Origin: Candidatus Bathyarchaeota archaeon
GTDB lineage: Archaea > Thermoproteota > Bathyarchaeia > Bathyarchaeales > Bathycorpusculaceae
Direction: 5' to 3'
DNA: 64,000 nt
Assembly: GCA_963715865.1 (NCBI GenBank)
Contig: OY970280.1
Coordinates: 320,001-384,000, forward strand
Shown: positions 1 through 64,000 of the stretch, piece by piece
Numbering within the stretch: the stretch's first letter is position 1
Layout: every line of letters begins with the position of its first letter
Notes under the pieces: generated by a model
Seen by the model: only the letters and a program-made list of their open reading frames with translations
Database searches by the model: none
Told to the model about the DNA's origin: nothing
Made by a program: the position numbers and the translations under genes

Positions 1-1
1 C

Positions 2-289
2 AACTTGGAAATCTCTTTTGCTGACACAGGCATGGGCATTTCTGACGAAATTTTACCAAAGATGTTCTCCCCATTGTTCACTACGAAAGCGCAGGGCATG
101 GGCTTCGGCTTAGCCATATGCAAACGCATCATCGAGGCGCATGAAGGAACAATAAGCGTTAAAACAGCCACAGGCAAAGGAACAACCTTCACGGTTACTT
201 TGCCAATTAAACACGAACCTGAAATTGGAGGTGAAAAAGTTTGGATAAACATGCCAGAATCCTCGTTGTCGACGATGACGAAAGCATAA
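2..289 (+). CDS. Sensor histidine kinase, C-terminal HATPase_c part (truncated by window start)
   Basis: DTGMGI (G1), FTTKAQGMGFGL (F/G2), GKGTTFTVTLP motifs. Confidence 0.92.
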   Translation, partial: NLEISFADTGMGISDEILPKMFSPLFTTKAQGMGFGLAICKRIIEAHEGTISVKTATGKGTTFTVTLPIKHEPEIGGEKVWINMPESSLSTMTKA

Positions 290-693
290 GAAAAACGATG
301 AAAGCTATACTTGAAGACGAAGGTTACATTGTGGATTTAGCAGCTACCGGAAGCGAAGCCATTCAAAAAACGAAAGAAAAAGCCTACAACATAGCGCTCT
401 TAGACATCCGATTGCCCGACATAGAAGGCGTAGAACTACTAAAACTAATAAAAGACACAGTGCCACATACCCGCAAAATAATGGTCACAGGCTACCCCTC
501 AATGCAAAACGCTGTAGCCGCCCTAAACAAGAACGCAGACGCATACTTAATCAAGCCCGTAAACGTTGAAAAACTCCTGAATACGGTGAAAGAGCAGTTG
601 CAGTTACAGGAAGATGAAAGAAGATTTAGCGAGCAAAAAGTAGCCGAATTCATTGAAACCCGAGTCAAAGAATTGTCCGTCAACCGTCTCTAA
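241..693 (+). CDS. Response regulator receiver protein
   Basis: LVVDDD, phospho-Asp in LLDIRLPD, MVTGY, YLIKP; GGAGGTG RBS ahead of TTG start. Confidence 0.93.
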   Translation: MDKHARILVVDDDESIRKTMKAILEDEGYIVDLAATGSEAIQKTKEKAYNIALLDIRLPDIEGVELLKLIKDTVPHTRKIMVTGYPSMQNAVAALNKNADAYLIKPVNVEKLLNTVKEQLQLQEDERRFSEQKVAEFIETRVKELSVNRL

Positions 694-1232
694 ACAGACG
701 AATATTCCCATTTTTATTTCATGCTCTAAGTTTTATTCAAACGAAAAAGTAGATTTGTTGCTGTTATTGCACAGTCACGCATGTTAATACGGTAAATTTC
801 CCGCTATTCCTTAGGGTGAAAAAATTATGGTTTTCATTGATCAGGCGCCCTTTTTTCTTAGCCTTTTGGAGGTGACAGTTTTCGTAGAAGAGAAAAAGAA
901 AGGTCAATTTACTATTGACAACGAAAAAAGAAAAAAGAAACAATTGAAGAAAGCCATCATCAAGTCAATATACCTCCAGATATTGGCGACGAAGAAAAGA
1001 AAGCTTTGGAGCAAACTGGTGACGATGCAATTTCAGGATGGTAAAAATAACTATTCAATTTTCCGTCTTCAAACGGCAAGCAAAACAGTTCACTTTCTTG
1101 AAAGGAAGTTTTTTGGATTTAGAAAAAAACCCTAAACATAATGTTTCAAACCTGAAAAATTAATCTATTTACTAGATAAAACGCAAATCTTTTATTAACA
1201 TCAACTATAGTAATAAACAAGAGGCAAAACCC

Positions 1233-1493
1233 TTGACAGAAGAAGCCATAATCGAAATCGGACACATAACACATTTCTTCTCCAAAATCAGTGTAGCAGT
1301 AGTAGAATTAACATTACCCTTAGCGGTTGGAGACCGCATACTCATCAAAGGGCCCTCAACCGATTTTGAGCAAACTGTAGAATCCATGCAAATAGACCGC
1401 AAAGATATCCAACGAGCTGAAGGTGGACAAAGCATAGGATTAAAAGTGGCGCAACCAGCAAAAGAAAAAGATGTAGTTTATAAGAAACTGTAA
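1233..1493 (+). CDS. Small EF-Tu domain II-like beta-barrel (translation elongation factor-like / U32 C-terminal-like protein)
   Basis: IGHITHFFSKISVAVVEL...VGDRILIKG...QTVESMQID...GQSIGLKV pattern. Confidence 0.75.
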   Translation: MTEEAIIEIGHITHFFSKISVAVVELTLPLAVGDRILIKGPSTDFEQTVESMQIDRKDIQRAEGGQSIGLKVAQPAKEKDVVYKKL

Positions 1494-1530
1494 TGCGTTT
1501 AAGGGACAATTTCGCGGCCAGGTGTACTGA

Positions 1531-1782
1531 ATGGGTGGCCTGTCAAAGAATCAAAAGAAAATCATGGAGTTCCTCCAAATTAAATCTGACATGACGACGA
1601 AGGAAATCGCAGAGTTGATTTTCGGCAGAATTGTGTTATATAAATCAAAGGAATACGCTTCAGTCCACCGTAGCCTGATTTCTCTAGAACGCCTAAGCTA
1701 CATCCAGAGAGTTCAGGTTCAGCTTAGATGGCGCTTAGCGGCCAAGAAGAAAGCTGAGGGTGCCCCAAGACTCAAGGAATGA
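1531..1782 (+). CDS. Small winged-helix DNA-binding protein
   Basis: IMEFL...MTTKEIAELIFG...VHRSLISLERLSYIQRV helix/wing pattern. Confidence 0.6.
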   Translation: MGGLSKNQKKIMEFLQIKSDMTTKEIAELIFGRIVLYKSKEYASVHRSLISLERLSYIQRVQVQLRWRLAAKKKAEGAPRLKE

Positions 1783-2899
1783 TTTCGCAACCGTTGTATT
1801 TGAAGTAATCAAAGTCTGCTAAGCTAATCGTACCGTTGTTTACGAGTTTTCTGATTCTTTGTAACTGACCTTCAACAGATCGTATCAAACCCTTTACAGT
1901 GTTGCAAACTTCAGCGTAGGCTTGGTCGCTCCAACGTTTAGTTACGTTAGCATAGAGACAACGCCCTCCGCAAACACCAAGAACATTACATTCTGTGCAA
2001 GGCGTATTGTTTACGAGTATCTTTCCAAGGCTTAATGGATCCGTTTCAGCGATGTGACCCAGATAGTACTTTTTCATACCCCACATTGTTGGGCACGGAA
2101 TTATGCGGCCGTCAGTCTGGATTGCATAGTTTATCCAGCCTCCACCGCAGCGCATCAGGCTTGGCTCTTTATCTAGGATGAGTGAACTTGCAATTCCCAG
2201 AAGTGGGTAGAGCCGCAACACAACGCCTTTTTCTTCCATCTGGTCCACCCAGAAACTTGCCAACTTCTCAACCCCTGGAATGTATTGGTCCTCGCTCCAC
2301 CGCTTGAAATCTCGCCTTGCATAGTCGTTTCCCCAGAAACCAGCGTTCAACTGCCAATGAACAGACGAAAAAGGGAACACATTGTTGTCCAGAAGCCATG
2401 TGACCTGCTTGTAGATGTCAGTCTGCTCCATAACCGTCATCCTCGCAATCAACTCGCCGCTGAAGCCATTTTTCGCGATATGCTTCAGGTTATCTACGAC
2501 TTTTTTGAAAGTGCCTTTTCCCCTGTAATAGTCCGTTAACGCTTCATCACCGTCTAGAGAAACGAGGATGGAGTGGAAACGGTTAACGTACTCCTGTTCT
2601 AAATGGTCAAGGAGCACACCGTTTGTCTGGATCATGAAGTGTTTTGGCTTCACCATGTCCATAATTTGTTTTATCTCACTCGTGCACAGAAGAGGTTCGC
2701 CACCGTAAAACGTCACGACACAATCGGCGTCGCGGCGGCAAAAATTAGCTAACATTTTCCAGTCATAATTCGCTTTCTTCGGCAAGGAATAATCTACATC
2801 GAATTCGCCGAAGTCTTCATCAAAATCCTCCAGCGTCTCGCCGAAACAGTACCTGCATTGCAAGTTGCATTCAGTTGTCAGAACGATGTGGAAGAACAT
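1772..2899 (-). CDS. Radical SAM enzyme with SPASM-like C-terminus (AF0577 family-like)
   Basis: CNLQCRYC CxxxCxxC, FYGGEPLL, C-terminal Cys cluster CGGG...CP...CTEC...CGGRC. Confidence 0.85.
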   Translation of the reverse strand: MFFHIVLTTECNLQCRYCFGETLEDFDEDFGEFDVDYSLPKKANYDWKMLANFCRRDADCVVTFYGGEPLLCTSEIKQIMDMVKPKHFMIQTNGVLLDHLEQEYVNRFHSILVSLDGDEALTDYYRGKGTFKKVVDNLKHIAKNGFSGELIARMTVMEQTDIYKQVTWLLDNNVFPFSSVHWQLNAGFWGNDYARRDFKRWSEDQYIPGVEKLASFWVDQMEEKGVVLRLYPLLGIASSLILDKEPSLMRCGGGWINYAIQTDGRIIPCPTMWGMKKYYLGHIAETDPLSLGKILVNNTPCTECNVLGVCGGRCLYANVTKRWSDQAYAEVCNTVKGLIRSVEGQLQRIRKLVNNGTISLADFDYFKYNGCEIIP

Positions 2900-2924
2900 G
2901 CCTTAGCTTAAATAAAGAACGAGC

Positions 2925-4247
2925 TTAATAGTATTTTTCCGCGAACTCTTTAGCTTTCTCCATGTTTTCCTGACCACCCTCGAATTCCACACACTCCTGC
3001 TCTGCCTTATCAGGTTCGCATTCCTTCTTTGCCTTGGCTTCATCTTTTTTATGTGCTTTCGCCACTTCTTTCTGTGCTTTCTCGATGTAGTTTTTCAGAT
3101 CGCGAGCTCTCATGATTTTTTCGGACAGCGTTTCAGGGGCATAAAGCAGGGGAATAGTTGCCAAGAACAGGAATAAGCTTGCCAAAGAGAAGGAGGTTGT
3201 AACCGGGACAGCTTCGACAAAAGGCTGAGCCAGCGCTTCAATCAGGTTCGAGAATAGAAAGGGCATACAGCCCAAAAGGTAAAAACTTTCCCTGTTTCTT
3301 CCTTCAGAGATGTCTCCCCAGACAACGAAGATGAAAGTAACGTAAAGGAAGCCCCATGCGACTCCGTCAAATAACACATACATAATTTGGGAAAACGCTG
3401 TTCCTGGAAGAAGGCTTAAAAACGCGTATGCCAAACCAAGCAAAATAAACCCCAAAATACCTGAGATTTTGCGTCCCTTGAAGTCGCATATCACGCCTCC
3501 AAGAAAAGCTGAAAAACTGGTTATTAAGAGCACAACCACCATGTACAAGCTGTATAATTCCGCTCCAAAATAGTGCTCTACTAAAGGTACTTCCACGAAG
3601 TTTACAATGGTGAATAGAAACCATGGGACAAAGTACAGAAAAAAGGTCCGTTCCCGAATTATGTTTAGGAGAGAAGTTTTGCGTTCCTCAACAACTCCCG
3701 CTTTAGGCACCAAGAAAAACACGCTTGCTGTGCCCATCAGTCTCCATGCTGCTAGCACTACAAACTTGTAGTCCACGTTTAAGGTGCCGATGTACATATA
3801 AATCAAAGCGGTAAGAGCTTGAATAGCGAAAAACACAAAAGCTCCATTTCGACCGCGGTTATTAGATTTTGAATTCTCCGAAAAGAACGCAAGACAAGTA
3901 GGAATACCCAATCCAGCTAATGCTCCGATAGGAAGCGATAAAAAAACCACGTTGAGCGAGATCGCCTGTGGAGCCAAAAACGCCGAAACCGTACATGTGA
4001 CCGCACCTAGCGAGACCCAAGTTAACAACGACGTTTTTCCTCTTAGTTTCTTGCTCAAAACAGTTGCGCCAATGATAGCGGAGGCAAGTAAAGTCCCAAA
4101 GTATGCGATAGACGCCAGCAAAATGTTGCTGAAGGAAGTTTTTCCTATAATGTCTGAAATGACAAACCAAGTAAGGGAGAACCAAGATACACTATTAATC
4201 AGCAGGAATAGAGAAGGAAGCGACTCTCGTGTTTTGGCTTTCCACAT
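2925..4247 (-). CDS. MFS-like 12-TM transporter
   Basis: About 12 hydrophobic segments, GGVICDFKGRK motif-A-like loop, charged C-tail. Confidence 0.75.
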   Translation of the reverse strand: MWKAKTRESLPSLFLLINSVSWFSLTWFVISDIIGKTSFSNILLASIAYFGTLLASAIIGATVLSKKLRGKTSLLTWVSLGAVTCTVSAFLAPQAISLNVVFLSLPIGALAGLGIPTCLAFFSENSKSNNRGRNGAFVFFAIQALTALIYMYIGTLNVDYKFVVLAAWRLMGTASVFFLVPKAGVVEERKTSLLNIIRERTFFLYFVPWFLFTIVNFVEVPLVEHYFGAELYSLYMVVVLLITSFSAFLGGVICDFKGRKISGILGFILLGLAYAFLSLLPGTAFSQIMYVLFDGVAWGFLYVTFIFVVWGDISEGRNRESFYLLGCMPFLFSNLIEALAQPFVEAVPVTTSFSLASLFLFLATIPLLYAPETLSEKIMRARDLKNYIEKAQKEVAKAHKKDEAKAKKECEPDKAEQECVEFEGGQENMEKAKEFAEKYY

Positions 4248-4448
4248 TTCGTTTCTGTTATAAATCAGGTTTGGTTAGTTACTAACTTTATGAATCCTAA
4301 ATTCTGATTTTGAACACGCTTTTTCACTTCTATACCAGTGTTCAATGACAAAGCTTATATTGCCGAAGTGTTGAACAGATATACAGGTGAGGAGAAATGG
4401 AGAAGAAGAGAACAGTTCGGAGAAAACCAAAAGTCCTTGCTTGGTAAA

Positions 4449-5504
4449 CTACAAGTCTTCGATCAAGGAAGCGGCCAATAAGTGAAGTTCTTCTTTCACT
4501 CGGTTATTTGGTAGTGTATCTAATGCTTTTATTGCTTCTGTTTCTAAACTACTCAGATGTTGATTTAACAATCGAATCTCTCTAGTGCGGAGGATAGTCT
4601 CTATAAGCTCGTTACAATCGTCTTGGCTGAGGCTACCTGTTTCTAAGATCTCTCGGATTCGCATTCCATACTTTCGGTTTTGAAGCGCGTACAGAACTTG
4701 AAGCGGCAAGACCTCATGGTTTATCCTATGCATGAGCTCAGTTGGCTCAAAGATATCTACAAAATCTGATTTTACTGCCAAAAGAATGCCTATGTTTCTT
4801 CCGTAACTACTTAGAGCCTCGATTTTTTCTGCAGCACCTCCGCCGAAGGTAGCACCAATTCTCATTCGCCCTTCAATATCGGAGGCTTTTTTCGTTAAGA
4901 CTTGAAGGTATGTTGCAGGTCTCACCATCCGTTTCTTAGCTTTCAACTGAGCTTCTAACATGTGAGCTTCGACCACTTCGGAAAGGAAATGGTTCACTCC
5001 ATCAATAATCTGCAGCCTTCGGTCTTTCGGAAGGTTTTCTAAAGCTCTATAAAGCTGGCTGAAGCCTTTGACCATAAATCCATCGCCAATGAGCAGTGTC
5101 GCTTCTTTCCCTAACTTGCCATAAACCGTTTTTCTGTTTTTCTTAGCTAATGATTCGTCGATAATGTCGTCATGAATGTCCATTGTTGCGTCGATAAATA
5201 ATAGCGCTACCTGCAACGGCACAATTTCCTGTGCGTTTCCATCTACGGCTTCACATGCGAGGTAAAGTATACCTGGTCGAGTCGTATCATCCCATCTTGA
5301 AAGATATTGTTCAATAGCAGTGTCCACTTTTTTTACTTCGGTTTTTTCTGCAAGAATTATCTGCTTTACTATGGTGCGTGCTTTCGCGCTCTTTTCGTCT
5401 AAAAGTTTTAGAACTTTTTCGGTTAAGGTTTCATTTGCCATGAGATTCTTTCTTGCTCCTAAGTTGATATAATGTTTTCCTATAACTCCAGCAGATTTTG
5501 TCAA
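4449..5504 (-). CDS. Polyprenyl diphosphate synthase family protein (divergent motifs)
   Basis: First Asp-rich motif HDDIIDES; second motif degenerate (AVKSDFVD). Confidence 0.8.
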   Translation of the reverse strand: MTKSAGVIGKHYINLGARKNLMANETLTEKVLKLLDEKSAKARTIVKQIILAEKTEVKKVDTAIEQYLSRWDDTTRPGILYLACEAVDGNAQEIVPLQVALLFIDATMDIHDDIIDESLAKKNRKTVYGKLGKEATLLIGDGFMVKGFSQLYRALENLPKDRRLQIIDGVNHFLSEVVEAHMLEAQLKAKKRMVRPATYLQVLTKKASDIEGRMRIGATFGGGAAEKIEALSSYGRNIGILLAVKSDFVDIFEPTELMHRINHEVLPLQVLYALQNRKYGMRIREILETGSLSQDDCNELIETILRTREIRLLNQHLSSLETEAIKALDTLPNNRVKEELHLLAASLIEDL

Positions 5505-5559
5505 TTCTGGGAAGTTATAGGACTTTGGGAGAGATGTTTTTTATTGAGAGATTGCGTTT

Positions 5560-6684
5560 TCAGTGGACGGAAAGATAATATCTTGCTTTTGCCAAGAAAT
5601 TCCTGAAGATATATGGAAGCCACAAAGCGAATCCCGAATCACTGTAAAATTTTGAGACCGCGCCTGCTGCAGAGTATAACTCGTCGCCATATTCCTTTCG
5701 CCAATACTTTTCAAAAAGATGAATGTTTCTGTCTAAAAAGGCCGAGCCACACAGCTTCCCTCCCTTCATGGCGTAATAAATACCTAGACCGCTTATAGCG
5801 TCTACATGCCCAGCTGCATCCCCAATCAAGGCCCAATTATTACCTGAACATGGCAAATCAAAAAAATTCTTCATCCAAACAGAAGGGATCAAATGGGTAA
5901 AAAACCGTCCTTCTAGGTTTTTCAAACGTTTACCCGCAGGATGCGAGGATATAAAAGTGTCCAACTCTCGTTTCAGTTTACTTCCTGATTCTCTACTTCC
6001 AATACCAACATTTATTTTCGTTCTTTTGGGAAAAATCCATATGAACCCCCCTTTTTTAACGTATTTATTCGAATAATAGATCTCTATACTGTTTTTGGCA
6101 AAATTCCTTTCCAAATAATTGCTTGAACAAGACAAATCGTAGCCGACAGTCGCTGCCAAAAACTTCCGAGGAATAGGCTTGTAAACATAATTTCTTATAA
6201 GCGATGGACAACCATCAGCCCCTACGAGGAATTCGACTTTTACGTTCTTATCTCTATTTGTTCTTAATATCCAGTTTCCTTTCTGCTCTATTACCTGATC
6301 TACTTTCTCTTCGAAAAACGACACACTCATGTTTCTTAGCGCCCTCTGAAGCAAGTATTCATCAAAAACTTTTCTTGAGACGAGAAACTGAGAAGGCTCT
6401 AGGAGAAATTTAGTGTGTAATTTAAATCTCTCAGTTAAACTCCACTTCACCTCATTTTCTAGGAGTGCCTTTGGGATTTCAAATTCTTCGACCACTCTAT
6501 CTTCGATGAGCCCTCCACATGGCTTTTCCCGAGGGCGAGAATGATCAAAAACAGCTACCTTAACTCCCGCTTCTCCTAGAATTTGTGCGCACATGGAGCC
6601 CGCGGGTCCTGCCCCGACAATGCCGACTTGAAACGTGTTTGATAGCATCTTTGTTACTTTATGTTCTGTTTTTATATTTGTCAT
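5560..6684 (-). CDS. Geranylgeranyl reductase family FAD-dependent oxidoreductase
   Basis: GAGPAG, KPCGG, VGADG, FIWIFPK, IGDAAG motifs. Confidence 0.85.
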   Translation of the reverse strand: MTNIKTEHKVTKMLSNTFQVGIVGAGPAGSMCAQILGEAGVKVAVFDHSRPREKPCGGLIEDRVVEEFEIPKALLENEVKWSLTERFKLHTKFLLEPSQFLVSRKVFDEYLLQRALRNMSVSFFEEKVDQVIEQKGNWILRTNRDKNVKVEFLVGADGCPSLIRNYVYKPIPRKFLAATVGYDLSCSSNYLERNFAKNSIEIYYSNKYVKKGGFIWIFPKRTKINVGIGSRESGSKLKRELDTFISSHPAGKRLKNLEGRFFTHLIPSVWMKNFFDLPCSGNNWALIGDAAGHVDAISGLGIYYAMKGGKLCGSAFLDRNIHLFEKYWRKEYGDELYSAAGAVSKFYSDSGFALWLPYIFRNFLAKARYYLSVH

Positions 6685-6873
6685 TTTAGGTTAGTCACAT
6701 TTAGATTAAAAGCAGAACTCTTAATAGTTATGACTTTGAGTGATGTTGAAAAGGTAAATAAGCATAAATTTGGAAACGCTTAGAATCATTTCAAACTTGG
6801 ATGGTGCTCTACTCGTTGGTACCGAGCAAGCAAATGGAAATGTATGAGGCCCTGAGAAGAATAAGGATGCATA

Positions 6874-8100
6874 ATGATGTTTAGCAGCTATCAAGGATTG
6901 TCCAGAGAGGCAAAATACCTGATCTATCAGTCGGTATTGCCAGCCGTTGCTTACGGATTGTTCTTTACGGACATATCCTATTTTCTAACTTCTGTTCAGG
7001 GTTTGTCCTATGCTTTTATGGGAATTGTTGTAACAACGATGGGCGTAGCAACTTTCATGGCAAGCATTCCTTTAGGAGTAGCCGCAGATAAGTACGGTAG
7101 GAAGAAAACGCTCATTTTAGGTAACGTGATAGCGGGAATAATAATTGCCATTTTTGCCTTTACCAAAGATCCGATAGCACTGCTGGTTGCTGCAGTTTTT
7201 GAAGGAATTTCTGAGGCAGCATTTTCAGCGTCCAGTGGCGCATTGTTAGCAGAAAAAGCAGAGGCTGCGAAAAGAACCAGCGTTTTTTCGCTATACGGGT
7301 TTGCACAAAGCATTGCGTACGGAGTTGGGAGTTTGGCAATACCGGGGGTTGTGATCTTTGAATTATTGGGTTTCTCTACAAAGACCAGCCATGCCTTGCT
7401 CTATGTCACTGTAGCTGCTCTTAGTCTTTTTTCAACAGTTATTTTGCTAAAGGTCAAAGAATCCGGCAGAACAAAGAAAACCAAAAAACCTGAAATCGAT
7501 GATGCTGCGAAAGGTTCTCGCAAAGAGTCAAGGAGTATCTTGGCGAAATACGTTTTGACAGGCGCAATACTTGCCTTCGGCGCGGGTATGGTGGTACCTC
7601 TAATGACCGCTTGGCTGAGACTGCAATATGGCATTTCAGACGTTATTAGTGGCCCCATATTGGGTGTGGCGAGTATAGTCATTGGGGTTGCAACTCTTGC
7701 TGGTCCGCCAATTGCGAAGAAGCATGGTCTAGTCAAGACGATTGTTGCTACTCAAGCGGCATCCACTGTTTTTATGTTCGCGACCCCACTTTTTTCCAGT
7801 TACATAGTTGCCAGTTCCGTTTACACTGTGCGTGCTTTTCTCATGAACATGGCAAGTCCGCTATCGCAATCGATGATTATGGGGCTCGTTGACGAAAATG
7901 AACGCGGAATGGCTTCGGGGGTTAACGCTGCTCTTTGGAGGTTGCCCAATGCTTTAAGCACTTTTATCGGCGCTTATCTAATGGCTATCGGATTATTGGC
8001 TGCCCCATTCTTTTTGGCAAGCGTGCTCTATTTATTGTCTATTGCACTCTTCTGGTATTATTTTCGAAAAATCAAAATGCCTGAAGAAAAGGCAGCCTAA
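6874..8100 (+). CDS. MFS transporter
   Basis: GVAADKYGRKK motif A, 12 TM segments. Confidence 0.9.
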   Translation: MMFSSYQGLSREAKYLIYQSVLPAVAYGLFFTDISYFLTSVQGLSYAFMGIVVTTMGVATFMASIPLGVAADKYGRKKTLILGNVIAGIIIAIFAFTKDPIALLVAAVFEGISEAAFSASSGALLAEKAEAAKRTSVFSLYGFAQSIAYGVGSLAIPGVVIFELLGFSTKTSHALLYVTVAALSLFSTVILLKVKESGRTKKTKKPEIDDAAKGSRKESRSILAKYVLTGAILAFGAGMVVPLMTAWLRLQYGISDVISGPILGVASIVIGVATLAGPPIAKKHGLVKTIVATQAASTVFMFATPLFSSYIVASSVYTVRAFLMNMASPLSQSMIMGLVDENERGMASGVNAALWRLPNALSTFIGAYLMAIGLLAAPFFLASVLYLLSIALFWYYFRKIKMPEEKAA

Positions 8101-9152
8101 CCATGTGGGGTTCTGTTTAGGATTCGCTCAATAGTGGCTGCTGTCGTTTCCACATGTTCCTTTTCTATTCCTCTATGCGTTACCAGGCGGACTTTATTCT
8201 TCGCTTGAGCTAAGGCTAAAATACCGTTTTCCTTGAGTTTTAGAAGAAAAGAATCACAGTCTATTCCTGAATGAACGAGGTCGAAAGTGACAATGTTTGT
8301 CTGAACGTTTTTTAAGTCAATCTTGATTCCATTGATTTTTGATAGTTTTTCAGCCAACAATTTAGCGTTTTCGTTGTCTGTTCTTAACCTATCAATCATC
8401 TTTTCCAACGCTATTATGCCTGGCGCGGCGATGATGCCTGCTTGGCGCATTCCGCCACCCAAGATTTTCCTTGTTTTCCTCGCTCTTTGGATAAAATCTC
8501 GACTGCCAACTATTATTGAACCAATAGGACAGCTTAAACCTTTAGAAATACAAAACATTAAGTTGTCAACATGCTTGGTGAACTCTTTCACATCAGTGTT
8601 CAAGGCAACGGACGCATTAAATATTCTCGCGCCATCCATGTACAGTCTTAAAGAGTGCTTCTTAGCTACGTCACTTATTGCTTTCAATTGAGCGGGGGTA
8701 ACTATGGTTCCTCCATAACGGTTATGCGTATTTTCCACACATATCAGCGAAGCTTCTGGATAACTAAGGTTTCTTGGTCGTAATGCCTCTTCTATCTGTT
8801 GCGGTTCAAATGCCCCGCCGACTGCTTTTAAGGGCCACGGAAGCAAACCAGCGATGGTGGAGACGCCTCCAACTTCATACCAGTAAATATGAGATTCAGC
8901 TTCCAGTAGCACCAACTCGCCTCTATTGCAGTTGCTCATGAGCGATGTTAAGTTAGCCTGAGTTCCGCTTGGAACCAGAAGCGCTGCTTCTTTTCCCATC
9001 TTCTCCGCCGCCATCTCCTGCAGCCTATTGACGGTAGGGTCTTCGCCGTAAACATCATCGCCCAGGCTTGCATGTTTAATCGCTTCAAGCATCTCTTCTG
9101 TTGGCAACGTAACCGTGTCGCTTCTTAAGTCAATAAATTCCCTGTTGGGCAA
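8097..9152 (-). CDS. ltaE: Low-specificity L-threonine aldolase
   Basis: IDLRSDT, GDDVYGEDP, ENTHN, MDGARIFNA, PLP Lys in CISKGL; start set at TTG 9152 behind a GAGGT RBS (ORF track starts at 9212). Confidence 0.9.
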   Translation of the reverse strand: MPNREFIDLRSDTVTLPTEEMLEAIKHASLGDDVYGEDPTVNRLQEMAAEKMGKEAALLVPSGTQANLTSLMSNCNRGELVLLEAESHIYWYEVGGVSTIAGLLPWPLKAVGGAFEPQQIEEALRPRNLSYPEASLICVENTHNRYGGTIVTPAQLKAISDVAKKHSLRLYMDGARIFNASVALNTDVKEFTKHVDNLMFCISKGLSCPIGSIIVGSRDFIQRARKTRKILGGGMRQAGIIAAPGIIALEKMIDRLRTDNENAKLLAEKLSKINGIKIDLKNVQTNIVTFDLVHSGIDCDSFLLKLKENGILALAQAKNKVRLVTHRGIEKEHVETTAATIERILNRTPHG

Positions 9153-9301
9153 TCGCCATACCTCTAAGTGCCTTTGTTTACCCTTGCTAATTAATATTTC
9201 ACAAATCCTCAATTCACGAAAAAATCACTGAACTTCGTACTTTCTTCTGGGCTTGTTAACGTCAGAAAGGCTTTTAATTTGTTTAACCGTTACTGAAATC
9301 C

Positions 9302-9520
9302 ATGGAAGAGGCAAGAAAACGGTCCGTAGTCAAATCAGTAGTCTGGAGAATAATTTGTATAGTCGTCAGTTTATTCACAACACTTCTTTTGACTGGAAGG
9401 TGGGACATTGCTTTGGCTGTCGGAACACTATACAACGCGATAACCATGATATTATATTATTTTCACGAAAGATTTTGGAACAAGATAAAATGGGGAATGA
9501 AGCAGACCGATTCGGATTAA
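9302..9520 (+). CDS. DUF2061-like small membrane protein
   Basis: RSVVKSVVWR...YYFHERFWNKIKWG signature. Confidence 0.8.
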   Translation: MEEARKRSVVKSVVWRIICIVVSLFTTLLLTGRWDIALAVGTLYNAITMILYYFHERFWNKIKWGMKQTDSD

Positions 9521-9640
9521 AAACTTCGGTTGTACTCCTATATGGCGAAGGCTGCATGCCAAGAAGGCAAAACGAAAATTAAATAAGCGAAGACGTTCAG
9601 AGCAAGAATTGCCGAATTTGGGCATCTGAGGTGAATCACC

Positions 9641-10042
9641 ATGTCGCTTGTAATGAAGCGTGTTTTCGGGTTGAGAACTGTTTTGATGAAAGCTGCATGT
9701 TTTTGGCTTGCCTTGGTGATAGCCGATTTTGTTATGGTGTACTTGTTTGGTCCCCAGATTTGGTCTTATGCTGGTTACTTCTTTGGGAATGATGTTAGAA
9801 TTACGTTAGGCGTTCTCATGTTTATTGAGGGCGGAGTTCTTCTCGCATTGGGTACACTGTGGGCTTCCGGCTCTATGGAAAACGTGCATTATGGCAAATA
9901 TGGAAAAACCTATGCCTATTTCAGTAAGGAAGACTGGGAAAAGCGTCGAGAGCAAATAGAAAACCCAAGCGATGTCGTCAAGATTCTAATGCTGACTGGT
10001 GGAGTTATCCTAATAACTTCTATCATCTTAGTCCTTGCATAG
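9641..10042 (+). CDS. Three-TM membrane protein (DUF3899-like)
   Basis: Three hydrophobic segments with a charged loop; GAGGTG RBS. Confidence 0.65.
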   Translation: MSLVMKRVFGLRTVLMKAACFWLALVIADFVMVYLFGPQIWSYAGYFFGNDVRITLGVLMFIEGGVLLALGTLWASGSMENVHYGKYGKTYAYFSKEDWEKRREQIENPSDVVKILMLTGGVILITSIILVLA

Positions 10043-10106
10043 GCAAGAGAAAATCGTCTAATTGAAGTGGTTCTTTCTGCTTGAGAAAAGCTCAATTTAT
10101 GTTTTG

Positions 10107-11132
10107 TCAAGCCATAGTGCATGCAACAAAATGGCCTTTCTTGACCTCGATTAGTTCGGGTCTTTTTTCAGTGCATGCCGCCGTTGCTCGAGGGCATCTG
10201 GGATTGAAACGGCAGCCTGAAGGAGGCGTAATTGGACTTGGGACTTCTCCTCTCAAACGTGCTTTAATATTTTTTACTTTCGGGTCGGGTATGGGTACCG
10301 CTTCAATTAATGCTTGAGTATACGGATGAAGCGGATTATCGAATAACTCATCAGTGTCTGCTAACTCAACTATTTCTCCTAGGTACATAACGCCTACTCG
10401 CTGGCTAATCTGCCGTACAGAACTTAAATCATGAGATATGTACAAAAAGGATAGCCCTATTGTCCTCTGCAGGTCGCCCAGCAAATTGAGAATCTGTGCC
10501 CTAATTGAAACATCTAACGATGAAACAGGCTCATCAGCGACTATGAACTCAGGTTCGACTGCGAGGGCTCGAGCTATACAGATTCTCTGCCGCTGTCCAC
10601 CGCTGAATTCGTGCGGATATCTCTCAGCATGATATTCTTCCAGCCCTACGAGTTTTAGAAGTTCGTAAACTCGTTCACATCGTTTTTCTTTCGCAACATG
10701 TTTGTGGATGATAAGGGGTTCAGAGACAATGTCACTAATGGTCATTCTTGGATCAAGTGAACCGTAGGGGTTTTGGAAGATCATCTGCATTTTTCTTCTA
10801 AGCTTCAGCTTCTCCTCTTTATCGGCTGATTTGAACTTTTCAAATATATTTTCCCCATCAATAATAACTTCCCCTGAAGTAGGCTCAATCAAATTCAAGA
10901 TTAGCCTGGCAGTCGTTGTTTTTCCACATCCGCTTTCCCCAACCAATGCGAACGTTTCTTGCTTGTTAATGTCGAAACTAATGCCATCGACAGCGTGAAC
11001 TTGCCCAACTTGCTTTTTCGTCAACACCCCTGTTGAGTAAACGGGGAAGTACTTGACAAGGTTCTTAACCTGAATAAAACCAGAATCGAACACTTTTACT
11101 GGTTCTCTCCTTTCAGCATAAGGTTTCCCCAT
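10107..11132 (-). CDS. oppF: Oligopeptide ABC transporter ATP-binding subunit
   Basis: GESGCGKT, FSGGQRQR, ADEP, C-terminal PPSGCRFNPRC. Confidence 0.93.
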   Translation of the reverse strand: MGKPYAERREPVKVFDSGFIQVKNLVKYFPVYSTGVLTKKQVGQVHAVDGISFDINKQETFALVGESGCGKTTTARLILNLIEPTSGEVIIDGENIFEKFKSADKEEKLKLRRKMQMIFQNPYGSLDPRMTISDIVSEPLIIHKHVAKEKRCERVYELLKLVGLEEYHAERYPHEFSGGQRQRICIARALAVEPEFIVADEPVSSLDVSIRAQILNLLGDLQRTIGLSFLYISHDLSSVRQISQRVGVMYLGEIVELADTDELFDNPLHPYTQALIEAVPIPDPKVKNIKARLRGEVPSPITPPSGCRFNPRCPRATAACTEKRPELIEVKKGHFVACTMA

Positions 11133-12100
11133 TCATAACAGGCTACAAAATGTTCTGGCCCTACCTGTTCGAGGACAGGTGGTGCTTCTGAGCATCTCTC
11201 AGTTGCGTATTTACATCGTGGATGGAAGCGGCATCCTGAGGGAGGTTCAATTAAGTTTGGAATATTACCGGGAATTATGCTTAACGTTTTCCTCCTATCA
11301 AGCCTGGGAACAGCTGCAAGCAACAATGCAGTATAGGGGTGCCTAGGATGTTCATAAAGATCCTCAGTTTTTGCAATTTCACAGACGTTTCCTGCGTACA
11401 TTACAACCACTCTGGTTGTCATTTTAGCGATTATTCCCATATCATGAGTAATCATTACCAAGGACATCCCCATTTTCTTCTTCAAATCTTCGAGCAGGTC
11501 TAAAACTTGCGCTTGAATAGTCACGTCTAAAGCTGTGGTTGGCTCGTCTGCAAACAGAAGAGTTGGTTGAAGAGCTAAAGCCCGTGCAATTGCAACCCGC
11601 TGTTTCATGCCTCCACTGAATTGATGGGGGAACTCTCGCATCCTAATTTCAGGGTCAGGAATGCCTACTAAACTCATGAGTTCAACTATTTTTTCATGAG
11701 TTCCTTCTTTAGATACAGATTTGTGGGCTAACAATACGTCCCTAAGCTGTTTTTCAACATTGTACACAGGGTTTAAGGAGGAAGAAGGATCTTGAAATAT
11801 TATAGCTATCTCGCTACCACGGAGAGATTGCATTTGTTTTTCACTTTTCGTCAGCAAGTTTTCCCCTTTGAACTCGATTTTTCCTTCCACTATCCTTCCA
11901 GGTTTAGGAACAATCCGAAGCACTGAAAGCGCAGTAACAGTTTTCCCTGATCCTGATTCACCGACAAGGCCTAAAGACTCTCCTTTCCTAATGTCAAAGG
12001 ACATGCCGTCAACCGCTTTCACGATTCCAGCTTCAGTGAAAAAATACGTTTTTAATCCTTCAATCTTGAGCAGTGTTTCGGTCATTTCGTGTTTCTCCAT
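11096..12100 (-). CDS. oppD: Oligopeptide ABC transporter ATP-binding subunit
   Basis: GESGSGKT, FSGGMKQR, ADEPTTALDVTIQAQ. Confidence 0.93.
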   Translation of the reverse strand: MEKHEMTETLLKIEGLKTYFFTEAGIVKAVDGMSFDIRKGESLGLVGESGSGKTVTALSVLRIVPKPGRIVEGKIEFKGENLLTKSEKQMQSLRGSEIAIIFQDPSSSLNPVYNVEKQLRDVLLAHKSVSKEGTHEKIVELMSLVGIPDPEIRMREFPHQFSGGMKQRVAIARALALQPTLLFADEPTTALDVTIQAQVLDLLEDLKKKMGMSLVMITHDMGIIAKMTTRVVVMYAGNVCEIAKTEDLYEHPRHPYTALLLAAVPRLDRRKTLSIIPGNIPNLIEPPSGCRFHPRCKYATERCSEAPPVLEQVGPEHFVACYEWGNLMLKGENQ

Positions 12101-13056
12101 TAGTCTTTGAGCCTTGGGTTAAGGGCGTCCGATAGTCCGTCTCCTAAGAGGTTAAAGCCGAAAACGGTTATGAGAATCGCAATGCCAGGGTAAAGTTCAG
12201 CCCACCAAACTATTCTCATATCTGAGAAGTTGTTCTCAAGTATCTGTCCCCAAGTCATCGTGTTAACGTCTCCGAAGCCTAAGAAACTCACTCCGGCTTC
12301 CAGAAGAATTGCATACGCTATTGTGAGGCTTGCCACAACAATTATCGATGAAAGAATGTTTGGAAGTATGTGTCTGAAAATTATTCTTTTGTTGCTTGCG
12401 CCCAGTGCTTTTTCTGCCTCGACAAATTCAAGTTCTCTGACTCTCAGGAATTCGCCCCGTACCATCCTGGCGTCTCCCGGCCAGTTAAAGGCGGCTAAGA
12501 CTAAGATTACTATGGTCAAGCCGATTGGGATGCTGATTCCGAGAAAATTGAAGGATGTGCCGACGCCTGCGCCTAACGTAAATACTCTTACGAAAATCAA
12601 GATGAATAAGAGTGAGGGGAATACAAGAAATACCTCGGTTATTCTCATTAGAACGTTATCAATCCATGACCCGAAATACCCCGCGACGGCACCGACAACT
12701 ATCGCGATAGCCATCGTGATTGCAGTTACAACTACACCAACGTAAAGCGCGTACTTTGTTCCATGGAGAATGTCACTAAGAACATCTGTTCCCAAAACAT
12801 CTGTGCCCAAGAGATATTTAGAGTTTGGAGGAGTTCGAACTTCGCCGTTATAAAACGGTGTTAACGCATTTGGGTTGGGAAACGCTGGATAAGGCGCAAG
12901 AAAGTCTCCAAAAATTCCTACAAAAACCACAGCAAGCACAATGATTAGACCAACAACGCCTGCCTTGTTTCTTATAAATCTTCTCCATGCAACTGCCCAC
13001 TGACTTGCAGATCTTCGTTTTCGTCCCGCGTTTGATTTATTGTTTTCTTGATTCAT
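12100..13056 (-). CDS. oppC: Oligopeptide ABC transporter permease
   Basis: LLGTDVLGTD, EAA loop EFVEAEKALGA, HILPN; start set at ATG 13056. Confidence 0.92.
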   Translation of the reverse strand: MNQENNKSNAGRKRRSASQWAVAWRRFIRNKAGVVGLIIVLAVVFVGIFGDFLAPYPAFPNPNALTPFYNGEVRTPPNSKYLLGTDVLGTDVLSDILHGTKYALYVGVVVTAITMAIAIVVGAVAGYFGSWIDNVLMRITEVFLVFPSLLFILIFVRVFTLGAGVGTSFNFLGISIPIGLTIVILVLAAFNWPGDARMVRGEFLRVRELEFVEAEKALGASNKRIIFRHILPNILSSIIVVASLTIAYAILLEAGVSFLGFGDVNTMTWGQILENNFSDMRIVWWAELYPGIAILITVFGFNLLGDGLSDALNPRLKD

Positions 13057-13066
13057 AGAGTGACAT

Positions 13067-14032
13067 CTACCTAATCCTAACTCTAGGATCAATGTAAACG
13101 TAGAGAATGTCCATTATGAGATTTGCTATTAGCGCCATTACTGTGATTATCATTGTTATTCCCATAATTGTTGGAAAATCCAAGTTAAGAGTTGATGAAA
13201 CATATTGGCGTCCGAGACCTGGCCAACTGAAAACGTATTCAGTCATAGGAGCGCCGGCAATCATAGTCCCAAGTGCTATTGCAAGAAAAGTCAGCGCAGG
13301 CGTGATTGCGTTTCTAAGTGCGTACCCGTAGACCACTTTTCTTTCGCTGATGCCACTTGCTCTTGCGGCTAAAATGTAATCAGATCTCAGAGCTTCTAGC
13401 ATGTTTGCTCTGATTAGGCGGATGTTTTGAGCTAGTGAAACGTAAACAAGTACCGCCACTGGCAAAATTAGATGCGCAATTTGGTCAAGTACTGGGTTGC
13501 CCCACCACACGAATCCTGCTGCTCCTTGTGAACCTGCTGAGGGTAGCCAGCCAAGCGTGAATGAAAATACGATGATGAGGATGAGCCCAAACCAGAAAGT
13601 TGGCATTGAAACTCCGAAGAGTGAGAATGAAGTTACTGTAACATCTTGCTTCGAGTATGGTTTTCTCGCTGAGTTTACCGCAATCGGTATAGAAATTGCG
13701 AACGCGATTAATTGTGAAAATATTTGAAGTTCCATAGTTGGCCAAATCTTTGGTTCTATTATGAGATTAACAGGTTGTCCACCGTAAAGTGATTTGCCGA
13801 AATTCAACTGTAGAATGTTTGTTAGCCAGGTTAAATATTGAATTGGTATTGGCTTATTTAGTCCATAATACGTACTCAACGCATTGAGCGTCGCTGCATC
13901 TATGTTTGGCTTTCCAATTCTGATAAGATCAAGAGGGTTTCCGGCAGCATACATTGCTACGAAAGCTATAATCGAGATTCCCAATGCTACGGGAATCATA
14001 TAAAGGAGCCTCCTTACGATGTACCTGAGCAT
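13067..14032 (-). CDS. oppB: Oligopeptide ABC transporter permease
   Basis: MLRYIVRRL, EAA loop DYILAARASGI, EYVFSWPGLG; start set at ATG 14032. Confidence 0.92.
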   Translation of the reverse strand: MLRYIVRRLLYMIPVALGISIIAFVAMYAAGNPLDLIRIGKPNIDAATLNALSTYYGLNKPIPIQYLTWLTNILQLNFGKSLYGGQPVNLIIEPKIWPTMELQIFSQLIAFAISIPIAVNSARKPYSKQDVTVTSFSLFGVSMPTFWFGLILIIVFSFTLGWLPSAGSQGAAGFVWWGNPVLDQIAHLILPVAVLVYVSLAQNIRLIRANMLEALRSDYILAARASGISERKVVYGYALRNAITPALTFLAIALGTMIAGAPMTEYVFSWPGLGRQYVSSTLNLDFPTIMGITMIITVMALIANLIMDILYVYIDPRVRIR

Positions 14033-14247
14033 TGAGCTTCCAGCAAGAGCTCTCAGCTTCTTTAGCAAATCTGAAGCCTCGTTTTTAAATGCTTAGTCCC
14101 TATCGGCGTTGATTGTACTTAAGGTTTTTTGAATGATGCCCTTCATAGGAAAATTAGTTAGTATTTGCACAGGCGATGGTCTTTTTTCGGGGGTTATAGC
14201 AAATTTAATATACAAATAGTTATCAAAAATAGAGCCCAGGGAGAAAA

Positions 14248-16485
14248 ATGGGCATTAATACAAAAGTTTTGACAGTTTTTCTAATCTTGGCTTTTGCAGC
14301 TTCAATGATAGCACCTTTAACGGTAGTCAATGCGCAACACACATCATTGTTCAACGTAACCATAATTTCACCCGGCAATGCTAACCTTCTTAGACGTCAA
14401 TGGACGCAAGTCTTCGCAAGCAACTTACAACAGTTGGGTATCGATGCTAAAGTTGTTTATCTAGACTGGACGAGTTGTTACGACCGCGTTTTAACACCTG
14501 CCCCCTCCACCGTAGGCAAAACATATGATCAAAATGGATACGACATATTTGCTCTCGGATGGACTCCGGGAACAGTGCCCGAACCACGGCAAGTCTACTA
14601 CGGAGGAGACCAAGCGTTCTTTGCTCCTTCAGGACAAAACTATTATCTTTGGAACAATTCGCAATCCAACAGTCTGCTTGACCAATTCATAACCTCCACA
14701 AGCGATTCTGATAAAGCAAACTTGCTCGACCAGTGGCAACAGCTTTACTACGACGAAGTACCAGCATCACAAATAATGTATCAGGCGGCGCCCGCTGTCG
14801 TCAATCCAGCTATAGGCAACTTATACACGCCTGCAACAGGAGGAGGAGAAGGATGGCTTTACTTCAACGCACAGCCTTACCCACAATTGCTGACCCGCAG
14901 TGATGGCAAAACTTCGATAACTTACTGCTCCACCTCATCAATTGACGCTCTCAACCCTCCAGAATCCAACAGCTGGTATGATACAATCGTGTATGTGCCA
15001 ATTTTTGACGGCTTAGCTGAAGTATGGCCAACAATGAATGGTCTAAGCGACCTTGAGACTCCAGCTTTGCTGGCTTCTTGGAGCCATAGCACTGACGGCT
15101 TTACTTGGACATTCAACTGCAGACAAAACGCTACATGGCAAGACGGTCAGCCATTCACTGCTGACGATGTCGTTTACTCATTATGGGCTTTGATGAATTC
15201 AGAGACAGGTTCTCAATTCGTGGGCTACTATCAAAGCGTCTATGGAGACAACGTAAAGTTCACTTACTCAGACGGTAAATCTGTCACCCTAGGAAGCGGC
15301 AGTAGAACAGGCACCATAACTGCAACTGATAAGAATACAGTTACCGCGACTCTTCCAGCTGTAGCCAATGGAAAACCATACGGCGACTTCGAACCTTTCT
15401 TGCTGTCCCTCGCCAATAACATTATACCAAAACACATCTTTGAGAACATTGCTCCAGCAGACTGGTCTACTTCACCATTCAACACAGGCCAGGGATCAAT
15501 GACTATAAACGGCATTACCTACAACGGCCCGGTAGGCACTGGACCATACAAGTGGGTAAGCTATGACCCAACAGCTCAAGTTATACACCTTCAGAAATAT
15601 GACAACTATTGGAATGCGACTGGTTTGGAAAGCATGGGGCTGTTCCAGATAAAAGACTACTACATTCGGTTCATCGCTGACAAAACATCTGCCTTGGCGG
15701 CTTTAAAGAATGGCGAAGTTGATATGCTTGACTACAACTATCAAATGCAGACAGACATTCCATCAATTGACCCATCATGGGGCAGAGTTCTTAATTTGAA
15801 TGGTGTTGGCAGGCAAGAATTCGGGTACAACATGCAGCACCCAATCTTCGGCACTGGAGTTGACACTCCACTAGGGCAATCCGATCCTTCAAAAGCAGCA
15901 GAAGCAGCCAGAGATGTCCGTGTAGCATTTGACTATGCAATTCCACGACAGCTAATTATCAACAATCTGCTTTCTGGTTACGGAACACCCGGAGCAACAC
16001 CGATGTTACCTTCACAGCCGTACTACGACAGTTCGGTAACAGCAAGACCCTACGACCTTTCTCAAGCTAGGCATTACTTAGAATTAGCAGGTTATTCTCC
16101 GCCGACAAGTAATGGGGTTGGTACGGTAAACTTGCAAGGTACCTTCAATGATACGAGTGGAGCAGCAAAGCCAAACGCTACGGCGACATTAATGCAGACA
16201 ACTGACAACTCAACTTTCCCAAGCTCATTAGAGGCAGTGTCACATACGACAACAGACATAAACGGATTCTACAGTTTTACGGTCACTCCGACTGCTGGAA
16301 CATACTACTATTATCTTATGGATAACTCAACAGGCACACCACAATACACCTATCTTCAAAGCTATACTGTAGCGGCAGCTTCACCGTTTAACCTAACCGT
16401 AGTGTTGGCAATAGCAATTGCCGTGATAGTCGTAATTGTCGTTGTGGTTATCGTTGCGAGAAGACGACGCAAATCCAAAAAATGA
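14248..16485 (+). CDS. oppA: Peptide ABC transporter substrate-binding protein (family 5) with C-terminal TM anchor
   Basis: Signal peptide, WQDGQPFTADDVVYS, GTGPYK, C-terminal hydrophobic anchor plus RRRRK; divergent from oppBCDF. Confidence 0.9.
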   Translation: MGINTKVLTVFLILAFAASMIAPLTVVNAQHTSLFNVTIISPGNANLLRRQWTQVFASNLQQLGIDAKVVYLDWTSCYDRVLTPAPSTVGKTYDQNGYDIFALGWTPGTVPEPRQVYYGGDQAFFAPSGQNYYLWNNSQSNSLLDQFITSTSDSDKANLLDQWQQLYYDEVPASQIMYQAAPAVVNPAIGNLYTPATGGGEGWLYFNAQPYPQLLTRSDGKTSITYCSTSSIDALNPPESNSWYDTIVYVPIFDGLAEVWPTMNGLSDLETPALLASWSHSTDGFTWTFNCRQNATWQDGQPFTADDVVYSLWALMNSETGSQFVGYYQSVYGDNVKFTYSDGKSVTLGSGSRTGTITATDKNTVTATLPAVANGKPYGDFEPFLLSLANNIIPKHIFENIAPADWSTSPFNTGQGSMTINGITYNGPVGTGPYKWVSYDPTAQVIHLQKYDNYWNATGLESMGLFQIKDYYIRFIADKTSALAALKNGEVDMLDYNYQMQTDIPSIDPSWGRVLNLNGVGRQEFGYNMQHPIFGTGVDTPLGQSDPSKAAEAARDVRVAFDYAIPRQLIINNLLSGYGTPGATPMLPSQPYYDSSVTARPYDLSQARHYLELAGYSPPTSNGVGTVNLQGTFNDTSGAAKPNATATLMQTTDNSTFPSSLEAVSHTTTDINGFYSFTVTPTAGTYYYYLMDNSTGTPQYTYLQSYTVAAASPFNLTVVLAIAIAVIVVIVVVVIVARRRRKSKK

Positions 16486-16513
16486 TTAGTCTCTTCCTCT
16501 CTTCTTTTTTTAT

Positions 16514-16891
16514 TTAAGCCCCAAAAAATGATATTAGTATTGATTCAACGAACAAGATTACGGCCAAGATAATGTATTTGTTGGCTTTTCTCTCGCTTTT
16601 TCTGAGTTTTTCAATTGACCATTGCTCATCAGAAGACTTAAGAACGTATTCCTTGGTTTTACTGGACAAAACAGAACCCGAAAATGCAAGCGCGCCGCCC
16701 ACCAAGAAAGAAACACCCGTTTCTATCAATGTTATTTTGGAAAAATAGCCTGAAAAGGCAAGATTAGTCAAGGTAGAGCCTGAAAAAACCAAAATGGCAA
16801 ATAACAAGGCGTTAACGGTCCAAATAATCAGGTTTCCTTTTAGAACCCAAATCAACTGCCTCTGCCAAGATGAGTTTGTCATATTCTTCAA
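16514..16891 (-). CDS. Three-TM membrane protein (DUF3899-like)
   Basis: Same topology as 9641..10042. Confidence 0.65.
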   Translation of the reverse strand: MKNMTNSSWQRQLIWVLKGNLIIWTVNALLFAILVFSGSTLTNLAFSGYFSKITLIETGVSFLVGGALAFSGSVLSSKTKEYVLKSSDEQWSIEKLRKSERKANKYIILAVILFVESILISFFGA

Positions 16892-17075
16892 GTTTATAGT
16901 GACTCATTCCTTTATATTTCTCTCTAATTCGCGGACGCTTGTACCTAAATCCTCAGATTGCTGTTGCAATCACGCTTAATGGTCAAGTATGGTTCTCATG
17001 AGTTTTCTCAAAAATCCATTTTAAGCACACGTTAGGATTACCACAATATTCTCAACCAACAACTAGGCAAAAAAA

Positions 17076-17324
17076 TTAGGTGGTAACGAGTTTTTCCTCT
17101 TCTTTCTCCAGCACAACCAGAAAATCAAGCGGCGACTCCTCGGCGGATTGGGCAACATGCGTGCCAGCAAGGTTTTTCCTCATCGCAAGGCTCTCATTTG
17201 CCAGCAAAGCTCCAAATATCATGGCTCCCAAGCTTCCGAACATACAAATGTACCGAGTGAAAATGCCAAAAAGAGGTTGAGCTGTTTGGGACCAGCCAAA
17301 CAAGGCGAAAGCCAAAGCTGGCAC
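17076..17324 (-). CDS. Hypothetical small membrane protein
   Basis: Two hydrophobic segments and an acidic tail; start uncertain. Confidence 0.35.
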   Translation of the reverse strand: MPALAFALFGWSQTAQPLFGIFTRYICMFGSLGAMIFGALLANESLAMRKNLAGTHVAQSAEESPLDFLVVLEKEEEKLVTT

Positions 17325-17517
17325 ACCAATACTGCGGTTTGCTGAAGAACTTCTTGAATTTTGAGAAAAGATTCTTAATCCTGCACGGTACGCCCGCTAT
17401 AAACCCAAACATGAACTACTATATGTAATCCGCCTCAAAAAATAAGCATTGAACACAAAACAAGCCAAAAACGCAAATACTCAGTTAATAAATAAAAGAG
17501 AGATATTAGAGATGCTA

Positions 17518-18027
17518 TTAAGCGGAGACGGGGACAATATCTACCTCGTATACATGACTCGCCAACGATGCACCTATATCCCAAGTGACTGTGACCTTAT
17601 CGTTTTGGGCTGCAGGATTTCCTTGTGCAATGTACACGATGCCTTGGCTTGCGCCGTCTTGCTTGAGAGTAACCTTGTATGCTTGGGAATTATCGGTATT
17701 GGTGACGTTCACTGTCACACTGTACGTATAGTCCCCCTTAGTGATGACTGTATTAGCGGCAGAACCTCCTTCTGACGTCATCGCAACGGCAGACCCAATT
17801 GTGCTGCCCGCAGCGTCAGCAGTCGCAGTGGCGATTGAAGTACTGAAACCGTTAACACTTAAGTCCCCTGTAAGGGTGAAGACTTCACCATTGATAGTCG
17901 TTACGGAGCGTTGGCTGATTGGGCCAACAGCGAATGCTACCATTGCTCCTGTTAATCCTGCTAAGGCTATAACGATCAACATCAGATATGCTGGAACTTG
18001 TTTTCGTGAGAGACTCATCTTTTCCAA
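17518..18027 (-). CDS. Secreted beta-rich protein with signal peptide
   Basis: Basic N-terminus, hydrophobic core, AFA cleavage site, Thr/Ala/Val-rich mature part. Confidence 0.75.
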   Translation of the reverse strand: MEKMSLSRKQVPAYLMLIVIALAGLTGAMVAFAVGPISQRSVTTINGEVFTLTGDLSVNGFSTSIATATADAAGSTIGSAVAMTSEGGSAANTVITKGDYTYSVTVNVTNTDNSQAYKVTLKQDGASQGIVYIAQGNPAAQNDKVTVTWDIGASLASHVYEVDIVPVSA

Positions 18028-18176
18028 ACCTCGTTTCGCTGTATATGAAACGGATATAGATAAAGCGTTTATGAAATCACAATCTATATTTTAGAGTCAT
18101 TGCATTTTTTCGTCGTGCACACGAAAACTGAGGCTGAGGAACTTTTGCTGAAGAAAGCCTCACGTTTCAGGGAGAA

Positions 18177-18295
18177 TGGTGCAGGGGGTGGGATTTGAAC
18201 CCACGAACCTCTACAGGATAGGCTCCTGAAGCTATCGCACCGCTCTCTTGTGGGAGGGCAGTTCTACGCCTTTGACCATGCTCGGCGACCCCTGC
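18177..18295 (-). tRNA. tRNA-Leu(CAG) with a 31-nt non-canonical intron; CCA encoded
   Basis: GCAGGGG/CCCCTGC acceptor stem, GGTTCAAATCC T-arm, long variable arm; removing 18233-18263 restores TAGGC-TT-CAG-GA-GCCTA. Confidence 0.93.
18233..18263 (-). other. tRNA intron at position 29/30 (anticodon stem), relaxed bulge-helix-bulge
   Basis: Intron AACTGCCCTCCCACAAGAGAGCGGTGCGATA; ACTGC pairs with GCGGT; central helix has 3 of 4 pairs. Confidence 0.85.
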
Positions 18296-18438
18296 ACGGA
18301 AATATTGAATGTAGTTATTCAAAATGAGCCTTACAAATAAATACATACTGTCGTGCTTTTATAAAAGAGCAGCCAACCGACTCTTGAAAAGATAGTAGTT
18401 TTTAATTACCTCATCTGCTAAAGCGCTTATTTGATATT

Positions 18439-19005
18439 ATGAACCCAGCTAACAGTAGAAAGTCAAAAATTTTAGAACTTGCTCTTACTAACAGGGAAAT
18501 AGCTGCCGTTGTATTAGGTCAAGCCCTTTTGGATGAAGGCGGAATCGGCTCCCAGAGTATAACGATATTTTACACAAATAAAGGGGAAGCCGAACAGCTT
18601 TGGAAAATTGCCGATTCATTAGGATATGCAAATCCCTTAAGCACGAAAAAACACAGAAATCATTGCCAATATGGTTTTTCTATAAAAGCAGCTAAGCGAA
18701 GGGAGCTATATGAGCAAATAGGTCCATTGCCAAATCCGAGAAAAGACAAAATATTTTTGCACTTGGCTAGTAGAGGAGGAAAAACTGTGAGGGCAGAAGG
18801 AGAAACAAGAGGGTTAATTCTTCAATCGCTTAAATTGAACCCTAAAACGGTTCTCGACTTAATGCTTGAGTTAGATACGAATGCCTCAACAATGAGAAAA
18901 CACCTAAAAAAACTCCAAAATGAAGGACTTGTGCGAATAATTGGTAAGGATTATGATGCACTTCAGAAAAGCCTTAGAACAGCGAATTTATGGAAAGCTA
19001 TCTGA
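18439..19005 (+). CDS. Single-domain LAGLIDADG-like protein fused to a C-terminal wHTH
   Basis: VLGQALLDEG motif followed by an alpha-beta pattern ending LYEQIGPLPNPRK; C-terminal TVLDLMLELDTNASTMRKHLKKLQNEGLV. Confidence 0.6.
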   Translation: MNPANSRKSKILELALTNREIAAVVLGQALLDEGGIGSQSITIFYTNKGEAEQLWKIADSLGYANPLSTKKHRNHCQYGFSIKAAKRRELYEQIGPLPNPRKDKIFLHLASRGGKTVRAEGETRGLILQSLKLNPKTVLDLMLELDTNASTMRKHLKKLQNEGLVRIIGKDYDALQKSLRTANLWKAI

Positions 19006-19027
19006 AAACAATTTCTAAGAGGAATAA

Positions 19028-20218
19028 TTATTCACTAGTTTCAAGATATTCAGCCAAAGACTTTTTCCACGTAACAGGCGATGAATTAAAGGCGTCCTTA
19101 AACCGAGAATAAACCGTTTCATCGGGGTTGACAATGGTGAAGTGCACTCTTTTTTGTAAATTGCCTGACAATCCCAGCCGCAGAATGGCTTCAGTACCAA
19201 AATCGGTGGACGGAAAGCTATACCCAATTATTACAATCTCCCGAGAAACGGCAACTTGAGTAATCGCCCGGTTCCAGAGGTACTTAAGTGGGTGCATTGA
19301 ATAGTCTTTTGCCAATAAAGGCGGAACTATCACTCTTTCAAGATAAATGTTTGACTGGTTGCATGTTGGACAAGTCTTCGGTTTTATCGAATTCCAAGCG
19401 CCCATTTTCTCCGAACGCGTTAATAAATAGGAATTGCAATAAGAACAATGCAACCAATTCAATGAACCATGCAACTTAAGCATAGCTACTTGCGACCACT
19501 TGCTTTCTGGGCTTTCCCAACTTTGTTCGCTATACACTTTATTAAATGGTAAAAAATAACCAGAGTCCGTTAACTTTCCAGATTGCCTGAGTGCATTATC
19601 CATAAGCAAGTCGTAATTAAAACTGATTACCGCATCGCCTTGTTCCAAAGAGTCTGCCAACTTCAAATGTTCTTGACAAACTTGTCCCCTCAGTGCTTCT
19701 TCAATTGTTATTGCTACCAATTCTAGCAACGCTGGAAGCGAATCATCTACATAGAAATTTGAACTATCTTTTCTCGGATACCCATACAATGAGGGCATAG
19801 GCTGAAAAACTTCAGTCTGAAGACTAAGCTGGGTCATTACTTTTTCAAGGCTAAGACGTTTGTCGTCTAAGAAATCCAGAGTTTTCCTACCCTTCTCAGT
19901 ATTTATCCAACCTTTCATGAAGGATTCTTGATCGAAACTAAAGTCATAGCCATAAAGTCCTTGCAGAGTAAGTATCATATTTTGAATTGTTAATAGAAAG
20001 TTAGGTTCTACATTGCCGCTAAGCAGGACTTTCTTAGCCATTCTAAAAAAGTCATTGTCAGTGGGACATTCAAGACCAGGTATTTGGGATACGCTCTGTT
20101 TGAAGTTTTTAGAGCAGCCAGCACCTATTATCAGCAGTTTATGACCACTCATATTCCTCATATGATCATTTAAAAACTTGTATTCATCTTGCAATCGGTT
20201 GGTCAGTTGTTCAAGCAT
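19028..20218 (-). CDS. SIR2-like (SIR2_2) NAD-binding protein with zinc ribbon
   Basis: IGAGCS, SFNYDLL, LKLHGSLNW, CSYC...CPTC, IVPP, IGYSF motifs. Confidence 0.85.
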   Translation of the reverse strand: MLEQLTNRLQDEYKFLNDHMRNMSGHKLLIIGAGCSKNFKQSVSQIPGLECPTDNDFFRMAKKVLLSGNVEPNFLLTIQNMILTLQGLYGYDFSFDQESFMKGWINTEKGRKTLDFLDDKRLSLEKVMTQLSLQTEVFQPMPSLYGYPRKDSSNFYVDDSLPALLELVAITIEEALRGQVCQEHLKLADSLEQGDAVISFNYDLLMDNALRQSGKLTDSGYFLPFNKVYSEQSWESPESKWSQVAMLKLHGSLNWLHCSYCNSYLLTRSEKMGAWNSIKPKTCPTCNQSNIYLERVIVPPLLAKDYSMHPLKYLWNRAITQVAVSREIVIIGYSFPSTDFGTEAILRLGLSGNLQKRVHFTIVNPDETVYSRFKDAFNSSPVTWKKSLAEYLETSE

Positions 20219-20278
20219 TTGATTGCCCTTTAATAAATAGGGCTTAGGTCATTTATTGGTTTTCTAGAGTATTCATTT

Positions 20279-20320
20279 CTGAAAGCCTACGCCTTTGGCC
20301 ATGCTCGGCGACCCCTGCAC
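20279..20320 (-). repeat. Intron-less 5' half of tRNA-Leu (att-like remnant)
   Basis: Sense GTGCAGGGGTCGCCGAGCATGGCCAAAGGCGTAGGCTTTCAG equals the spliced 5' half with one substitution and one extra T; no 3' half follows. Confidence 0.85.
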
Positions 20321-20473
20321 TTAACGGACTTGCTGTATCAAAATTAATTCTTAATGATAAATACGTTACCACTAGCATTTTTTCGACATGTAAGTATGCC
20401 TCTCGCGGTTAATTTGGTAAAAAGCTTAAATCTTTACTGCAAACAAAAAAGAACAGTGCGGGCGAAAGAGTTT

Positions 20474-21085
20474 ATGGGCGTTGGCTGGAAAGAATGGAGT
20501 AAAAGTGACGCTATCTATGGAATTCTAGTTCCAGTAATCGTAGTTTTGGCAATTGTTGGCCTCTCCAGATTAGGTTCCGTTTTAGGGTTTGACTCCTATG
20601 GCGTCGTAATAGGAATCATCATGGAGCTTGAAGAGTTAACTGTTATTGCTGTGGTTCCGCTTTTGCTCGGGTTAATTTGGAACCGCTGGGCAGGCGGAGC
20701 CGCGGGCTTTTTGATGGGCAGCCTCTATGCCTTGTATTGGGCAGACCAGTTTGGACAACTAAGCACTTTAGGTTTTCACGCGAGTGCAGGCATGATTTTG
20801 CTAGGGTATGTTCTAAGCGCTATGCTTATTGGTTATATGGCTGGAGCATTGAGCAAGCGTTCAGAAGACTTACGCAGAATGATTATCTCCGGAGTAACCG
20901 CAACAACCATCGGGGGACTGCTGCTTTTCGGAGTTTTCCAGCTTTCGCCTGCAAACGTTGTGACGGGGTTAGATGGCTTTCTGCTAACTCTGCTTCCGCG
21001 AATCGCGTGCGGAGCTATTATTCCAGTCATAGCCAAAGTATTCTTCTGGTACGGTGTAGGCTTAAACAAAAAAGCAAATTCATGA
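20474..21085 (+). CDS. Six-TM membrane protein (ECF S-component-like)
   Basis: Six hydrophobic segments, Gly-rich WAGGAAG; start set at ATG 20474. Confidence 0.65.
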   Translation: MGVGWKEWSKSDAIYGILVPVIVVLAIVGLSRLGSVLGFDSYGVVIGIIMELEELTVIAVVPLLLGLIWNRWAGGAAGFLMGSLYALYWADQFGQLSTLGFHASAGMILLGYVLSAMLIGYMAGALSKRSEDLRRMIISGVTATTIGGLLLFGVFQLSPANVVTGLDGFLLTLLPRIACGAIIPVIAKVFFWYGVGLNKKANS

Positions 21086-21103
21086 CCTTGAGGCTGTTCA
21101 TCC

Positions 21104-21391
21104 CTAAGCTTTGGCTTTCTTCAGTTTTTCAATTATCTTTTGAGTTTCTGCTTCTGATGGGTGCGTGATGGCGCCGGCAGGACAGATATCTTCACAACCT
21201 CTACACATAACTACGCACGCATTTTGGTTTTTTACAACCGTTTTCTTTTTTCCATCTTTCTCTTCGAATCCGAAAGTTCTCATGTGACAGAAATCTACGC
21301 ATTTTCCGCAACTGATGCATTTTTCATAGTCTATGCTTGGATACCACGGTATCTTGTTTCTTGAAATTCCTTCGTATGATTCTTCAGACAT
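21104..21391 (-). CDS. 2x[4Fe-4S] ferredoxin
   Basis: CISCGKCVDFC and CVVMCRGCEDICP motifs. Confidence 0.9.
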   Translation of the reverse strand: MSEESYEGISRNKIPWYPSIDYEKCISCGKCVDFCHMRTFGFEEKDGKKKTVVKNQNACVVMCRGCEDICPAGAITHPSEAETQKIIEKLKKAKA

Positions 21392-21545
21392 TAGTTAGTC
21401 GCCTTGCTATTGCTCAGTTACGGACAACCGCATCTACTAGATCATGGATGCCATGACGCCTGATCTTATCAATGCTCTCGCAAAAGAAGCTTTTGAGCAC
21501 ATGACTTGCAGTTAACTACTGGCGGGGTACAGGCGCCGTAGGAGG

Positions 21546-21619
21546 GGCCGAGGCAGGGATTTGAACCCTGGCAAAAGGCTCCACAGGCCTCTAGGCTACC
21601 AAGCTACCTCACCTCGGCC
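21546..21619 (-). tRNA. tRNA-His(GTG) with encoded G-1
   Basis: G-GCCGAGG/CCTCGGC-C acceptor; GAGGC-CT-GTG-GA-GCCTT anticodon arm; GGTTCAAATCC. Confidence 0.95.
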
Positions 21620-22099
21620 ACGTTTCCATGCTTTTCCACGACTTCGACCGCGTCGCTTCGTTACATTCATAGCAAACACCTTATTTTCGTTTACGGAAGA
21701 TTTTGCGTGGTATAACATTGTACTTTTCAACACATGAAGGTGCGCATGTGAATTTCTTTTGTCATGAAGCGATTTCTCATCATTCCGAAATGTTAAAAAC
21801 CCTGAAACGTTAGGGTCATCACAAGAAATTAGCACAATGGAATCACAAAAACATCAACTGTTTCTATCTAGCTGACAAGCCCAAATTCAACTTTGAAAAC
21901 ATCTTCACGCTTTTTATTTTTTAAACATCGAGTTGACATCCGCGTAAAAACTAGGTAGAAACACCTTCTCTTAAAATTAGAAAAAATCAGTAATTTAGCT
22001 TTTACGAGACTAAAAAGCGTCGGAAGCCAGTTTTGGGAGGGGTCTCTCATGAAGACAACTAAATGAAGACTTTAAAGGATGTAAGCCACGTTTCTAGTG

Positions 22100-22198
22100 T
22101 TACGCTTTTGTTTTGAGTTCTAACCGAATGTTGTAAATAACAACAGCGAATGAAGCAAAGATTACTGCAAGTGAAGCTAAATCGATTACGCCAAACAT
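22100..22198 (-). CDS. 32-aa single-TM peptide MFGVIDLASLAVIFASFAVVIYNIRLELKTKA
   Basis: GGTGA RBS, TATA box at 22241-22248, one hydrophobic helix plus basic tail; below ORF-track cutoff. Confidence 0.6.
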   Translation of the reverse strand: MFGVIDLASLAVIFASFAVVIYNIRLELKTKA

Positions 22199-22240
22199 GT
22201 TTTCACCATTTTTATTGATACATAGTTGTATGCGCAGTAA

Positions 22241-22275
22241 AATATAAATCTACTTGTGATTTGTTCATAATTTTT
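22241..22275 (-). promoter_or_regulatory. TATA box plus shared operator TTGTTCATAATTTTT (copy 1)
   Basis: aatataaa at 22241; 15-mer at 22261-22275. Confidence 0.7.
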
Positions 22276-22396
22276 CATAAAAACTAAACATGCGTATAAA
22301 TCAAAACAGAAAATTTATATGCAAAAGACCAATATATATTGTTCTGTTTAAACAAAAAAATAGTTAAAATGAAAAACAACCGAGAGGTAAAAAAAA

Positions 22397-22633
22397 TTGA
22401 AAGCCTATATACTCTTAAGCACCAAACCCGGCACATCTTTGGAAGTGGTTAAAAGAATAAAAGAAAAAGTCAAAGAAGTCGTCGTTGCAGACGCTATCTT
22501 CGGTCGATACGACGCAATCATAGTGTTAGAGGCACCAGCACTTGAAAACATAAACCAAGTGGTTTACAAAATAATCGAAAAGGACCCCAACGTAATCCGC
22601 ACAGAAACATCCATCGTACTGTCACCGATGTAG
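22397..22633 (+). CDS. Lrp/AsnC ligand-binding (RAM) domain-only protein
   Basis: KAYILL...GRYDAIIVLEA...TETSIV; no HTH. Confidence 0.85.
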   Translation: MKAYILLSTKPGTSLEVVKRIKEKVKEVVVADAIFGRYDAIIVLEAPALENINQVVYKIIEKDPNVIRTETSIVLSPM

Positions 22634-22744
22634 CTTCTGGGCTCGAGCCGACGAGTTCCAATCATTTTTTTTGGCTCTCTCTAAAATTCTAAACTCTGAA
22701 AACTGAAAAAAACAGCGTAGGCGAGAAAAACAAATGCCTCTCTC

Positions 22745-23039
22745 TTAAACTGGTGAAGGCGCTGACGAATTGTTTTCTTCGATGCATTTTGGTCCTTTAT
22801 GAGCTTTAAGCACAATGGAGCTGACGGTGCTTTTTACACCTTTTATTTTCATTATCTTGTTCTTGAGTATGTCTCGAAATTCTTCTATGTCAGCGGCTGA
22901 AACCAGAGTTACGATGTCAAATTCTCCTGTAACTTCGTAAAGCTCTTCCAAGTGTTCTAATTGGGTGAGTGAAGATAGTACGCTGTCCATTTCTGGCGAT
23001 TCCACAAATATGTCCACGAATGCCTAGTAGCCTTGGCAT
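22745..23039 (-). CDS. Lrp/AsnC RAM-domain-only protein, apparent 1-nt frameshift near the start
   Basis: YEVTGEFDIV...GVKSTVS; ATG 23039 is 22 nt from the in-frame GTG at 23017. Confidence 0.75.
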
Positions 23040-23239
23040 AACAGGTCATCTTTTCCACTGAACATAAGTTCTATATATTTATACTTTACTCGCCATACAA
23101 GCAGAAATTTCATGTGTTTTAGACAACAATTGTATCACAAAAACAGTTTAAAACTAAAAATTTGATAAATCATGGTTGCTATGGGCATCTGGCATACTAA
23201 ACATTAGTTATGGCGAGATATTTCATCAGGCACTCACTG

Positions 23240-23692
23240 TTATCCAGAGAATCGGCTGTAGATGGAAGGATATTCTTTTATGAGTGCCAGATTGATTCGC
23301 AAGACGTTTACGTATGGGCTGCCAAAGATCCAAAGTGTTCCCTCCTGAGTCTGGTTGACAATATATGTTAACGAATCCGCAGGAATGCCAGTTGCGTTAC
23401 TTATTCTAGGTATTTGGGAATACGCGTCTTGAAGTGTGATGTCTGGGTCTACTCCTGAGGCTGAGTCGTTTCTTGGATGGAAGAAGATGGGCAGTGTGAA
23501 GTTTTGGGCTATGAGGTTTGACCCGACGGCTTTTCCGTTTAGTTGGACGATTTCGCCGTTTGCTTGGTAGGGAAAGAAAACTTGAGCTATGCCAGTGACT
23601 AAAAGGGGGAAGAATAATCCGCAGATTAAAAGCGAGATTACTGTCAGTCCTATGATCGGTTTGAAATTCCATTTTTCTTTGTTTTCTGTCAT
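23240..23692 (-). CDS. kdpC: K+-transporting ATPase subunit C
   Basis: FPYQANG, GSNLIAQNF, SASGVDPDIT, PYVNVLRINLAL. Confidence 0.92.
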   Translation of the reverse strand: MTENKEKWNFKPIIGLTVISLLICGLFFPLLVTGIAQVFFPYQANGEIVQLNGKAVGSNLIAQNFTLPIFFHPRNDSASGVDPDITLQDAYSQIPRISNATGIPADSLTYIVNQTQEGTLWIFGSPYVNVLRINLALIKEYPSIYSRFSG

Positions 23693-23704
23693 GGTTTATC
23701 CACC

Positions 23705-25891
23705 TTAAATATGAAACACTCCTACGAGTAGTAAGTCTATGAGTTTGATTCCCACGAATGGCACAATGACGCCGCCCACACCATAAATAAGGGTGTTTTT
23801 CAGGAAAAGCGTCATCGTACTTGTTGGCTTGAAAGCTATGCCCCGCATGGCAAGAGGAATCAAGAGTGGAATGATAATTGCGTTGAAAATAAGCGCCGAC
23901 AAAACTGCGCTTTTCAAGCCAAGGTGCAGCACGTTTAGGGCTTGCAGTTGCGGTATTGCCGCGCCGAACAAGACAGGCATTATTGCGAAGTATTTGGCTA
24001 CATCATTGGCAATGCTGAAAGCAGTAACCGCGCCTCGAGTCATGAGCAACTGTTTCCCGAGCATTACGACTTCTATTATTTTTGCCGGATTTGATTCTAG
24101 GTCGACCATGTTCGCAGCTTCTTTTGCAGCTTCGGTGCCAGAATTCATCGCCAGACCCACATCAGCGACAGAAAGTGCTGGGGCATCATTAGTTCCATCG
24201 CCTATCATTGCGACTATCCTACTTTCAGCCTGCTCCTTCTTGGCTATACTGAATTTGTCTTCGGGCTTGGCCTGCGCCACATATTCTTCGATTCCAACCT
24301 CTGATGCAATACTTTTTGCAGTGAGTGGTTGGTCTCCAGTTATCATGACTGGGCGTATTCCCATGACTTTAAGAGCCTGAATTTTTTCTTTTATGCCTTC
24401 TTTGAGGACGTCTTTCAGTCTGATTATTCCGATGGCTTCGCGGTTTCTTGCGATGGCTATAGGTGTTTCGCCCTCTGCAGATATTCCTTCTACGATGAGG
24501 TCATAGTTTGGAGGAACGGAAGCTACACTTTTTTTGATGGCTTCTGGAGCGCCTTTGACGATTTCAATTTCAGGTTCGATTCTTGAGGCAACTCCTTCTT
24601 CGGATACTATTGAGGATTTTCTTCTGATTCTCAGTCGGTCTCGTCCTGATTTGTCACCTTTTGGAAGCGTTAAGCCCATGTGAGTTATTTTCACTCCGCT
24701 CGTGCGAGTGCTGGCTGAGAACGGGTAAGCTTCTGAAAGTGCGAGAGAGTTCAGTTCTTTTGGTACGAAACCTTTCTCGTATGCTAGCCTTAGTATGCTG
24801 CGTCCTTCAGGGGTATCGTCGTTCCATGAGGATAGAAACGCTGCTTCCCCTACGTCTTCTTCTGAACTGCCCTCAAACGGTACAAACTCTATTGCCTGTC
24901 TGTTGCCAACAGTGATGGTACCCGTCTTGTCCAGAAGAACAACGTCTGCGTCACCTGCGGTTTCTATGGCTTTGCCTGACTTGGCAATTATCTTGTGTTT
25001 ATACAATCGGGACATTCCTGAAAGCCCAATTGCAGGCAGCAGGGCACCTATGGTTGTGGGAAGAAGGCAAACGTAGAGCGCGATTAGTACTGAAAGGTCA
25101 GCTCCAAGACCAAGCGTGACCGACATACCTAGCAAAGCAAGTATTATGATGGTGAAGATGGCGGTCAATCCAATCAGCACAATAGTTATTGCGACTTCGT
25201 TGGGAGTCTTTGGCCTCTTAGAAGATTCAACCATCTTTATCATTTGGTCAATGAAGGTCTCGCCAGGGTTAGTCGTAACCTTCGCCGTTAAAGTATCGCT
25301 TACCACTCGCGATCCACCGATAAGCGAGTCTCCAGGCGCCTTCCGAACTGGAGATGATTCACCCGTGACAAGCGACTCATCAACCATGGCAATTCCCTCA
25401 AGTACATCAGCGTCTAGGGGAACGATGTCGCCTTTTTCGATAAGGATGAGATCATCTTTTCGGAGTTCAGTCGATTTTACGGTAACTAATTTCCTCGTCC
25501 ATTCTTCCGTTACAATTTTTTTGCTGGGAACCTCGGTTTCCAATTTCCGTAAGGCGCCTGCTGTGCTTTTTGCCTGTTGCTCAGCAAGAGCGTCGGAGAG
25601 TGTGCTGAACCAAACTGTAATGAGGAGAATCGCGGCGACTTCAACGTAGAAGATTTGCAGACTGGGACTGGCTACCGGCACGAAAGCTTGTGGGATGATA
25701 GCCATTGCTGCCACAATAAAGAAGGTGATTTCAACGATCAGCATCACTGGATTTTTGAGCAGTGATTTAGGGCTTAAACGGACTACCGAATCGACCAGCA
25801 CTTTTCTAGAGAAAGCTGACCTCATTCCGCCAGGGGCTGATTCCTTTCTAGTTATGGTTGGTTCTAAAGTTTTCTCAGCATCAGAAGCCAT
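23705..25891 (-). CDS. kdpB: K+-transporting ATPase subunit B (P-type ATPase)
   Basis: TGES, CLLPTTIG, DKTGT, GDGTNDAPAL, FSIANDVAKYF. Confidence 0.96.
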   Translation of the reverse strand: MASDAEKTLEPTITRKESAPGGMRSAFSRKVLVDSVVRLSPKSLLKNPVMLIVEITFFIVAAMAIIPQAFVPVASPSLQIFYVEVAAILLITVWFSTLSDALAEQQAKSTAGALRKLETEVPSKKIVTEEWTRKLVTVKSTELRKDDLILIEKGDIVPLDADVLEGIAMVDESLVTGESSPVRKAPGDSLIGGSRVVSDTLTAKVTTNPGETFIDQMIKMVESSKRPKTPNEVAITIVLIGLTAIFTIIILALLGMSVTLGLGADLSVLIALYVCLLPTTIGALLPAIGLSGMSRLYKHKIIAKSGKAIETAGDADVVLLDKTGTITVGNRQAIEFVPFEGSSEEDVGEAAFLSSWNDDTPEGRSILRLAYEKGFVPKELNSLALSEAYPFSASTRTSGVKITHMGLTLPKGDKSGRDRLRIRRKSSIVSEEGVASRIEPEIEIVKGAPEAIKKSVASVPPNYDLIVEGISAEGETPIAIARNREAIGIIRLKDVLKEGIKEKIQALKVMGIRPVMITGDQPLTAKSIASEVGIEEYVAQAKPEDKFSIAKKEQAESRIVAMIGDGTNDAPALSVADVGLAMNSGTEAAKEAANMVDLESNPAKIIEVVMLGKQLLMTRGAVTAFSIANDVAKYFAIMPVLFGAAIPQLQALNVLHLGLKSAVLSALIFNAIIIPLLIPLAMRGIAFKPTSTMTLFLKNTLIYGVGGVIVPFVGIKLIDLLLVGVFHI

Positions 25892-27536
25892 TCGTTAACC
25901 CCCTGAAGAATGATGAAATTGGTCCAAGCGCCAAGAACGGGAAGAACGTCAATACTACGAGTATTATTATGCTGCCGACTAGAACTATTGTGAATATTGC
26001 GCTGTCGGTTTTTAGACCTGTGGTGCCGCCTCGTTTTCGCCCAATCATGGAGCCTGACAGTGCAAGCAAGATTGCAATTGGAGCGTAGCGTCCGATTAAG
26101 ATGACGATAGCGGTAGCTATGTTAAAGAACGGGGTGTTTCCTGAGGCGCCTAAGAAATCGGAACCGTTGTTCGCCGCCGCTGTCGTGAATTCGTACAGGA
26201 TTTGCGTGTAACCAACAGAGTTTCCACCGACCCCAATGGCTGCCACCGCGCCCGAAGCATACGCAATTACTGTAGGTATTAGTATTATGATGGGATGGAT
26301 TAGGAAAGTCACCATGACAAGCTTTACGTCACGGCCAGTAATCTTAATGCCCAAGTATTCAGGAGTCCTTCCAGACATTAGCCCGACGATGAAGACGGTG
26401 ATTATTATGTACATTACCATGTACATCAATCCCACCCCTTTTCCGCCTGGAATCGACTGAATGAACATTCCTAAGAAACCAGAAGTTATAACCAGAGGAT
26501 GCATGCCTGAGAGCGCGGAGTTGACGGACCCAGTTGTGGCAACGGTCGTTACAACGGTCCAGAAATTTGACATGAAGCCCCCGAACCTTGTTTCTATCCC
26601 TGTAGCGACCAGGGGGATATTGGGAATAAACGCTATAACTAAATTTATCCCGAAGAGAATGTAAGCGCCCCACAATAGGGGTCGAGCCTCCTTCTTTTTA
26701 CCCAACAATTCTCCGAATACGAAGATGAGTGCTGTGGGAAGTAGAAGCATCAAGGATATCATAAATATGTTCGAGTAAGGCGACGGGTTCATAAACGGGT
26801 AAGCGGCGTTGGCGCCATAGAATCCTCCGCCGTTCGTGCCCAACTGCATTATTGAATCGAGAGAAGCAACTGGCCCGACGAGGATTGATTGTGTTGTACC
26901 TTGCAACGTCGTTACTGCGGTGGAAGCGTTAAGAGTCTGTGGGATACCCATAACGACGAAGACTACCGAGGCTATGAGGCACAGTGGCAACAGTATTCTG
27001 GTTATGGTTCTGACGAAGTCTACGTGGAAGTTTCCCAAGTTTTTGGAGCCGACAATGAATCCGCGTATAAATGCTATACCCATGCATATTCCGGTTGCTG
27101 CTGAGATCCATTGTAGGAATTGGATGGCGGTCATCTGGCTAAATATGGATAGTGTTATCTCTCCGTTGTAGTGTTGAAGATTTGTGTTTGTTGCAAACGA
27201 GATTACGGTGTGGAAGGCTAGGTCCCAACTTAGACCTGGGAAGCCTAGAGGGTTAAGCGGCAATTTATCTTGAAAGACCAGTATTAGAAAAGCGATAACC
27301 ATCTGAGCAACGTTAAGCAGTAAGCCAGCAAGAAAATACTGTTTCCAACCCATCGAATGCTCTGGATCTATGCCGCATATTTTGTAAATGAAGTTCTCGA
27401 CTGGATTTAGTATTTTATCTAGGCGGCTTGGTTTTCGTTTAAAGACTCCGGCGATGTATGGCGCTATGAGCTTCGCTATGAGTATGGTTACTCCAAGTAT
27501 AAGGATGACTGATAACGCCTGAACTGCATCGATCAA
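25881..27536 (-). CDS. kdpA: K+-transporting ATPase subunit A
   Basis: SFATNTNLQHY, LGTNGGGF, YEFTTAAANNGS, GRYAPI. Confidence 0.96.
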   Translation of the reverse strand: MIDAVQALSVILILGVTILIAKLIAPYIAGVFKRKPSRLDKILNPVENFIYKICGIDPEHSMGWKQYFLAGLLLNVAQMVIAFLILVFQDKLPLNPLGFPGLSWDLAFHTVISFATNTNLQHYNGEITLSIFSQMTAIQFLQWISAATGICMGIAFIRGFIVGSKNLGNFHVDFVRTITRILLPLCLIASVVFVVMGIPQTLNASTAVTTLQGTTQSILVGPVASLDSIMQLGTNGGGFYGANAAYPFMNPSPYSNIFMISLMLLLPTALIFVFGELLGKKKEARPLLWGAYILFGINLVIAFIPNIPLVATGIETRFGGFMSNFWTVVTTVATTGSVNSALSGMHPLVITSGFLGMFIQSIPGGKGVGLMYMVMYIIITVFIVGLMSGRTPEYLGIKITGRDVKLVMVTFLIHPIIILIPTVIAYASGAVAAIGVGGNSVGYTQILYEFTTAAANNGSDFLGASGNTPFFNIATAIVILIGRYAPIAILLALSGSMIGRKRGGTTGLKTDSAIFTIVLVGSIIILVVLTFFPFLALGPISSFFRGLTNGF

Positions 27537-27592
27537 CTATTCCGAAACTCCAAAGAACATTTGTGCTCACTATGGCTCCTTTCCACTCCCAA

Positions 27593-27880
27593 CTAAGATG
27601 TTGATATGATGACAGTTTTTTCTTGGCACCTAGGTCCTTTATGCGGCTGCAATATAATAGTGCTTATGGTGCTTTTTACGCCTTTAATTTTCATGATTTT
27701 CTTCTGTAAAATATCTCGAAATTCTTCGAGGGTGGAAGTGGCGACTAAGGTAACGATGTCATATTCGCCTGCTACTTCGTAGACTTCTTCAATGTTATCA
27801 AGCTTTGATAGAGCCATCACTACGTTATCAATTTGCGATGATTCGACGAAGATATTGACTGACGCTAAAAACCGACGCAT
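27593..27880 (-). CDS. Lrp/AsnC RAM-domain-only protein
   Basis: YEVAGEYDIV; about 60% identical to 22745..23039; GGAGG RBS. Confidence 0.85.
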   Translation of the reverse strand: MRRFLASVNIFVESSQIDNVVMALSKLDNIEEVYEVAGEYDIVTLVATSTLEEFRDILQKKIMKIKGVKSTISTIILQPHKGPRCQEKTVIISTS

Positions 27881-28176
27881 GTTATTCCTCCTTTACACTA
27901 AGTGTGAACATGAAATTTGATGGCTGGCAAATAACATATGCAAAGCCTGCCAACGAAATAGAATACGTGTGAATGCTTTTCACGTTGAACATAACTATCA
28001 GCGATTCCAAAAGTTTGGGCTATTTATGGAACCCCTTCCGGTTCCCTTCTGAAGCCGTTAAAGTGGAAGGCCAAATCGTAGATACCTCTATATTTGGTGT
28101 AAACTGCGGAAAGTCATTTTCAAGATGTTGCATTTATAGGCCTCCATTTGACTTCGGTTAGTCATGCTGCTGCTGT

Positions 28177-28211
28177 TATATAAGGTTGGTTGTGATTTGT
28201 TCATAATTTTT
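28177..28211 (-). promoter_or_regulatory. TATA box plus shared operator (copy 2)
   Basis: tatataag at 28177; 15-mer at 28197-28211. Confidence 0.7.
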
Positions 28212-28292
28212 GGTAGAAAATGAACTAATTTTGAGTTTAAATTAGAAAAATTAGAAATATGGTTTGTCGTCAAAGTTATCCCTTACCTCAAA

Positions 28293-29831
28293 CTAACTCC
28301 CAATTATGCTATATTTTACGTTCTTGTCTTCTTCTGATTCTCGTCCTGGGAAGGGAAAGATGTTTGACGATGTGCTTCTTGAGTTTACGGCAAAGTATGC
28401 AAGTCCTATAGCCATCCATATGGCGGTGATTGCTATTGCGACGAATGCGGCCCACTGAGTATCGCCTCCACCTATCATACCAAGCCATACGACTGCTCCC
28501 ATCATGATCATGTTGGCCGCAAAACCTGCGATTGGAATTATGTATTTAGTTAGGATCGACCGGCGTTCTCTCGACAGGGCAACAAGTGCTATTAAACAAG
28601 TGACGCCGTAGAGTAGGAATGTTCCAAAGTTCGACAGGAGCATGACAGCGGTCAAGTTTCTAAGAGACAGCACTCCGAACGCACCTATTAGTGCTGAGAC
28701 TAAGGTTAGTACCCATGTGCCAACTGCTGGTGTACCGTATCTTGGGTTTAACTTGCCCAGTGGCTGTGGGATTTCTGTATCGCGGCTGATAGCATAGGTT
28801 ACTCTTACACCAGTGTTGAGGCATGCGAGGGTTGTGCCTAAGACTGCTGCGGCAACTGCTGCGGCGACAATTAGCATTATTACGAAGCCACCGCCTCCGA
28901 ACAAGGCGTTAGTTGAGATGCGCACTATATCGCCCAATGGCCCAGGTGAAGCCGCAGCAGAAGCGAATGTGTATTTGGAGTTAATCCAAGCCTGTATTCC
29001 GAAGAACCCAAGCAAGTAAGCGAATGCACCCTGAATCAAAAGTGAGAGGACGACTGCACGAGGGACATCTTTGGGGTTCTTTGCTTCAGACGTCAGCGCG
29101 GTTATTGATTCGAAGCCGACGAGGACGAGTATGGCGAGGCTTGCTTGGAACAACACGTGACTCATGTCGGAAGGCATAACCACGCTTGCCGGGTTTGAAT
29201 AGTAGAACGTAACGTGGTCAGGGTTTATGAAGCGGTAAGCAAGCGCCAAAACCGTTACGCCTACGAGCATTGCAAGCTGCACAATGTTAATGATGAGGTT
29301 TGTTCGCGTTGACCCTTGAATACCTCTGTACGCTATGAAACCAACAACTACCGCGAAAACTACCACAATAGCAATTTGCTCCAACACAGTTATGGGAAAG
29401 CCTACGGTTTGCAGAATGTAAGTCATGAAGAAGCCCATGAACGCAACCATTACTCCAGGGTAAACCCAATAGTATAGGTGTGAAAGCCAGCCTACTATGA
29501 ATTTGGCGTTGCGGGCCCTGCGGTTGCTGCTACCTCTGTCTAGGAGCGCGCGCTGAGCAAAATAGTACGAGCTGCCAGTGCCTGCATCAGGGTAGCGGCG
29601 TGCTAGCCAGGCGTATGAAGCGGCGGTTAAGAATGACAGCACCAGTGCTATGAAGAGACCGAACCAAATGTCTGGGGCAGTTGAAACTCCAGAAGGATCA
29701 ACCTGGGCTGCTTGCGCTTGGTAGTTAAGCCAAAGAAAAGCCCCCGGCGCTATTAACGCCATAGCGTTGATGGTTAGCCCCATGAGACTTAACGTTTTTT
29801 TCATCTGAGGTGCGTTTTGATCACTAGCCAC
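28293..29831 (-). CDS. APC family amino acid permease
   Basis: YPDAGTGSSY, LVLVGFESITALTSEAKNP, RVTYAISRD. Confidence 0.9.
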   Translation of the reverse strand: MASDQNAPQMKKTLSLMGLTINAMALIAPGAFLWLNYQAQAAQVDPSGVSTAPDIWFGLFIALVLSFLTAASYAWLARRYPDAGTGSSYYFAQRALLDRGSSNRRARNAKFIVGWLSHLYYWVYPGVMVAFMGFFMTYILQTVGFPITVLEQIAIVVVFAVVVGFIAYRGIQGSTRTNLIINIVQLAMLVGVTVLALAYRFINPDHVTFYYSNPASVVMPSDMSHVLFQASLAILVLVGFESITALTSEAKNPKDVPRAVVLSLLIQGAFAYLLGFFGIQAWINSKYTFASAAASPGPLGDIVRISTNALFGGGGFVIMLIVAAAVAAAVLGTTLACLNTGVRVTYAISRDTEIPQPLGKLNPRYGTPAVGTWVLTLVSALIGAFGVLSLRNLTAVMLLSNFGTFLLYGVTCLIALVALSRERRSILTKYIIPIAGFAANMIMMGAVVWLGMIGGGDTQWAAFVAIAITAIWMAIGLAYFAVNSRSTSSNIFPFPGRESEEDKNVKYSIIGS

Positions 29832-30000
29832 CTACTTTTCCCCCAAAATTCTCTTTTGAAAGATACTGTGTGGTTGCCCTCGAGCGTCTAGACTGATCCA
29901 TTCTTCAATGTTTCGTGCGAGTTCTTTAGTCGCTAATGTTTGTGAAGCTTTTTTCAATAGTGACACCAATTTTAATTTTACTAATTGATGTGTTCAGTTA

Positions 30001-30040
30001 AATATAAATATAGTTAATAATTGTTCATAATTTTTATGAA
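30001..30040 (-). promoter_or_regulatory. TATA box plus shared operator (copy 3, perfect palindrome TTCATAA-TTT-TTATGAA)
   Basis: aatataaa at 30001; 15-mer at 30021-30035; palindrome 30024-30040. Confidence 0.75.
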
Positions 30041-30126
30041 AAACTGAAATGATTTGCAGTAAAAATCTTTTATGGTAGACATATAAAAAAAAGGCCGCCT
30101 GAAACCGAATTCAAAGGTATTCAAAA

Positions 30127-30633
30127 TCAAATTATCTTACTGTATTCTTTTACAGCGTTAAGAGCAATCAGCGTAGTGGTCCTCTTGATGAAGCGCTCAG
30201 TCAGCAGTTTTTTCAAAAAACCATTAAGGCTAGCGTTGTCTCGAAACTTGGCAAAGACGACTGCATCATATTCTCCGGTTATGTCATAGACGGATAGGAC
30301 GTTGCTTTCTTTGGCGATTTCGTTTTCCACCTCAACAATATGCTCCCCTTCAATCTGAATCATGATGATGGCAGTCAAAGCATATCCCATTTTTGCTGAA
30401 TCAATAACGGGCGCGTATCCTAGAATTATGCCTTCATGCTCGAGACTGTCAAGGCGATTATGTACAATATTTGGGGTTAACCCAATTCTGTGGGCTAGTT
30501 TGCGCAAGCTTACGCGTGAATCTTCTTCCAATGCCCGGATGATTTGCAGATCAACAGCATCTAATTTGTTCTCTGGGCTTTTTCTCAGTTTAAGCCCACC
30601 CCAAAGGTAGCTTGACGTTTGTTTAGAAAACAA
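30127..30633 (-). CDS. Full-length Lrp/AsnC transcriptional regulator (HTH plus RAM)
   Basis: LDAVDLQIIRALEEDSRVSLRKLA...EGIILGY, VYDITGEYD. Confidence 0.92.
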   Translation of the reverse strand: MFSKQTSSYLWGGLKLRKSPENKLDAVDLQIIRALEEDSRVSLRKLAHRIGLTPNIVHNRLDSLEHEGIILGYAPVIDSAKMGYALTAIIMIQIEGEHIVEVENEIAKESNVLSVYDITGEYDAVVFAKFRDNASLNGFLKKLLTERFIKRTTTLIALNAVKEYSKII

Positions 30634-31011
30634 CAGTCTATATAAACATACCTACATAAAAGCAGCAATATTCTAAACAATGGTTGAGAATTATGCTCGT
30701 TTATATAGACAATCGATGCAAAAGAAAGCACGAAAAAGCATGCGTTTTGAGACGACAATGAGACTCCTAAGAAGGAGATGAGCCATATGTGGCAACGTGG
30801 ATAGCTTCAACGTAAATTAAGATGGGAAGTCTGTGATTTTGCGTTTCGGCGCGAATGCCTTAACTTTCTTCACACGCTCTTTTAGCTTAAGGAAATTAAT
30901 CGATTTTTCAAAGCGTGGAGGTTCAAGATTAATTGGTTTGGTTTTAAAAAAGGGGTTTTTCCAAAAAGTCCTGTAGATGCTTTTTGGTTTAACCTATTTA
31001 GTGTGGTTTTG

Positions 31012-31479
31012 CTAGTTTAGTGGTTTGCCGCAGTTGGGGCAGAACTTGACGTTTTCGTTTACTACTCTTCCGCATTGAGGGCATATTCGTGTAATTGGTT
31101 GTTGTGGTCCATATGCTTGTGGTGGTGGCTGTTGTGGAGCTCCAGCGATTACAGGTTTGTAGACTAATGCTAGTATGCCGCCGATGAAATCCAGTATTGA
31201 CCAAGCACCAATTATTGAGAATACCAGAATGATGGCACCCCACTTTGAATGTTCTAGTGGTTCTGATTTTAGTTTTGAAGCTGCAACAATCACGATTATA
31301 GAGCAGATCGTAATCCACAATCCGAGACCGCCAACCACCGCAAAGCCAAGTCCAAAAGTGATAACTCCCACAACTGCCCCTACGCCAATTAAAAACAAGC
31401 CACCGAGTAAAGCAAAGATTCCGCCAAGCAATGAAAGGATATAAGCTGCTGTTGGTTTATTTTCAACTTGATTGGTCAT
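31012..31479 (-). CDS. Membrane protein with C-terminal double zinc ribbon
   Basis: Three to four TM segments, PQ-rich linker, CPQCG...CPNCG. Confidence 0.8.
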   Translation of the reverse strand: MTNQVENKPTAAYILSLLGGIFALLGGLFLIGVGAVVGVITFGLGFAVVGGLGLWITICSIIVIVAASKLKSEPLEHSKWGAIILVFSIIGAWSILDFIGGILALVYKPVIAGAPQQPPPQAYGPQQPITRICPQCGRVVNENVKFCPNCGKPLN

Positions 31480-31726
31480 TCTCTCTCTCCTGAAAGCATT
31501 TCAACATCTCTACTTTTACATATAAAAGATTTATGGACTTATCGACTTTGGTACAAAAAACTTCTTTACATTCGTCATACAAAGAAATTTTCAGCATCCA
31601 ATACACTGTGTCCTTAATCATGAGTTGCACAAAAACTAATCCAATTCAATGATTTCCACCTTGAGTCTCACCCAAAAACCATCCCCAAATCTGAGAGGCG
31701 TAGCCCCTGCGAACTCCGCCAGCTAA

Positions 31727-31976
31727 GCCCTTCATGCGCATAACGATGAAAGTTCTGAAAAGTTCTAAAGGGTTTCTGGGCTGTCTGCCAGGTCCAACCG
31801 TGTGGACGCAGCTTTGTAACGCTGCTTAAGCAAAACTTAGGTCTATGTTTCTGAAGAGGGTTTCTAGGGTCTCGTGTTCATCTTGTCCCGCTAGGACTCA
31901 ACTCCTAAGCTTGGAAGTACTCATTTGATACGAGATCCCAACTAGACTAATTAATTTAGGGACAAGCCAGCGCGCA
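31727..31976 (-). mobile_element. IS remnant: terminal repeat plus pseudogenised transposase N-terminus (IS5/IS1182-like)
   Basis: MSTSKLRS*VLAGQDEH...FA*...GPGRQPRNPLELFRTFIVMRMKG with two stops; 19-bp end at 31958-31976 identical to 63533-63551. Confidence 0.75.
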
Positions 31977-32284
31977 CATTCAAAACCAACGTTAGTAGCA
32001 GTGAAGATTAATGGTTGGCGGGTTGAACTGAAAAGGATGGAAAAGTACAATTTCGCCTTGGGAATGAAATGCCTGTTGGATTTGTGAGCATTGTGCTGCT
32101 ATATACTCATACACTTTTCATTGCGCTGATAAAACGTTCTTACTCCGATTGTTGCACTTGCAAAGAATGAGTTCTGAAATAACGATTGCCCTTTGTTTAG
32201 AAGGCTTTGCCTTGGTTTTTTATTGATTAGTGGAAGTATCTTTAACAGGGTGTTTTTTGTTACTGAACTGCAAGGCTGATTCAG

Positions 32285-32911
32285 GTGGTAGATGCTTGGC
32301 GTGAACCATACCATGTTGTTATCGAAGTGGAAAATCGGCGTTGTAAAATGGTTAAGAAGCTTGCTGCTCTTGGGTTTAAACATTTGAAAGTGGTTGATGT
32401 TAGAAGTTCAAGCAGTGGGTCGGTTAGGCATCTGATGGATGTTGGTGAAGATCAAACTCGAAAAGTTCCAAAGGAGCTTGCGGCTAAAGGTCATGTTGAA
32501 GGTAAATCTTCTGTTTGGGTTGAAAGTGAAGGCTGTGAAGTCTGCAACACTATCTTGTCACATGACGCATTTTTAGTTTCAGGCAAAAGCATGGAAGATA
32601 ACATTATAACGTACAGTTTTATGGTGCCAACCTTTGAAGCGTATAAAGGCATAATAACTGATTTGGAAAAAGCTGGCCACAAGGTAAATGTCCTTAAAAT
32701 AGGCAAGTTCGAGCAGCAAATAGGCGTTTTAACGGAGAATCAAGAGAGGATTTTTTGGCTTGCGCTGAAAAGTGGCTTTTTTGATTATCCACGGCAAATT
32801 GGCATGGCTGAACTTGCTGCTAAATTGGGAATTAGTCCTGCAACGCTTTCGGAGATTATCCGCAGAGGAACACGAAGATTGCTGGAGCATTATTTTAAAC
32901 GAGAACTATAG
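32285..32911 (+). CDS. Bacterio-opsin activator-type HTH_10 regulator
   Basis: LTENQERIFWLALKSGFFDYPRQIGMAELAAKLGIS...EIIRRG. Confidence 0.9.
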   Translation: MVDAWREPYHVVIEVENRRCKMVKKLAALGFKHLKVVDVRSSSSGSVRHLMDVGEDQTRKVPKELAAKGHVEGKSSVWVESEGCEVCNTILSHDAFLVSGKSMEDNIITYSFMVPTFEAYKGIITDLEKAGHKVNVLKIGKFEQQIGVLTENQERIFWLALKSGFFDYPRQIGMAELAAKLGISPATLSEIIRRGTRRLLEHYFKREL

Positions 32912-33062
32912 CTGCTTGGTGAAAATTATAGTCCGCTTAGATAAAGCAACCAAAAGGTGATTTTGGCCTTTTATAGAAAAGAAGTAGAGGGCAGAAACCT
33001 ATAGTTGCTTGTCTAAGGCGTTTTTTAACCTGAGAATTTATAAAAACCGCCAAAAGATAAAG

Positions 33063-33740
33063 CTATATTCGTAGTACAACGTTTTCTGTGTATTTTTTTA
33101 TTATTTCTGCGAATTCGTTGATGGTTTCTGGCGTGTAAGGTTTGAGGGCTTGGAATTTTTTATCCAGCGTATCCTGTGGAATGAATTGTTGAAGTGCGTG
33201 GGTTTTTGAGCCTTTCACCAGTTCGCCAATGCATTTGGCGTCTTGGGCTGTGACTATTTCTGGTACTACGGTTGTCCTGAATTCGTAGGGCACCTTGCCC
33301 GTCTTTAGGATTTCCATGGTTCGCATGAGCCCAATCGTGTCTTTAGCGCCGAGTAGCTTGTATTTTTCTGTGCAGGTTTTCACGTCCATAGCCACGTAAT
33401 CCACGCTGCTAAGGCATTCCTCAAGCACTTCTGGGAAGAAACCGTTCGTGTCCAATTTAACCGTGAAGCCGCGTTCCTTAAGCTTAGCAAGGAATTTCGG
33501 CAGTTCCTTATGCATGCAAGGCTCTCCACCAGTCACCACTACTGTGTCAACGTATTTTTTGCGGCTCTCCAAAATTTCTAATGCGGCGGCTTCCTGTAGA
33601 AACGGCGGCTGCGGGTTTACGGCTATGCGCCAGTTATGGCAGAAGGGGCAACGAAGGTTGCAACCTGGAGTGAACAGCACGCTGGCTACTTTATCGGGGT
33701 AGTCAACGAGGCTTGTTTTTTGTAATCCGCTAAACTTCAT
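33063..33740 (-). CDS. nrdG: Anaerobic ribonucleotide reductase activating enzyme
   Basis: CNLRCPFC, TGGEP, LDTNG; adjacent to nrdD. Confidence 0.92.
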   Translation of the reverse strand: MKFSGLQKTSLVDYPDKVASVLFTPGCNLRCPFCHNWRIAVNPQPPFLQEAAALEILESRKKYVDTVVVTGGEPCMHKELPKFLAKLKERGFTVKLDTNGFFPEVLEECLSSVDYVAMDVKTCTEKYKLLGAKDTIGLMRTMEILKTGKVPYEFRTTVVPEIVTAQDAKCIGELVKGSKTHALQQFIPQDTLDKKFQALKPYTPETINEFAEIIKKYTENVVLRI

Positions 33741-33754
33741 TCTGTAACTTCCTA

Positions 33755-35881
33755 TTAAGCGGTTAAGGGCGCTGAAACCATTACGGCTGACCGGTCAAAG
33801 GTTTTGCGTATGGCAAATTCCGCTTGTTTCCCATCGTTCCATTGATCCACTGGCCTTAGGTAGCCGACTACTCGTGAGTAGACTTCGCAGTTTGCTCCAC
33901 AGGTTGGGCATTGCTTGTGTTCGCCGCTTATGTAGCCGTGGGTTGGGCAAACACTAAAAGTGGGCGTCAACGTGAAATAGGGCAGGTGTGAGTTCCAAGC
34001 TACTTTTTTGATTAATTCGGCAGCAGACTTCCAGGAGTTAAGCCTCTCGCCAAGGAAAATGTGGAACACTGTGCCTCCGGTGTAGAGCGTTTGCAATGTT
34101 TCCTGGTGTTCCAGCGCTTCGAACAGGTCGCCGGCGAAGTCAACAGGTAGCTGAGAAGAGTTCGTGTAGAACGGTTCCGCGTGGTCCGCAGTCACCTGCT
34201 TTTGGTTAGCTACTATAATGTCTTTGTACCGGCGTTTATCTATGCGAGCAAGCCTGTAAGACGTACCTTCAGCAGGGGTTGCTTCAAGGTTGTAGATGCT
34301 GCCTGTTTCCTCTTGGAAATCCGCTAAATGGTTTCGCATGAAAGTTAACATTTTAACGGCGAAGGCTTGTCCATCACGCGACGCAATATTTTGCCCTAGC
34401 AGGTTTATGATTGCTTCGTTCAGGCCCACTATGCCGATGGTGGAAAAGTGGTTCTTCCAATACTTGCCGTATCCTTCTTTCACATGTTTTAGGTAACGCC
34501 GTGAATACGGGTATAAACCGTTATCTGTGAACGTTTCAAGCACTTTACGCTTTATTTCCAAACTTGATTTTGCAATTTCCATTAAGGCGTCTAAACGCTC
34601 AAAGAACTCGTCCTCGTCTTTTGACAAGTAGCCGATTCTGGGAATGTTTAAGGTTACGACGCCTATGCTGCCTGTTAATGGGTTGGCGCCGAAGAATCCG
34701 CCGCCTCGCTTGCGTAATTCACGGTTGTCTATTCTTAGGCGGCAGCACATACTACGTACATCCTCGGGTTTCATGTCACTGTTAACAAAGTTAGAGAAGT
34801 ATGGCACTCCATACTTGGCTGTTACTTCGAAGATGGCTTGGGATACAGGTGAATCCCAATTGAAGTCTTTGGTTATGTTATATGTGGGAATTGGGAAAGT
34901 GAAAACTCTGCCTTTCGAGTCGCCCTGGCGCATGACTTCAGCGAAGGCTAAATTGAACATTTCCATCTCTTTGGTCATGTCGCCGTATGTGTCTTGGGTT
35001 ACCTTGCCATTGTAGAGAACTGCCTCGTTCTTCATAAAATCTGGCACAGTCAAATCTAAAGTTAAGTTAGTGAACGGTGTCTGGAAACCAACACGGGTCG
35101 GCACATTCATGTTGAAGAAGAATTCCTGAAGCGCCTGCTGTACTTCTTGCTGGTTAAGGTTATCATAACGTATGAATGGAGCAAGGTAAGTGTCAAAGTT
35201 GCTAAACGCCTGCGCTCCTGCCGCTTCACCCTGCAACGTATAGAAAAAGTTCACAACTTGACCTAACGCTGTGCGGAAATGTTTTGCCGGTTTGCTTTCA
35301 ATTTTGCCTGATACTCCGCCGAATCCTGAAAGTAGCAGTTCGCTTACGTCCCAGCCGACGCAGTAAGCTCCTAAAACGCCTAAATCGTGAATGTGCATGT
35401 CACCTGAAAAGTGTGCATCAGCAATATGCGAGGGATAAATCCTTGATATCCAGTACTTGGCTACCACAGTGGATGATAGGTAATTGTTCAATCCCTGCAA
35501 GGAATAGCTCATGTTACTGTTTTCTTTAACCCGCCAATCCTCAACCTCAAGGTACTGGTCCACCATGTCTGAGGAGCTTAACAGTGCAGCTAACTCACGC
35601 ATGTCAGTATGTTGTTTCCTATAGAGAATGTACGCTTTCGCCGTCTGCGCGTGTCCGTTTTCAATTAAGCGTTTTTCAACGATATCTTGGATTTCCTCAA
35701 CCGTGGGAACTCCGTCATCGCCGTAAATTTTTTGCAGTTCAGCCACTACTTCGTCGCTTAAGCGTTTTGCTAGCTCTTTGTCTTTTCCGCCTACCGCTTT
35801 AGCGGCTTTCCAAATGGCGTTTGTTATACGTTCTTGATCGAAGGATTCTAATTTACTATCACGTTTTAATACAAACTTCAT
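33755..35881 (-). CDS. nrdD: Class III ribonucleoside-triphosphate reductase with ATP cone
   Basis: N-terminal ATP cone, SMCCRL, glycyl-radical loop SRVVGYLRP, Zn site CPTH...CPTC. Confidence 0.95.
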   Translation of the reverse strand: MKFVLKRDSKLESFDQERITNAIWKAAKAVGGKDKELAKRLSDEVVAELQKIYGDDGVPTVEEIQDIVEKRLIENGHAQTAKAYILYRKQHTDMRELAALLSSSDMVDQYLEVEDWRVKENSNMSYSLQGLNNYLSSTVVAKYWISRIYPSHIADAHFSGDMHIHDLGVLGAYCVGWDVSELLLSGFGGVSGKIESKPAKHFRTALGQVVNFFYTLQGEAAGAQAFSNFDTYLAPFIRYDNLNQQEVQQALQEFFFNMNVPTRVGFQTPFTNLTLDLTVPDFMKNEAVLYNGKVTQDTYGDMTKEMEMFNLAFAEVMRQGDSKGRVFTFPIPTYNITKDFNWDSPVSQAIFEVTAKYGVPYFSNFVNSDMKPEDVRSMCCRLRIDNRELRKRGGGFFGANPLTGSIGVVTLNIPRIGYLSKDEDEFFERLDALMEIAKSSLEIKRKVLETFTDNGLYPYSRRYLKHVKEGYGKYWKNHFSTIGIVGLNEAIINLLGQNIASRDGQAFAVKMLTFMRNHLADFQEETGSIYNLEATPAEGTSYRLARIDKRRYKDIIVANQKQVTADHAEPFYTNSSQLPVDFAGDLFEALEHQETLQTLYTGGTVFHIFLGERLNSWKSAAELIKKVAWNSHLPYFTLTPTFSVCPTHGYISGEHKQCPTCGANCEVYSRVVGYLRPVDQWNDGKQAEFAIRKTFDRSAVMVSAPLTA

Positions 35882-36324
35882 TTTTTCACCTCAAGGAGTA
35901 ACCGCCTGAAATCTTCAGGCTCTTCAAACTGCTTGTAAACTGAAGCAAACCGAATGTACGCTATGCGGTCGACGTTTTTTAGGGACTTCATGATTAAATC
36001 CCCGATTTCTTGGGATGCAACTTCTTCGGTGCCTTTAAGCATAAGGTCTTGCCTTACTTGGCCTGATAGCTCATTGATTTGGCTCATGGTTACAGGTCTT
36101 TTCTCGCACGCTTTCTGCAAGCCCCGTATTATCTTGTTAACGTCGAATCGTTCAAGCTTGCCGTCTTTTTTTCTTACCATAAGCTCTACGGTTTCAAGGT
36201 ACTCGTAGGTTGTGTAGCGTTTTCCGCAGTTAATGCATTCTCTGCGTCTGCGCGTAGTGTTCTCTGGGGAATCGCGCGTTTCCAAGGTTTTGGAGTTTTC
36301 AGAGTTGCAGTAGGGGCATCTCAT
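35878..36324 (-). CDS. nrdR: Transcriptional repressor NrdR
   Basis: MRCPYC...RRRRECINCGKRYTTYE, ATP cone, AYIRFASVY; start set at ATG 36324. Confidence 0.95.
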   Translation of the reverse strand: MRCPYCNSENSKTLETRDSPENTTRRRRECINCGKRYTTYEYLETVELMVRKKDGKLERFDVNKIIRGLQKACEKRPVTMSQINELSGQVRQDLMLKGTEEVASQEIGDLIMKSLKNVDRIAYIRFASVYKQFEEPEDFRRLLLEVKK

Positions 36325-36347
36325 ACATTTAACATACTCGTGCAATG

Positions 36348-36403
36348 TTATATATGTAGTGTCAACAAGCTTAATGTACACACTACAGTTAGCGCATATA
36401 TAA
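36348..36403 (-). promoter_or_regulatory. Two NrdR-box-like sites plus TATA box
   Basis: ACACTACATATATAA (minus, 36348-36362) and ACACTACAGTTAGCG (plus, 36380-36394), centres 32 bp apart; TTATATAT at 36396-36403. Confidence 0.7.
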
Positions 36404-36644
36404 GCTATTTTCACATCAACTTTGAAATATAGTCTATAAAGGCAAAAATAGATCCATAAAAATAAACAAAAAGCACAAAATAAAAAAATTAGAAAAAGCC
36501 CTTTTTTGGCAAAAAAGCCCATTTTCACGTAAATATTAGTTTGATTAAGGTTTGCGCAAAAAATATAATTAAAATAAGGCATACTTTTTTATTTGCCTTT
36601 TATAGTCCAGTCTTAACGCGAGAAAAAAGCTAAAGGTAGAAAAC

Positions 36645-37019
36645 ATGGAACCCAAAATTGTAAAAGCTAACTCCTTAAATGAGTTCTCAACGGCAGAACG
36701 CTGTTTTATAGCTGAAAATTACAGCTCCAATCGCATTTCAGTAGCACGCGCCCGAGTACAACCTGGAGTTACAACCGTTGCACACCATCTCAGTGGCGTA
36801 GATGAGATATACCTTGTTACAAGTGGACGGGGCAAAGTAAACGTTGGCGACCTTGAACCAACCGAAGTAGGCGCGGGAGACGTAGTTGTTATTCCAGCTG
36901 GTACCTCTCAAAGAATAACTAACATTGGAAAAGCCGATTTAGTGTTCTATTGCATTTGCACTCCCAAATTCAATGCCAACCGTTACTGTGATGAAGAAGC
37001 GGAAAGCAAGCCGCCGTGA
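36645..37019 (+). CDS. Cupin domain protein
   Basis: AHHLSGVDEIYLVTSGRG, VVIPAGTSQRITN. Confidence 0.88.
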   Translation: MEPKIVKANSLNEFSTAERCFIAENYSSNRISVARARVQPGVTTVAHHLSGVDEIYLVTSGRGKVNVGDLEPTEVGAGDVVVIPAGTSQRITNIGKADLVFYCICTPKFNANRYCDEEAESKPP

Positions 37020-37129
37020 AGCTTTTTTTATGGATATATGTCGATTATGGAAATACCGTTTATAAGTTGTAATAACATTTTATGGATTAAGGAAAGGAGA
37101 AGGCTTCCTTACATTTCTTTTAAGCGCTT

Positions 37130-40010
<2,881 letters not shown>

Positions 40011-40049
40011 TTGTGTTTCACTTTGAATAATTTGTGTGGTGAGGGATGT

Positions 40050-40184
40050 TTATCCGCCTGTTGCTTTATCGGTGCCTATACAGCAAGTACATTTTGCGGT
40101 TTCTCCGCAATACGGGCATACACAATTACAATCGTCGATAAAATTTCCGCAGTTTACGCAACGAGGCTGTTTTTCTTCTGTCAT
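40050..40184 (-). CDS. 44-aa Cys-rich protein MTEEKQPRCVNCGNFIDDCNCVCPYCGETAKCTCCIGTDKATGG
   Basis: Nine Cys, RBS-like GAGGCGAAGTGA, co-oriented ahead of the oxidoreductase genes; below ORF-track cutoff. Confidence 0.75.
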   Translation of the reverse strand: MTEEKQPRCVNCGNFIDDCNCVCPYCGETAKCTCCIGTDKATGG

Positions 40185-40296
40185 TCACTTCGCCTCTGCC
40201 ATATTTATGTTGCAGAGCCTTAGGAATTAAGTTTTTCGGAGAAACTATCTGCTCTTAAAAAATTTTATAATGAAAGAAAGGGGAAATTTTTAGATT

Positions 40297-41277
40297 TTAT
40301 CTTACGAAGTCGTCGAACGTCCAGAAGTGGTCTTCTTCTTGAATTATTATGTCTTCGAACATGCGTCTTGTTGTTGTGTCGCCGCGTTTGAGTGCTTCAG
40401 CGATGATTTGTCGGTACAGGGATATTGCGCTACTTTCCAATGCGTGATCCAATTTTAGGAAATCCATAGCTGTGTCGCCTACAACTGGAAGTGGATCTGG
40501 CGTGGTTGTTGCTTCGCCTTCAAGTAGGTAAATGCGCTCGCTGATTTTTTCTAAGTGGTCCATTTCTTGCATGAAGATTTCTTTCAGTATCTTGCTTACT
40601 ACGTTGGCTTTGTTGGTTTCAGTTATGGTTTCTAGCGGTGTGTTCTTCATTCGAAGTTCAAGAAAAGTCGCTTTCTCGTGCTGATTCGTATATTGGATAA
40701 TCCCGGTGATTTCTGCTGCGACAGCCTTGTTTAAGAGGACAAAGTAATCGTCTGTGTATATTTTGCGCCATTCAGGCAGTGGCACTTTGCTTGGCTCTTC
40801 TTTCTCGTCTTGGAACTTGGTGTATTCTTGGAATTTGAATAAGTGCCCTTCTTCTTCACCGTAGATTTTCTCGAAGAGTTCACGTGTTTCCCAATCGCCC
40901 ATTTTCCCAGCGGTCTCGATGATGTGGCGGTAAAGCGTTAACGCTTCTTCTTCAGCTTTTACGCCTAGTTTGGCAAATTCGCTTATGCTGTCGCCAATGT
41001 TAGGTTTGCCTGATTTAGTTGTTGCTTTTCCACCAAGATAGTAAATGCGCTCCATTATGCTTGCGGCATGTTTCATTTCTTGGATAGCAATTTCTCGTAG
41101 GAACTTTCCAACGGCGTCATAGGTGGTTTTGTCTAGGAGGATGTTTTCGGGGATGGTTCTGCGCACGAGCTTTTCCATTTTTGCATGTTGAAGTATATAC
41201 TGGACTGAAACAGCAATTTCACGTTCAACTGCTTTGTTTAGCAAGTCTACGTAGTCTGGGGTTGTTTTAACAGCCAT
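40297..41277 (-). CDS. Tandem two-domain ferritin/bacterioferritin-like protein
   Basis: Two copies of LNKAV-x-E..QY...EMxH...ERIYYLGG...E...Y..E..F..I..EExH. Confidence 0.88.
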   Translation of the reverse strand: MAVKTTPDYVDLLNKAVEREIAVSVQYILQHAKMEKLVRRTIPENILLDKTTYDAVGKFLREIAIQEMKHAASIMERIYYLGGKATTKSGKPNIGDSISEFAKLGVKAEEEALTLYRHIIETAGKMGDWETRELFEKIYGEEEGHLFKFQEYTKFQDEKEEPSKVPLPEWRKIYTDDYFVLLNKAVAAEITGIIQYTNQHEKATFLELRMKNTPLETITETNKANVVSKILKEIFMQEMDHLEKISERIYLLEGEATTTPDPLPVVGDTAMDFLKLDHALESSAISLYRQIIAEALKRGDTTTRRMFEDIIIQEEDHFWTFDDFVR

Positions 41278-41420
41278 AAATAACCACAACTTCTACTCAG
41301 AAAGGAACAATCACTTAGATATAAGATTTTTTATGAAAACAAATTCAGGGAAAATAAATGAAATCAAAAAAGAGTCTCTGTCAAGTTGACGGTTGGTGTT
41401 TTTGTTGTTTATTGACTTTT

Positions 41421-41534
41421 TTACTACGTACATGGGCTAAAGCACGGGAAACTTTACTACGTACAAGCCAAGGGTCTTAGGATGTACGTAGTATAACTTG
41501 GGACCGACAAAAAACCTCAGAATGTACGTAGTAA
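41421..41534. repeat. Four copies of TACTACGTACA (two direct, two inverted)
   Basis: 41421-41432, 41454-41465 forward; 41483-41493, 41523-41534 inverted. Confidence 0.85.
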
Positions 41535-42355
41535 ACTATCAACCGAAAGTTTACAATGACCCTTTAACCGAGAACTTGGCAACTTCTTTTTTAGTACAAT
41601 CGCTTACGAATAAAGTTAAAAATAAGAAGATAGCAGTGCTAAAGCGAAGGCTGGTACCTTTGAGTGTGAAGCGAGCCGCCATTGCCGTCATTGCGTTAAC
41701 CTTAATTCTAGTTATCCTTAGCTCTTTTCCAGCGCAAATGTATCAACAGAAAATCTTCACTTACAGCTACTCGGAACAGCCAGTTCGGCGGCTTCAAGTT
41801 TACTCAGGAGTAACCAGCTTGAAAGCGATAACCATAGATGAGTACTGCATGCTGGCTTTCCCAACCTCCACCATGGTGCAAACAGCCCAATCATCATTAA
41901 CCAACTCTACCTGCCTGCAGATTTACGATTTTATCAATGAGAACCCAAGCATTCAATTCAGGGCTATTTGTGCGGGACTTTGCCTTCCAGTCGGGTTGGT
42001 GCAGTATTACTTGGCGGGGCTAACCAAAGCTGGGTTGGTTTCGTTTATTCGTGATGGACGTTACAAGCGGTTCTTTATTTCTAAAAGGTTTTCAAAGAGG
42101 GAGATGACTGCAATTTCCCTGCTTCGGCATAAAACGGCTAAGAAAATTGTTGAAGTGCTTTTATGTAAGAAGCAGTTGTCGCATTGCAGGTTAGCTTGTG
42201 AGGTTTCGATTACGTCTCAGGCGTTGACTTGGCAGATGAAAGCGTTGAGAAACACTGAGTTCATATTGCATGTGAATGAAGGATTAAAAACAATTTACTC
42301 CTTAGATGAATCTTCAGCGCCGCTGCTGCAGAAATATTTGGCTATTGTAAACTAG
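41498..42355 (+). CDS. Membrane-anchored double winged-helix transcriptional regulator
   Basis: TM segment then IYDFINENPSIQFRAIC...DGRYKRFF and a second wHTH; true start probably downstream. Confidence 0.75.
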   Translation: MGPTKNLRMYVVNYQPKVYNDPLTENLATSFLVQSLTNKVKNKKIAVLKRRLVPLSVKRAAIAVIALTLILVILSSFPAQMYQQKIFTYSYSEQPVRRLQVYSGVTSLKAITIDEYCMLAFPTSTMVQTAQSSLTNSTCLQIYDFINENPSIQFRAICAGLCLPVGLVQYYLAGLTKAGLVSFIRDGRYKRFFISKRFSKREMTAISLLRHKTAKKIVEVLLCKKQLSHCRLACEVSITSQALTWQMKALRNTEFILHVNEGLKTIYSLDESSAPLLQKYLAIVN

Positions 42356-42358
42356 CAT

Positions 42359-43030
42359 GTGCTTTTAAGGCACGTTTTCAATTTCGCTTGTATGCCAAAA
42401 CTGTATCTTTTAGGCGGAGAAAACGTCTTTAGAAGAAGCGCAAGGGAAGTAAACGAGAGAGCCTTCCAAGAGGCAGGAGAACCTCTAGTTGTTCTGGTGT
42501 TTGCTTGGGCAGGAGCATCATTCGACAAAGGCTATAAAAAAAGGAAAAGACTGGTTGATTACTTCATAAGTCTTGGCGCCTGCACAGTTAACTTTGTAGA
42601 ATACTCTGATTCGATGGAATTGATTGCTGAAAAAATGGCAAGTTCAAACTTAATCTACTTAACAGACGGGCTTGCAAGCGTTCTAGTTGAGCGATTAAAA
42701 AACATGGGCGTGAGCCGTCTGCTTAGTGATTATTGTGGAGTCATCGTGGGGAGAAGCGCAGGAGCCTTGGCACTTTGTAGAAAATGCATAATCACCTGCC
42801 GTCGCAATTCAGATGTAAAAATCATAAATGGACTCGGCTTAACAACTTTTACCCTTAAGGTTCACTATAAACCTGAAAAGGACGCTGAACTGGAACGGCT
42901 TTCAAAAGGAGAGAAAATTTACGCTGTCCCTGAAGGTTCAGCACTTGTTTACAATAATGGTAACTTATCATTCATCAATAATGTTTACTTGTTCCATAAG
43001 GGTGAGAGGCAAATCTTGAGTGAAGCGTAA
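42359..43030 (+). CDS. Peptidase E (S51)-like class I glutamine amidotransferase-fold protein
   Basis: GRSAGA nucleophile elbow, KVHY His. Confidence 0.8.
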   Translation: MLLRHVFNFACMPKLYLLGGENVFRRSAREVNERAFQEAGEPLVVLVFAWAGASFDKGYKKRKRLVDYFISLGACTVNFVEYSDSMELIAEKMASSNLIYLTDGLASVLVERLKNMGVSRLLSDYCGVIVGRSAGALALCRKCIITCRRNSDVKIINGLGLTTFTLKVHYKPEKDAELERLSKGEKIYAVPEGSALVYNNGNLSFINNVYLFHKGERQILSEA

Positions 43031-43040
43031 AAAAGCCTTG

Positions 43041-43793
43041 TTAAGAGAAGAACCTTCGAACGTAAACGCGGGACTTGATAATAATTGGCGTTAAAGCAAC
43101 TGTAAGTATTGTACCGAGTGTGGCGAGCACTATTATGTCTCCGAAGACCCAACCGAAGAAAACCGTGGAAAAAATCGACAGATGAATATTGCCGAATGCC
43201 ACCAAAGCACCGACACCAAATACGCCTGACACTATACTGGCGACGAAAACACCGACGATTAACCAAGTTATCCAAGTTTTGCGGTCTTCAATAGATGCTT
43301 GAACAATCAAAAGTGCGATGCCAACTATGAATGTTGCAACAAAAACTGATGTTAAAGAAAGTATAAGAGCAATAGCTGAGCCAACCAAATCTAACCCGAG
43401 AAGCATATTCAGCCCGTAAGTCAACTTTTGACGCCTCAACTCTAAGGCTGGCTTAATTTTAAGTGACCTATAAATTAACAGTGGCACGAAACCTTCAAAA
43501 AAATCAGCCAGCGCCCAAACCAGCACAAACGGCAACGAATAGCCAAGATATAGACCCATAAACGCACAACTGAGATAACCTGCTAGGCAGCCCCAGACAC
43601 CGAACCAAAGCGCCAAAGGCACATAAATCGCCGCTGCAATATAGAGCCCAGAAACGCCGGGCACTGGAGCCACAGGAGCTAAGACAACAGCCCAAATTGC
43701 CAAAACAGTACATATTACTGTTGCAATTATGAAGACAACTGGTTGTCTCCAAGTTATGCCGGCGCCTGACGTATTGAAGCTAGTTTTTAACAT
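43041..43793 (-). CDS. Multi-TM membrane protein (ECF S-component/QueT-like)
   Basis: LALWFGVWGCLAGYLS, FGWVFGDII; about eight TM segments. Confidence 0.65.
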   Translation of the reverse strand: MLKTSFNTSGAGITWRQPVVFIIATVICTVLAIWAVVLAPVAPVPGVSGLYIAAAIYVPLALWFGVWGCLAGYLSCAFMGLYLGYSLPFVLVWALADFFEGFVPLLIYRSLKIKPALELRRQKLTYGLNMLLGLDLVGSAIALILSLTSVFVATFIVGIALLIVQASIEDRKTWITWLIVGVFVASIVSGVFGVGALVAFGNIHLSIFSTVFFGWVFGDIIVLATLGTILTVALTPIIIKSRVYVRRFFS

Positions 43794-44144
43794 CTAAACG
43801 TTATTTATTGCCATAGAAATATAAGAATTATTAATTTTTAGGTGAAAGCTAAAGAGATTGAATTTTTAAAAAATGAAAAAATCGGCTGTATAGTTTACTT
43901 ATAATCGTTCTCTTAATTTTTCTGTAAGAAGCCTTACAATTTCTTCTTTATCTTTTTCTATGAAATTCCAGAGTTGTTTACTTTCGTTGTCCAACAAACT
44001 AATTTTTTTTACATTAGGTTGATAAAAATTAATCTTTCTTTGAAAACGCATTATCGCTCATGAGCCATCATCACATGATAAATATAAAAAAGTTCGTTTA
44101 GGCAGATACTAACCGAAACAAACTTTACGTATTCGTACAATGGT

Positions 44145-44167
44145 GGTTCGAATCCCAGCGGGCCCGC
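44145..44167 (+). repeat. Isolated tRNA 3'-end fragment (att-like; tRNA-Arg-type acceptor)
   Basis: GGTTCGAATCCCAGCGGGCCCGC = T-loop plus 3' T-stem plus acceptor strand, with no 5' half upstream. Confidence 0.65.
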
Positions 44168-44340
44168 TCCCAACGGACCGCATTTATAACGCTGCTTCTT
44201 GTCGGCAATTTTAATGAACTGGTGAGGGTGTCGCTAATCTTTATGGAAACGCTTAGACAACATGGTTTTTGGATTATTGACTTTTGGAGCTTGCCAAAAA
44301 GAATCGGAGAGAAATTCTAAAAATATTTTTTGCTGTCTAT

Positions 44341-45141
44341 TTAAAAGCCTGTATGATTTTCGTCGGTTCCTTTCTCGTGATAGATCTCTTTTATTATTGC
44401 TTCAATAGGCTTGCCCACACTTGCCGAGCCGCGCTCCTTTTCTAAATTTATGATCGACCACCCTTTCACTCGTGCCCATGGAGGCAGAGTCTTACCTATA
44501 ATTAAAACACCGTCATACAGAAATAACACGTCTCTTTTAATGTCCTCAGGAGCTATTATAATCCATTTAGAAGCTGCTCCTAGAATTATTCTCGCCAATC
44601 CATAGGAGAGGATATCAATATTCTGACTCCTGTAAATAATGAATAGTTTAAATCTGTCGGTTCTAGAATGTTCCAGCAATTTGCGAACAATATCCTCAGG
44701 AATTGTTTCGCGAACCATGTTGAGTTCTACATCTTTTTCAAAATCCATCGGTACCTCGAGAGGTGCTATTTCGCCAGTAGGCACACCATTTCTTTCCGTG
44801 AACTCTGCCATTAAATTGTCCACAGAACTTAACAGAAGCTTCTTCTGCAACAGTAAGTCCGTTGGTATTTCAACTATATGTGAAACAACACCGCTGCGCT
44901 TTAACTCATCTAAACCTTGAGCCTGAAAAACTCTCGCCAAATAAAGCCTATTTTTTCCAACAACCATAACCTTTTCAAGAAAGCCTCTCTGTACAACGGA
45001 TTGATCGAAAGGAATTAGGAAGTCTTTAAAAGCATTCTTAAACAAATCCACATCTGCTGCTTTGGTTTTTGCTCTCACAGAGTATCCCTTGTACGGCGCT
45101 GGAGCATAGATTATTTGTTCGACGGAGGCGAAATTCATCAA
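44341..45141 (-). CDS. GAP1-N2/DENN-like GTPase-associated protein
   Basis: EQIIY...GYSVRAKT start and GLDELKRSGVVSHIV motif; 9 nt downstream of the GTPase. Confidence 0.55.
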   Translation of the reverse strand: MMNFASVEQIIYAPAPYKGYSVRAKTKAADVDLFKNAFKDFLIPFDQSVVQRGFLEKVMVVGKNRLYLARVFQAQGLDELKRSGVVSHIVEIPTDLLLQKKLLLSSVDNLMAEFTERNGVPTGEIAPLEVPMDFEKDVELNMVRETIPEDIVRKLLEHSRTDRFKLFIIYRSQNIDILSYGLARIILGAASKWIIIAPEDIKRDVLFLYDGVLIIGKTLPPWARVKGWSIINLEKERGSASVGKPIEAIIKEIYHEKGTDENHTGF

Positions 45142-45149
45142 GTTTGCAC

Positions 45150-46199
45150 CTAACCTATGCCAACAGCGTCGCTCTCGTCTTCTATTTTCTTTTTATCACT
45201 AATCTTGTTAGCAATTTTTCCGAAGTACTGTATGAAGCTCTTGTACTCTGTTTCCGAGTATATTAGTTCATTGGCTTGCCCCTTCTTAACAACTTTTGGA
45301 ACCAAAATGCCATCTTCATTAAGCTCTGTTAATGCATAGCTTATAAAAATTGGCGCATCTTGCATTTCTGTTCCAACCAGACTTGCGCCATATATTTGTG
45401 AAAGGGACGATCTAAAGAAAGTCTTTGCAAAATTATTGAAGAATTTCCACCTGAGGTGCCTATCATTACTTAGTTTATCAACCCATTGAATATATTCTTC
45501 CGGTACCGGTACTCCCACCCCTTTTTTTATAGATGGATCAATGGCATCAAATTTTGTTAATACAAACACAGGAAAGAGTTGCTTTTTTCCCTTATCATAT
45601 CTTGAGCGGTACTTACCGATATAAGAGATGAGCGAGGACATTAAGGTGTCATATTTCAACATTTCATCGTATCTTGGATCTTTTCGGTCGGCAGCAATTT
45701 TTTCCGAGTCTATCAAGAACACTATAACATCTGAATTGAGCGCGCTTAGCAGAGACGGTGCGACAGATTCAGATAAAGGCACACCACTACTCTTGGACTC
45801 TTCGAGATACCTACTCAACATTTCAACATCTTCGCCAGCAACGTCAAAAAGCTTAAAATTGACAGTGTTAAATAGCTCTCCGCGAGTAACAGTCCTTTCT
45901 CTGAGCTTTACAAGCTGCTTTTCAACCTCTTCCTTAGCGGCTAATAAGGTTCTTGTGAAAATATTACTATAGCCAAAGCTAAAATTGTATTCCAAAAGAG
46001 AACCCTTTATTGTTGCAGGCGGCCATAGCGACTTTTTTAAGCTCGTCAACATTTCCCCTGTGACAGTACAAGTAAGCGGATCCCTGTACACTCTGAAATA
46101 ATTTTTATTATTAACACTGTAATTTATTGCTGTATTAAGCAATAAAGCCACAAAAACACTTTTTCCGCTACTACGCCCCCCCACAATTGAAACAGGCAT
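45150..46199 (-). CDS. TRAFAC-class P-loop GTPase
   Basis: G1 GGRSSGKS, G2 WPPAT, G3 DVAG, G4 TKFD; start set at ATG 46199. Confidence 0.85.
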   Translation of the reverse strand: MPVSIVGGRSSGKSVFVALLLNTAINYSVNNKNYFRVYRDPLTCTVTGEMLTSLKKSLWPPATIKGSLLEYNFSFGYSNIFTRTLLAAKEEVEKQLVKLRERTVTRGELFNTVNFKLFDVAGEDVEMLSRYLEESKSSGVPLSESVAPSLLSALNSDVIVFLIDSEKIAADRKDPRYDEMLKYDTLMSSLISYIGKYRSRYDKGKKQLFPVFVLTKFDAIDPSIKKGVGVPVPEEYIQWVDKLSNDRHLRWKFFNNFAKTFFRSSLSQIYGASLVGTEMQDAPIFISYALTELNEDGILVPKVVKKGQANELIYSETEYKSFIQYFGKIANKISDKKKIEDESDAVGIG

Positions 46200-46328
46200 A
46201 TTATCCCTCAAAATAAGATTATCATCTCATAAGGGAATTAATATATTTTTCTTATTTTGCCTTATTTCGGATAACACATTAAGCAAGCTAAATGAATACT
46301 GTCATCGCTTTGACTTTTTTGTCGCGCG

Positions 46329-48314
46329 TTATTTCAGGATGAAGGATATTCTGTCTGCTTTTTTAGTAACGGGATTCAACGTTATTTTCTTTTCTATTGC
46401 AACCTCGTTTTTGTAAGCATCAGCAAACTTGAATATACTGGTTACAACATTATCCACTCTAACTTTATCTGGAAGTATTCGTCCACACATGACACTTATT
46501 GTTTCGTCTAAATCAGTCAAGGCGGAATCTGAAGGTCTAACGGTAATTTCGCGTCCATCCTTCAGATTTCTAAGATACTCAGCAATCCTAATCAAGGATT
46601 TATCAGCTAAAATCGATGTAATTTTCTTGGCATTAGGCCCTTTTACAGAATAAAGGGCTATCAGCAAGTTCCTATAGCCTTCCTTTTCAGAATGATTTCC
46701 GTATGGCAGTTTAATTTTCACATTATCACTAAACGCTTCCTCTATTTGTTTTAACCAATCTTTTGGTGTGCCCATTTTTAGCAACTCCACATTTATCTCC
46801 TTAATTTGCAGCGCCTCAGAGGGCGTAGATTGAGTAGATGGTAGAGACGGTATTGACGGTATTTGTGCTTTTATTTTTTCTATTGCCCTTCGTGCCACTT
46901 GATTGATAGTCTTCCTTTCAGCGCGCGCGTGAATAGGAATACCTAACACTTTTTGTGTATTGGTTTTGTCTTCAATATCGTCAAATTCAATATTAAAGTC
47001 GGGCACTTCTAGAACTTCTTTTTCTGGCATTATAAGGGTTACAGCAAGCTCCTCTGTTTGACCACTCTTGAGTCTGGCTATTTTGCAATCGACAGCACCA
47101 GATTTTATGTACTTTGGGTCAAAGGGCAGAGTGAAAGTCAAGTTTTTTGCGTCACCTTCGCCCATGTTTGATATTTTTAGGATCAGAGTGAAAGGCTTTT
47201 TCATCTCGACATCTTTCGGATAGTCAAAGGCAACTTGTAAGTTGGGTTGAAGGGTTGTTATTTGTGCTTCAAAACTGGCGATTGGGGTGCTAAACGGTTT
47301 TCCAACAGAGTCTTGAAAGGTCACTTTCAGATCCTCGAAATGGAAAGTGCCGCTTTTTCTTGTTTTCAAAGCTATCTTGTGGTTGACGCTTCCATGAGAG
47401 GCTATGTTTCCGATCTTTGTCGCTATCTTCTCCATAACTTCAAATTCAGGATGGTTTTCGAGACCTTCAAGTTCCACATTTTTGGCAAGGCCAGCCCCTC
47501 TGTTAACAATATCCAAAGTTAATTCAAGAATGTCTTGGGAATACGCTTCATAAATACTCTTATTTTGTGAAACTATTAATTCAGGCGCTAATGGCTTCAC
47601 ACTAAGCGCGGCGCTGATGGGTTCCTTTCCAAAATAGATGCCCTCAACGGTTCCTCCTAATCCAACGACTACTACAAGATCGCCGTGGGCGCTGGCTTCA
47701 AATTCATATTTCTCCACGTATTTCCCTTTGAATAACTTTGAAGGCGTTTTTGGTGTCCCTTCAATCTCAAGTTCTGACGGCGCTTCAATGCTTATTTTGG
47801 GGTCATAAATTTCGCAAGGCGAATTTATCTCTATGTTTAATGTAGATTTTTCGCCGACCGTAATTGTTTCCGGTTCAAACCACGCTTTAACCGACGGCTG
47901 GTTTTCCCCTTCCTTTGTGTACCACCCTCGCACTTCTTCATTGATTATATTTCTTTCTGCCAACTCTTTAAGAAGCCAAAGCATATCGTTTGTGTCGACG
48001 CCGAAATGAGTTACCAAATCCATAAAGTAGACCGCCTTATACCCAGACGAGATAAAAGCGATGTCGTCTCTTGTAACGCCTATTAATTTGCCGTTGCCAA
48101 TGGCTTGCTTATTAACAAAATACTTGATGTTTGAGCTTTGAAGTTGAGATATGACAGGCTCTATTTCATTGTATATAGCTGATTCATCAAGGTTCATTGC
48201 CTTTGCTATATCGCTGATGTTTTTGATTATCGTAGCCGTCACGCCAAGTGCTATTATGTTTAATATGTATGGGCATAAATGCTTTTTCATAAAAATTTTC
48301 AGTTGACGAGCCAT
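46329..48314 (-). CDS. Cytoplasmic scaffold: tandem wHTH, about three CARDB/BatD-like Ig domains, unknown C-terminal domain
   Basis: No signal peptide or TM; repeats of L.I.N.G.G.AKN; N-terminal ISDIAKAMNLD and FMDLVTHFGVD helices. Confidence 0.7.
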   Translation of the reverse strand: MARQLKIFMKKHLCPYILNIIALGVTATIIKNISDIAKAMNLDESAIYNEIEPVISQLQSSNIKYFVNKQAIGNGKLIGVTRDDIAFISSGYKAVYFMDLVTHFGVDTNDMLWLLKELAERNIINEEVRGWYTKEGENQPSVKAWFEPETITVGEKSTLNIEINSPCEIYDPKISIEAPSELEIEGTPKTPSKLFKGKYVEKYEFEASAHGDLVVVVGLGGTVEGIYFGKEPISAALSVKPLAPELIVSQNKSIYEAYSQDILELTLDIVNRGAGLAKNVELEGLENHPEFEVMEKIATKIGNIASHGSVNHKIALKTRKSGTFHFEDLKVTFQDSVGKPFSTPIASFEAQITTLQPNLQVAFDYPKDVEMKKPFTLILKISNMGEGDAKNLTFTLPFDPKYIKSGAVDCKIARLKSGQTEELAVTLIMPEKEVLEVPDFNIEFDDIEDKTNTQKVLGIPIHARAERKTINQVARRAIEKIKAQIPSIPSLPSTQSTPSEALQIKEINVELLKMGTPKDWLKQIEEAFSDNVKIKLPYGNHSEKEGYRNLLIALYSVKGPNAKKITSILADKSLIRIAEYLRNLKDGREITVRPSDSALTDLDETISVMCGRILPDKVRVDNVVTSIFKFADAYKNEVAIEKKITLNPVTKKADRISFILK

Positions 48315-48319
48315 TGTTT

Positions 48320-48531
48320 TAGCGCGTGCGCGCTAGTTGTCTCGAGGGAGATGGACGGCTTTCACTTTTATGTTTGTAATCGGCTGGACTTTTCTGCTAG
48401 GCAGGTTCTTTTGGCGTACAAGGTGAGGCATCGTATAGACGAGTTTTATAGGGATGTTAAGCAGAATTTGGGGTTGGAGGCGTATCAGATGCGCGCCTAT
48501 GTGAAGTCCGCTATTTAGCCCGCGCGCGCTA
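48320..48531 (+). mobile_element. MITE-like internally deleted IS: IS4/IS701-like transposase fragment between GC palindromes
   Basis: RHRIDEFYRDVKQNLGLEAYQMR fragment; flanks TAGCGCGTGCGCGCTA and TAGCCCGCGCGCGCTA. Confidence 0.7.
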
Positions 48532-48586
48532 TGCGTACGCACGATAATTAAAAGTTTAAAAGTTAAAAAGTTTAGTTAAATACCTG

Positions 48587-50197
48587 TTGGGGCTGACTTT
48601 GAAAAAGACGATAGTCGTTGTAATTCTTGCAGCCTTAACTTTAGCTGCGTTTAGCATGTTGTGGGCACCGAGTGTGAGAGCGAATACTTCCGAAGCCAAG
48701 GTTCTCAGTTACAGTTGGCACGTTGCCCCCGCAGACACTGTTACAGCAGAGTATGTTGGTGATTTGGTTGCGGTCGGTGAGATACAAAATGTAGGTTTAA
48801 ATGTCATAGGGTACGTGGATGTTGACGGATTTGCTTACAATTCTAAGGGACAGCTTTTGGATTCGGCGACCGGTGTAGTATATGGAAACAGTTTGCTTCC
48901 TGGGCAGAAAGCTCCTTTCTACTTGGATTTTACTGCTCAGAGTAGCACTAGCCAAGACCTAAGCTGGGTCTCTTCAGTTAGTACTGTTACCGTTTCAGTT
49001 AGTTCCGTTGAGGATACTACTGCGACTCAGTATTCAGGTTTGACGATTCCAAATCCTGGAGGTAACACTTCTTACATCGACAGCAATGGCACCTACACTG
49101 TTTATGGAACACTGGTGAACAACGGCAGCCAAGCGGCTGTAGATCCTTGGGTTGTAGCAACATTTTATAACGCTGCCGGGACGGTTATAGGTTTGAATTA
49201 CACCAACTACTTAACTGACTCGCTTGCGCCTGGTGAGACGGTAAGGTTTTTTGCAACACCCACGGATAACACAGCTCAATTATCAAGTGAAATAGCAAGT
49301 TATTCTTTACTGATTCAGTCCGAGCCGCTAACGACTTCAACGTCGCCCACTCCAACTCCAACGTCAACGTCAATTCCAACGTCAACGCCTACGCCAACAC
49401 TTTCTCCAACTTCGACAGCTAAGCCTACGCCCACATTTTCACCTGCTCCAACTTCTACACCTGTGGTATCGTCGACTTTCTGGTCACAAAACCAGCTAAC
49501 GCTAATTTCAGTTGCAGTTGTAGTAGTGGTGGGAGCTCTCGTTCCCAGCGTTTATTATAGTCGCCTGAAACCTTCACGACACAACAAATGCAGTAAATTG
49601 GTCGCTAAGGGTGAGGATCTGGTTAAGAAAAATGATTTACCTCAAGCTGTAGAGTGCTTTGCGAGGGCAAGCATTGTAGGTTTCAAAACGAAATCTTATG
49701 ATGCTGCAGCAAACGCCTTAGAACGGTACACTGCAACAGCAAAAGCTTTAATCATTAAATCCTTTTTAGGCGGAGCCAAACCTGAAGCCTATGAACGCGT
49801 CAGCAAATTGCAAAGTGAAATCGCAAAGGTCACCTCAGATAAGAATATGCAAACCTCGATTGGCGGTTCTAACATTGAACAGGTTAGTTTACTTGAGGGT
49901 GTTAGGGGTCTTGATTTGCTCATTGCCAAGGCACGCGAAAATGACCTGGATTTTATGATTGATGAAGCTTTGAAGGCTCCTGAAGTAGAACACGCTTTTC
50001 TCGGAGCATTCAACGGTTCAGATGAGGTTGAGATAGTGGATTTAGCTGCAAAGTTAGGATACAGCGTAGAGGCAGCGTTCAGGCTTCTGTCAAAATGCAT
50101 TAATTTAAAGAAGATTGAAGGCTACCTCACAAGCGACAGCAAAAAGTTCATCTCAAAAGAATACGTGCAAAAACAACTATCAACCCATCTAAAATAG
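48587..50197 (+). CDS. Single-pass receptor-like protein: two FxLYD-type ectodomains, PT-rich stalk, TM, TPR-like helices, C-terminal wHTH
   Basis: Signal peptide; VGEIQN and VYGTLVNN..VVATFYNAAG..LAPGE repeats; TPTP linker; IEGYLTSDSKKFISKE. Confidence 0.8.
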   Translation: MGLTLKKTIVVVILAALTLAAFSMLWAPSVRANTSEAKVLSYSWHVAPADTVTAEYVGDLVAVGEIQNVGLNVIGYVDVDGFAYNSKGQLLDSATGVVYGNSLLPGQKAPFYLDFTAQSSTSQDLSWVSSVSTVTVSVSSVEDTTATQYSGLTIPNPGGNTSYIDSNGTYTVYGTLVNNGSQAAVDPWVVATFYNAAGTVIGLNYTNYLTDSLAPGETVRFFATPTDNTAQLSSEIASYSLLIQSEPLTTSTSPTPTPTSTSIPTSTPTPTLSPTSTAKPTPTFSPAPTSTPVVSSTFWSQNQLTLISVAVVVVVGALVPSVYYSRLKPSRHNKCSKLVAKGEDLVKKNDLPQAVECFARASIVGFKTKSYDAAANALERYTATAKALIIKSFLGGAKPEAYERVSKLQSEIAKVTSDKNMQTSIGGSNIEQVSLLEGVRGLDLLIAKARENDLDFMIDEALKAPEVEHAFLGAFNGSDEVEIVDLAAKLGYSVEAAFRLLSKCINLKKIEGYLTSDSKKFISKEYVQKQLSTHLK

Positions 50198-50235
50198 CGC
50201 GAGACCGAGAAAAAGCTCTTAAAAAACCAATGACG

Positions 50236-51666
50236 CTAATATTTTAATAGCAACGCCTCAAGGTTTTTTCTCAGGCCATTTTTGGAAAGGTATTTTTCTC
50301 CGTCAAGTGTCATGTACCCATAGACATTTCCATGCTGTATGCTTCTTAGCAGGAACTTTTTTGTGACATCAAGGCTAAACCCGAGGCTATATGCCAAATC
50401 AGCTAAAGCTATTTCGTCTTTATCCTGAAGCAGAATTAAGAGCTTTTTCTCGGTCTCTATGCGCGCGTGCGTGCGTGATATAAGCAACCCAGCAATAATG
50501 GCGATAATCGCAATTACAACTACCATAACTACAATAATGCTTAGAGATGACGAATTTATGGGCAATGAGATGACGGATGGGGTTGAGGATGGGGTTGAGG
50601 TTACAATTAGGTTACCGGTCCCAGTGCTTGACAAATATTCTGTGCTTCCGGCGAACGAGGCGGTGATAACACATGTCTGGGGAGCGACATTGATGTTGTA
50701 TGATAATACTGCGTTCCCAGACGAGCCGGTAATCGCTGTCCCTATTGATGTTTGCCCGATGCTGAAGCTTATCTGCTCGTTTGCCACTGGATTTCCATTG
50801 TCATCTAAAAGCTGAGCCGTTATAATGGTTGACGCACCTTCGTTGGCAACCGAAGGATTTGTACTCACTGTTATTTTTGTTCCTAATTGCGTTACACTTA
50901 CTTGAGCACTGAAGTTTTCAGCATGGGAGGTTCCCTCAAAATCGTTATAGCTTATTTGAAAACTAACAGTTACTGTACCTGTGGATAATGTGTTGGGTGC
51001 CACAACTGAAAAGCTGGTTGATTCAGTTCCTTGACTTGAGATGTCTCCTAAATCTGTCGAAATAGGCGTTATTTGTAGACCGCTTGAATCCTGAATAGAA
51101 ATGGACGTTTTATACATTATGTCGTTTCCACCATTTTGGAAACTCACTGCCCAATTAGTACCAGCTATTTTTCCCGTTTCTACGGAAATCTGAGCGGGCT
51201 GCCAGTTAGCAACGAAGAGTTTCACTACTTGAATATTGAAAGTTTTAGAATCTTCAAGATAATATGTTCCTGAGCTGTCCCACCATAATTCCACTCTACA
51301 ACTTAGGGTAGTTGGACCAATTGGATTGAAAGTCCATTGTCGTCCATCCGCGGTCCCTTTTAGGTCGTAGTTCTCGTTTGAAGTATATGTCAAAGCATTA
51401 TTTTCGTAGAATTTAATGTATAAATCTGCTCCGAGAACACCGCAATTGCTGTTTTGATATGTTGCATGAATTGTAGTTAGTTGTCCGTCATAAACTTGAG
51501 CGGTTCCTCCATTCAAAAGATTGATTGTACCATTTCCATTGGTGACATCGATTGCATTAAAAGACGCATCGTAATATGGCTGCGCATGAACAGGTTGAAC
51601 TAAGACAAGAATGCTGCTTAGTGCAAATAACGAGATTGCGAGAAAAACGAGTAATCCTTTTTCCAT
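50236..51666 (-). CDS. Single-pass receptor-like protein: Ig/CARDB ectodomains, TM, C-terminal wHTH
   Basis: Signal peptide, FQNGG..., Big-like LLDDNGNPVAN, TM, GYMTLDGEKYLS. Confidence 0.8.
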   Translation of the reverse strand: MEKGLLVFLAISLFALSSILVLVQPVHAQPYYDASFNAIDVTNGNGTINLLNGGTAQVYDGQLTTIHATYQNSNCGVLGADLYIKFYENNALTYTSNENYDLKGTADGRQWTFNPIGPTTLSCRVELWWDSSGTYYLEDSKTFNIQVVKLFVANWQPAQISVETGKIAGTNWAVSFQNGGNDIMYKTSISIQDSSGLQITPISTDLGDISSQGTESTSFSVVAPNTLSTGTVTVSFQISYNDFEGTSHAENFSAQVSVTQLGTKITVSTNPSVANEGASTIITAQLLDDNGNPVANEQISFSIGQTSIGTAITGSSGNAVLSYNINVAPQTCVITASFAGSTEYLSSTGTGNLIVTSTPSSTPSVISLPINSSSLSIIVVMVVVIAIIAIIAGLLISRTHARIETEKKLLILLQDKDEIALADLAYSLGFSLDVTKKFLLRSIQHGNVYGYMTLDGEKYLSKNGLRKNLEALLLKY

Positions 51667-51881
51667 GGTTACCGCTGCATAGCCTATATTTGCTAGAACT
51701 TAACTTAAAACTTTTCACGCGCGCGAAAGTGTTCATTAATTCATTTTTGGCTTGATTTCGTAAATTGAGCCTTTTTCAAGCTTTTAATACGTGAACGCAG
51801 CTATGCTGTTTGCCGGTTCAGGCGCACGGGCAAGTTAAATAATTATTTAGAAGAGCCTGATCTCTTCATTTTGACCTTAAA

Positions 51882-52292
51882 ATGGAGAAATCAGGTTCTC
51901 CTACGCTTCTATTCGCGAACTTGGATTTAAAACCTCTTCAACCCATACTCTGGAAAGGTCTACACACCGAGGGAGCAGGGCGGCCAGTAGAATACGATCC
52001 AGCATGCGACCTGCGAGCATTGATGCTTCGTCAACTAGTGCAGATACCCTACGTTAAAGACCTGGTCAAGCGACTTAAACGAGAACAAAAACTGCGTTCT
52101 GCCTGCGGATACCACGACAAAGCCCCCACTGAAGCTCATTTCTCACAGATGAAGAAGCGCGTAGGCGTTGAAGGCTTTAAGCAAATAGAGAAGTGGCTAC
52201 GGCACGAAGCCTTAAGGCTCAAACACAATGATCGCGTAACTCTTGTTCAAAACAGCGACAATCCGTTAACCATCACTTTTAAAGAAAGGTAG
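51882..52292 (+). pseudogene. Truncated IS5/IS1182-like transposase (DUF772-type N-terminus only)
   Basis: GAGRP...DLRALMLRQL...RLKR..LRSACG...PTEAHFSQMKKRVG; no DDE domain. Confidence 0.8.
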
Positions 52293-53505
52293 AAACCCAA
52301 AACATTAGTGTTTTACTAGGCAGAGCTTCAATATTTTTTCTTAAGCCGTTTCTAGAGATGTACTTTTCCTCGTCAAGGGTAATGTAACCGTATAGGTTGC
52401 TGCGCGTTAAGCTTCTTCTGAGGAACTTTTTTGTAATGTTGAGGCTAAACCCAAGGCTGTATGCTAAATCAGCTAAAGCTATTTCATCTGTATACCTAAG
52501 TAGAATTAAGAGTTTTCTATCGGTTGCTGATATGAAATCTTTTGTAACGGGGTCGCTTATCGCGTCCAGATCTTTCGTCTCAAGCTGTTCGATTAAGATT
52601 CGCCGAGCTCGAAATGTGGTCAGGTATTGAGTTGCGAAAGCAGTTGGGATTCCAATAAGGCCTATTAGTAGAGTAGCCATTCCAATCATTAGAAATCCGT
52701 AACCGAAATGGTTCTCAATTGAAGCAGCTGCCCATGCATTAGCAACAATTGAGCCGACAAAAGATGAACCTATTGCGAAACCGATAATCCATAAGCTGCC
52801 AAATAACACTTTTTCTTTAACCCGAATCGGCTTTTCCGCTTTAACTTGCTCTATGTATCTTTTAATGGTGGCATTAATGACTCCGAAGGCTCCCAAACTA
52901 ATGGTGAATATGCCGACCAGCAGTGTTCCAAAACCAACGTAATTCGCTACCGTATATTTTGCCCATTCATTACCAGTCACAGACCCTATAAGGAACATTA
53001 CAATTCCACAGGCTACGGCTAACACGCCGTTAAACAGAGGGGTGCTATGTTTTGCCCCTAGGACATAGGCGGTGGCGATTCCTACCACGCCCAGGATAAG
53101 AGCAGCCGATCCGACCATTAACATTCCAAAGCCAAAGTAGTTTTCGATAGTGAATTTTGCCCATGTGCTGCCTGTCAACGAGCCAACGATAAAGAGGGCA
53201 ACTCCACAAGCAAAAAGATGCAATTTTTGAAACAAGGACTTTAAAGATGATAATTCGGAGAACCGGCTCGGTAGCCATCTGGGAATTCTTTTTTCTCTTG
53301 CCAAGATTGTTTTAAAAATTCCCTCTGCCAATAGGAAGATCCCTAAAACGATGAAGACTATTCCCGCCGAGAGAATTCCGAAGCCTACGTAGTTTTCGAT
53401 GGTGAACTTTGCCCAACTCTTACAGGCATCTGACCCTGCAGCCGAAAAAACTATTCCGGCAATAATAGCGCTTAAACCGCTAAGCAAGGGCTTTTGTAGT
53501 TTCAA
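52279..53505 (-). CDS. Polytopic membrane protein with four internal repeats and a C-terminal wHTH
   Basis: Four GS....WAK(F/Y)T(I/V).N(Y/H).G(F/Y)G repeats; wHTH 75% identical (48/64 aa) to that of 50236..51666. Confidence 0.8.
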   Translation of the reverse strand: MKLQKPLLSGLSAIIAGIVFSAAGSDACKSWAKFTIENYVGFGILSAGIVFIVLGIFLLAEGIFKTILAREKRIPRWLPSRFSELSSLKSLFQKLHLFACGVALFIVGSLTGSTWAKFTIENYFGFGMLMVGSAALILGVVGIATAYVLGAKHSTPLFNGVLAVACGIVMFLIGSVTGNEWAKYTVANYVGFGTLLVGIFTISLGAFGVINATIKRYIEQVKAEKPIRVKEKVLFGSLWIIGFAIGSSFVGSIVANAWAAASIENHFGYGFLMIGMATLLIGLIGIPTAFATQYLTTFRARRILIEQLETKDLDAISDPVTKDFISATDRKLLILLRYTDEIALADLAYSLGFSLNITKKFLRRSLTRSNLYGYITLDEEKYISRNGLRKNIEALPSKTLMFWVSTFL

Positions 53506-53598
53506 GGTGCCGTACTCTCTATTGTATCGGTTATTAATTGAGTGTATGAGGCTTTAAACATATAACGTTTAAGATGATTGTGTACTAGTTTTTGCTTG

Positions 53599-53841
53599 TC
53601 AGGTTACTGCTGTTTGATTCTGCTTTTTTGAAAAAACCGCCAAAATAACAGTTGCCAATATAAGCACCAAGAGTACTGCACCGAAAATAATGAGTGGAAT
53701 CCTAAAGGCTGGCTCGGAATGCAGAACCGTAGTTGAAGGTAGACCTCCCAAATAAGCCGCTAAGAAAATACCCACGAAAACGGCGCCTATTCCTTGAAGG
53801 GAGAATAAAACTGTGGTTAATTTTTTGTTAGCTAATGTCAT
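53599..53841 (-). CDS. Small two-TM membrane protein
   Basis: Two hydrophobic segments; GGTGA-type RBS context. Confidence 0.65.
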   Translation of the reverse strand: MTLANKKLTTVLFSLQGIGAVFVGIFLAAYLGGLPSTTVLHSEPAFRIPLIIFGAVLLVLILATVILAVFSKKQNQTAVT

Positions 53842-54020
53842 TTAAGGTCACTTCTTTGAGCTTTGTCGGTTTACTGATTAAGAGTAAATTTGTATTTAAC
53901 ATTAACCTTTCTCTTGTTTGAAAGAAGAAAGTCTGTAACTCCAAAAGTAGACTGCGTTAAACCGCAAATATAATATACTTAAAGAGAACGCAGTTTTCTC
54001 ATAATTGCCGGTTAAAGGTT

Positions 54021-54968
54021 ATGACTGAACAAAAGTTCTATTCGCCGCTAAAAATAGGATTACTTATAGTCGTGTTATCTTATTTCCTGTTCACTTTACA
54101 CGCAACGTTTACCCTCTCATGGATTGGCGAGTGGAACCGTATAACAGGGTCATTTTCATTCACAATTTTCGTTGAAGACATTTCCGCATTCATTGGACTT
54201 ATTTTCAGATTCGCAGCCAGCATCATAGCTTTTGCGGCAATCATCTTTTACTTTGCCAAGAAGAATCTTTCAAAACCCGCAACGTACAAGATACTGAGGT
54301 GGATTTTGATTTTTGAGGGAATTTATTGGTTGGGGCTTCTTGCAACCGGAGTAGCGAGTGTTCAAAGCTTAGTGCAGATGGGTTTAGGCAATCAACCGGT
54401 AATCACCTTGCTAAGCTCATTGGCGATAAGTGTTATTCCCAGTTTGGTAGAATCCATAGTTCCTCCCATTGCCCTATTCATACTGGCTTTCGAGTTAAAC
54501 CCAAACAAGCCTATCAAGAAAGCGATAAAATGGGGATTAATTACAGGCGCAGTCTACATTTTCGTTTTCTGGCTAACTAACACAAGCATGTGGTTTGTAA
54601 CCTTGACGTATGAGAAACCAATTGGGTATCTAACCTCCTACCCGCAAAACCTGCTTAGCTTCATCTTAACCACATTCGGATTACTAGCATTGGCAATTTA
54701 CACAGCATACTTTACCAAAAAATCCAGCGGAGCAGAATCCTTGCAAGCGCTGAACCTGAAAACCGTAGGAGCTATCATCATAGCGCTTGGAATGTACTTT
54801 CTCTGGAACTATTTAACATGGATTTTCTTTGGAGGCAATTACCTGTGGAGCGACTGGTATGCATGGTTTCTGGGGCATAACATGGACTTGTGGATGCTTT
54901 CACTTCCGCTCCTCGGCTTACCACTGCTTTTCACCAATAGGCTTTCAAAAGAAAATAATTCCAAATAG
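54021..54968 (+). CDS. Polytopic membrane protein, unknown function
   Basis: About eight TM segments, Trp-rich. Confidence 0.75.
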   Translation: MTEQKFYSPLKIGLLIVVLSYFLFTLHATFTLSWIGEWNRITGSFSFTIFVEDISAFIGLIFRFAASIIAFAAIIFYFAKKNLSKPATYKILRWILIFEGIYWLGLLATGVASVQSLVQMGLGNQPVITLLSSLAISVIPSLVESIVPPIALFILAFELNPNKPIKKAIKWGLITGAVYIFVFWLTNTSMWFVTLTYEKPIGYLTSYPQNLLSFILTTFGLLALAIYTAYFTKKSSGAESLQALNLKTVGAIIIALGMYFLWNYLTWIFFGGNYLWSDWYAWFLGHNMDLWMLSLPLLGLPLLFTNRLSKENNSK

Positions 54969-55057
54969 CATGACACTGTAACTGGAGTATATGCGCCAAG
55001 CAACATTTTTTCATACTCTTAATTAAATAGGGAAAACATTGTCATTTCAGGTGCTTA

Positions 55058-55393
55058 ATGATGACGGAGAAAAAAGGTAAAGCTCAGGATAGTCGTGATG
55101 CGTGTGTTAGGGCTATTGCCGAAGAGTTAAAGAAGGATAAGTGGGAGGTTAATGCGAACTTGGAGGGTTGGGGAAAGCCTTCACAGGTTGGACCTTTTGT
55201 TCCTGATGTTGAAGCCAAGAAAGGTTGTCTTAACCGTATTTGCCAGGTTGTTACTGAGGAAATGTTTGAAGGCAACAAGAAGCGGTATATTGAGTTTAAG
55301 AATTACTGCGACGAATATGACTTCCACTTTTACGTGGTAGATAAGGATGGCAAGCGTAGGCAGATTGATCCTGAAACATTTGGGAAAAAATAG
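55058..55393 (+). CDS. Small protein, possible PD-(D/E)xK nuclease fold
   Basis: FVPDVEAKKG then beta-alpha; AGGTG RBS. Confidence 0.55.
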   Translation: MMTEKKGKAQDSRDACVRAIAEELKKDKWEVNANLEGWGKPSQVGPFVPDVEAKKGCLNRICQVVTEEMFEGNKKRYIEFKNYCDEYDFHFYVVDKDGKRRQIDPETFGKK

Positions 55394-55440
55394 CGCTATA
55401 ACATAGATGCACTATAGATAAATCAATGAGCAAAGCGTAT

Positions 55441-55932
55441 CTATGTCGCTTGCCTAAATGATTGAAATCTTCGCGCTCTCGAGAGATAATATATCTGCAC
55501 TATGGTAATCACTATCCACACGATTATCAATGCAGTTACTATCAACCTTATTTCCCAGCTCTGGACAAAAAGATTCACCAATATTAAAACAACAAACAAG
55601 ACAGCCGTAATCATCCGCGTTACTCTCAGCGTAAGCATGCTTCTTCGTGCGCCCCAAGCTGTGCCACCTTCGCCTCTGACGCTCCTCTGCTCTTCTATCT
55701 GCTTCAATCGTTCCTCTGACAGATAGTACTTGCCGTCCACCTGGACAAAAATGCCGGTGCGACCAAGCCTTCTCTTCATAGCTTCCTCAAAACGTGGTGG
55801 AAGACCTAGTTCCTCTGCAGTCATTGCCTTGTCTGGACTCACGGCTCCTTTTTGGCGAAATCTCTCGACTACTTCGTACAGCCGCCTTCTCATTTCTTCG
55901 CGTTGATTAAACAAACCAATTCCAACGTGCAT
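55441..55932 (-). CDS. wHTH plus two C-terminal TM helices
   Basis: AMTAEELGL...GIFVQVDGKYYLSEERL then two TM segments. Confidence 0.7.
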   Translation of the reverse strand: MHVGIGLFNQREEMRRRLYEVVERFRQKGAVSPDKAMTAEELGLPPRFEEAMKRRLGRTGIFVQVDGKYYLSEERLKQIEEQRSVRGEGGTAWGARRSMLTLRVTRMITAVLFVVLILVNLFVQSWEIRLIVTALIIVWIVITIVQIYYLSRARRFQSFRQAT

Positions 55933-55938
55933 TAGCTT

Positions 55939-56166
55939 TTATTCGCTTTCTTCTTTCGTGTCCTCTAAGCCGCGCATGATTTTGTTTGCGAATTCTCTCA
56001 TCAGGTCTGCTTTGACTAGTGCTAGGCCACGCCTGTTTTTGCCTGCCATGACGAGCAATAGGTCGCCTGGTTTGATGTTGAGTTCTTTTCTGGCTTTGGA
56101 GGGAATGACTATCTGGCCTCTGTCGCCAACTGTGACGGCTCCATAGACGTAAGCTTCTTCACTCAT
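55939..56166 (-). CDS. AbrB/MazE/SpoVT family DNA-binding protein
   Basis: VTVGDRGQIVIPSKARKELNIKPGD; start set at ATG 56166. Confidence 0.9.
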   Translation of the reverse strand: MSEEAYVYGAVTVGDRGQIVIPSKARKELNIKPGDLLLVMAGKNRRGLALVKADLMREFANKIMRGLEDTKEESE

Positions 56167-56284
56167 ACTAATCACACTTTTCTTACTTTTCACACAAATA
56201 TGAAACTGCGCATTTAAGGCTATCAGTAACTCCATTTTTGATAACTTTTAAAAGCAGCAAAACATCAAACAATTTGACCCAACA

Positions 56285-56941
56285 ATGCACAAATCAGCCA
56301 TCCTTGCAATCCTCCTAACCATGCTCATCTTAACCGCATCATTATCAGTAGCTTTCGCTGATGTCTTCGTTGGCGCGAAGAAAGGCGACTGGATAGAATA
56401 CCAAGTAACAGAAACAGGCAATCCAACCCCAGACTTCAACATAACGTGGGCAAGAATGGACGTCACCGCCGTTCAAGGCGAAGCCATAAACGTAAGCGTT
56501 CAAACTCGATATGCAAACGGAACGCTATATCCAGAACCCAAAGTACTCCTCAACCTGGCGACAGGCGCCATCGGAGACGGCTTCTTTGTACCTGCAAACC
56601 TCAACATTGGCGACCAATTCTACAGTGAATACCAAGGCAACATAACCATAACAAGCGTTTGGCAACAAGAGGTTGGAGGCGCAATGCGAACCGTTGTCTC
56701 AGCTACTTCAAACCAGACCACCTATTACTGGGACAGGCAAACAGGCATCCTTGTCAGTGCAACCACTTCATTTCCAAGCTTTACGCTTTTCACAAAGACG
56801 AGCGGAACAAACATTTGGCAGCCGCAAATTCTCGGATTGGATTCCACCGTGTTTTATGCACTTATAGTTGCGGTAATCGTAGCCTTGGTGGCTATTGTTG
56901 CAATTTTCGTTTGGCACAAGAAAATGCACGTAAAAAGCTAA
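56285..56941 (+). CDS. Secreted protein with C-terminal membrane anchor
   Basis: Signal peptide, KKGDWIEY, YYWDRQTGILV, C-terminal TM. Confidence 0.75.
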   Translation: MHKSAILAILLTMLILTASLSVAFADVFVGAKKGDWIEYQVTETGNPTPDFNITWARMDVTAVQGEAINVSVQTRYANGTLYPEPKVLLNLATGAIGDGFFVPANLNIGDQFYSEYQGNITITSVWQQEVGGAMRTVVSATSNQTTYYWDRQTGILVSATTSFPSFTLFTKTSGTNIWQPQILGLDSTVFYALIVAVIVALVAIVAIFVWHKKMHVKS

Positions 56942-57288
56942 TTTCTTGGGCAATCGAGAAAGTATGAATTTAAGGAAAAAATTAAACTCGTGCTTTTGAT
57001 GTTTACTTTAGGAATTGTTAAGTATAGTTTATGTATAATTTAATTTAGCGGCGATTACACATGGTGAACTGTTAATTTTAGTTACCGCTGTTGTGCAGTT
57101 TGAGATTACGCGGTAGGTAAAGTTTTGAGCGATAGAGGTATACTTTTAGGTAGACAATTTAGCGAGTAAAAAGAGCTATTTTTAGAGTTGGCACAAGCAG
57201 CTTCGTTATAATGCCAGCTAACACAATTGCCGTCTAGTTATGCTAAAGCTTATAGGTAGCCTGCTGAATAGCCAAGAATAGAAGAAAA

Positions 57289-58626
57289 TTGTTAAAGTTA
57301 AAAGGAAAAGTTTTCCGCGTCTCAATCATCTTAGGTTTACTTGTTGCAGTGCTGTTTTTGCTTGTCTTAAGCAGTTTCTTCGGTTCTTCTGCAGCTGCAT
57401 CCACCCAACCAGTAGCATCTGGAAATGCCGTTGTCATAGCGGATTTTAGCGTTCCGGTAGATCCTGGTTCAGCCGCTTTTATGTCTCGTGTCGTCGCCAC
57501 CGCCAAAAGCGAAAATGCAGCTGCAATAGTTATCCAGATGAATACGCCTGGCGGGAGCCTCGGCGACATGCTCTCCATCGTATCCTCCATCACGGCGGCG
57601 AATCAATCAGGCATTCCAACATACACTTTTATCGTGACCAACGGCTTAGGCGCTTCCGCTGGCAGCTACATAGCCATGGCAACAAACAGGATTCTTATGG
57701 CGCCAGGCTCAGAAATTGGTCCAAGCACACCCATCGTGGTGGGCGGCACAGAGCTGGAGCAGAATCATACTCAAGCTGCTATGCTGGATTATCTCACGAG
57801 CCTTGCGGAGAATTGGGGCCGCAACACCACTGCAGTTTTCTACATGGTTCAGTCTGATCAGGCGTTTTCAGCCAATGAGGCAGTGGCGGTTCACGTTGCC
57901 GATGGCACAGCAAACTCGCTATCCGACGCGCTTAACCAACTGGGTTTGTCTGGAAACCCTCAGGTGTCTCTGAGTGAAGACCTCTACGAGCAAATAATCA
58001 GCGCCTTAAGCAACGCCATACTCGATGGCATTCTCTTCCTCGTGGGAATCATCGCAGTTGTGCTGGATGTTTACCACCCAACCATCTTGCTGACCATTTT
58101 AGGTGTTATCGCTATTGTCGCGGGCTTAGTTGGAGCAGAGATAATTGGTGCCTCGCTGCTCGGCATCGTCATACTTGTCGTGGCTGCGGCACTGATTGTC
58201 GCGGAGTTGAAGCTGGGACACGGGTTCGCGCTCATGGCAGGAGTAGTGCTTGGCGCCTTTGGCATTTACTATCTTTCGTTAGGGTTGCAGTATTCGCCTT
58301 CGCCGATAACGGAGCTGGCGGAAATTGAGCTTAGCTTGCTTGTAGTGTTTGGAGTAATCATCGGCTTGTACATCAGGTGGGTGATCGGACCAATCAGGCG
58401 GCGCTCGAAGCTCACGGGGTCCGAAGCCATGATAGGCAAAACAGGCATAGCTATTACTGACCTCAAACCTAAAGGAGAAGTCAGGGTAATGGGGGAAATC
58501 TGGCGCGCTGAATCGCTATCTGGAGACATCGAAAAAGGCGAGCAAGTCAGCGTTAAGGCTTTGAACGGTCTGGTTGTAATGGTTGAAAAAGTTCAAGAAC
58601 AAGCCAAAAAACCATCAGTGAATTAG
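57289..58626 (+). CDS. nfeD: NfeD-family membrane protein (ClpP-like domain, TM bundle, OB fold)
   Basis: MNTPGG, GASAG, GPSTP, TDLKPKGEVRVMGEIWRAES. Confidence 0.88.
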   Translation: MLKLKGKVFRVSIILGLLVAVLFLLVLSSFFGSSAAASTQPVASGNAVVIADFSVPVDPGSAAFMSRVVATAKSENAAAIVIQMNTPGGSLGDMLSIVSSITAANQSGIPTYTFIVTNGLGASAGSYIAMATNRILMAPGSEIGPSTPIVVGGTELEQNHTQAAMLDYLTSLAENWGRNTTAVFYMVQSDQAFSANEAVAVHVADGTANSLSDALNQLGLSGNPQVSLSEDLYEQIISALSNAILDGILFLVGIIAVVLDVYHPTILLTILGVIAIVAGLVGAEIIGASLLGIVILVVAAALIVAELKLGHGFALMAGVVLGAFGIYYLSLGLQYSPSPITELAEIELSLLVVFGVIIGLYIRWVIGPIRRRSKLTGSEAMIGKTGIAITDLKPKGEVRVMGEIWRAESLSGDIEKGEQVSVKALNGLVVMVEKVQEQAKKPSVN

Positions 58627-58649
58627 GATTCATTTACTCCTGAACAAAG

Positions 58650-58722
58650 TAGCCCGGGAGAGATTCGAACTCTCGTCGGCGGGTCCAAAGCCCGCTATGC
58701 TTGACCACTACACCACCGGGCT
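58650..58722 (-). tRNA. tRNA-Gln(TTG)
   Basis: AGCCCGG/CCGGGCT acceptor with A1-U72; GCGGG-CT-TTG-GA-CCCGC; GTTCGAATC. Confidence 0.96.
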
Positions 58723-59002
58723 TCAAGGCTGACGCTAGAGTTTTAGGACATTTCTTATCCTAATAAGCGTTCTTCATGCAAGGTTGACGTTGGCATACTT
58801 GTTTTTTCTGTTGACATTTTTTTACGTTATTTTCCATTAGCAAAATTACTCTATGCTTATAATTCTAAGGTTATATGTGCAATAGCTTTATTAAAACCAC
58901 AAAGCTTAAATAGTAGTAACGTTCCTTCGTTTAGTTTGCGCGGGCCGAATGTACTATTTTCTAGCCAGATTGGCATATAGTGACGGTTCTACGCATGTTG
59001 AA

Positions 59003-59956
59003 ATGGAGCAGGAAAAATTGAGCAAAAAAGAAACTAAAACACAAACGCGCTTGGCAGACAAGTGCGCAGAGTGCGGTAGCGAAAACCTAGTTCACGATTA
59101 CGACACTGGAGAAACCGTATGCGGCGACTGCGGGCTGGTCCTGTACGAGCAAATGATGGATAAAGGACCAGAATGGCGCGCATTTACCCAAGAGGAAAAA
59201 GCGTCAAGAAGCCGCGTTGGAGTTCCCACATCTTATTCTGTTCATGACAAAGGCTTATCCACAGCCATTAGCCAAGTGGATCGAGATGCCTTTGGAAGGA
59301 AACTGCCATTGGCCACAAGGCTGCAAATGTGGCGTTTGCGGAAATGGCAAATACGGAGCAGAGTGCACTCATCCATTGACCGAAATCTTGCTCAAGCCAT
59401 GGCAGAACTCGATCGTCTTTCAGATAAAGTCTACATTCCACCACCAATCAAGGAGAAAGCCGCTGTCGTTTACCGTAAAGCCTTAGACAAAGGCTTGGTT
59501 CGCGGAAGGTCAATTGCCGCTATCGCTGCTGCTGCGCTTTATGCTGCTTGCCGTGGAAGCGGAACACCACGTACATTGCGGGAAATTGCTGAAGCCAGTC
59601 TTGTCGATAAGAAAGATGTCGCACGATGCTACAGGCTACTGTTACGTGAGCTTGAAGTTCACATGCCTATCGCTGACCCGTTGACTTACGTGTCTAAAAT
59701 CGCGGAAAAAACTGGGATTTCAGGAAAAACTCAGGGTGCAGCCATCCAAATTCTCAGAGACGCAAGACGCAAACGTGCTGCCGCTGGAAAAGATCCGATG
59801 GGTTTAGCTGCCGCTGCCCTCTACATTGCTTGTTTGCAGAACAACGAGAAAAAAACACAGAAAGACATCGCTGAAGCTGCAGGCGTAACAGAAGTAACTG
59901 TACGCAATCGCTACAAAACGCTTAAGAAACAATTAAATCTTGAGTTGCCAGATTAG
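59003..59956 (+). CDS. tfb: Transcription initiation factor IIB
   Basis: Zn ribbon CAEC..CGDC, GPEWRAF, two cyclin repeats, TEVTVRNRYK. Confidence 0.97.
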   Translation: MEQEKLSKKETKTQTRLADKCAECGSENLVHDYDTGETVCGDCGLVLYEQMMDKGPEWRAFTQEEKASRSRVGVPTSYSVHDKGLSTAISQVDRDAFGRKLPLATRLQMWRLRKWQIRSRVHSSIDRNLAQAMAELDRLSDKVYIPPPIKEKAAVVYRKALDKGLVRGRSIAAIAAAALYAACRGSGTPRTLREIAEASLVDKKDVARCYRLLLRELEVHMPIADPLTYVSKIAEKTGISGKTQGAAIQILRDARRKRAAAGKDPMGLAAAALYIACLQNNEKKTQKDIAEAAGVTEVTVRNRYKTLKKQLNLELPD

Positions 59957-59969
59957 GGCATTTTTTTAA

Positions 59970-60188
59970 TCAAGCATCAGTTTCTTCTTTTTCTTTTTCA
60001 AGTTCCATAACTATGGTTCCAACGTAACCGCAGTCTTCACAATAGTATTGTTTAGGCGTTAACCCAATAGCTAGACTACTTGTTAGGTGTATTTTTGGGC
60101 TACAACATCTTGGACAGTAAATCTGCGTTGGTTTTCGATGTTTGACTGCTTTGAATACTTCGCGAATATCGTCTAGTTTTTTCATCAA
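59970..60188 (-). CDS. Small zinc-ribbon protein
   Basis: CPRC...CEDCGY. Confidence 0.7.
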   Translation of the reverse strand: MMKKLDDIREVFKAVKHRKPTQIYCPRCCSPKIHLTSSLAIGLTPKQYYCEDCGYVGTIVMELEKEKEETDA

Positions 60189-60215
60189 GTTGCGCCTTTG
60201 CCTTTTGACTTGCGT

Positions 60216-60524
60216 TTATTGTAATTCGATGTTTTCTGCCGGATAACCTATTTTGACTAAGAATTCGCGTACTCTGTCTCGGTGATCTCCCTGCAGCATA
60301 ATTTGACCGTTTTTGCTGGTTCCACCGCATGCGCAATAGGTTTTCAGTTTTTGTGCAATGCTAGGTAAGTTCGAGTTTTTATCGTCCATACCGTCGACAA
60401 TGGTGGTTGGTCTGCCAAATTTTCTTGTTTCAAGTCTAATGCGAATTCTCTGTTGCTCTTTTTCTATTTCGCCACAAACGCATAAGTCCTTTGGAAGCCC
60501 GCATGTTGAACAAACTTCAGCCAT
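60216..60524 (-). CDS. sui1: Translation initiation factor aIF1/SUI1
   Basis: CSTCGLPKDLCVC, LKTYCACGGT, MLQGDHR; start set at ATG 60524. Confidence 0.95.
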   Translation of the reverse strand: MAEVCSTCGLPKDLCVCGEIEKEQQRIRIRLETRKFGRPTTIVDGMDDKNSNLPSIAQKLKTYCACGGTSKNGQIMLQGDHRDRVREFLVKIGYPAENIELQ

Positions 60525-60798
60525 GACACTCAACAGTAAATTAGCATCTGCAATATATAAAAGTTTCAAATCCAGAATAAGTATTTCTTTTCATTCCATT
60601 GATTGAGGTTCGTTTGATTGCACTTTTTGTTCTGTGCTTGGAAAATTCTGTAGTCTTACCTCTTTTTTGAAGGATGAATTATTAGGCAGGTTAGTTGTAA
60701 CTGCTCATGGAAACCTTCGAAGGCAGCTGGCACTATGCCCAAAAATGGTAGGCTTTTATCTTTTTTAAGCCGCTACTCCCTACTTGTTTCTTATAAGT

Positions 60799-61344
60799 TC
60801 AAGTGTTAATTGTTGCGATTCGTTTTGCTAATTCAGCGATTTGTTTTTGGAACTTTGCTCTCATTTTACCAAAGCGCATAGCTGCTGAAGGATGAATAAC
60901 TTCAATGTACTCTATGCCTTCTAAGCGTGGAGTTTCTTTTGCGGTTGCGCCTAACAGCACGATTATTTTTGGTTTAATGACGTTGATTTGCGTGGTCAAG
61001 TAGGGTACGCATGCCGCTATTTCGTCAGCGAAGGGTTTTCTGTTCTGCGGAGAAGTGTGCTTTACGATGTTGGTTATGAAGAGTTCTTCGCGTTTTATGC
61101 CATTTTCAGCGAGCACTTTGGTTAAGAATTTTCCTGCTCTACCAACAAAAGGCCTGCCAGTTTCATCTTCTTGTTCTCCTGGGTTCTGTCCTACCATCAT
61201 GACCTTGGAGTTTAGTGGTCCTTCGCCTGGTACACCGTGTTTTGCTCCTTGCCAGAGCTTGCATTTTCTGCAACCGTAGATTTGATAGTTTAATTCTTCA
61301 AGCGACATTGGTTTTAGCCTTTGTTGTTGGGTAATGACAGCCAC
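60799..61344 (-). CDS. udg: Family 4 uracil-DNA glycosylase
   Basis: CRKCKL, GEG, VGQNPG, PFVGRAG, HPSA. Confidence 0.88.
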   Translation of the reverse strand: MAVITQQQRLKPMSLEELNYQIYGCRKCKLWQGAKHGVPGEGPLNSKVMMVGQNPGEQEDETGRPFVGRAGKFLTKVLAENGIKREELFITNIVKHTSPQNRKPFADEIAACVPYLTTQINVIKPKIIVLLGATAKETPRLEGIEYIEVIHPSAAMRFGKMRAKFQKQIAELAKRIATINT

Positions 61345-61443
61345 ACAACCTTAAAGAAACACGCATTATTAATTAATTAAGCTCTTGTTAACGCTGAACA
61401 GGAGCGAGGAAGATTTGTCAAATTCTTATGTGAAGGATGAAAA

Positions 61444-61746
61444 ATGACTCAGGAAGAATCGGCATCTGGCTCACTCATCGGGAGTGCTATTCGTGTTCTT
61501 TTACGAGTTGCTTTTGCTTTTGAACCTTTGGCGCCCACCGCCATTACGGTATTGATGAATCAACAACTGCATAGGTTCAAGGAAGCGGGCGCAATCGGGA
61601 ATTATAAAACTAGAACTAAACGATTGGGAAAGTTCCATTACCGCATCGAAATCAATTCGGATTTGACTGGCATGCAGGCGATTCATCTTATCGGTAACTT
61701 ATTCCCAAGCCAATTTAAACGGTTCAGGAGGTGGTTCCATGACTGA
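61444..61746 (+). CDS. Hypothetical protein
   Basis: Clean ORF overlapping the next start, with RBS GGAGGTG at its end. Confidence 0.6.
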   Translation: MTQEESASGSLIGSAIRVLLRVAFAFEPLAPTAITVLMNQQLHRFKEAGAIGNYKTRTKRLGKFHYRIEINSDLTGMQAIHLIGNLFPSQFKRFRRWFHD

Positions 61747-61894
61747 AATGGCAGAAAAGAAAGGCAAATTGAAGATAACAATAGAGGTTGAAGTAAACGA
61801 GGAGCTAATAGATTTAGCTAAAGATGCGATGTCTAAGATGCCTATGAGGATGCAGGAAATGTGGAAGGGACACGGCGGAGAAAAGAAAGAATAA
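61739..61894 (+). CDS. 51-aa hypothetical protein MTEMAEKKGKLKITIEVEVNEELIDLAKDAMSKMPMRMQEMWKGHGGEKKE
   Basis: GGAGGTG RBS, translationally coupled to 61444..61746; below ORF-track cutoff. Confidence 0.65.
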   Translation: MTEMAEKKGKLKITIEVEVNEELIDLAKDAMSKMPMRMQEMWKGHGGEKKE

Positions 61895-61993
61895 GCGCTT
61901 CAATCGAATGCGATGTCGAGTTTTTTCTTAATTTTTTGAAATATCATTTTTTTCTTTCAAAGAAAGATTTTATACCCAAAGCACGCACTCTTC

Positions 61994-62302
61994 TTGATGA
62001 TAACTATGAAGTTTTTAATCGTTCAAAAAGTTAAACGCGATGTTCCCATAGAAAAATGGGCTAAACTGCTTCCGTTGCAATTCAAATACTTTGACAAGTT
62101 GGAGAAAGAGAAGACGCTTGAAGTTTATTACCACCTTATTGGACAGCAGGGCAGCATGCTAATTGTGAACGTTGATTCAGACGAGAAACTCTCAAAAATC
62201 ATAGGTCAAGACCCCTTGTTTTTTGAATGCGACCGCGAAATCTACCCGCTAACGACTCGGCAGACGCATGAGAAACAAATCCGAGAACTCCTCCAGCCAT
62301 AA
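61994..62302 (+). CDS. Muconolactone isomerase-like protein
   Basis: KFLIV...YHLIGQQGSMLIVNVDSDEKL...DPLF..IYPL. Confidence 0.65.
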   Translation: MMITMKFLIVQKVKRDVPIEKWAKLLPLQFKYFDKLEKEKTLEVYYHLIGQQGSMLIVNVDSDEKLSKIIGQDPLFFECDREIYPLTTRQTHEKQIRELLQP

Positions 62303-62323
62303 CCATAAACAGGTTTTCAATGC

Positions 62324-62884
62324 ATGGGTTGCCATGGCGGTTTCGCCCTCGATGAAGCAACTAGGCGCGTCTGGTACAATCCAGAGGCTATACTGCAAGA
62401 CTTACGGTCTGGCATGATATTCGCTGATATAGGTTGCGGCGACGGCTTCTTCAGCATTTTAGCAGGAAAAAAAGTAGGCGAAAAAGGAAAAGTTTACGCC
62501 GTGGACATAGACGCTTCAGCAATTGAAAGGCTCAAGCATAAAGCCAAAGCTGAAAGCTTGAAAAACATCACTGCTAAGGTTGGCGCGGCTGAGGAAACTG
62601 TTTTCTGCAGCAAATGCGCTGATTTTGTCTTCTATAGCATGGTGCTGCACGATTTCGCTGACCCAGCAGAAGTGCTGCAAAACGCCAAACAAATGCTAAA
62701 GTCCAATGGTCGGCTGGTTGATTTGGACTGGAAAAAACAAGAAATGCCTTTTGGTCCGCCAGTCAAGATAAGGTTTAGCGAAGAGCAAGCATCAAATTTA
62801 ATCCGAAATGCAGGCTTTCAGGTTGACAGCGTCAAAGACACTGGAAGCTACCATTACATTGTGATTGCAAAACCTTCGCCTTAG
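62324..62884 (+). CDS. Class I SAM-dependent methyltransferase
   Basis: ADIGCGDG, YAVDI, VLHD, LDWKK...FGPP. Confidence 0.88.
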   Translation: MGCHGGFALDEATRRVWYNPEAILQDLRSGMIFADIGCGDGFFSILAGKKVGEKGKVYAVDIDASAIERLKHKAKAESLKNITAKVGAAEETVFCSKCADFVFYSMVLHDFADPAEVLQNAKQMLKSNGRLVDLDWKKQEMPFGPPVKIRFSEEQASNLIRNAGFQVDSVKDTGSYHYIVIAKPSP

Positions 62885-62889
62885 TAAAA

Positions 62890-63495
62890 TCAGGTTTGCT
62901 CTGCGATGGCGTAAAGTTCTAGCAAGTCTCGCTTGAACAGTTCAGGCTGATCTTTATACGCTGAATGTGCTGCGCCATTGTAGACTAGGAGTTTAGCGTT
63001 GGGCAGTTTGCCTGCTAGGGTTCTCATTTCTTCCCCTGATATGAAGTTGTCTTGTGAACCCCAAATTATCCTAACTGGAAAATTAAACTTGCCAAAAGAC
63101 TGCAATAAATCTTCTTCCAGTGCTCTGGCAGGCGCAATCAAAAGCAAACCCTTAACAGGAAACCTTGCCGCATACCTCAATGCAATGTGACCGCCTATGC
63201 TAGCGCCGACAAGAACAGGCACCGCTGAACCGAACACGTTGCGGACTGCCTCCGCCGCAACCGCCAAGTTAGCTTCGGCATTTCGTGTTTTAGGTTGGCA
63301 CCTGCTTCTCAAACCGTAAGGCATGTCTAAAGCTAAAAACGGCACACGCTTCTCAATTAACAATTCCGTTATGCCAATGCGTTGCCAAACATCTATTGTA
63401 TACGATAAGCCGTGCAGGAAAACAATTGGAATGCCAGGCGCAGTGTAGTATAAGGCTTGGCATTTATGGCCAGCGGCGTTTAATGTTTTTTCCAT
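62890..63495 (-). CDS. Alpha/beta hydrolase
   Basis: FLHG, GASIGG nucleophile, WGSQD, GAAH; start set at ATG 63495. Confidence 0.88.
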   Translation of the reverse strand: MEKTLNAAGHKCQALYYTAPGIPIVFLHGLSYTIDVWQRIGITELLIEKRVPFLALDMPYGLRSRCQPKTRNAEANLAVAAEAVRNVFGSAVPVLVGASIGGHIALRYAARFPVKGLLLIAPARALEEDLLQSFGKFNFPVRIIWGSQDNFISGEEMRTLAGKLPNAKLLVYNGAAHSAYKDQPELFKRDLLELYAIAEQT

Positions 63496-63532
63496 AGATT
63501 TTAGTAAGGTTTCGTTTCTTATAACATTTAAT

Positions 63533-63785
63533 TGCGCGCTGGCTTGTCCCTTTATTATGTGTTGAAGTAGGGTGTTGAGACGGCTTTGTCTGGTCGTCTG
63601 ATGTTTTCTGCTGCTTCTCTGTCCAGAACCAGACACAACAAACTGTAAAGTGCGTAGGAAGCGATGTTTGTTACGCCTCTAACCTTGTTTATGGCCAAAC
63701 TGTACTGCGTCTTCAAGAAACTGTAAACCGCTTCAATACGCGGCAGGTCCAGACGCAAGTTATAGTGGCCATCACCTACCGATTA
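63533..63785 (-). mobile_element. IS remnant: transposase C-terminus plus terminal repeat
   Basis: PRIEAVYSFLKTQY...KVRG fragment ending at 63555; 19-bp end at 63533-63551. Confidence 0.75.
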
Positions 63786-63925
63786 TTGTTTGCAACTATT
63801 TCATGTTTACCGTAACCAATTACAAGCGAAGAATAACTTGTACACCAGCGGTTGATAAATTTTGGGGGTCTGACATGTTTTTGTTTAAGGTCAAGATGAG
63901 TTGACAAAATTTTCGATACTTATGC

Positions 63926-64000
63926 TCATACGCTTGCTCGTTTTAGCATAGCTAAGCAGCCCAAAATAAATGCCGTCCCAAAGCCTGAGAGAGCTAACAA
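63926..64000 (-). CDS. C-terminal end of a membrane protein (truncated by window end)
   Basis: LLALSGFGTAFILGCLAMLKRASV* hydrophobic tail. Confidence 0.45.
   Translation of the reverse strand: MLALSGFGTAFILGCLAMLKRASV

Follow-up and report, generated by a model that had tools for sequence, protein, structure and literature searches.

A probable mobile cassette bounded by 34-nt repeats in the 5' half of an intron-bearing tRNA-Leu(CAG) gene of Bathyarchaeia

Integrated archaeal elements of the pNOB8/SSV type encode a tyrosine integrase, and in the SSV type the integrase gene is split upon integration. The best-known case, that of SSV1, duplicates the 3' part of the tRNA. The closest precedent for the locus described here is the tRNA-Thr(GGU) locus of Caldiarchaeum subterraneum (Sugahara et al. 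2012, PLoS One, PMC3293823), where a putative recombinase is encoded and where the empty allele lacks an extra intron (24/25), which the authors inferred to be element-borne. Introns have also been viewed as obstacles to such events: the hypothesis of Randau and Soll (2008), as summarised in PMC4090602, holds that tRNA introns protect against integration. Finally, collaborative homing pairs a free-standing endonuclease with an endonuclease-less intron, as in cyanophage psbA/F-CphI (PMC6083498) and T4 mobE (PMC2790892); there, group I introns interrupt protein-coding genes of phages, and the cleavage itself has been shown. How archaeal tRNA genes gain non-canonical introns or become split is a long-standing open question with few natural test cases, and so is whether introns shield tRNA genes from integrating elements.

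The window analysed here is a 64,000-nt stretch of a Bathyarchaeia genome (labelled G000 below) that is a single contig of 2.35 Mb. We propose that it holds a 1,989-bp mobile cassette, the ends of which are two 34-nt repeats and which is inserted in the 5' half of a tRNA-Leu(CAG) gene (Table 1); we give this reading a probability of about 0.7. Comparison with relatives establishes the insertion and its limits, its mobility between host backgrounds, and its independence of the intron carried by the tRNA gene.

Table 1. Features of the tRNA-Leu(CAG) locus, in window coordinates
Feature	Position	Strand	Basis
tRNA-Leu(CAG) with encoded CCA, functional rebuilt ('proximal') gene	18177-18295	-	Rfam RF00005 and intron-less orthologues
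Exon 2 of tRNA-Leu(CAG)	18177-18232	-	Limits from intron-less orthologues
Predicted BHB intron, 31 nt, tRNA position 29/30	18233-18263	-	hBHBh' motif, covariation on alignment A1
Exon 1 of tRNA-Leu(CAG)	18264-18295	-	Limits from intron-less orthologues
Proximal 34-nt repeat (2 leader nt + tRNA nt 1-32), attR-like, T21	18264-18297	-	
Spacer X, cassette-borne, likely replacement promoter	18298-18438	-	
188-aa LAGLIDADG-fold + winged-helix (wHTH) protein	18439-19005	+	Pfam HTH_5, AF2, Foldseek
396-aa SIR2-like protein, variable cargo	19028-20218	-	Pfam SIR2_2
Intron-less tail GCTTTCAG, anticodon loop with one extra T, after the distal repeat	20279-20286	-	Cassette DNA
Distal 34-nt repeat, attL-like, C21; truncated copy of the native 5' half	20287-20320	-	
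Native tRNA-Leu promoter region, left with the distal copy	20321-20370	-	Homology to relatives

The tRNA gene matches Rfam RF00005 over 18180-18295 on the minus strand, with 36.4 bits for a gathering score of 29, and was missed by ARAGORN in default mode. In the intron mode of that program, intron-bearing genes were mis-typed as Pro, Asn, Met or Glu, and a gene with a '798-nt intron' reported in L078 was the distal half fused with the 3' half, inspection revealing a normal proximal gene; these calls were discarded. The 31-nt intron lies between TAG and GCTT, which are contiguous in the intron-less orthologues of more than 60 species of the genus, and its site is within the 5' strand of the anticodon stem. 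It shows the hBHBh' form: two 3-nt bulges with a 4-bp helix between them, and splice sites after the second bulge nucleotide. Across the 11 species of alignment A1, pairing amounts to 100% for helix h, 95.5% for helix H (one pair of which is G.A in G000) and 87% for helix h', the last with five compensatory pairs, and every slid control scored lower than the real register. These sequence features are those of an ordinary non-canonical BHB intron that belongs to the host. Of the 94 species in which the gene was found within the genus, 25 have a homologous intron at the same position and about 73% are intron-less. Its occurrence is patchy among sister species, and its sequence broadly tracks host relationships, not the cassette. 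The idea that the intron-bearing species form one clade was dropped, as they interleave with intron-less ones at the tips of the NrdD tree; this host tree is based on that single gene, and the comparison genomes are mostly MAGs.

The two repeats, about 2 kb apart, are identical at 33 of 34 positions, the sole difference being T or C at tRNA position 21. Within the 2.35-Mb contig, the 32-nt tRNA part of the repeat matches the two repeat sites only; a third match has three mismatches. The original prediction for this DNA had placed such a repeat over the 5' half of the tRNA, upstream of the intact gene, and had noted a TATA-like sequence before the upstream copy and the passage of that copy across the exon junction without the 31-nt intron. 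All of this was borne out. The TATA-like sequence is GTATTTATC at 20356-20364, and the copy continues beyond the junction for more than the 2 nt then noted: past TAG it reads GCTTTCAG, that is, the intron-less loop GCTTCAG with one extra T, and GCTTCAG is intact at the equivalent place in the cassette-bearing assembly L069. C21 is present in both distal copies (G000 and L069), and T21 in the proximal copies and in the host alleles of two relatives, G041 and G071. This marker assigns the intron-less tail to the cassette, and by sequence the tail is an att-like segment, carried by the cassette itself, that copies the 5' half of an intron-less tRNA-Leu. The predicted identity of the upstream copy, a displaced native 5' half, is supported: it retains the native promoter, in a region homologous to the one that precedes the intact gene in G071, G041 and G012, and the native 5' half, the end of which, from C21 through the tail, is cassette DNA.

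The relatives supply the alleles against which the insertion can be read. G071, a sister species, has an exact empty site, where the two flank alignments overlap by exactly the 34-bp repeat; its downstream flank is 93.7% identical to that of G000 over 6.3 kb, and its tRNA and intron are identical. Exact empty sites also exist in G041 and G052. In G041, the closest relative by NrdD, the gene is intron-less and the native flank is the same; derivation of this allele from a cassette allele by excision at GCTTCAG is unsupported, G041 having T21 and the distal copies C21. The insertion is thus a foreign cassette in the tRNA 5' half, and its architecture recurs in three independent metagenome assemblies (L069-L071, from JGI samples 3300044798-800), so it is not an assembly artefact. 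Between G000 and L069, identity inside the cassette is 97.9% for spacer X, 98.4% for the LAGLIDADG-wHTH gene and 98.2% for the SIR2-like gene, and the repeats are 97-100% identical (100% for the distal one). Beyond the repeats, it drops to 66.7% for the intron and 86.5% for the adjacent membrane gene, and the downstream flank is unrelated. Synonymous divergence between the two lineages follows the same division: dS is 0.025-0.05 in the cassette genes, as against 0.23-0.36 in NrdD and about 0.6 in ferredoxin. Since the same cassette stands beside differing introns and the intron stands without a cassette in G071, it is the repeat-bounded unit that is mobile, and it travels without the intron. 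The G071 allele may itself be the product of a deletion between the repeats of a cassette allele, so this pair alone does not tell in which direction G000 and G071 came to differ.

These comparisons decide the part of the original prediction that concerned the intron. It had seen here a snapshot of intron gain, by one of two routes: the element brought the intron in, or the intron arose after integration. At this locus the first route is contradicted by L069, in which a cassette 97.9-98.4% identical adjoins an intron of 66.7% identity, and the second by the cassette-free G071, whose 31-nt intron is the same as that of G000; a homologous intron is also found in 24 other species of the genus. 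Therefore, the intron neither came with the cassette nor arose after it. The proposed comparison with cassette-free relatives has thus gone against the prediction, and the assembly artefact that it had considered did not materialise.

The cassette has two ORFs, for the wHTH and the SIR2_2 proteins, and no integrase or other tyrosine or serine recombinase was found among them; all Phage_integrase matches in G000 lie outside the cassette. The SIR2-like protein is recognised by Pfam SIR2_2 (1.6e-8) and by weak PADLOC matches to Aga_SIR2 and SIR2 (1.2e-8 for Aga_SIR2). Neither a fused sensor domain nor the partners of SIR2-pAgo, SIR2-HerA, Thoeris and DSR systems (pAgo, HerA, ThsB) were found beside its gene, the sole neighbour of which is the LAGLIDADG-wHTH gene. 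Among the 61 genomes of the genus that were searched, homologues occur only in G000 and G052; the G052 homologue is at a different locus and has an in-frame TGA. The SIR2-like gene has a separate TATA-like box about 20 nt before its ATG, and given this box we do not claim that the native tRNA promoter drives it. Spacer X contains the TATA-like sequence GTATTTATTTG at 18334-18344, about 44 nt upstream of the tRNA, and the same module is found upstream of proximal copies at other loci; these features suggest that it acts as a promoter.

How might such a cassette integrate? We propose that it would exist as a circular intermediate whose att-like segment copies an intron-less tRNA-Leu(CAG) from 2 nt before its start through the anticodon, with the promoter-like spacer X directly upstream. 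Recombination somewhere in the first 20 nt or so of the tRNA would then give two products. One is the rebuilt gene, in which spacer X and the repeat lead into the intron and 3' half that the host already had. The second is a stranded host promoter and 5' half that ends in cassette DNA (C21 ... TAG-GCTT(T)CAG); a distal end made of cassette DNA accounts for the passage of the upstream copy over the exon junction with no intron. The host intron cut the uninterrupted homology from about 41 to 34 nt, and integration went ahead nonetheless. Because no integrase is encoded, catalysis would fall either to a recombinase acting in trans or to homologous recombination by the host across the 34-bp identity. 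Against this scheme, neither an excised circle nor an attP junction was seen, and the same identity profile would result if a larger segment were exchanged by homologous recombination and its crossovers lay by chance within the conserved tRNA.

Related cassettes were compared at 13 loci across several families of Bathyarchaeia. Integrase Pfam families are absent from the gene lists of all 13, and the only constant gene is that for the LAGLIDADG-wHTH protein (13/13, as a pseudogene in G022, G043 and G333), the cargo elsewhere consisting of different genes or none. The rebuilt proximal tRNA bears the intron at 12 of the loci; the exception, L126, has no intron and an altered anticodon stem, TGAGG/CCTCA. 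The cassette explanation leaves this association unaccounted for, despite the prevalence of intron-less species in the genus.

An alternative that would account for it takes the LAGLIDADG-wHTH protein as a free-standing homing endonuclease, and the intron at 29/30 (or, in one lineage, the recoded anticodon stem) as an immunity that lets the cassette persist, in the manner of collaborative homing. We regard this as possible but rather doubtful. A homodimer of the protein would cut intron-less tRNA-Leu(CAG) in the pseudo-palindromic anticodon stem-loop TAGGCT-TCAGG-AGCCTA, the intron would split the left arm of that target and so protect the rebuilt gene, and the distal half would be the left break end of the recipient, kept after one-sided repair. 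Several features of the protein speak for this reading. Its N-terminal part (residues ~19-110) has, in an AF2 model of pLDDT 85.5, the alpha-beta-beta-alpha-beta-beta-alpha topology of the LAGLIDADG core fold, followed by a C-terminal ArsR-type winged helix (Pfam HTH_5). Foldseek matches it to WhiA, I-CvuI, I-DmoI and I-CreI with a probability of about 1.0 (I-DmoI over 82 columns, rmsd 2.6), LDEGG (D32-E33-G-G) is invariant in 20 sequences, as is KKHRNH, and a dN/dS of 0.09-0.16 indicates purifying selection. A homodimer through helix 20-33 is predicted, in agreement among three runs and with a partner pLDDT of at least 89, at a score of 0.84 (best control, 0.00); the mark that it passes is reached by 20 of 30 proteins solved as pairs and by 1 of 23 solved as single chains, and the pass may reflect memory of I-CreI-like dimers. 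Against the putative nuclease, no Pfam LAGLIDADG family matches at E<=0.01, a PDB profile search with the 188-aa protein returns the wHTH domain only, and the top structural match, WhiA, is a non-cleaving regulator.

The loci themselves speak on both sides. Homing would suit a constant gene under selection in cassettes none of which has an integrase, the near-universal intron with its one recoded exception, and the intron-less distal copies, which at 11 loci break off within or at the anticodon and show small indels there (a distal copy was sought in L072 and L084/G333, and none was found). The three pseudogenes and the patchy intron resemble a homing cycle, and the intact target sequence is absent from G000. 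However, the latest transfer, between the G000 and L069 lineages, proceeded without the intron and into intron-bearing hosts, which such an enzyme should spare, and a distal-type copy at G043:C11 includes an intron. Homing could also coexist with the cassette explanation, as the process by which the cassette family was founded and is maintained. If it were true, it would be a counterpart of collaborative homing in archaea and with a protein-spliced intron, and it would act at the level of DNA to select for, spread and maintain a non-canonical tRNA intron while generating stranded tRNA 5' halves. Since the LAGLIDADG-fold gene is almost always paired with a tRNA that is intron-bearing or recoded, the homing and immunity mechanism is directly testable.

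Less probable still, and in our judgement improbable for this locus, is delivery of the intron by the element, after the model of Sugahara et al. (2012). Here an attP with promoter, 5' half and intron would have recombined in the anticodon loop of an intron-less host gene, the distal copy would represent the native 5' half in full, without an intron, and intron-only alleles such as that of G071 would have arisen later by deletion between the repeats. Besides the Caldiarchaeum precedent, this model is helped by a distal copy that lacks the intron and stops at the anticodon, the classical crossover site, and by 7 of the 13 loci, at which the rebuilt 5' half is foreign, of the GCAGAGGTAGCCAAGC type native to genus g21, and the distal copy is of host type. 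The G043:C11 copy fits as well, with its intron and GCTTCAG beside a LAGLIDADG-wHTH pseudogene; its interpretation as a free element with an attP was rejected, the contig encoding ordinary chromosomal genes. The intron-less G041, nearest by NrdD and sharing the native flank, is compatible with delivery, not sufficient for it. At the G000 locus, delivery conflicts with the two different introns beside one cassette, with the identical intron of cassette-free G071, and with the cassette-borne distal C21 that the G041 and G071 host alleles lack; the tendency of intron sequences to follow host relationships likewise weighs against it. Delivery of the intron may nevertheless describe the founding event of the cassette family. 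An origin of the repeat by chance, misassembly or local duplication, without any mobile element, has only the shortness of the repeat in its favour and is already refuted by a repeat unique in a single-contig genome, the exact empty sites, the agreement of three independent assemblies and an architecture that recurs at 13 loci.

We therefore return to the mobile cassette and to the systems with which it is best compared. The Caldiarchaeum locus shares a tRNA 5' fragment lying about 1.8 kb upstream of an intact intron-bearing gene, an element between the two, and close relatives with and without the insertion. It differs in that, here, the intron occurs without the cassette and differs between two cassette copies, no recombinase is encoded, and the hallmark gene is of the LAGLIDADG fold. 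With elements of the pNOB8/SSV type the cassette has in common that a tRNA segment is directly repeated at its two ends, that the tRNA gene is rebuilt and that relatives have empty sites, as well as presence of the same element in different host backgrounds (98% identity, with 86.5% in the flank). Unlike in those elements, the promoter-proximal 5' half is duplicated, the element probably supplies the promoter, and an integrase was found at none of the 13 loci. It would represent a small mobile unit without an integrase, which gives a tRNA gene a new promoter and 5' end and carries cargo of a defence type, the SIR2-like gene being an example.

The hallmark protein resembles WhiA (PDB 3hyi), its best structural match, in the order of a LAGLIDADG fold and then a helix-turn-helix. 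WhiA, however, is a bacterial transcription factor with two degenerate LAGLIDADG domains, whereas the present protein has a single domain, a conserved acidic LDEGG and a predicted I-CreI-like homodimer. As in collaborative homing, an endonuclease-like gene lies beside, not within, a gene whose small intron interrupts a plausible target; the differences are the protein-spliced BHB intron, the archaeal tRNA gene, the duplicated 5' half and the putative status of the endonuclease. Finally, the locus bears on the protection hypothesis of Randau and Soll, in the form summarised in PMC4090602. One tight Bathyarchaeia clade contains an intron-less allele (G041), an intron without a cassette (G071), and the cassette next to one or the other of two different introns (G000 and L069). 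As that hypothesis would have it, the intron interrupts the tRNA stretch that the cassette copies, and shortens the att homology from about 41 to 34 nt. Integration was not stopped: the cassette entered two host backgrounds with different introns, so the intron gave no effective protection against it, which makes this locus a direct negative example for the hypothesis as there summarised.

The 5′ half of a tRNA-Leu(CAG) gene and an upstream copy of it bound a small cassette (see table). The two repeats agree at 33 of 34 positions, and across the 2.35-Mb single-contig genome the 32 nt of tRNA sequence within the repeat match only at these two sites. The upstream (distal) copy continues into GCTTTCAG, which is the intron-less anticodon loop plus one extra T. 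The original observation of a 5′-half repeat crossing the exon junction without the intron is confirmed, and is slightly stronger than had been stated. The tRNA gene itself was not detected by ARAGORN in default mode. With limits set via intron-less orthologues, the insertion is 31 nt long and falls between TAG and GCTT. This places it at 29/30, on the 5′ side of the anticodon stem, one of the known non-canonical tRNA intron sites (review PMC4090602). It fits the canonical hBHBh′ motif, each splice site following the second nucleotide of a 3-nt bulge. In an 11-species alignment, pairing reaches 95% for helix H and 87% for helix h′, where five pairs are compensatory; every slid control gave lower values.

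Features of the tRNA-Leu locus in the source genome (G000) and their identity to the metagenome contig L069
Feature	Position	Strand	Remark	Identity to L069
tRNA-Leu(CAG)	18177-18295	minus	CCA encoded; Rfam 36.4 bits	
Exon 2				100%
Intron				66.7%
Proximal repeat	18264-18297			97%
Spacer X (cassette DNA upstream of proximal repeat)				97.9%
188-aa protein (LAGLIDADG-wHTH)	18439-19005	+	C-terminal ArsR-type winged helix	98.4%
396-aa protein (SIR2)	19028-20218	minus	SIR2_2	98.2%
Distal repeat	20287-20320			100%
Adjacent membrane-protein gene				86.5%
Downstream flank				unrelated

Between the repeats there are two genes only, and no integrase. The N-terminal domain of the 188-aa protein (model pLDDT 85.5) is arranged as alpha-beta-beta-alpha-beta-beta-alpha, and its structural matches are WhiA, I-CvuI, I-DmoI and I-CreI. 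This LAGLIDADG-wHTH protein has 97 metagenome relatives at 57–97% identity; LDEGG and KKHRNH are invariant, and dN/dS is about 0.1–0.16. The sole other SIR2 homologue in the 61 genus genomes searched (75% amino acid identity) sits at a different locus in G052 (C7:252946-254121; L045/L053) and has an in-frame TGA.

Metagenome contigs from three samples (L069–L071) share the architecture of G000. Since the cassette is ~98% identical between G000 and L069, as against 66.7% for the intron, and the flanks are divergent, the repeat-bounded segment has recently moved between two host backgrounds; no excised form was observed. Synonymous divergence between these lineages is 0.025–0.05 for the cassette genes versus 0.23–0.36 for NrdD and ~0.6 for ferredoxin. 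The flanks of L069 resemble those of G041 and G071 (95–97%), and its intron those of G097 and G019. Each host background kept its own intron, which is not part of the mobile unit. Position 21 is C in both distal copies and T in the proximal copies and the host alleles of G041 and G071; therefore, the distal copy from position 21 on belongs to the cassette, as does the intron-less tail. The crossover lay between about −26 and +20. In addition, window positions 1-3176 are homologous (84–94%) to L069 755-4118, there only ~4 kb from tRNA-Leu, which indicates that the DNA downstream of the tRNA is rearranged or variable between these lineages.

Repeat-bounded mobility and the C21 marker together make recombination through an att-like segment the best explanation. 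The segment would be a copy of an intron-less tRNA-Leu 5′ half that extends through the anticodon and has a promoter-like spacer in front of it. Its partner in recombination would have been a host gene with the intron, and the exchange would have taken place upstream of that intron.

Empty sites speak to the age of the intron. In the sister species G071, the cassette flanks align with an overlap of exactly the 34-bp repeat, and the cassette-free tRNA-Leu has an intron identical to that of G000. By NrdD the closest relative is G041, with 94.9% nucleotide identity; it is sister to G071 (bootstrap 100), has the same native upstream flank and lacks both cassette and intron. G052 has an empty site too. 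Among 120 genus genomes, tRNA-Leu(CAG) is recognisable in 94, of which 25 carry a homologous 25–31-nt intron at the same position and the remainder are intron-less, the two states being interleaved at the tips of a host tree built from a single gene, NrdD; most of the genomes compared are MAGs. The intron therefore exists independently of the cassette. The locus had been proposed to be a snapshot of intron gain at an att site; cassette-free relatives already carry the intron, the finding named beforehand as refuting it, and the proposal is not supported at the G000 locus.

Some relatives differ in gene arrangement. G125 has two tRNA-Leu/ferredoxin loci, one intron-bearing and one intron-less (L059, L060), and G133 has two identical intron-bearing ones (L056, L057); either strain mixture in the MAGs or genuine duplication may account for this. 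In five loci (L005, L006, L116, L117 and L118, from G018, G015, G046, G099 and G095, respectively), tRNA-His lies ~25 nt upstream of tRNA-Leu, the separating membrane-protein and ferredoxin genes (20354-21391 in G000) are missing, and intron-bearing and intron-less versions both occur.

Thirteen loci with the LAGLIDADG-wHTH gene were compared, none encoding an integrase. In 11 of them a native-type promoter precedes a distal 5′ half without the intron, which stops within or at the anticodon; the junction shows small indels. The loci differ in the cargo that separates this half from the 3′ end of the LAGLIDADG-wHTH gene, and where cargo is lacking the half directly adjoins the stop codon. The proximal gene is intron-bearing in 12 loci; in L126 (6650-7660) it is an intron-less tRNA-Leu(CAG) whose anticodon stem is fully recoded (TGAGG/CCTCA), and a small RHH gene separates it from the LAGLIDADG-wHTH gene. 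Seven loci have a proximal 5′ half of the GCAGAGGTAGCCAAGC type with an X-type promoter, a type that another genus (G347) has natively and without the intron; their distal half matches the host's own type. At the family's origin, the proximal promoter and 5′ half were thus imported, which fits the Sugahara 2012 model or repair-mediated insertion at an anticodon-loop break. L076 and L078 share an identical distal half over 36 nt, and L082 shares it over 32 nt, although the LAGLIDADG-wHTH genes of these loci have saturated synonymous divergence and their functional proximal halves differ; this hints at constraint on the stranded half or on its promoter. In L051 (G043:C11, 7294-7894), a distal-type half including a 26-nt intron ends at GCTTCAG beside a LAGLIDADG-wHTH pseudogene; the contig is chromosomal, and the intact tRNA-Leu of this MAG is on another one (C5). 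No scenario fits this half cleanly, and the G043 MAG is 66% complete and may be mixed.

An alternative, which we consider rather unlikely, is that the LAGLIDADG-wHTH protein is a homing endonuclease, which would explain both the movement and the cassette-intron pairing. The cassette is almost always beside an intron-bearing gene, though most species of the genus are intron-less. The DNA of the anticodon stem-loop forms a 17-bp pseudo-palindrome, a putative target whose left arm is split by the intron and whose right arm is absent from the distal copy; G000 has no intact copy of it. Modelling predicts a homodimer of the LAGLIDADG domain with helix-helix contact, at a score of 0.84 versus 0.00 for the best control. 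Among proteins solved as pairs, 20 of 30 attain this mark, as against 1 of 23 among those solved as single chains. The three runs are in agreement (partner pLDDT at least 89), and the pass may reflect memory of I-CreI-like dimers. However, the latest transfer (G000/L069) entered intron-bearing genes and left the intron behind, LAGLIDADG membership is undetectable at the sequence level, and WhiA, the best structural match, is a regulator.

The 3′ side of tRNA-Leu is a second insertion site (L115, G041:C130, 7811-9427; L069 6959-7736). Its 1.6-kb islet encodes a HepT-like RNase, an MNT-type nucleotidyltransferase and an RHH protein, and is closed by a 41-nt tRNA-Leu 3′-end copy of foreign type (CGTAGGCGTTCG variable arm, CCCTCTGC acceptor); G041 and L069 have it, G000 and G071 do not.

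This natural allelic series bears directly on the intron-protection and intron-gain hypotheses. The cassette represents a variant form among integrative cassettes that target tRNA genes, and only one analogue has been published, that at tRNA-Thr of Caldiarchaeum.

What the first reader, a model, noticed from the sequence alone, without database searches (positions are those of the whole stretch)
44341..48314. Three-gene archaeal GTPase module: wHTH-Ig scaffold, TRAFAC GTPase, GAP1/DENN-like partner
Seen: co-oriented genes; a complete G1-G4 set in a 350-aa GTPase with long inserts; a partner starting EQIIY..GYSVRA with GxD..R.G..H; no signal peptides; flanked by an att-like fragment and IS debris. 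Established: bacterial GTPase-centred ternary conflict systems pair such GTPases with GAP1-N proteins, and eukaryotic DENN domains are GEFs for Rab GTPases. Inference: an archaeal switch module (GTPase, regulator, scaffold) acting in defence or membrane-linked signalling. This is the strongest candidate for an undescribed system in the window.
Basis: partly seen in the sequence, partly recalled or inferred. Interest (0 to 1): 0.86.

Follow-up and report, generated by a model that had tools for sequence, protein, structure and literature searches.

The report
Archaeal GTPase with GAP1/DENN-fold partner
A 9.6-kb strain-specific island in this archaeon carries a conserved trio: a GTPase switch, a partner protein folded like eukaryotic longin-DENN regulators and bacterial GAP1, and a protein ending in an undescribed adaptor-like domain. 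It is a very divergent archaeal version of the bacterial "double-GTPase/GAP1" conflict systems, and its function is untested.

Summary
Three co-oriented minus-strand genes encode a wHTH/Ig-repeat protein (661 aa), a TRAFAC GTPase with G1, G3 and G4 motifs (353 aa), and a 266-aa partner carrying the quoted motifs.

- **Pairing:** the partner gene lies directly downstream of the GTPase gene in 19 of 20 independent archaeal loci (Desulfurococcaceae, Methanomassiliicoccales, Nitrososphaerota, Thermoplasmata).
- **Third component:** only the last ~190 residues of the large protein are conserved. This domain ("P1C") matches no Pfam family or clear fold. It sits in an adjacent gene in 18 loci.
- **Partner fold:** the model is confident (pLDDT 88). 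It shows a longin domain plus an α/β domain. Best PDB matches are TagF and DENND1A/B. ESM Atlas matches are bacterial clusters carrying GAP1-N2 and GAP1-M (TM 0.61-0.64). No Pfam GAP1 model detects the family by sequence.
- **GTPase:** it has the Walker-B glutamate typical of DO-GTPases and weak DO-GTPase2 hits.
- **Relatives:** some fuse the partner to TIR, HerA or AAA+ domains, or sit beside kinases and FHA proteins.
- **Island:** the trio lies in an insertion (window 44047-53623) missing from the closest congener and not found in 40 related genomes.

Verdict: a new variant of a known kind. This scan found similar GTPase/DENN-fold pairs before in Asgard and Thermoplasmata genomes.

The parts
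44047..53623 (.). About 9.6-kb strain-specific island holding the whole system; flanked by an imperfect direct repeat TT(C/T)TTTGAAAA
   Evidence: The closest congener G046 (94-99% identical flanks) joins window 44046 directly to about 53623. The empty site was aligned. GTPase-family genes were not found in 24 congeners or 16 same-order genomes.
44145..44170 (+). tRNA 3'-end fragment (T-arm and acceptor stem), att-like remnant about 100 bp inside the left island end
   Evidence: Read. Unique in the window with 0 expected by chance and unique in the genome. No intact tRNA is called here.
44341..45141 (-). GAP1-like / DENN-fold partner (266 aa; probable start ATG 45138). Longin-like domain at residues 4-118, alpha/beta domain at residues 138-255
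44878..44898 (-). RSGVVSH motif of the partner. R82 is invariant in the near family and nearly invariant in the wide set; H88 is invariant in the wide set. Candidate GTPase-contacting or arginine-finger loop between longin strands 4 and 5
   Evidence: Translation. Conservation. Position relative to strands. The functional role is inference.
45150..46211 (-). DO-GTPase-like TRAFAC GTPase (353 aa ORF; probable start ATG 46199, 349 aa)
   Evidence: G1, G3 and G4 verified. Walker-B Glu E127 is invariant. Pfam DO-GTPase2 gives 20 bits for this protein (cut-off 27); 17 of 23 family members hit it, best 1.9e-8. Single copy in the genome.
46332..46907 (-). P1C: conserved ~190-aa C-terminal domain of the 661-aa protein (residues 470-661). 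This is the third constant component of the module
46920..47894 (-). Ig-like beta-sandwich repeats of the 661-aa protein (residues about 141-465), a variable putative sensor module
   Evidence: Pfam TRAP_beta 3.9e-10 (residues 248-337) and CARDB 3e-8 (residues 357-431). The same module occurs with P1C in L014 and L021, and fused to Ser/Thr kinases in L007 and L008.
47895..48314 (-). N-terminal region (residues 1-140), probably tandem winged helices; lineage-specific
   Evidence: Only weak Pfam HTH hits (E 0.13-0.18). No homologue in the fetched loci. No similarity to the neighbours' wH module.
48587..50197 (+). Island gene: membrane receptor-like protein (536 aa; signal/TM segments) ending in a shared ~80-aa cytoplasmic module
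   Evidence: TM segments. Weak PCI hit. The shared C-terminal module also occurs beside GTPase loci L008, L007 and L014.
50236..51666 (-). Island gene: Ig-ectodomain membrane protein (476 aa) with the same C-terminal module
   Evidence: Big_1 and Big_3_5 hits. TM segments. Module shared.
51882..52292 (+). Transposase fragment (DUF772 N-terminal part only)
   Evidence: Pfam PF05598, E 5.6e-7.
52279..53505 (-). Island gene: polytopic membrane protein (408 aa) with the same C-terminal module
   Evidence: Multiple hydrophobic segments. Its module is 73.5% identical over 68 aa to that of the 476-aa protein.

Best explanation
The three genes are the constant core of a horizontally acquired, very divergent archaeal relative of the bacterial DO-GTPase/GAP1 'GTPase-centred ternary' systems.

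Proposed mechanism:
- The GTPase is the nucleotide-dependent switch.
- The downstream protein is a minimal GAP1 (N and M domains only) with a longin + DENN-like fold. It binds the GTPase through its longin face and sets its nucleotide state. I judge a GAP acting through the conserved Arg82 loop most likely, and an exchange factor less likely.
- The P1C domain is an adaptor that couples the pair to a variable input or output module. Here that module is a cytoplasmic wHTH + Ig-repeat sensor.
- Output probably runs through associated modules. In other lineages these are TIR, HerA/AAA+ ATPases, and Ser/Thr kinases with FHA proteins. In this island they may be the three membrane proteins that share one cytoplasmic module.
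- The most likely biological role is conflict or defence-type stress signalling, not housekeeping.

What is shown: gene linkage, motif conservation, predicted folds, island status and fusions.

What is inferred: binding, GAP versus GEF, the adaptor role of P1C, and the defence role.
For: - **Linkage.** The partner is immediately downstream of the GTPase in 19 of 20 loci from four archaeal lineages. P1C is in an adjacent gene in 18.
- **GTPase.** It is TRAFAC-type with an invariant Walker-B Glu (DxxGE), the stated hallmark of DO-GTPases (Kaur et al. 2020, PMC7159879). 17 of 23 members hit Pfam DO-GTPase2 (best 1.9e-8) and 6 hit DO-GTPase1. Methanomassiliicoccales loci carry a second paralogous GTPase, matching the 'double' layout.
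- **Partner versus GAP1.** ESM Atlas shape search gives TM 0.61-0.64 over 216-231 residues to bacterial clusters carrying GAP1-N2, GAP1-M and GAP1-C. Language-model neighbours are GAP1-N2/N1/M clusters, scores 0.89-0.92.
- **Effector-type fusions at the position described for bacterial GAP1.** Partner + C-terminal TIR in L021. TIR + partner, HerA + partner, and partner + AAA+.
- **Kinase and FHA neighbours** in L003, L007, L008 and L013. This parallels the kinase theme of GAP1-N2 systems.
- **Island status.** It is a 9.6-kb insertion relative to the closest congener. The GTPase family was not found in 40 related genomes. The partner family has only 63 representatives among 1.84 billion.
Against: - No Pfam GAP1-N1, GAP1-N2, GAP1-M or DENN model detects any of 69 family members. 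PF20013 finds nothing in this genome or in 5 other archaeal genomes that carry the module.
- The window's own GTPase scores below the DO-GTPase2 cut-off (20 versus 27 bits).
- There is no GAP1-C, no d-DENN, no FNIII protein, no zinc ribbon and no second GTPase in this window.
- No PADLOC family hits the three proteins or the island neighbours.
- No recognisable enzymatic effector lies in this island.
Confidence: 0.6

Rival explanations
1. It is a non-defence signalling switch wired into Ser/Thr phosphorylation. The GTPase, its DENN-fold regulator and P1C form a cytoplasmic relay that receives input from receptor kinases and FHA proteins (or, here, from membrane receptors with a shared cytoplasmic module). 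It controls a physiological response such as envelope or surface-structure behaviour, much as TagF works with Fha and PpkA in type VI secretion.
For: Pkinase and FHA genes flank the module in L003, L007, L008 and L013. The wHTH-Ig module of the 661-aa protein is fused to kinases in L007 and L008. The best solved structural match is TagF. TagF acts through the FHA protein Fha and is fused to a PP2C phosphatase in Agrobacterium (PMC5995506). Three membrane receptor-like genes share the island, and their cytoplasmic module recurs beside the GTPase pair in L008, L007 and L014.
Against: There is no kinase, phosphatase or FHA gene in this island. TIR and HerA/AAA+ fusions in relatives point to immunity-type outputs. 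The patchy, island-borne distribution is unusual for core signalling. This rival overlaps with the best explanation, because GAP1-N2 systems also include kinase themes.
Confidence: 0.2
2. It is a housekeeping-type polarity, membrane or cytoskeleton switch comparable to MglA/MglB or the Asgard Roadblock/GTPase/DENN operon, i.e. a primitive trafficking-like GTPase with its GEF.
For: The longin/DENN fold of the partner. Longin and roadblock proteins are the classical partners of MglA-, Arf-, Rab- and Rag-type GTPases (PMC3521125). DENN-GTPase operons are predicted in Asgard archaea (bioRxiv 10.1101/2020.10.19.343400).
Against: The GTPase is not a small Ras-, Arf- or MglA-like protein. It is a 350-aa DO-GTPase-like protein. 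The module was not found in 24 congeners and sits in a 9.6-kb insertion. The family is very rare. TIR fusions are present.
Confidence: 0.07
3. It is decaying cargo of a degenerate integrated element with no current function in this host. The genes are intact by chance or serve the element's own maintenance.
For: The tRNA fragment, the transposase fragment and the flanking repeat. No integrase is left. The island is strain-specific.
Against: All three ORFs are full length. They keep every family-invariant residue and motif. Their layout is the same as in 19 other loci.
Confidence: 0.08

Closest known systems
DO-GTPase / GAP1 GTPase-centric ternary conflict systems, GAP1-N2 type (Kaur, Burroughs, Iyer, Aravind 2020, eLife; PMC7159879; Pfam PF19993, PF19975, PF20013, PF20014, PF20052)
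   Same: A TRAFAC GTPase with Walker-B Glu. The partner is encoded directly downstream. The partner fold matches GAP1 N+M clusters. A beta-sandwich-repeat protein is the third, variable component. Some relatives have effectors fused to the partner's C-terminus, doubled GTPases and kinase neighbours. The distribution is mobile and patchy.
   Different: It is archaeal and far below Pfam detection for GAP1. The partner lacks GAP1-C. The GTPase lacks zinc ribbons and TM helices and is single here. The repeats are Ig-like (TRAP_beta/CARDB), not FNIII. A distinct constant domain (P1C) is not described for the bacterial systems.
Eukaryotic DENN module (DENND1A/B-Rab35; FLCN/FNIP, C9orf72/SMCR8, Nprl2/3 longin-DENN GAP complexes)
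   Same: [quoted passage not shown] The protein is paired with a GTPase. A conserved arginine sits in a longin-domain loop.
Asgard Roadblock (LAMTOR1-like) / Rab-like GTPase / DENN operon (Liu et al., bioRxiv 10.1101/2020.10.19.343400)
   Same: An archaeal operon joining a GTPase with a DENN-fold protein.
   Different: A different GTPase family and no Roadblock gene. It occurs in lineages outside Asgard (Desulfurococcaceae, Methanomassiliicoccales, Nitrososphaerota, Thermoplasmata) and is island-borne. It has its own third component, P1C.
TagF (DUF2094), post-translational repressor of type VI secretion (PDB 9T0N, 2QNU, 6IZ8)
   Different: No T6SS in archaea. TagF has no known GTPase partner. 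No sequence similarity.
MglA/MglB
   Same: A prokaryotic GTPase with a roadblock/longin-superfamily regulator encoded next to it.
   Different: MglB is a single small roadblock domain and MglA is a small Ras-like GTPase. Here the partner has two domains and the GTPase is DO-type.

Membership tests
DO-GTPase (PF19993 / PF19975) | TRAFAC GTPase with Walker A, Walker B and [NT]KxD motifs | tested here: met
   GGRSSGKS, DVAGED and TKFD verified and conserved in 23 homologues.
DO-GTPase (PF19993 / PF19975) | Conserved glutamate in the Walker B motif (Kaur et al. 2020) | tested here: met
   E127 in DxxGE is invariant in alignment A2. The criterion is quoted from PMC7159879.
DO-GTPase (PF19993 / PF19975) | Match to the Pfam model above its gathering score | tested here: inconclusive
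   The window protein scores 20.0 bits against a cut-off of 27. 17 of 23 family members hit DO-GTPase2 at E<=1, best 1.9e-8, and 6 hit DO-GTPase1.
DO-GTPase (PF19993 / PF19975) | Two paralogous GTPase copies in the system (seen in 38% of bacterial systems) | tested here: not met
   Single copy in this genome. A second paralogue is present in the Methanomassiliicoccales and Thermoplasmata loci.
GAP1 (PF20013 GAP1-N2, PF20014 GAP1-M, PF20052 GAP1-C) | Encoded immediately downstream of the DO-GTPase gene | tested here: met
   19 of 20 loci. The gap is 8 bp in the window.
GAP1 (PF20013 GAP1-N2, PF20014 GAP1-M, PF20052 GAP1-C) | Sequence match to the GAP1-N2, GAP1-N1 or GAP1-M Pfam models | tested here: not met
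   0 of 32 and 0 of 37 members hit. PF20013 is absent from this genome and from 5 genomes carrying the module.
GAP1 (PF20013 GAP1-N2, PF20014 GAP1-M, PF20052 GAP1-C) | Same fold as GAP1 N + M domains | tested here: met
   ESM Atlas shape search gives TM 0.61-0.64 over 216-231 residues to bacterial clusters annotated GAP1-N2, GAP1-M and GAP1-C. Language-model neighbours are GAP1 clusters. Both sides are predicted models.
GAP1 (PF20013 GAP1-N2, PF20014 GAP1-M, PF20052 GAP1-C) | Third globular domain GAP1-C | tested here: not met
   The protein ends about 10 residues after the second domain. P1C on the neighbouring protein gave no GAP1-C signal.
GAP1 (PF20013 GAP1-N2, PF20014 GAP1-M, PF20052 GAP1-C) | Companion FNIII-repeat protein (GAP1-N2-type systems) | tested here: inconclusive
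   The companion here has Ig-like TRAP_beta/CARDB repeats, not FNIII. This is analogous, not shown to be homologous.
DENN module (uDENN/longin + DENN + dDENN) | N-terminal longin domain | tested here: met
DENN module (uDENN/longin + DENN + dDENN) | Central alpha/beta DENN domain following the longin domain | tested here: inconclusive
DENN module (uDENN/longin + DENN + dDENN) | C-terminal helical d-DENN domain | tested here: not met
   The protein ends at residue 266 with one short helix after the alpha/beta domain.
DENN module (uDENN/longin + DENN + dDENN) | GEF (or GAP) activity on a cognate GTPase | not testable with these tools
   This needs biochemistry.
TagF (DUF2094) | Sequence membership and T6SS gene context | tested here: not met
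   No Pfam hit. No T6SS genes in the window. The likeness is structural only.

The most novel reading that the evidence does not exclude
GAP1-type partners of DO-GTPases are one ancient prokaryotic longin-DENN family. They are spread by mobile conflict islands across bacteria and archaea well outside Asgard. The eukaryotic DENN module (and TagF) would descend from it. The archaeal branch would add a previously undescribed adaptor domain (P1C) that docks interchangeable sensors (wHTH-Ig, kinases) onto the switch.
Probability: 0.25. Interest if true: 0.8.

Novelty: new variant of a known kind. Interest (0 to 1): 0.55.

Why it matters
If the reading is right, this is a compact, soluble, thermostable three-protein version of the DO-GTPase/GAP1 systems. 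I found no experimental study of those systems in the papers searched. It would be well suited to asking biochemically what GAP1 does to its GTPase.

It also places a longin + DENN-like GTPase partner in archaeal lineages outside Asgard and ties it structurally to bacterial GAP1 and TagF. That bears on where eukaryotic DENN-type regulators came from.

The P1C domain and the shared cytoplasmic module of the three island membrane proteins are unannotated parts that recur with the switch.

Tried and rejected
- **Complex prediction.** GTPase (A2) + partner (A1) gave 'weak support': ipSAE median 0.34 (runs 0.34, 0.01, 0.37), best of 3 controls 0.01. Runs agree in at least 58% of contacts and the partner pLDDT is at least 78. 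The calibration says passes at 0.60 or under are more often wrong than right unless the pairing was likely beforehand. I do not count it as evidence either way.
- **PDB sequence and profile searches.** Nothing useful for the GTPase or the partner.
- **PADLOC.** No hits for the trio or the island neighbours. Hits of the upstream 600-670-aa and ~205-aa proteins of other loci to LmuB/JetC are coiled-coil matches, which I set aside.
- **N-terminus of the 661-aa protein versus the neighbours' shared module.** No similarity.
- **A P1C 'longer proteins' search.** It returned mostly one 437-aa Methanomassiliicoccales form and added no new architectures.


Full report
**Observation.**
The window holds three co-oriented minus-strand ORFs at 46329-48314 (661 aa), 45150-46211 (353 aa) and 44341-45141 (266 aa). 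The gaps are 117 bp and 8 bp.

The middle protein has GGRSSGKS, DVAGED and TKFD at the stated positions. In an alignment of 23 homologues these motifs, a WPPAT.KG stretch and the glutamate after the Walker-B glycine are conserved or invariant. Homologues start at MPVSIVGG, so the real start is probably ATG 46199. This matches the 349-aa protein on record.

The last protein carries EQIIYAPAPYKGYSVRA and GLDELKRSGVVSH. Both are conserved across 32 relatives.

Hydropathy shows no membrane segment in the GTPase or the partner. The large protein has only a borderline N-terminal segment.

A tRNA 3' fragment at 44145-44170 is real and unique in the genome. A DUF772 transposase fragment lies at 51882-52292.

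**Family searches.**
Pfam gives the large protein two Ig-like hits (TRAP_beta 3.9e-10, CARDB 3e-8) and only weak HTH hits. It gives the GTPase sub-threshold DO-GTPase2 and MMR_HSR1 hits, and the partner nothing. NCBIfam and PADLOC give nothing.

Across the GTPase family, 17 of 23 members hit DO-GTPase2 (best 1.9e-8) and 6 hit DO-GTPase1.

Kaur et al. 2020 define DO-GTPases as TRAFAC GTPases with a conserved Walker-B glutamate. They are usually followed by a GAP1 gene, and GAP1-N2-type systems add a beta-sandwich (FNIII) repeat protein. Effectors are often fused to GAP1. About 10% of GAP1-N2 neighbourhoods have a kinase theme, and the systems occur in 'a few archaea'.

**Co-occurrence.**
The GTPase family is small: 30 clusters in 5.8 billion proteins. 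The partner family has 63 representatives in 1.84 billion.

I fetched 20 independent loci from metagenomes and species genomes. They come from Desulfurococcaceae-type archaea, Methanomassiliicoccales, Nitrososphaerota and Thermoplasmata.

Profile searches of their ORFs show the partner directly downstream of the GTPase in 19 of 20. The exception (L003) has two GTPase copies, each followed by ankyrin-kinase genes. Methanomassiliicoccales and Thermoplasmata loci hold a second, divergent GTPase paralogue.

The large protein is a mosaic.
- Its Ig region recurs with the same C-terminal domain in L014 and L021, and fused to Ser/Thr kinases in L007 and L008.
- Its last ~190 residues ('P1C') occur in a gene next to the pair in 18 loci. 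That gene may be upstream, downstream or convergent, and its N-terminus varies.

So the triad is real, but its third constant element is P1C, not the wHTH-Ig part.

**Folds.**
The partner model is confident (pLDDT 88.3, pTM 0.83). It has a beta-beta-alpha-beta-beta-beta-alpha-alpha N-domain and an alpha/beta C-domain.

- Foldseek finds four matches at E<=0.001: TagF and DENND1A/B.
- The N-domain alone matches many longin domains: VAMP7, Lst4, FLCN/FNIP, C9orf72/SMCR8, Nprl, TRAPP and a Lokiarchaeal Roadblock-Longin protein.
- The ESM Atlas shape search is clearer. It gives TM 0.74 to archaeal clusters. It gives TM 0.61-0.64 over 216-231 residues to bacterial clusters whose members carry GAP1-N2, GAP1-M and GAP1-C. 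Language-model neighbours are also GAP1 clusters.

Yet no member of the family is detected by any Pfam GAP1 model. PF20013 is silent in this genome and in five other genomes with the module.

I therefore read the partner as a minimal, highly divergent GAP1 (N+M) whose fold is longin + DENN-like. Zhang et al. 2012 describe the DENN core as longin plus an alpha/beta domain of P-loop-like topology without nucleotide-binding residues, which fits.

P1C also folds confidently (pLDDT 91.3). It has no convincing match in PDB, BFVD or the Atlas feature search.

**Context and mobility.**
The GTPase and partner are single-copy in this 2.35-Mb genome. The GTPase family was not found in 24 congeners or 16 same-order genomes.

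DNA comparison with the genus shows that the closest relative joins window 44046 directly to about 53623. Alignment of the empty site confirms a 9.6-kb insertion flanked by TT(C/T)TTTGAAAA.

The island contains the trio, the transposase fragment and three membrane proteins (536, 476 and 408 aa). These three end in one shared ~80-aa cytoplasmic module. That module also occurs beside the GTPase pair in L008, L007 and L014.

**Functional hints from relatives.**
- The partner is fused to a C-terminal TIR domain in a Nitrososphaerota locus.
- It is fused to an N-terminal TIR, to HerA-type ATPases and to AAA+ ATPases in other representatives.
- Kinase and FHA genes flank the module in four loci.
- TagF, the best solved match, represses type VI secretion through the FHA protein Fha. 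In Agrobacterium it is fused to a PP2C phosphatase (PMC5995506).

**Interpretation.**
The best-supported reading (about 0.6) is a divergent archaeal DO-GTPase/GAP1-type ternary system on an acquired island.
- The GTPase is the switch.
- The GAP1/DENN-fold protein is its regulator.
- P1C is an adaptor to variable sensor or output modules.

By analogy with longin-domain GAPs, I favour GAP action through the conserved Arg82 loop. R82 is invariant in the near family and nearly invariant in the wide set, and H88 is invariant in the wide set. This step is inference.

A defence or conflict role is suggested by the TIR, HerA and AAA+ fusions and by the mobility, but it is not shown. This island has no recognisable enzymatic effector and no PADLOC hit.

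The complex prediction gave only weak support and is reported under Tried and rejected.

**Novelty.**
DO-GTPase/GAP1 systems are published, and DENN-GTPase operons are published for Asgard archaea. The longin/DENN nature of GAP1 is not mentioned in the 2020 paper, which has no occurrence of 'longin'.

Earlier follow-ups in this same scan reached the GAP1 = longin-DENN reading on Asgard and Thermoplasmata genomes. Those are AI notes, not independent evidence.

What is particular here:
- The lineage spread, which lies outside Asgard.
- Sequence divergence beyond Pfam detection.
- The P1C domain.
- The link to a shared receptor module.

I rate it a new variant of a known kind, with interest 0.55.

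Noticed in passing
window 48587-53505: Three membrane receptor-like proteins (536, 476 and 408 aa) with unrelated N-terminal parts end in one shared ~80-aa cytoplasmic module. The same module occurs in small genes beside the GTPase-partner pair in L008 (293 aa), L007 (130 aa) and L014 (262 aa). It may therefore belong to the system.
   Followed up: partly
window 44036-44046 and 53624-53634: An imperfect 11-13-bp direct repeat TT(C/T)TTTGAAAA flanks the 9.6-kb island. The closest congener has a single copy at the empty site.
   Followed up: yes
L021:11038-12258: In a Nitrososphaerota MAG the GAP1-like partner carries a C-terminal TIR domain (TIR_2, 4.2e-13). Other representatives fuse the partner to an N-terminal TIR (P0095), to HerA/DUF87 ATPases (P0085, P0104, P0126) or to AAA+ ATPases (P0121, P0125).
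   Followed up: partly
L009:4528-8769: One metagenomic locus has, next to the P1C gene, two further GTPase genes (439 and 321 aa) with weak DO-GTPase1/2 Pfam hits and a 635-aa gene between them. This may be a second, more canonical DO-GTPase set adjoining the archaeal module.
   Followed up: no
L001:1137-5235 and L010:7109-12742: A four-gene set (about 257-284, 285+527 or fused 726, 290, and 361-573 aa; no Pfam) is conserved next to the GTPase cluster in two Desulfurococcales-type loci, in opposite orientation. It may be another linked system.
   Followed up: no
L001:5271-7915, L007, L010, L008, L003, L013: A 520-670-aa coiled-coil protein often sits just upstream of the GTPase in crenarchaeal-type loci, frequently with a ~205-aa coiled-coil protein. 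Both are missing from this window.
   Followed up: partly
P1C model (window 46332-46907): The C-terminal helix + beta-meander half of P1C has weak, recurrent Foldseek similarity to small proteins of Sulfolobus rudiviruses and lipothrixviruses. These include AFV1 ORF99, SIFV ORF14 and the anti-CRISPR AcrID1 (E 0.008-0.07, about 80-120 columns). This is too weak to interpret.
   Followed up: partly
window 51717-51823: A ~105-bp element is repeated at about 80% identity elsewhere in this genome and on many contigs of congeners (query 13718-13824). It looks like a MITE-like repeat next to the transposase fragment.
   Followed up: no
window 48598-49362: The N-terminal part of the 536-aa island protein has paralogous copies elsewhere in the genome (G000:C1:1409463-1410227 at 86% and 1283291-1284011 at 76%) and in congeners.
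   Followed up: no
window 43903-44053 (minus strand): A small ORF of about 50 aa spans the left island junction, so its start codon lies in island DNA. The insertion may have altered its N-terminus.
   Followed up: no
window 18180-18295: A tRNA match of 116 nt (Rfam 36.4 bits) that ARAGORN did not call is probably an intron-containing archaeal tRNA.
   Followed up: no
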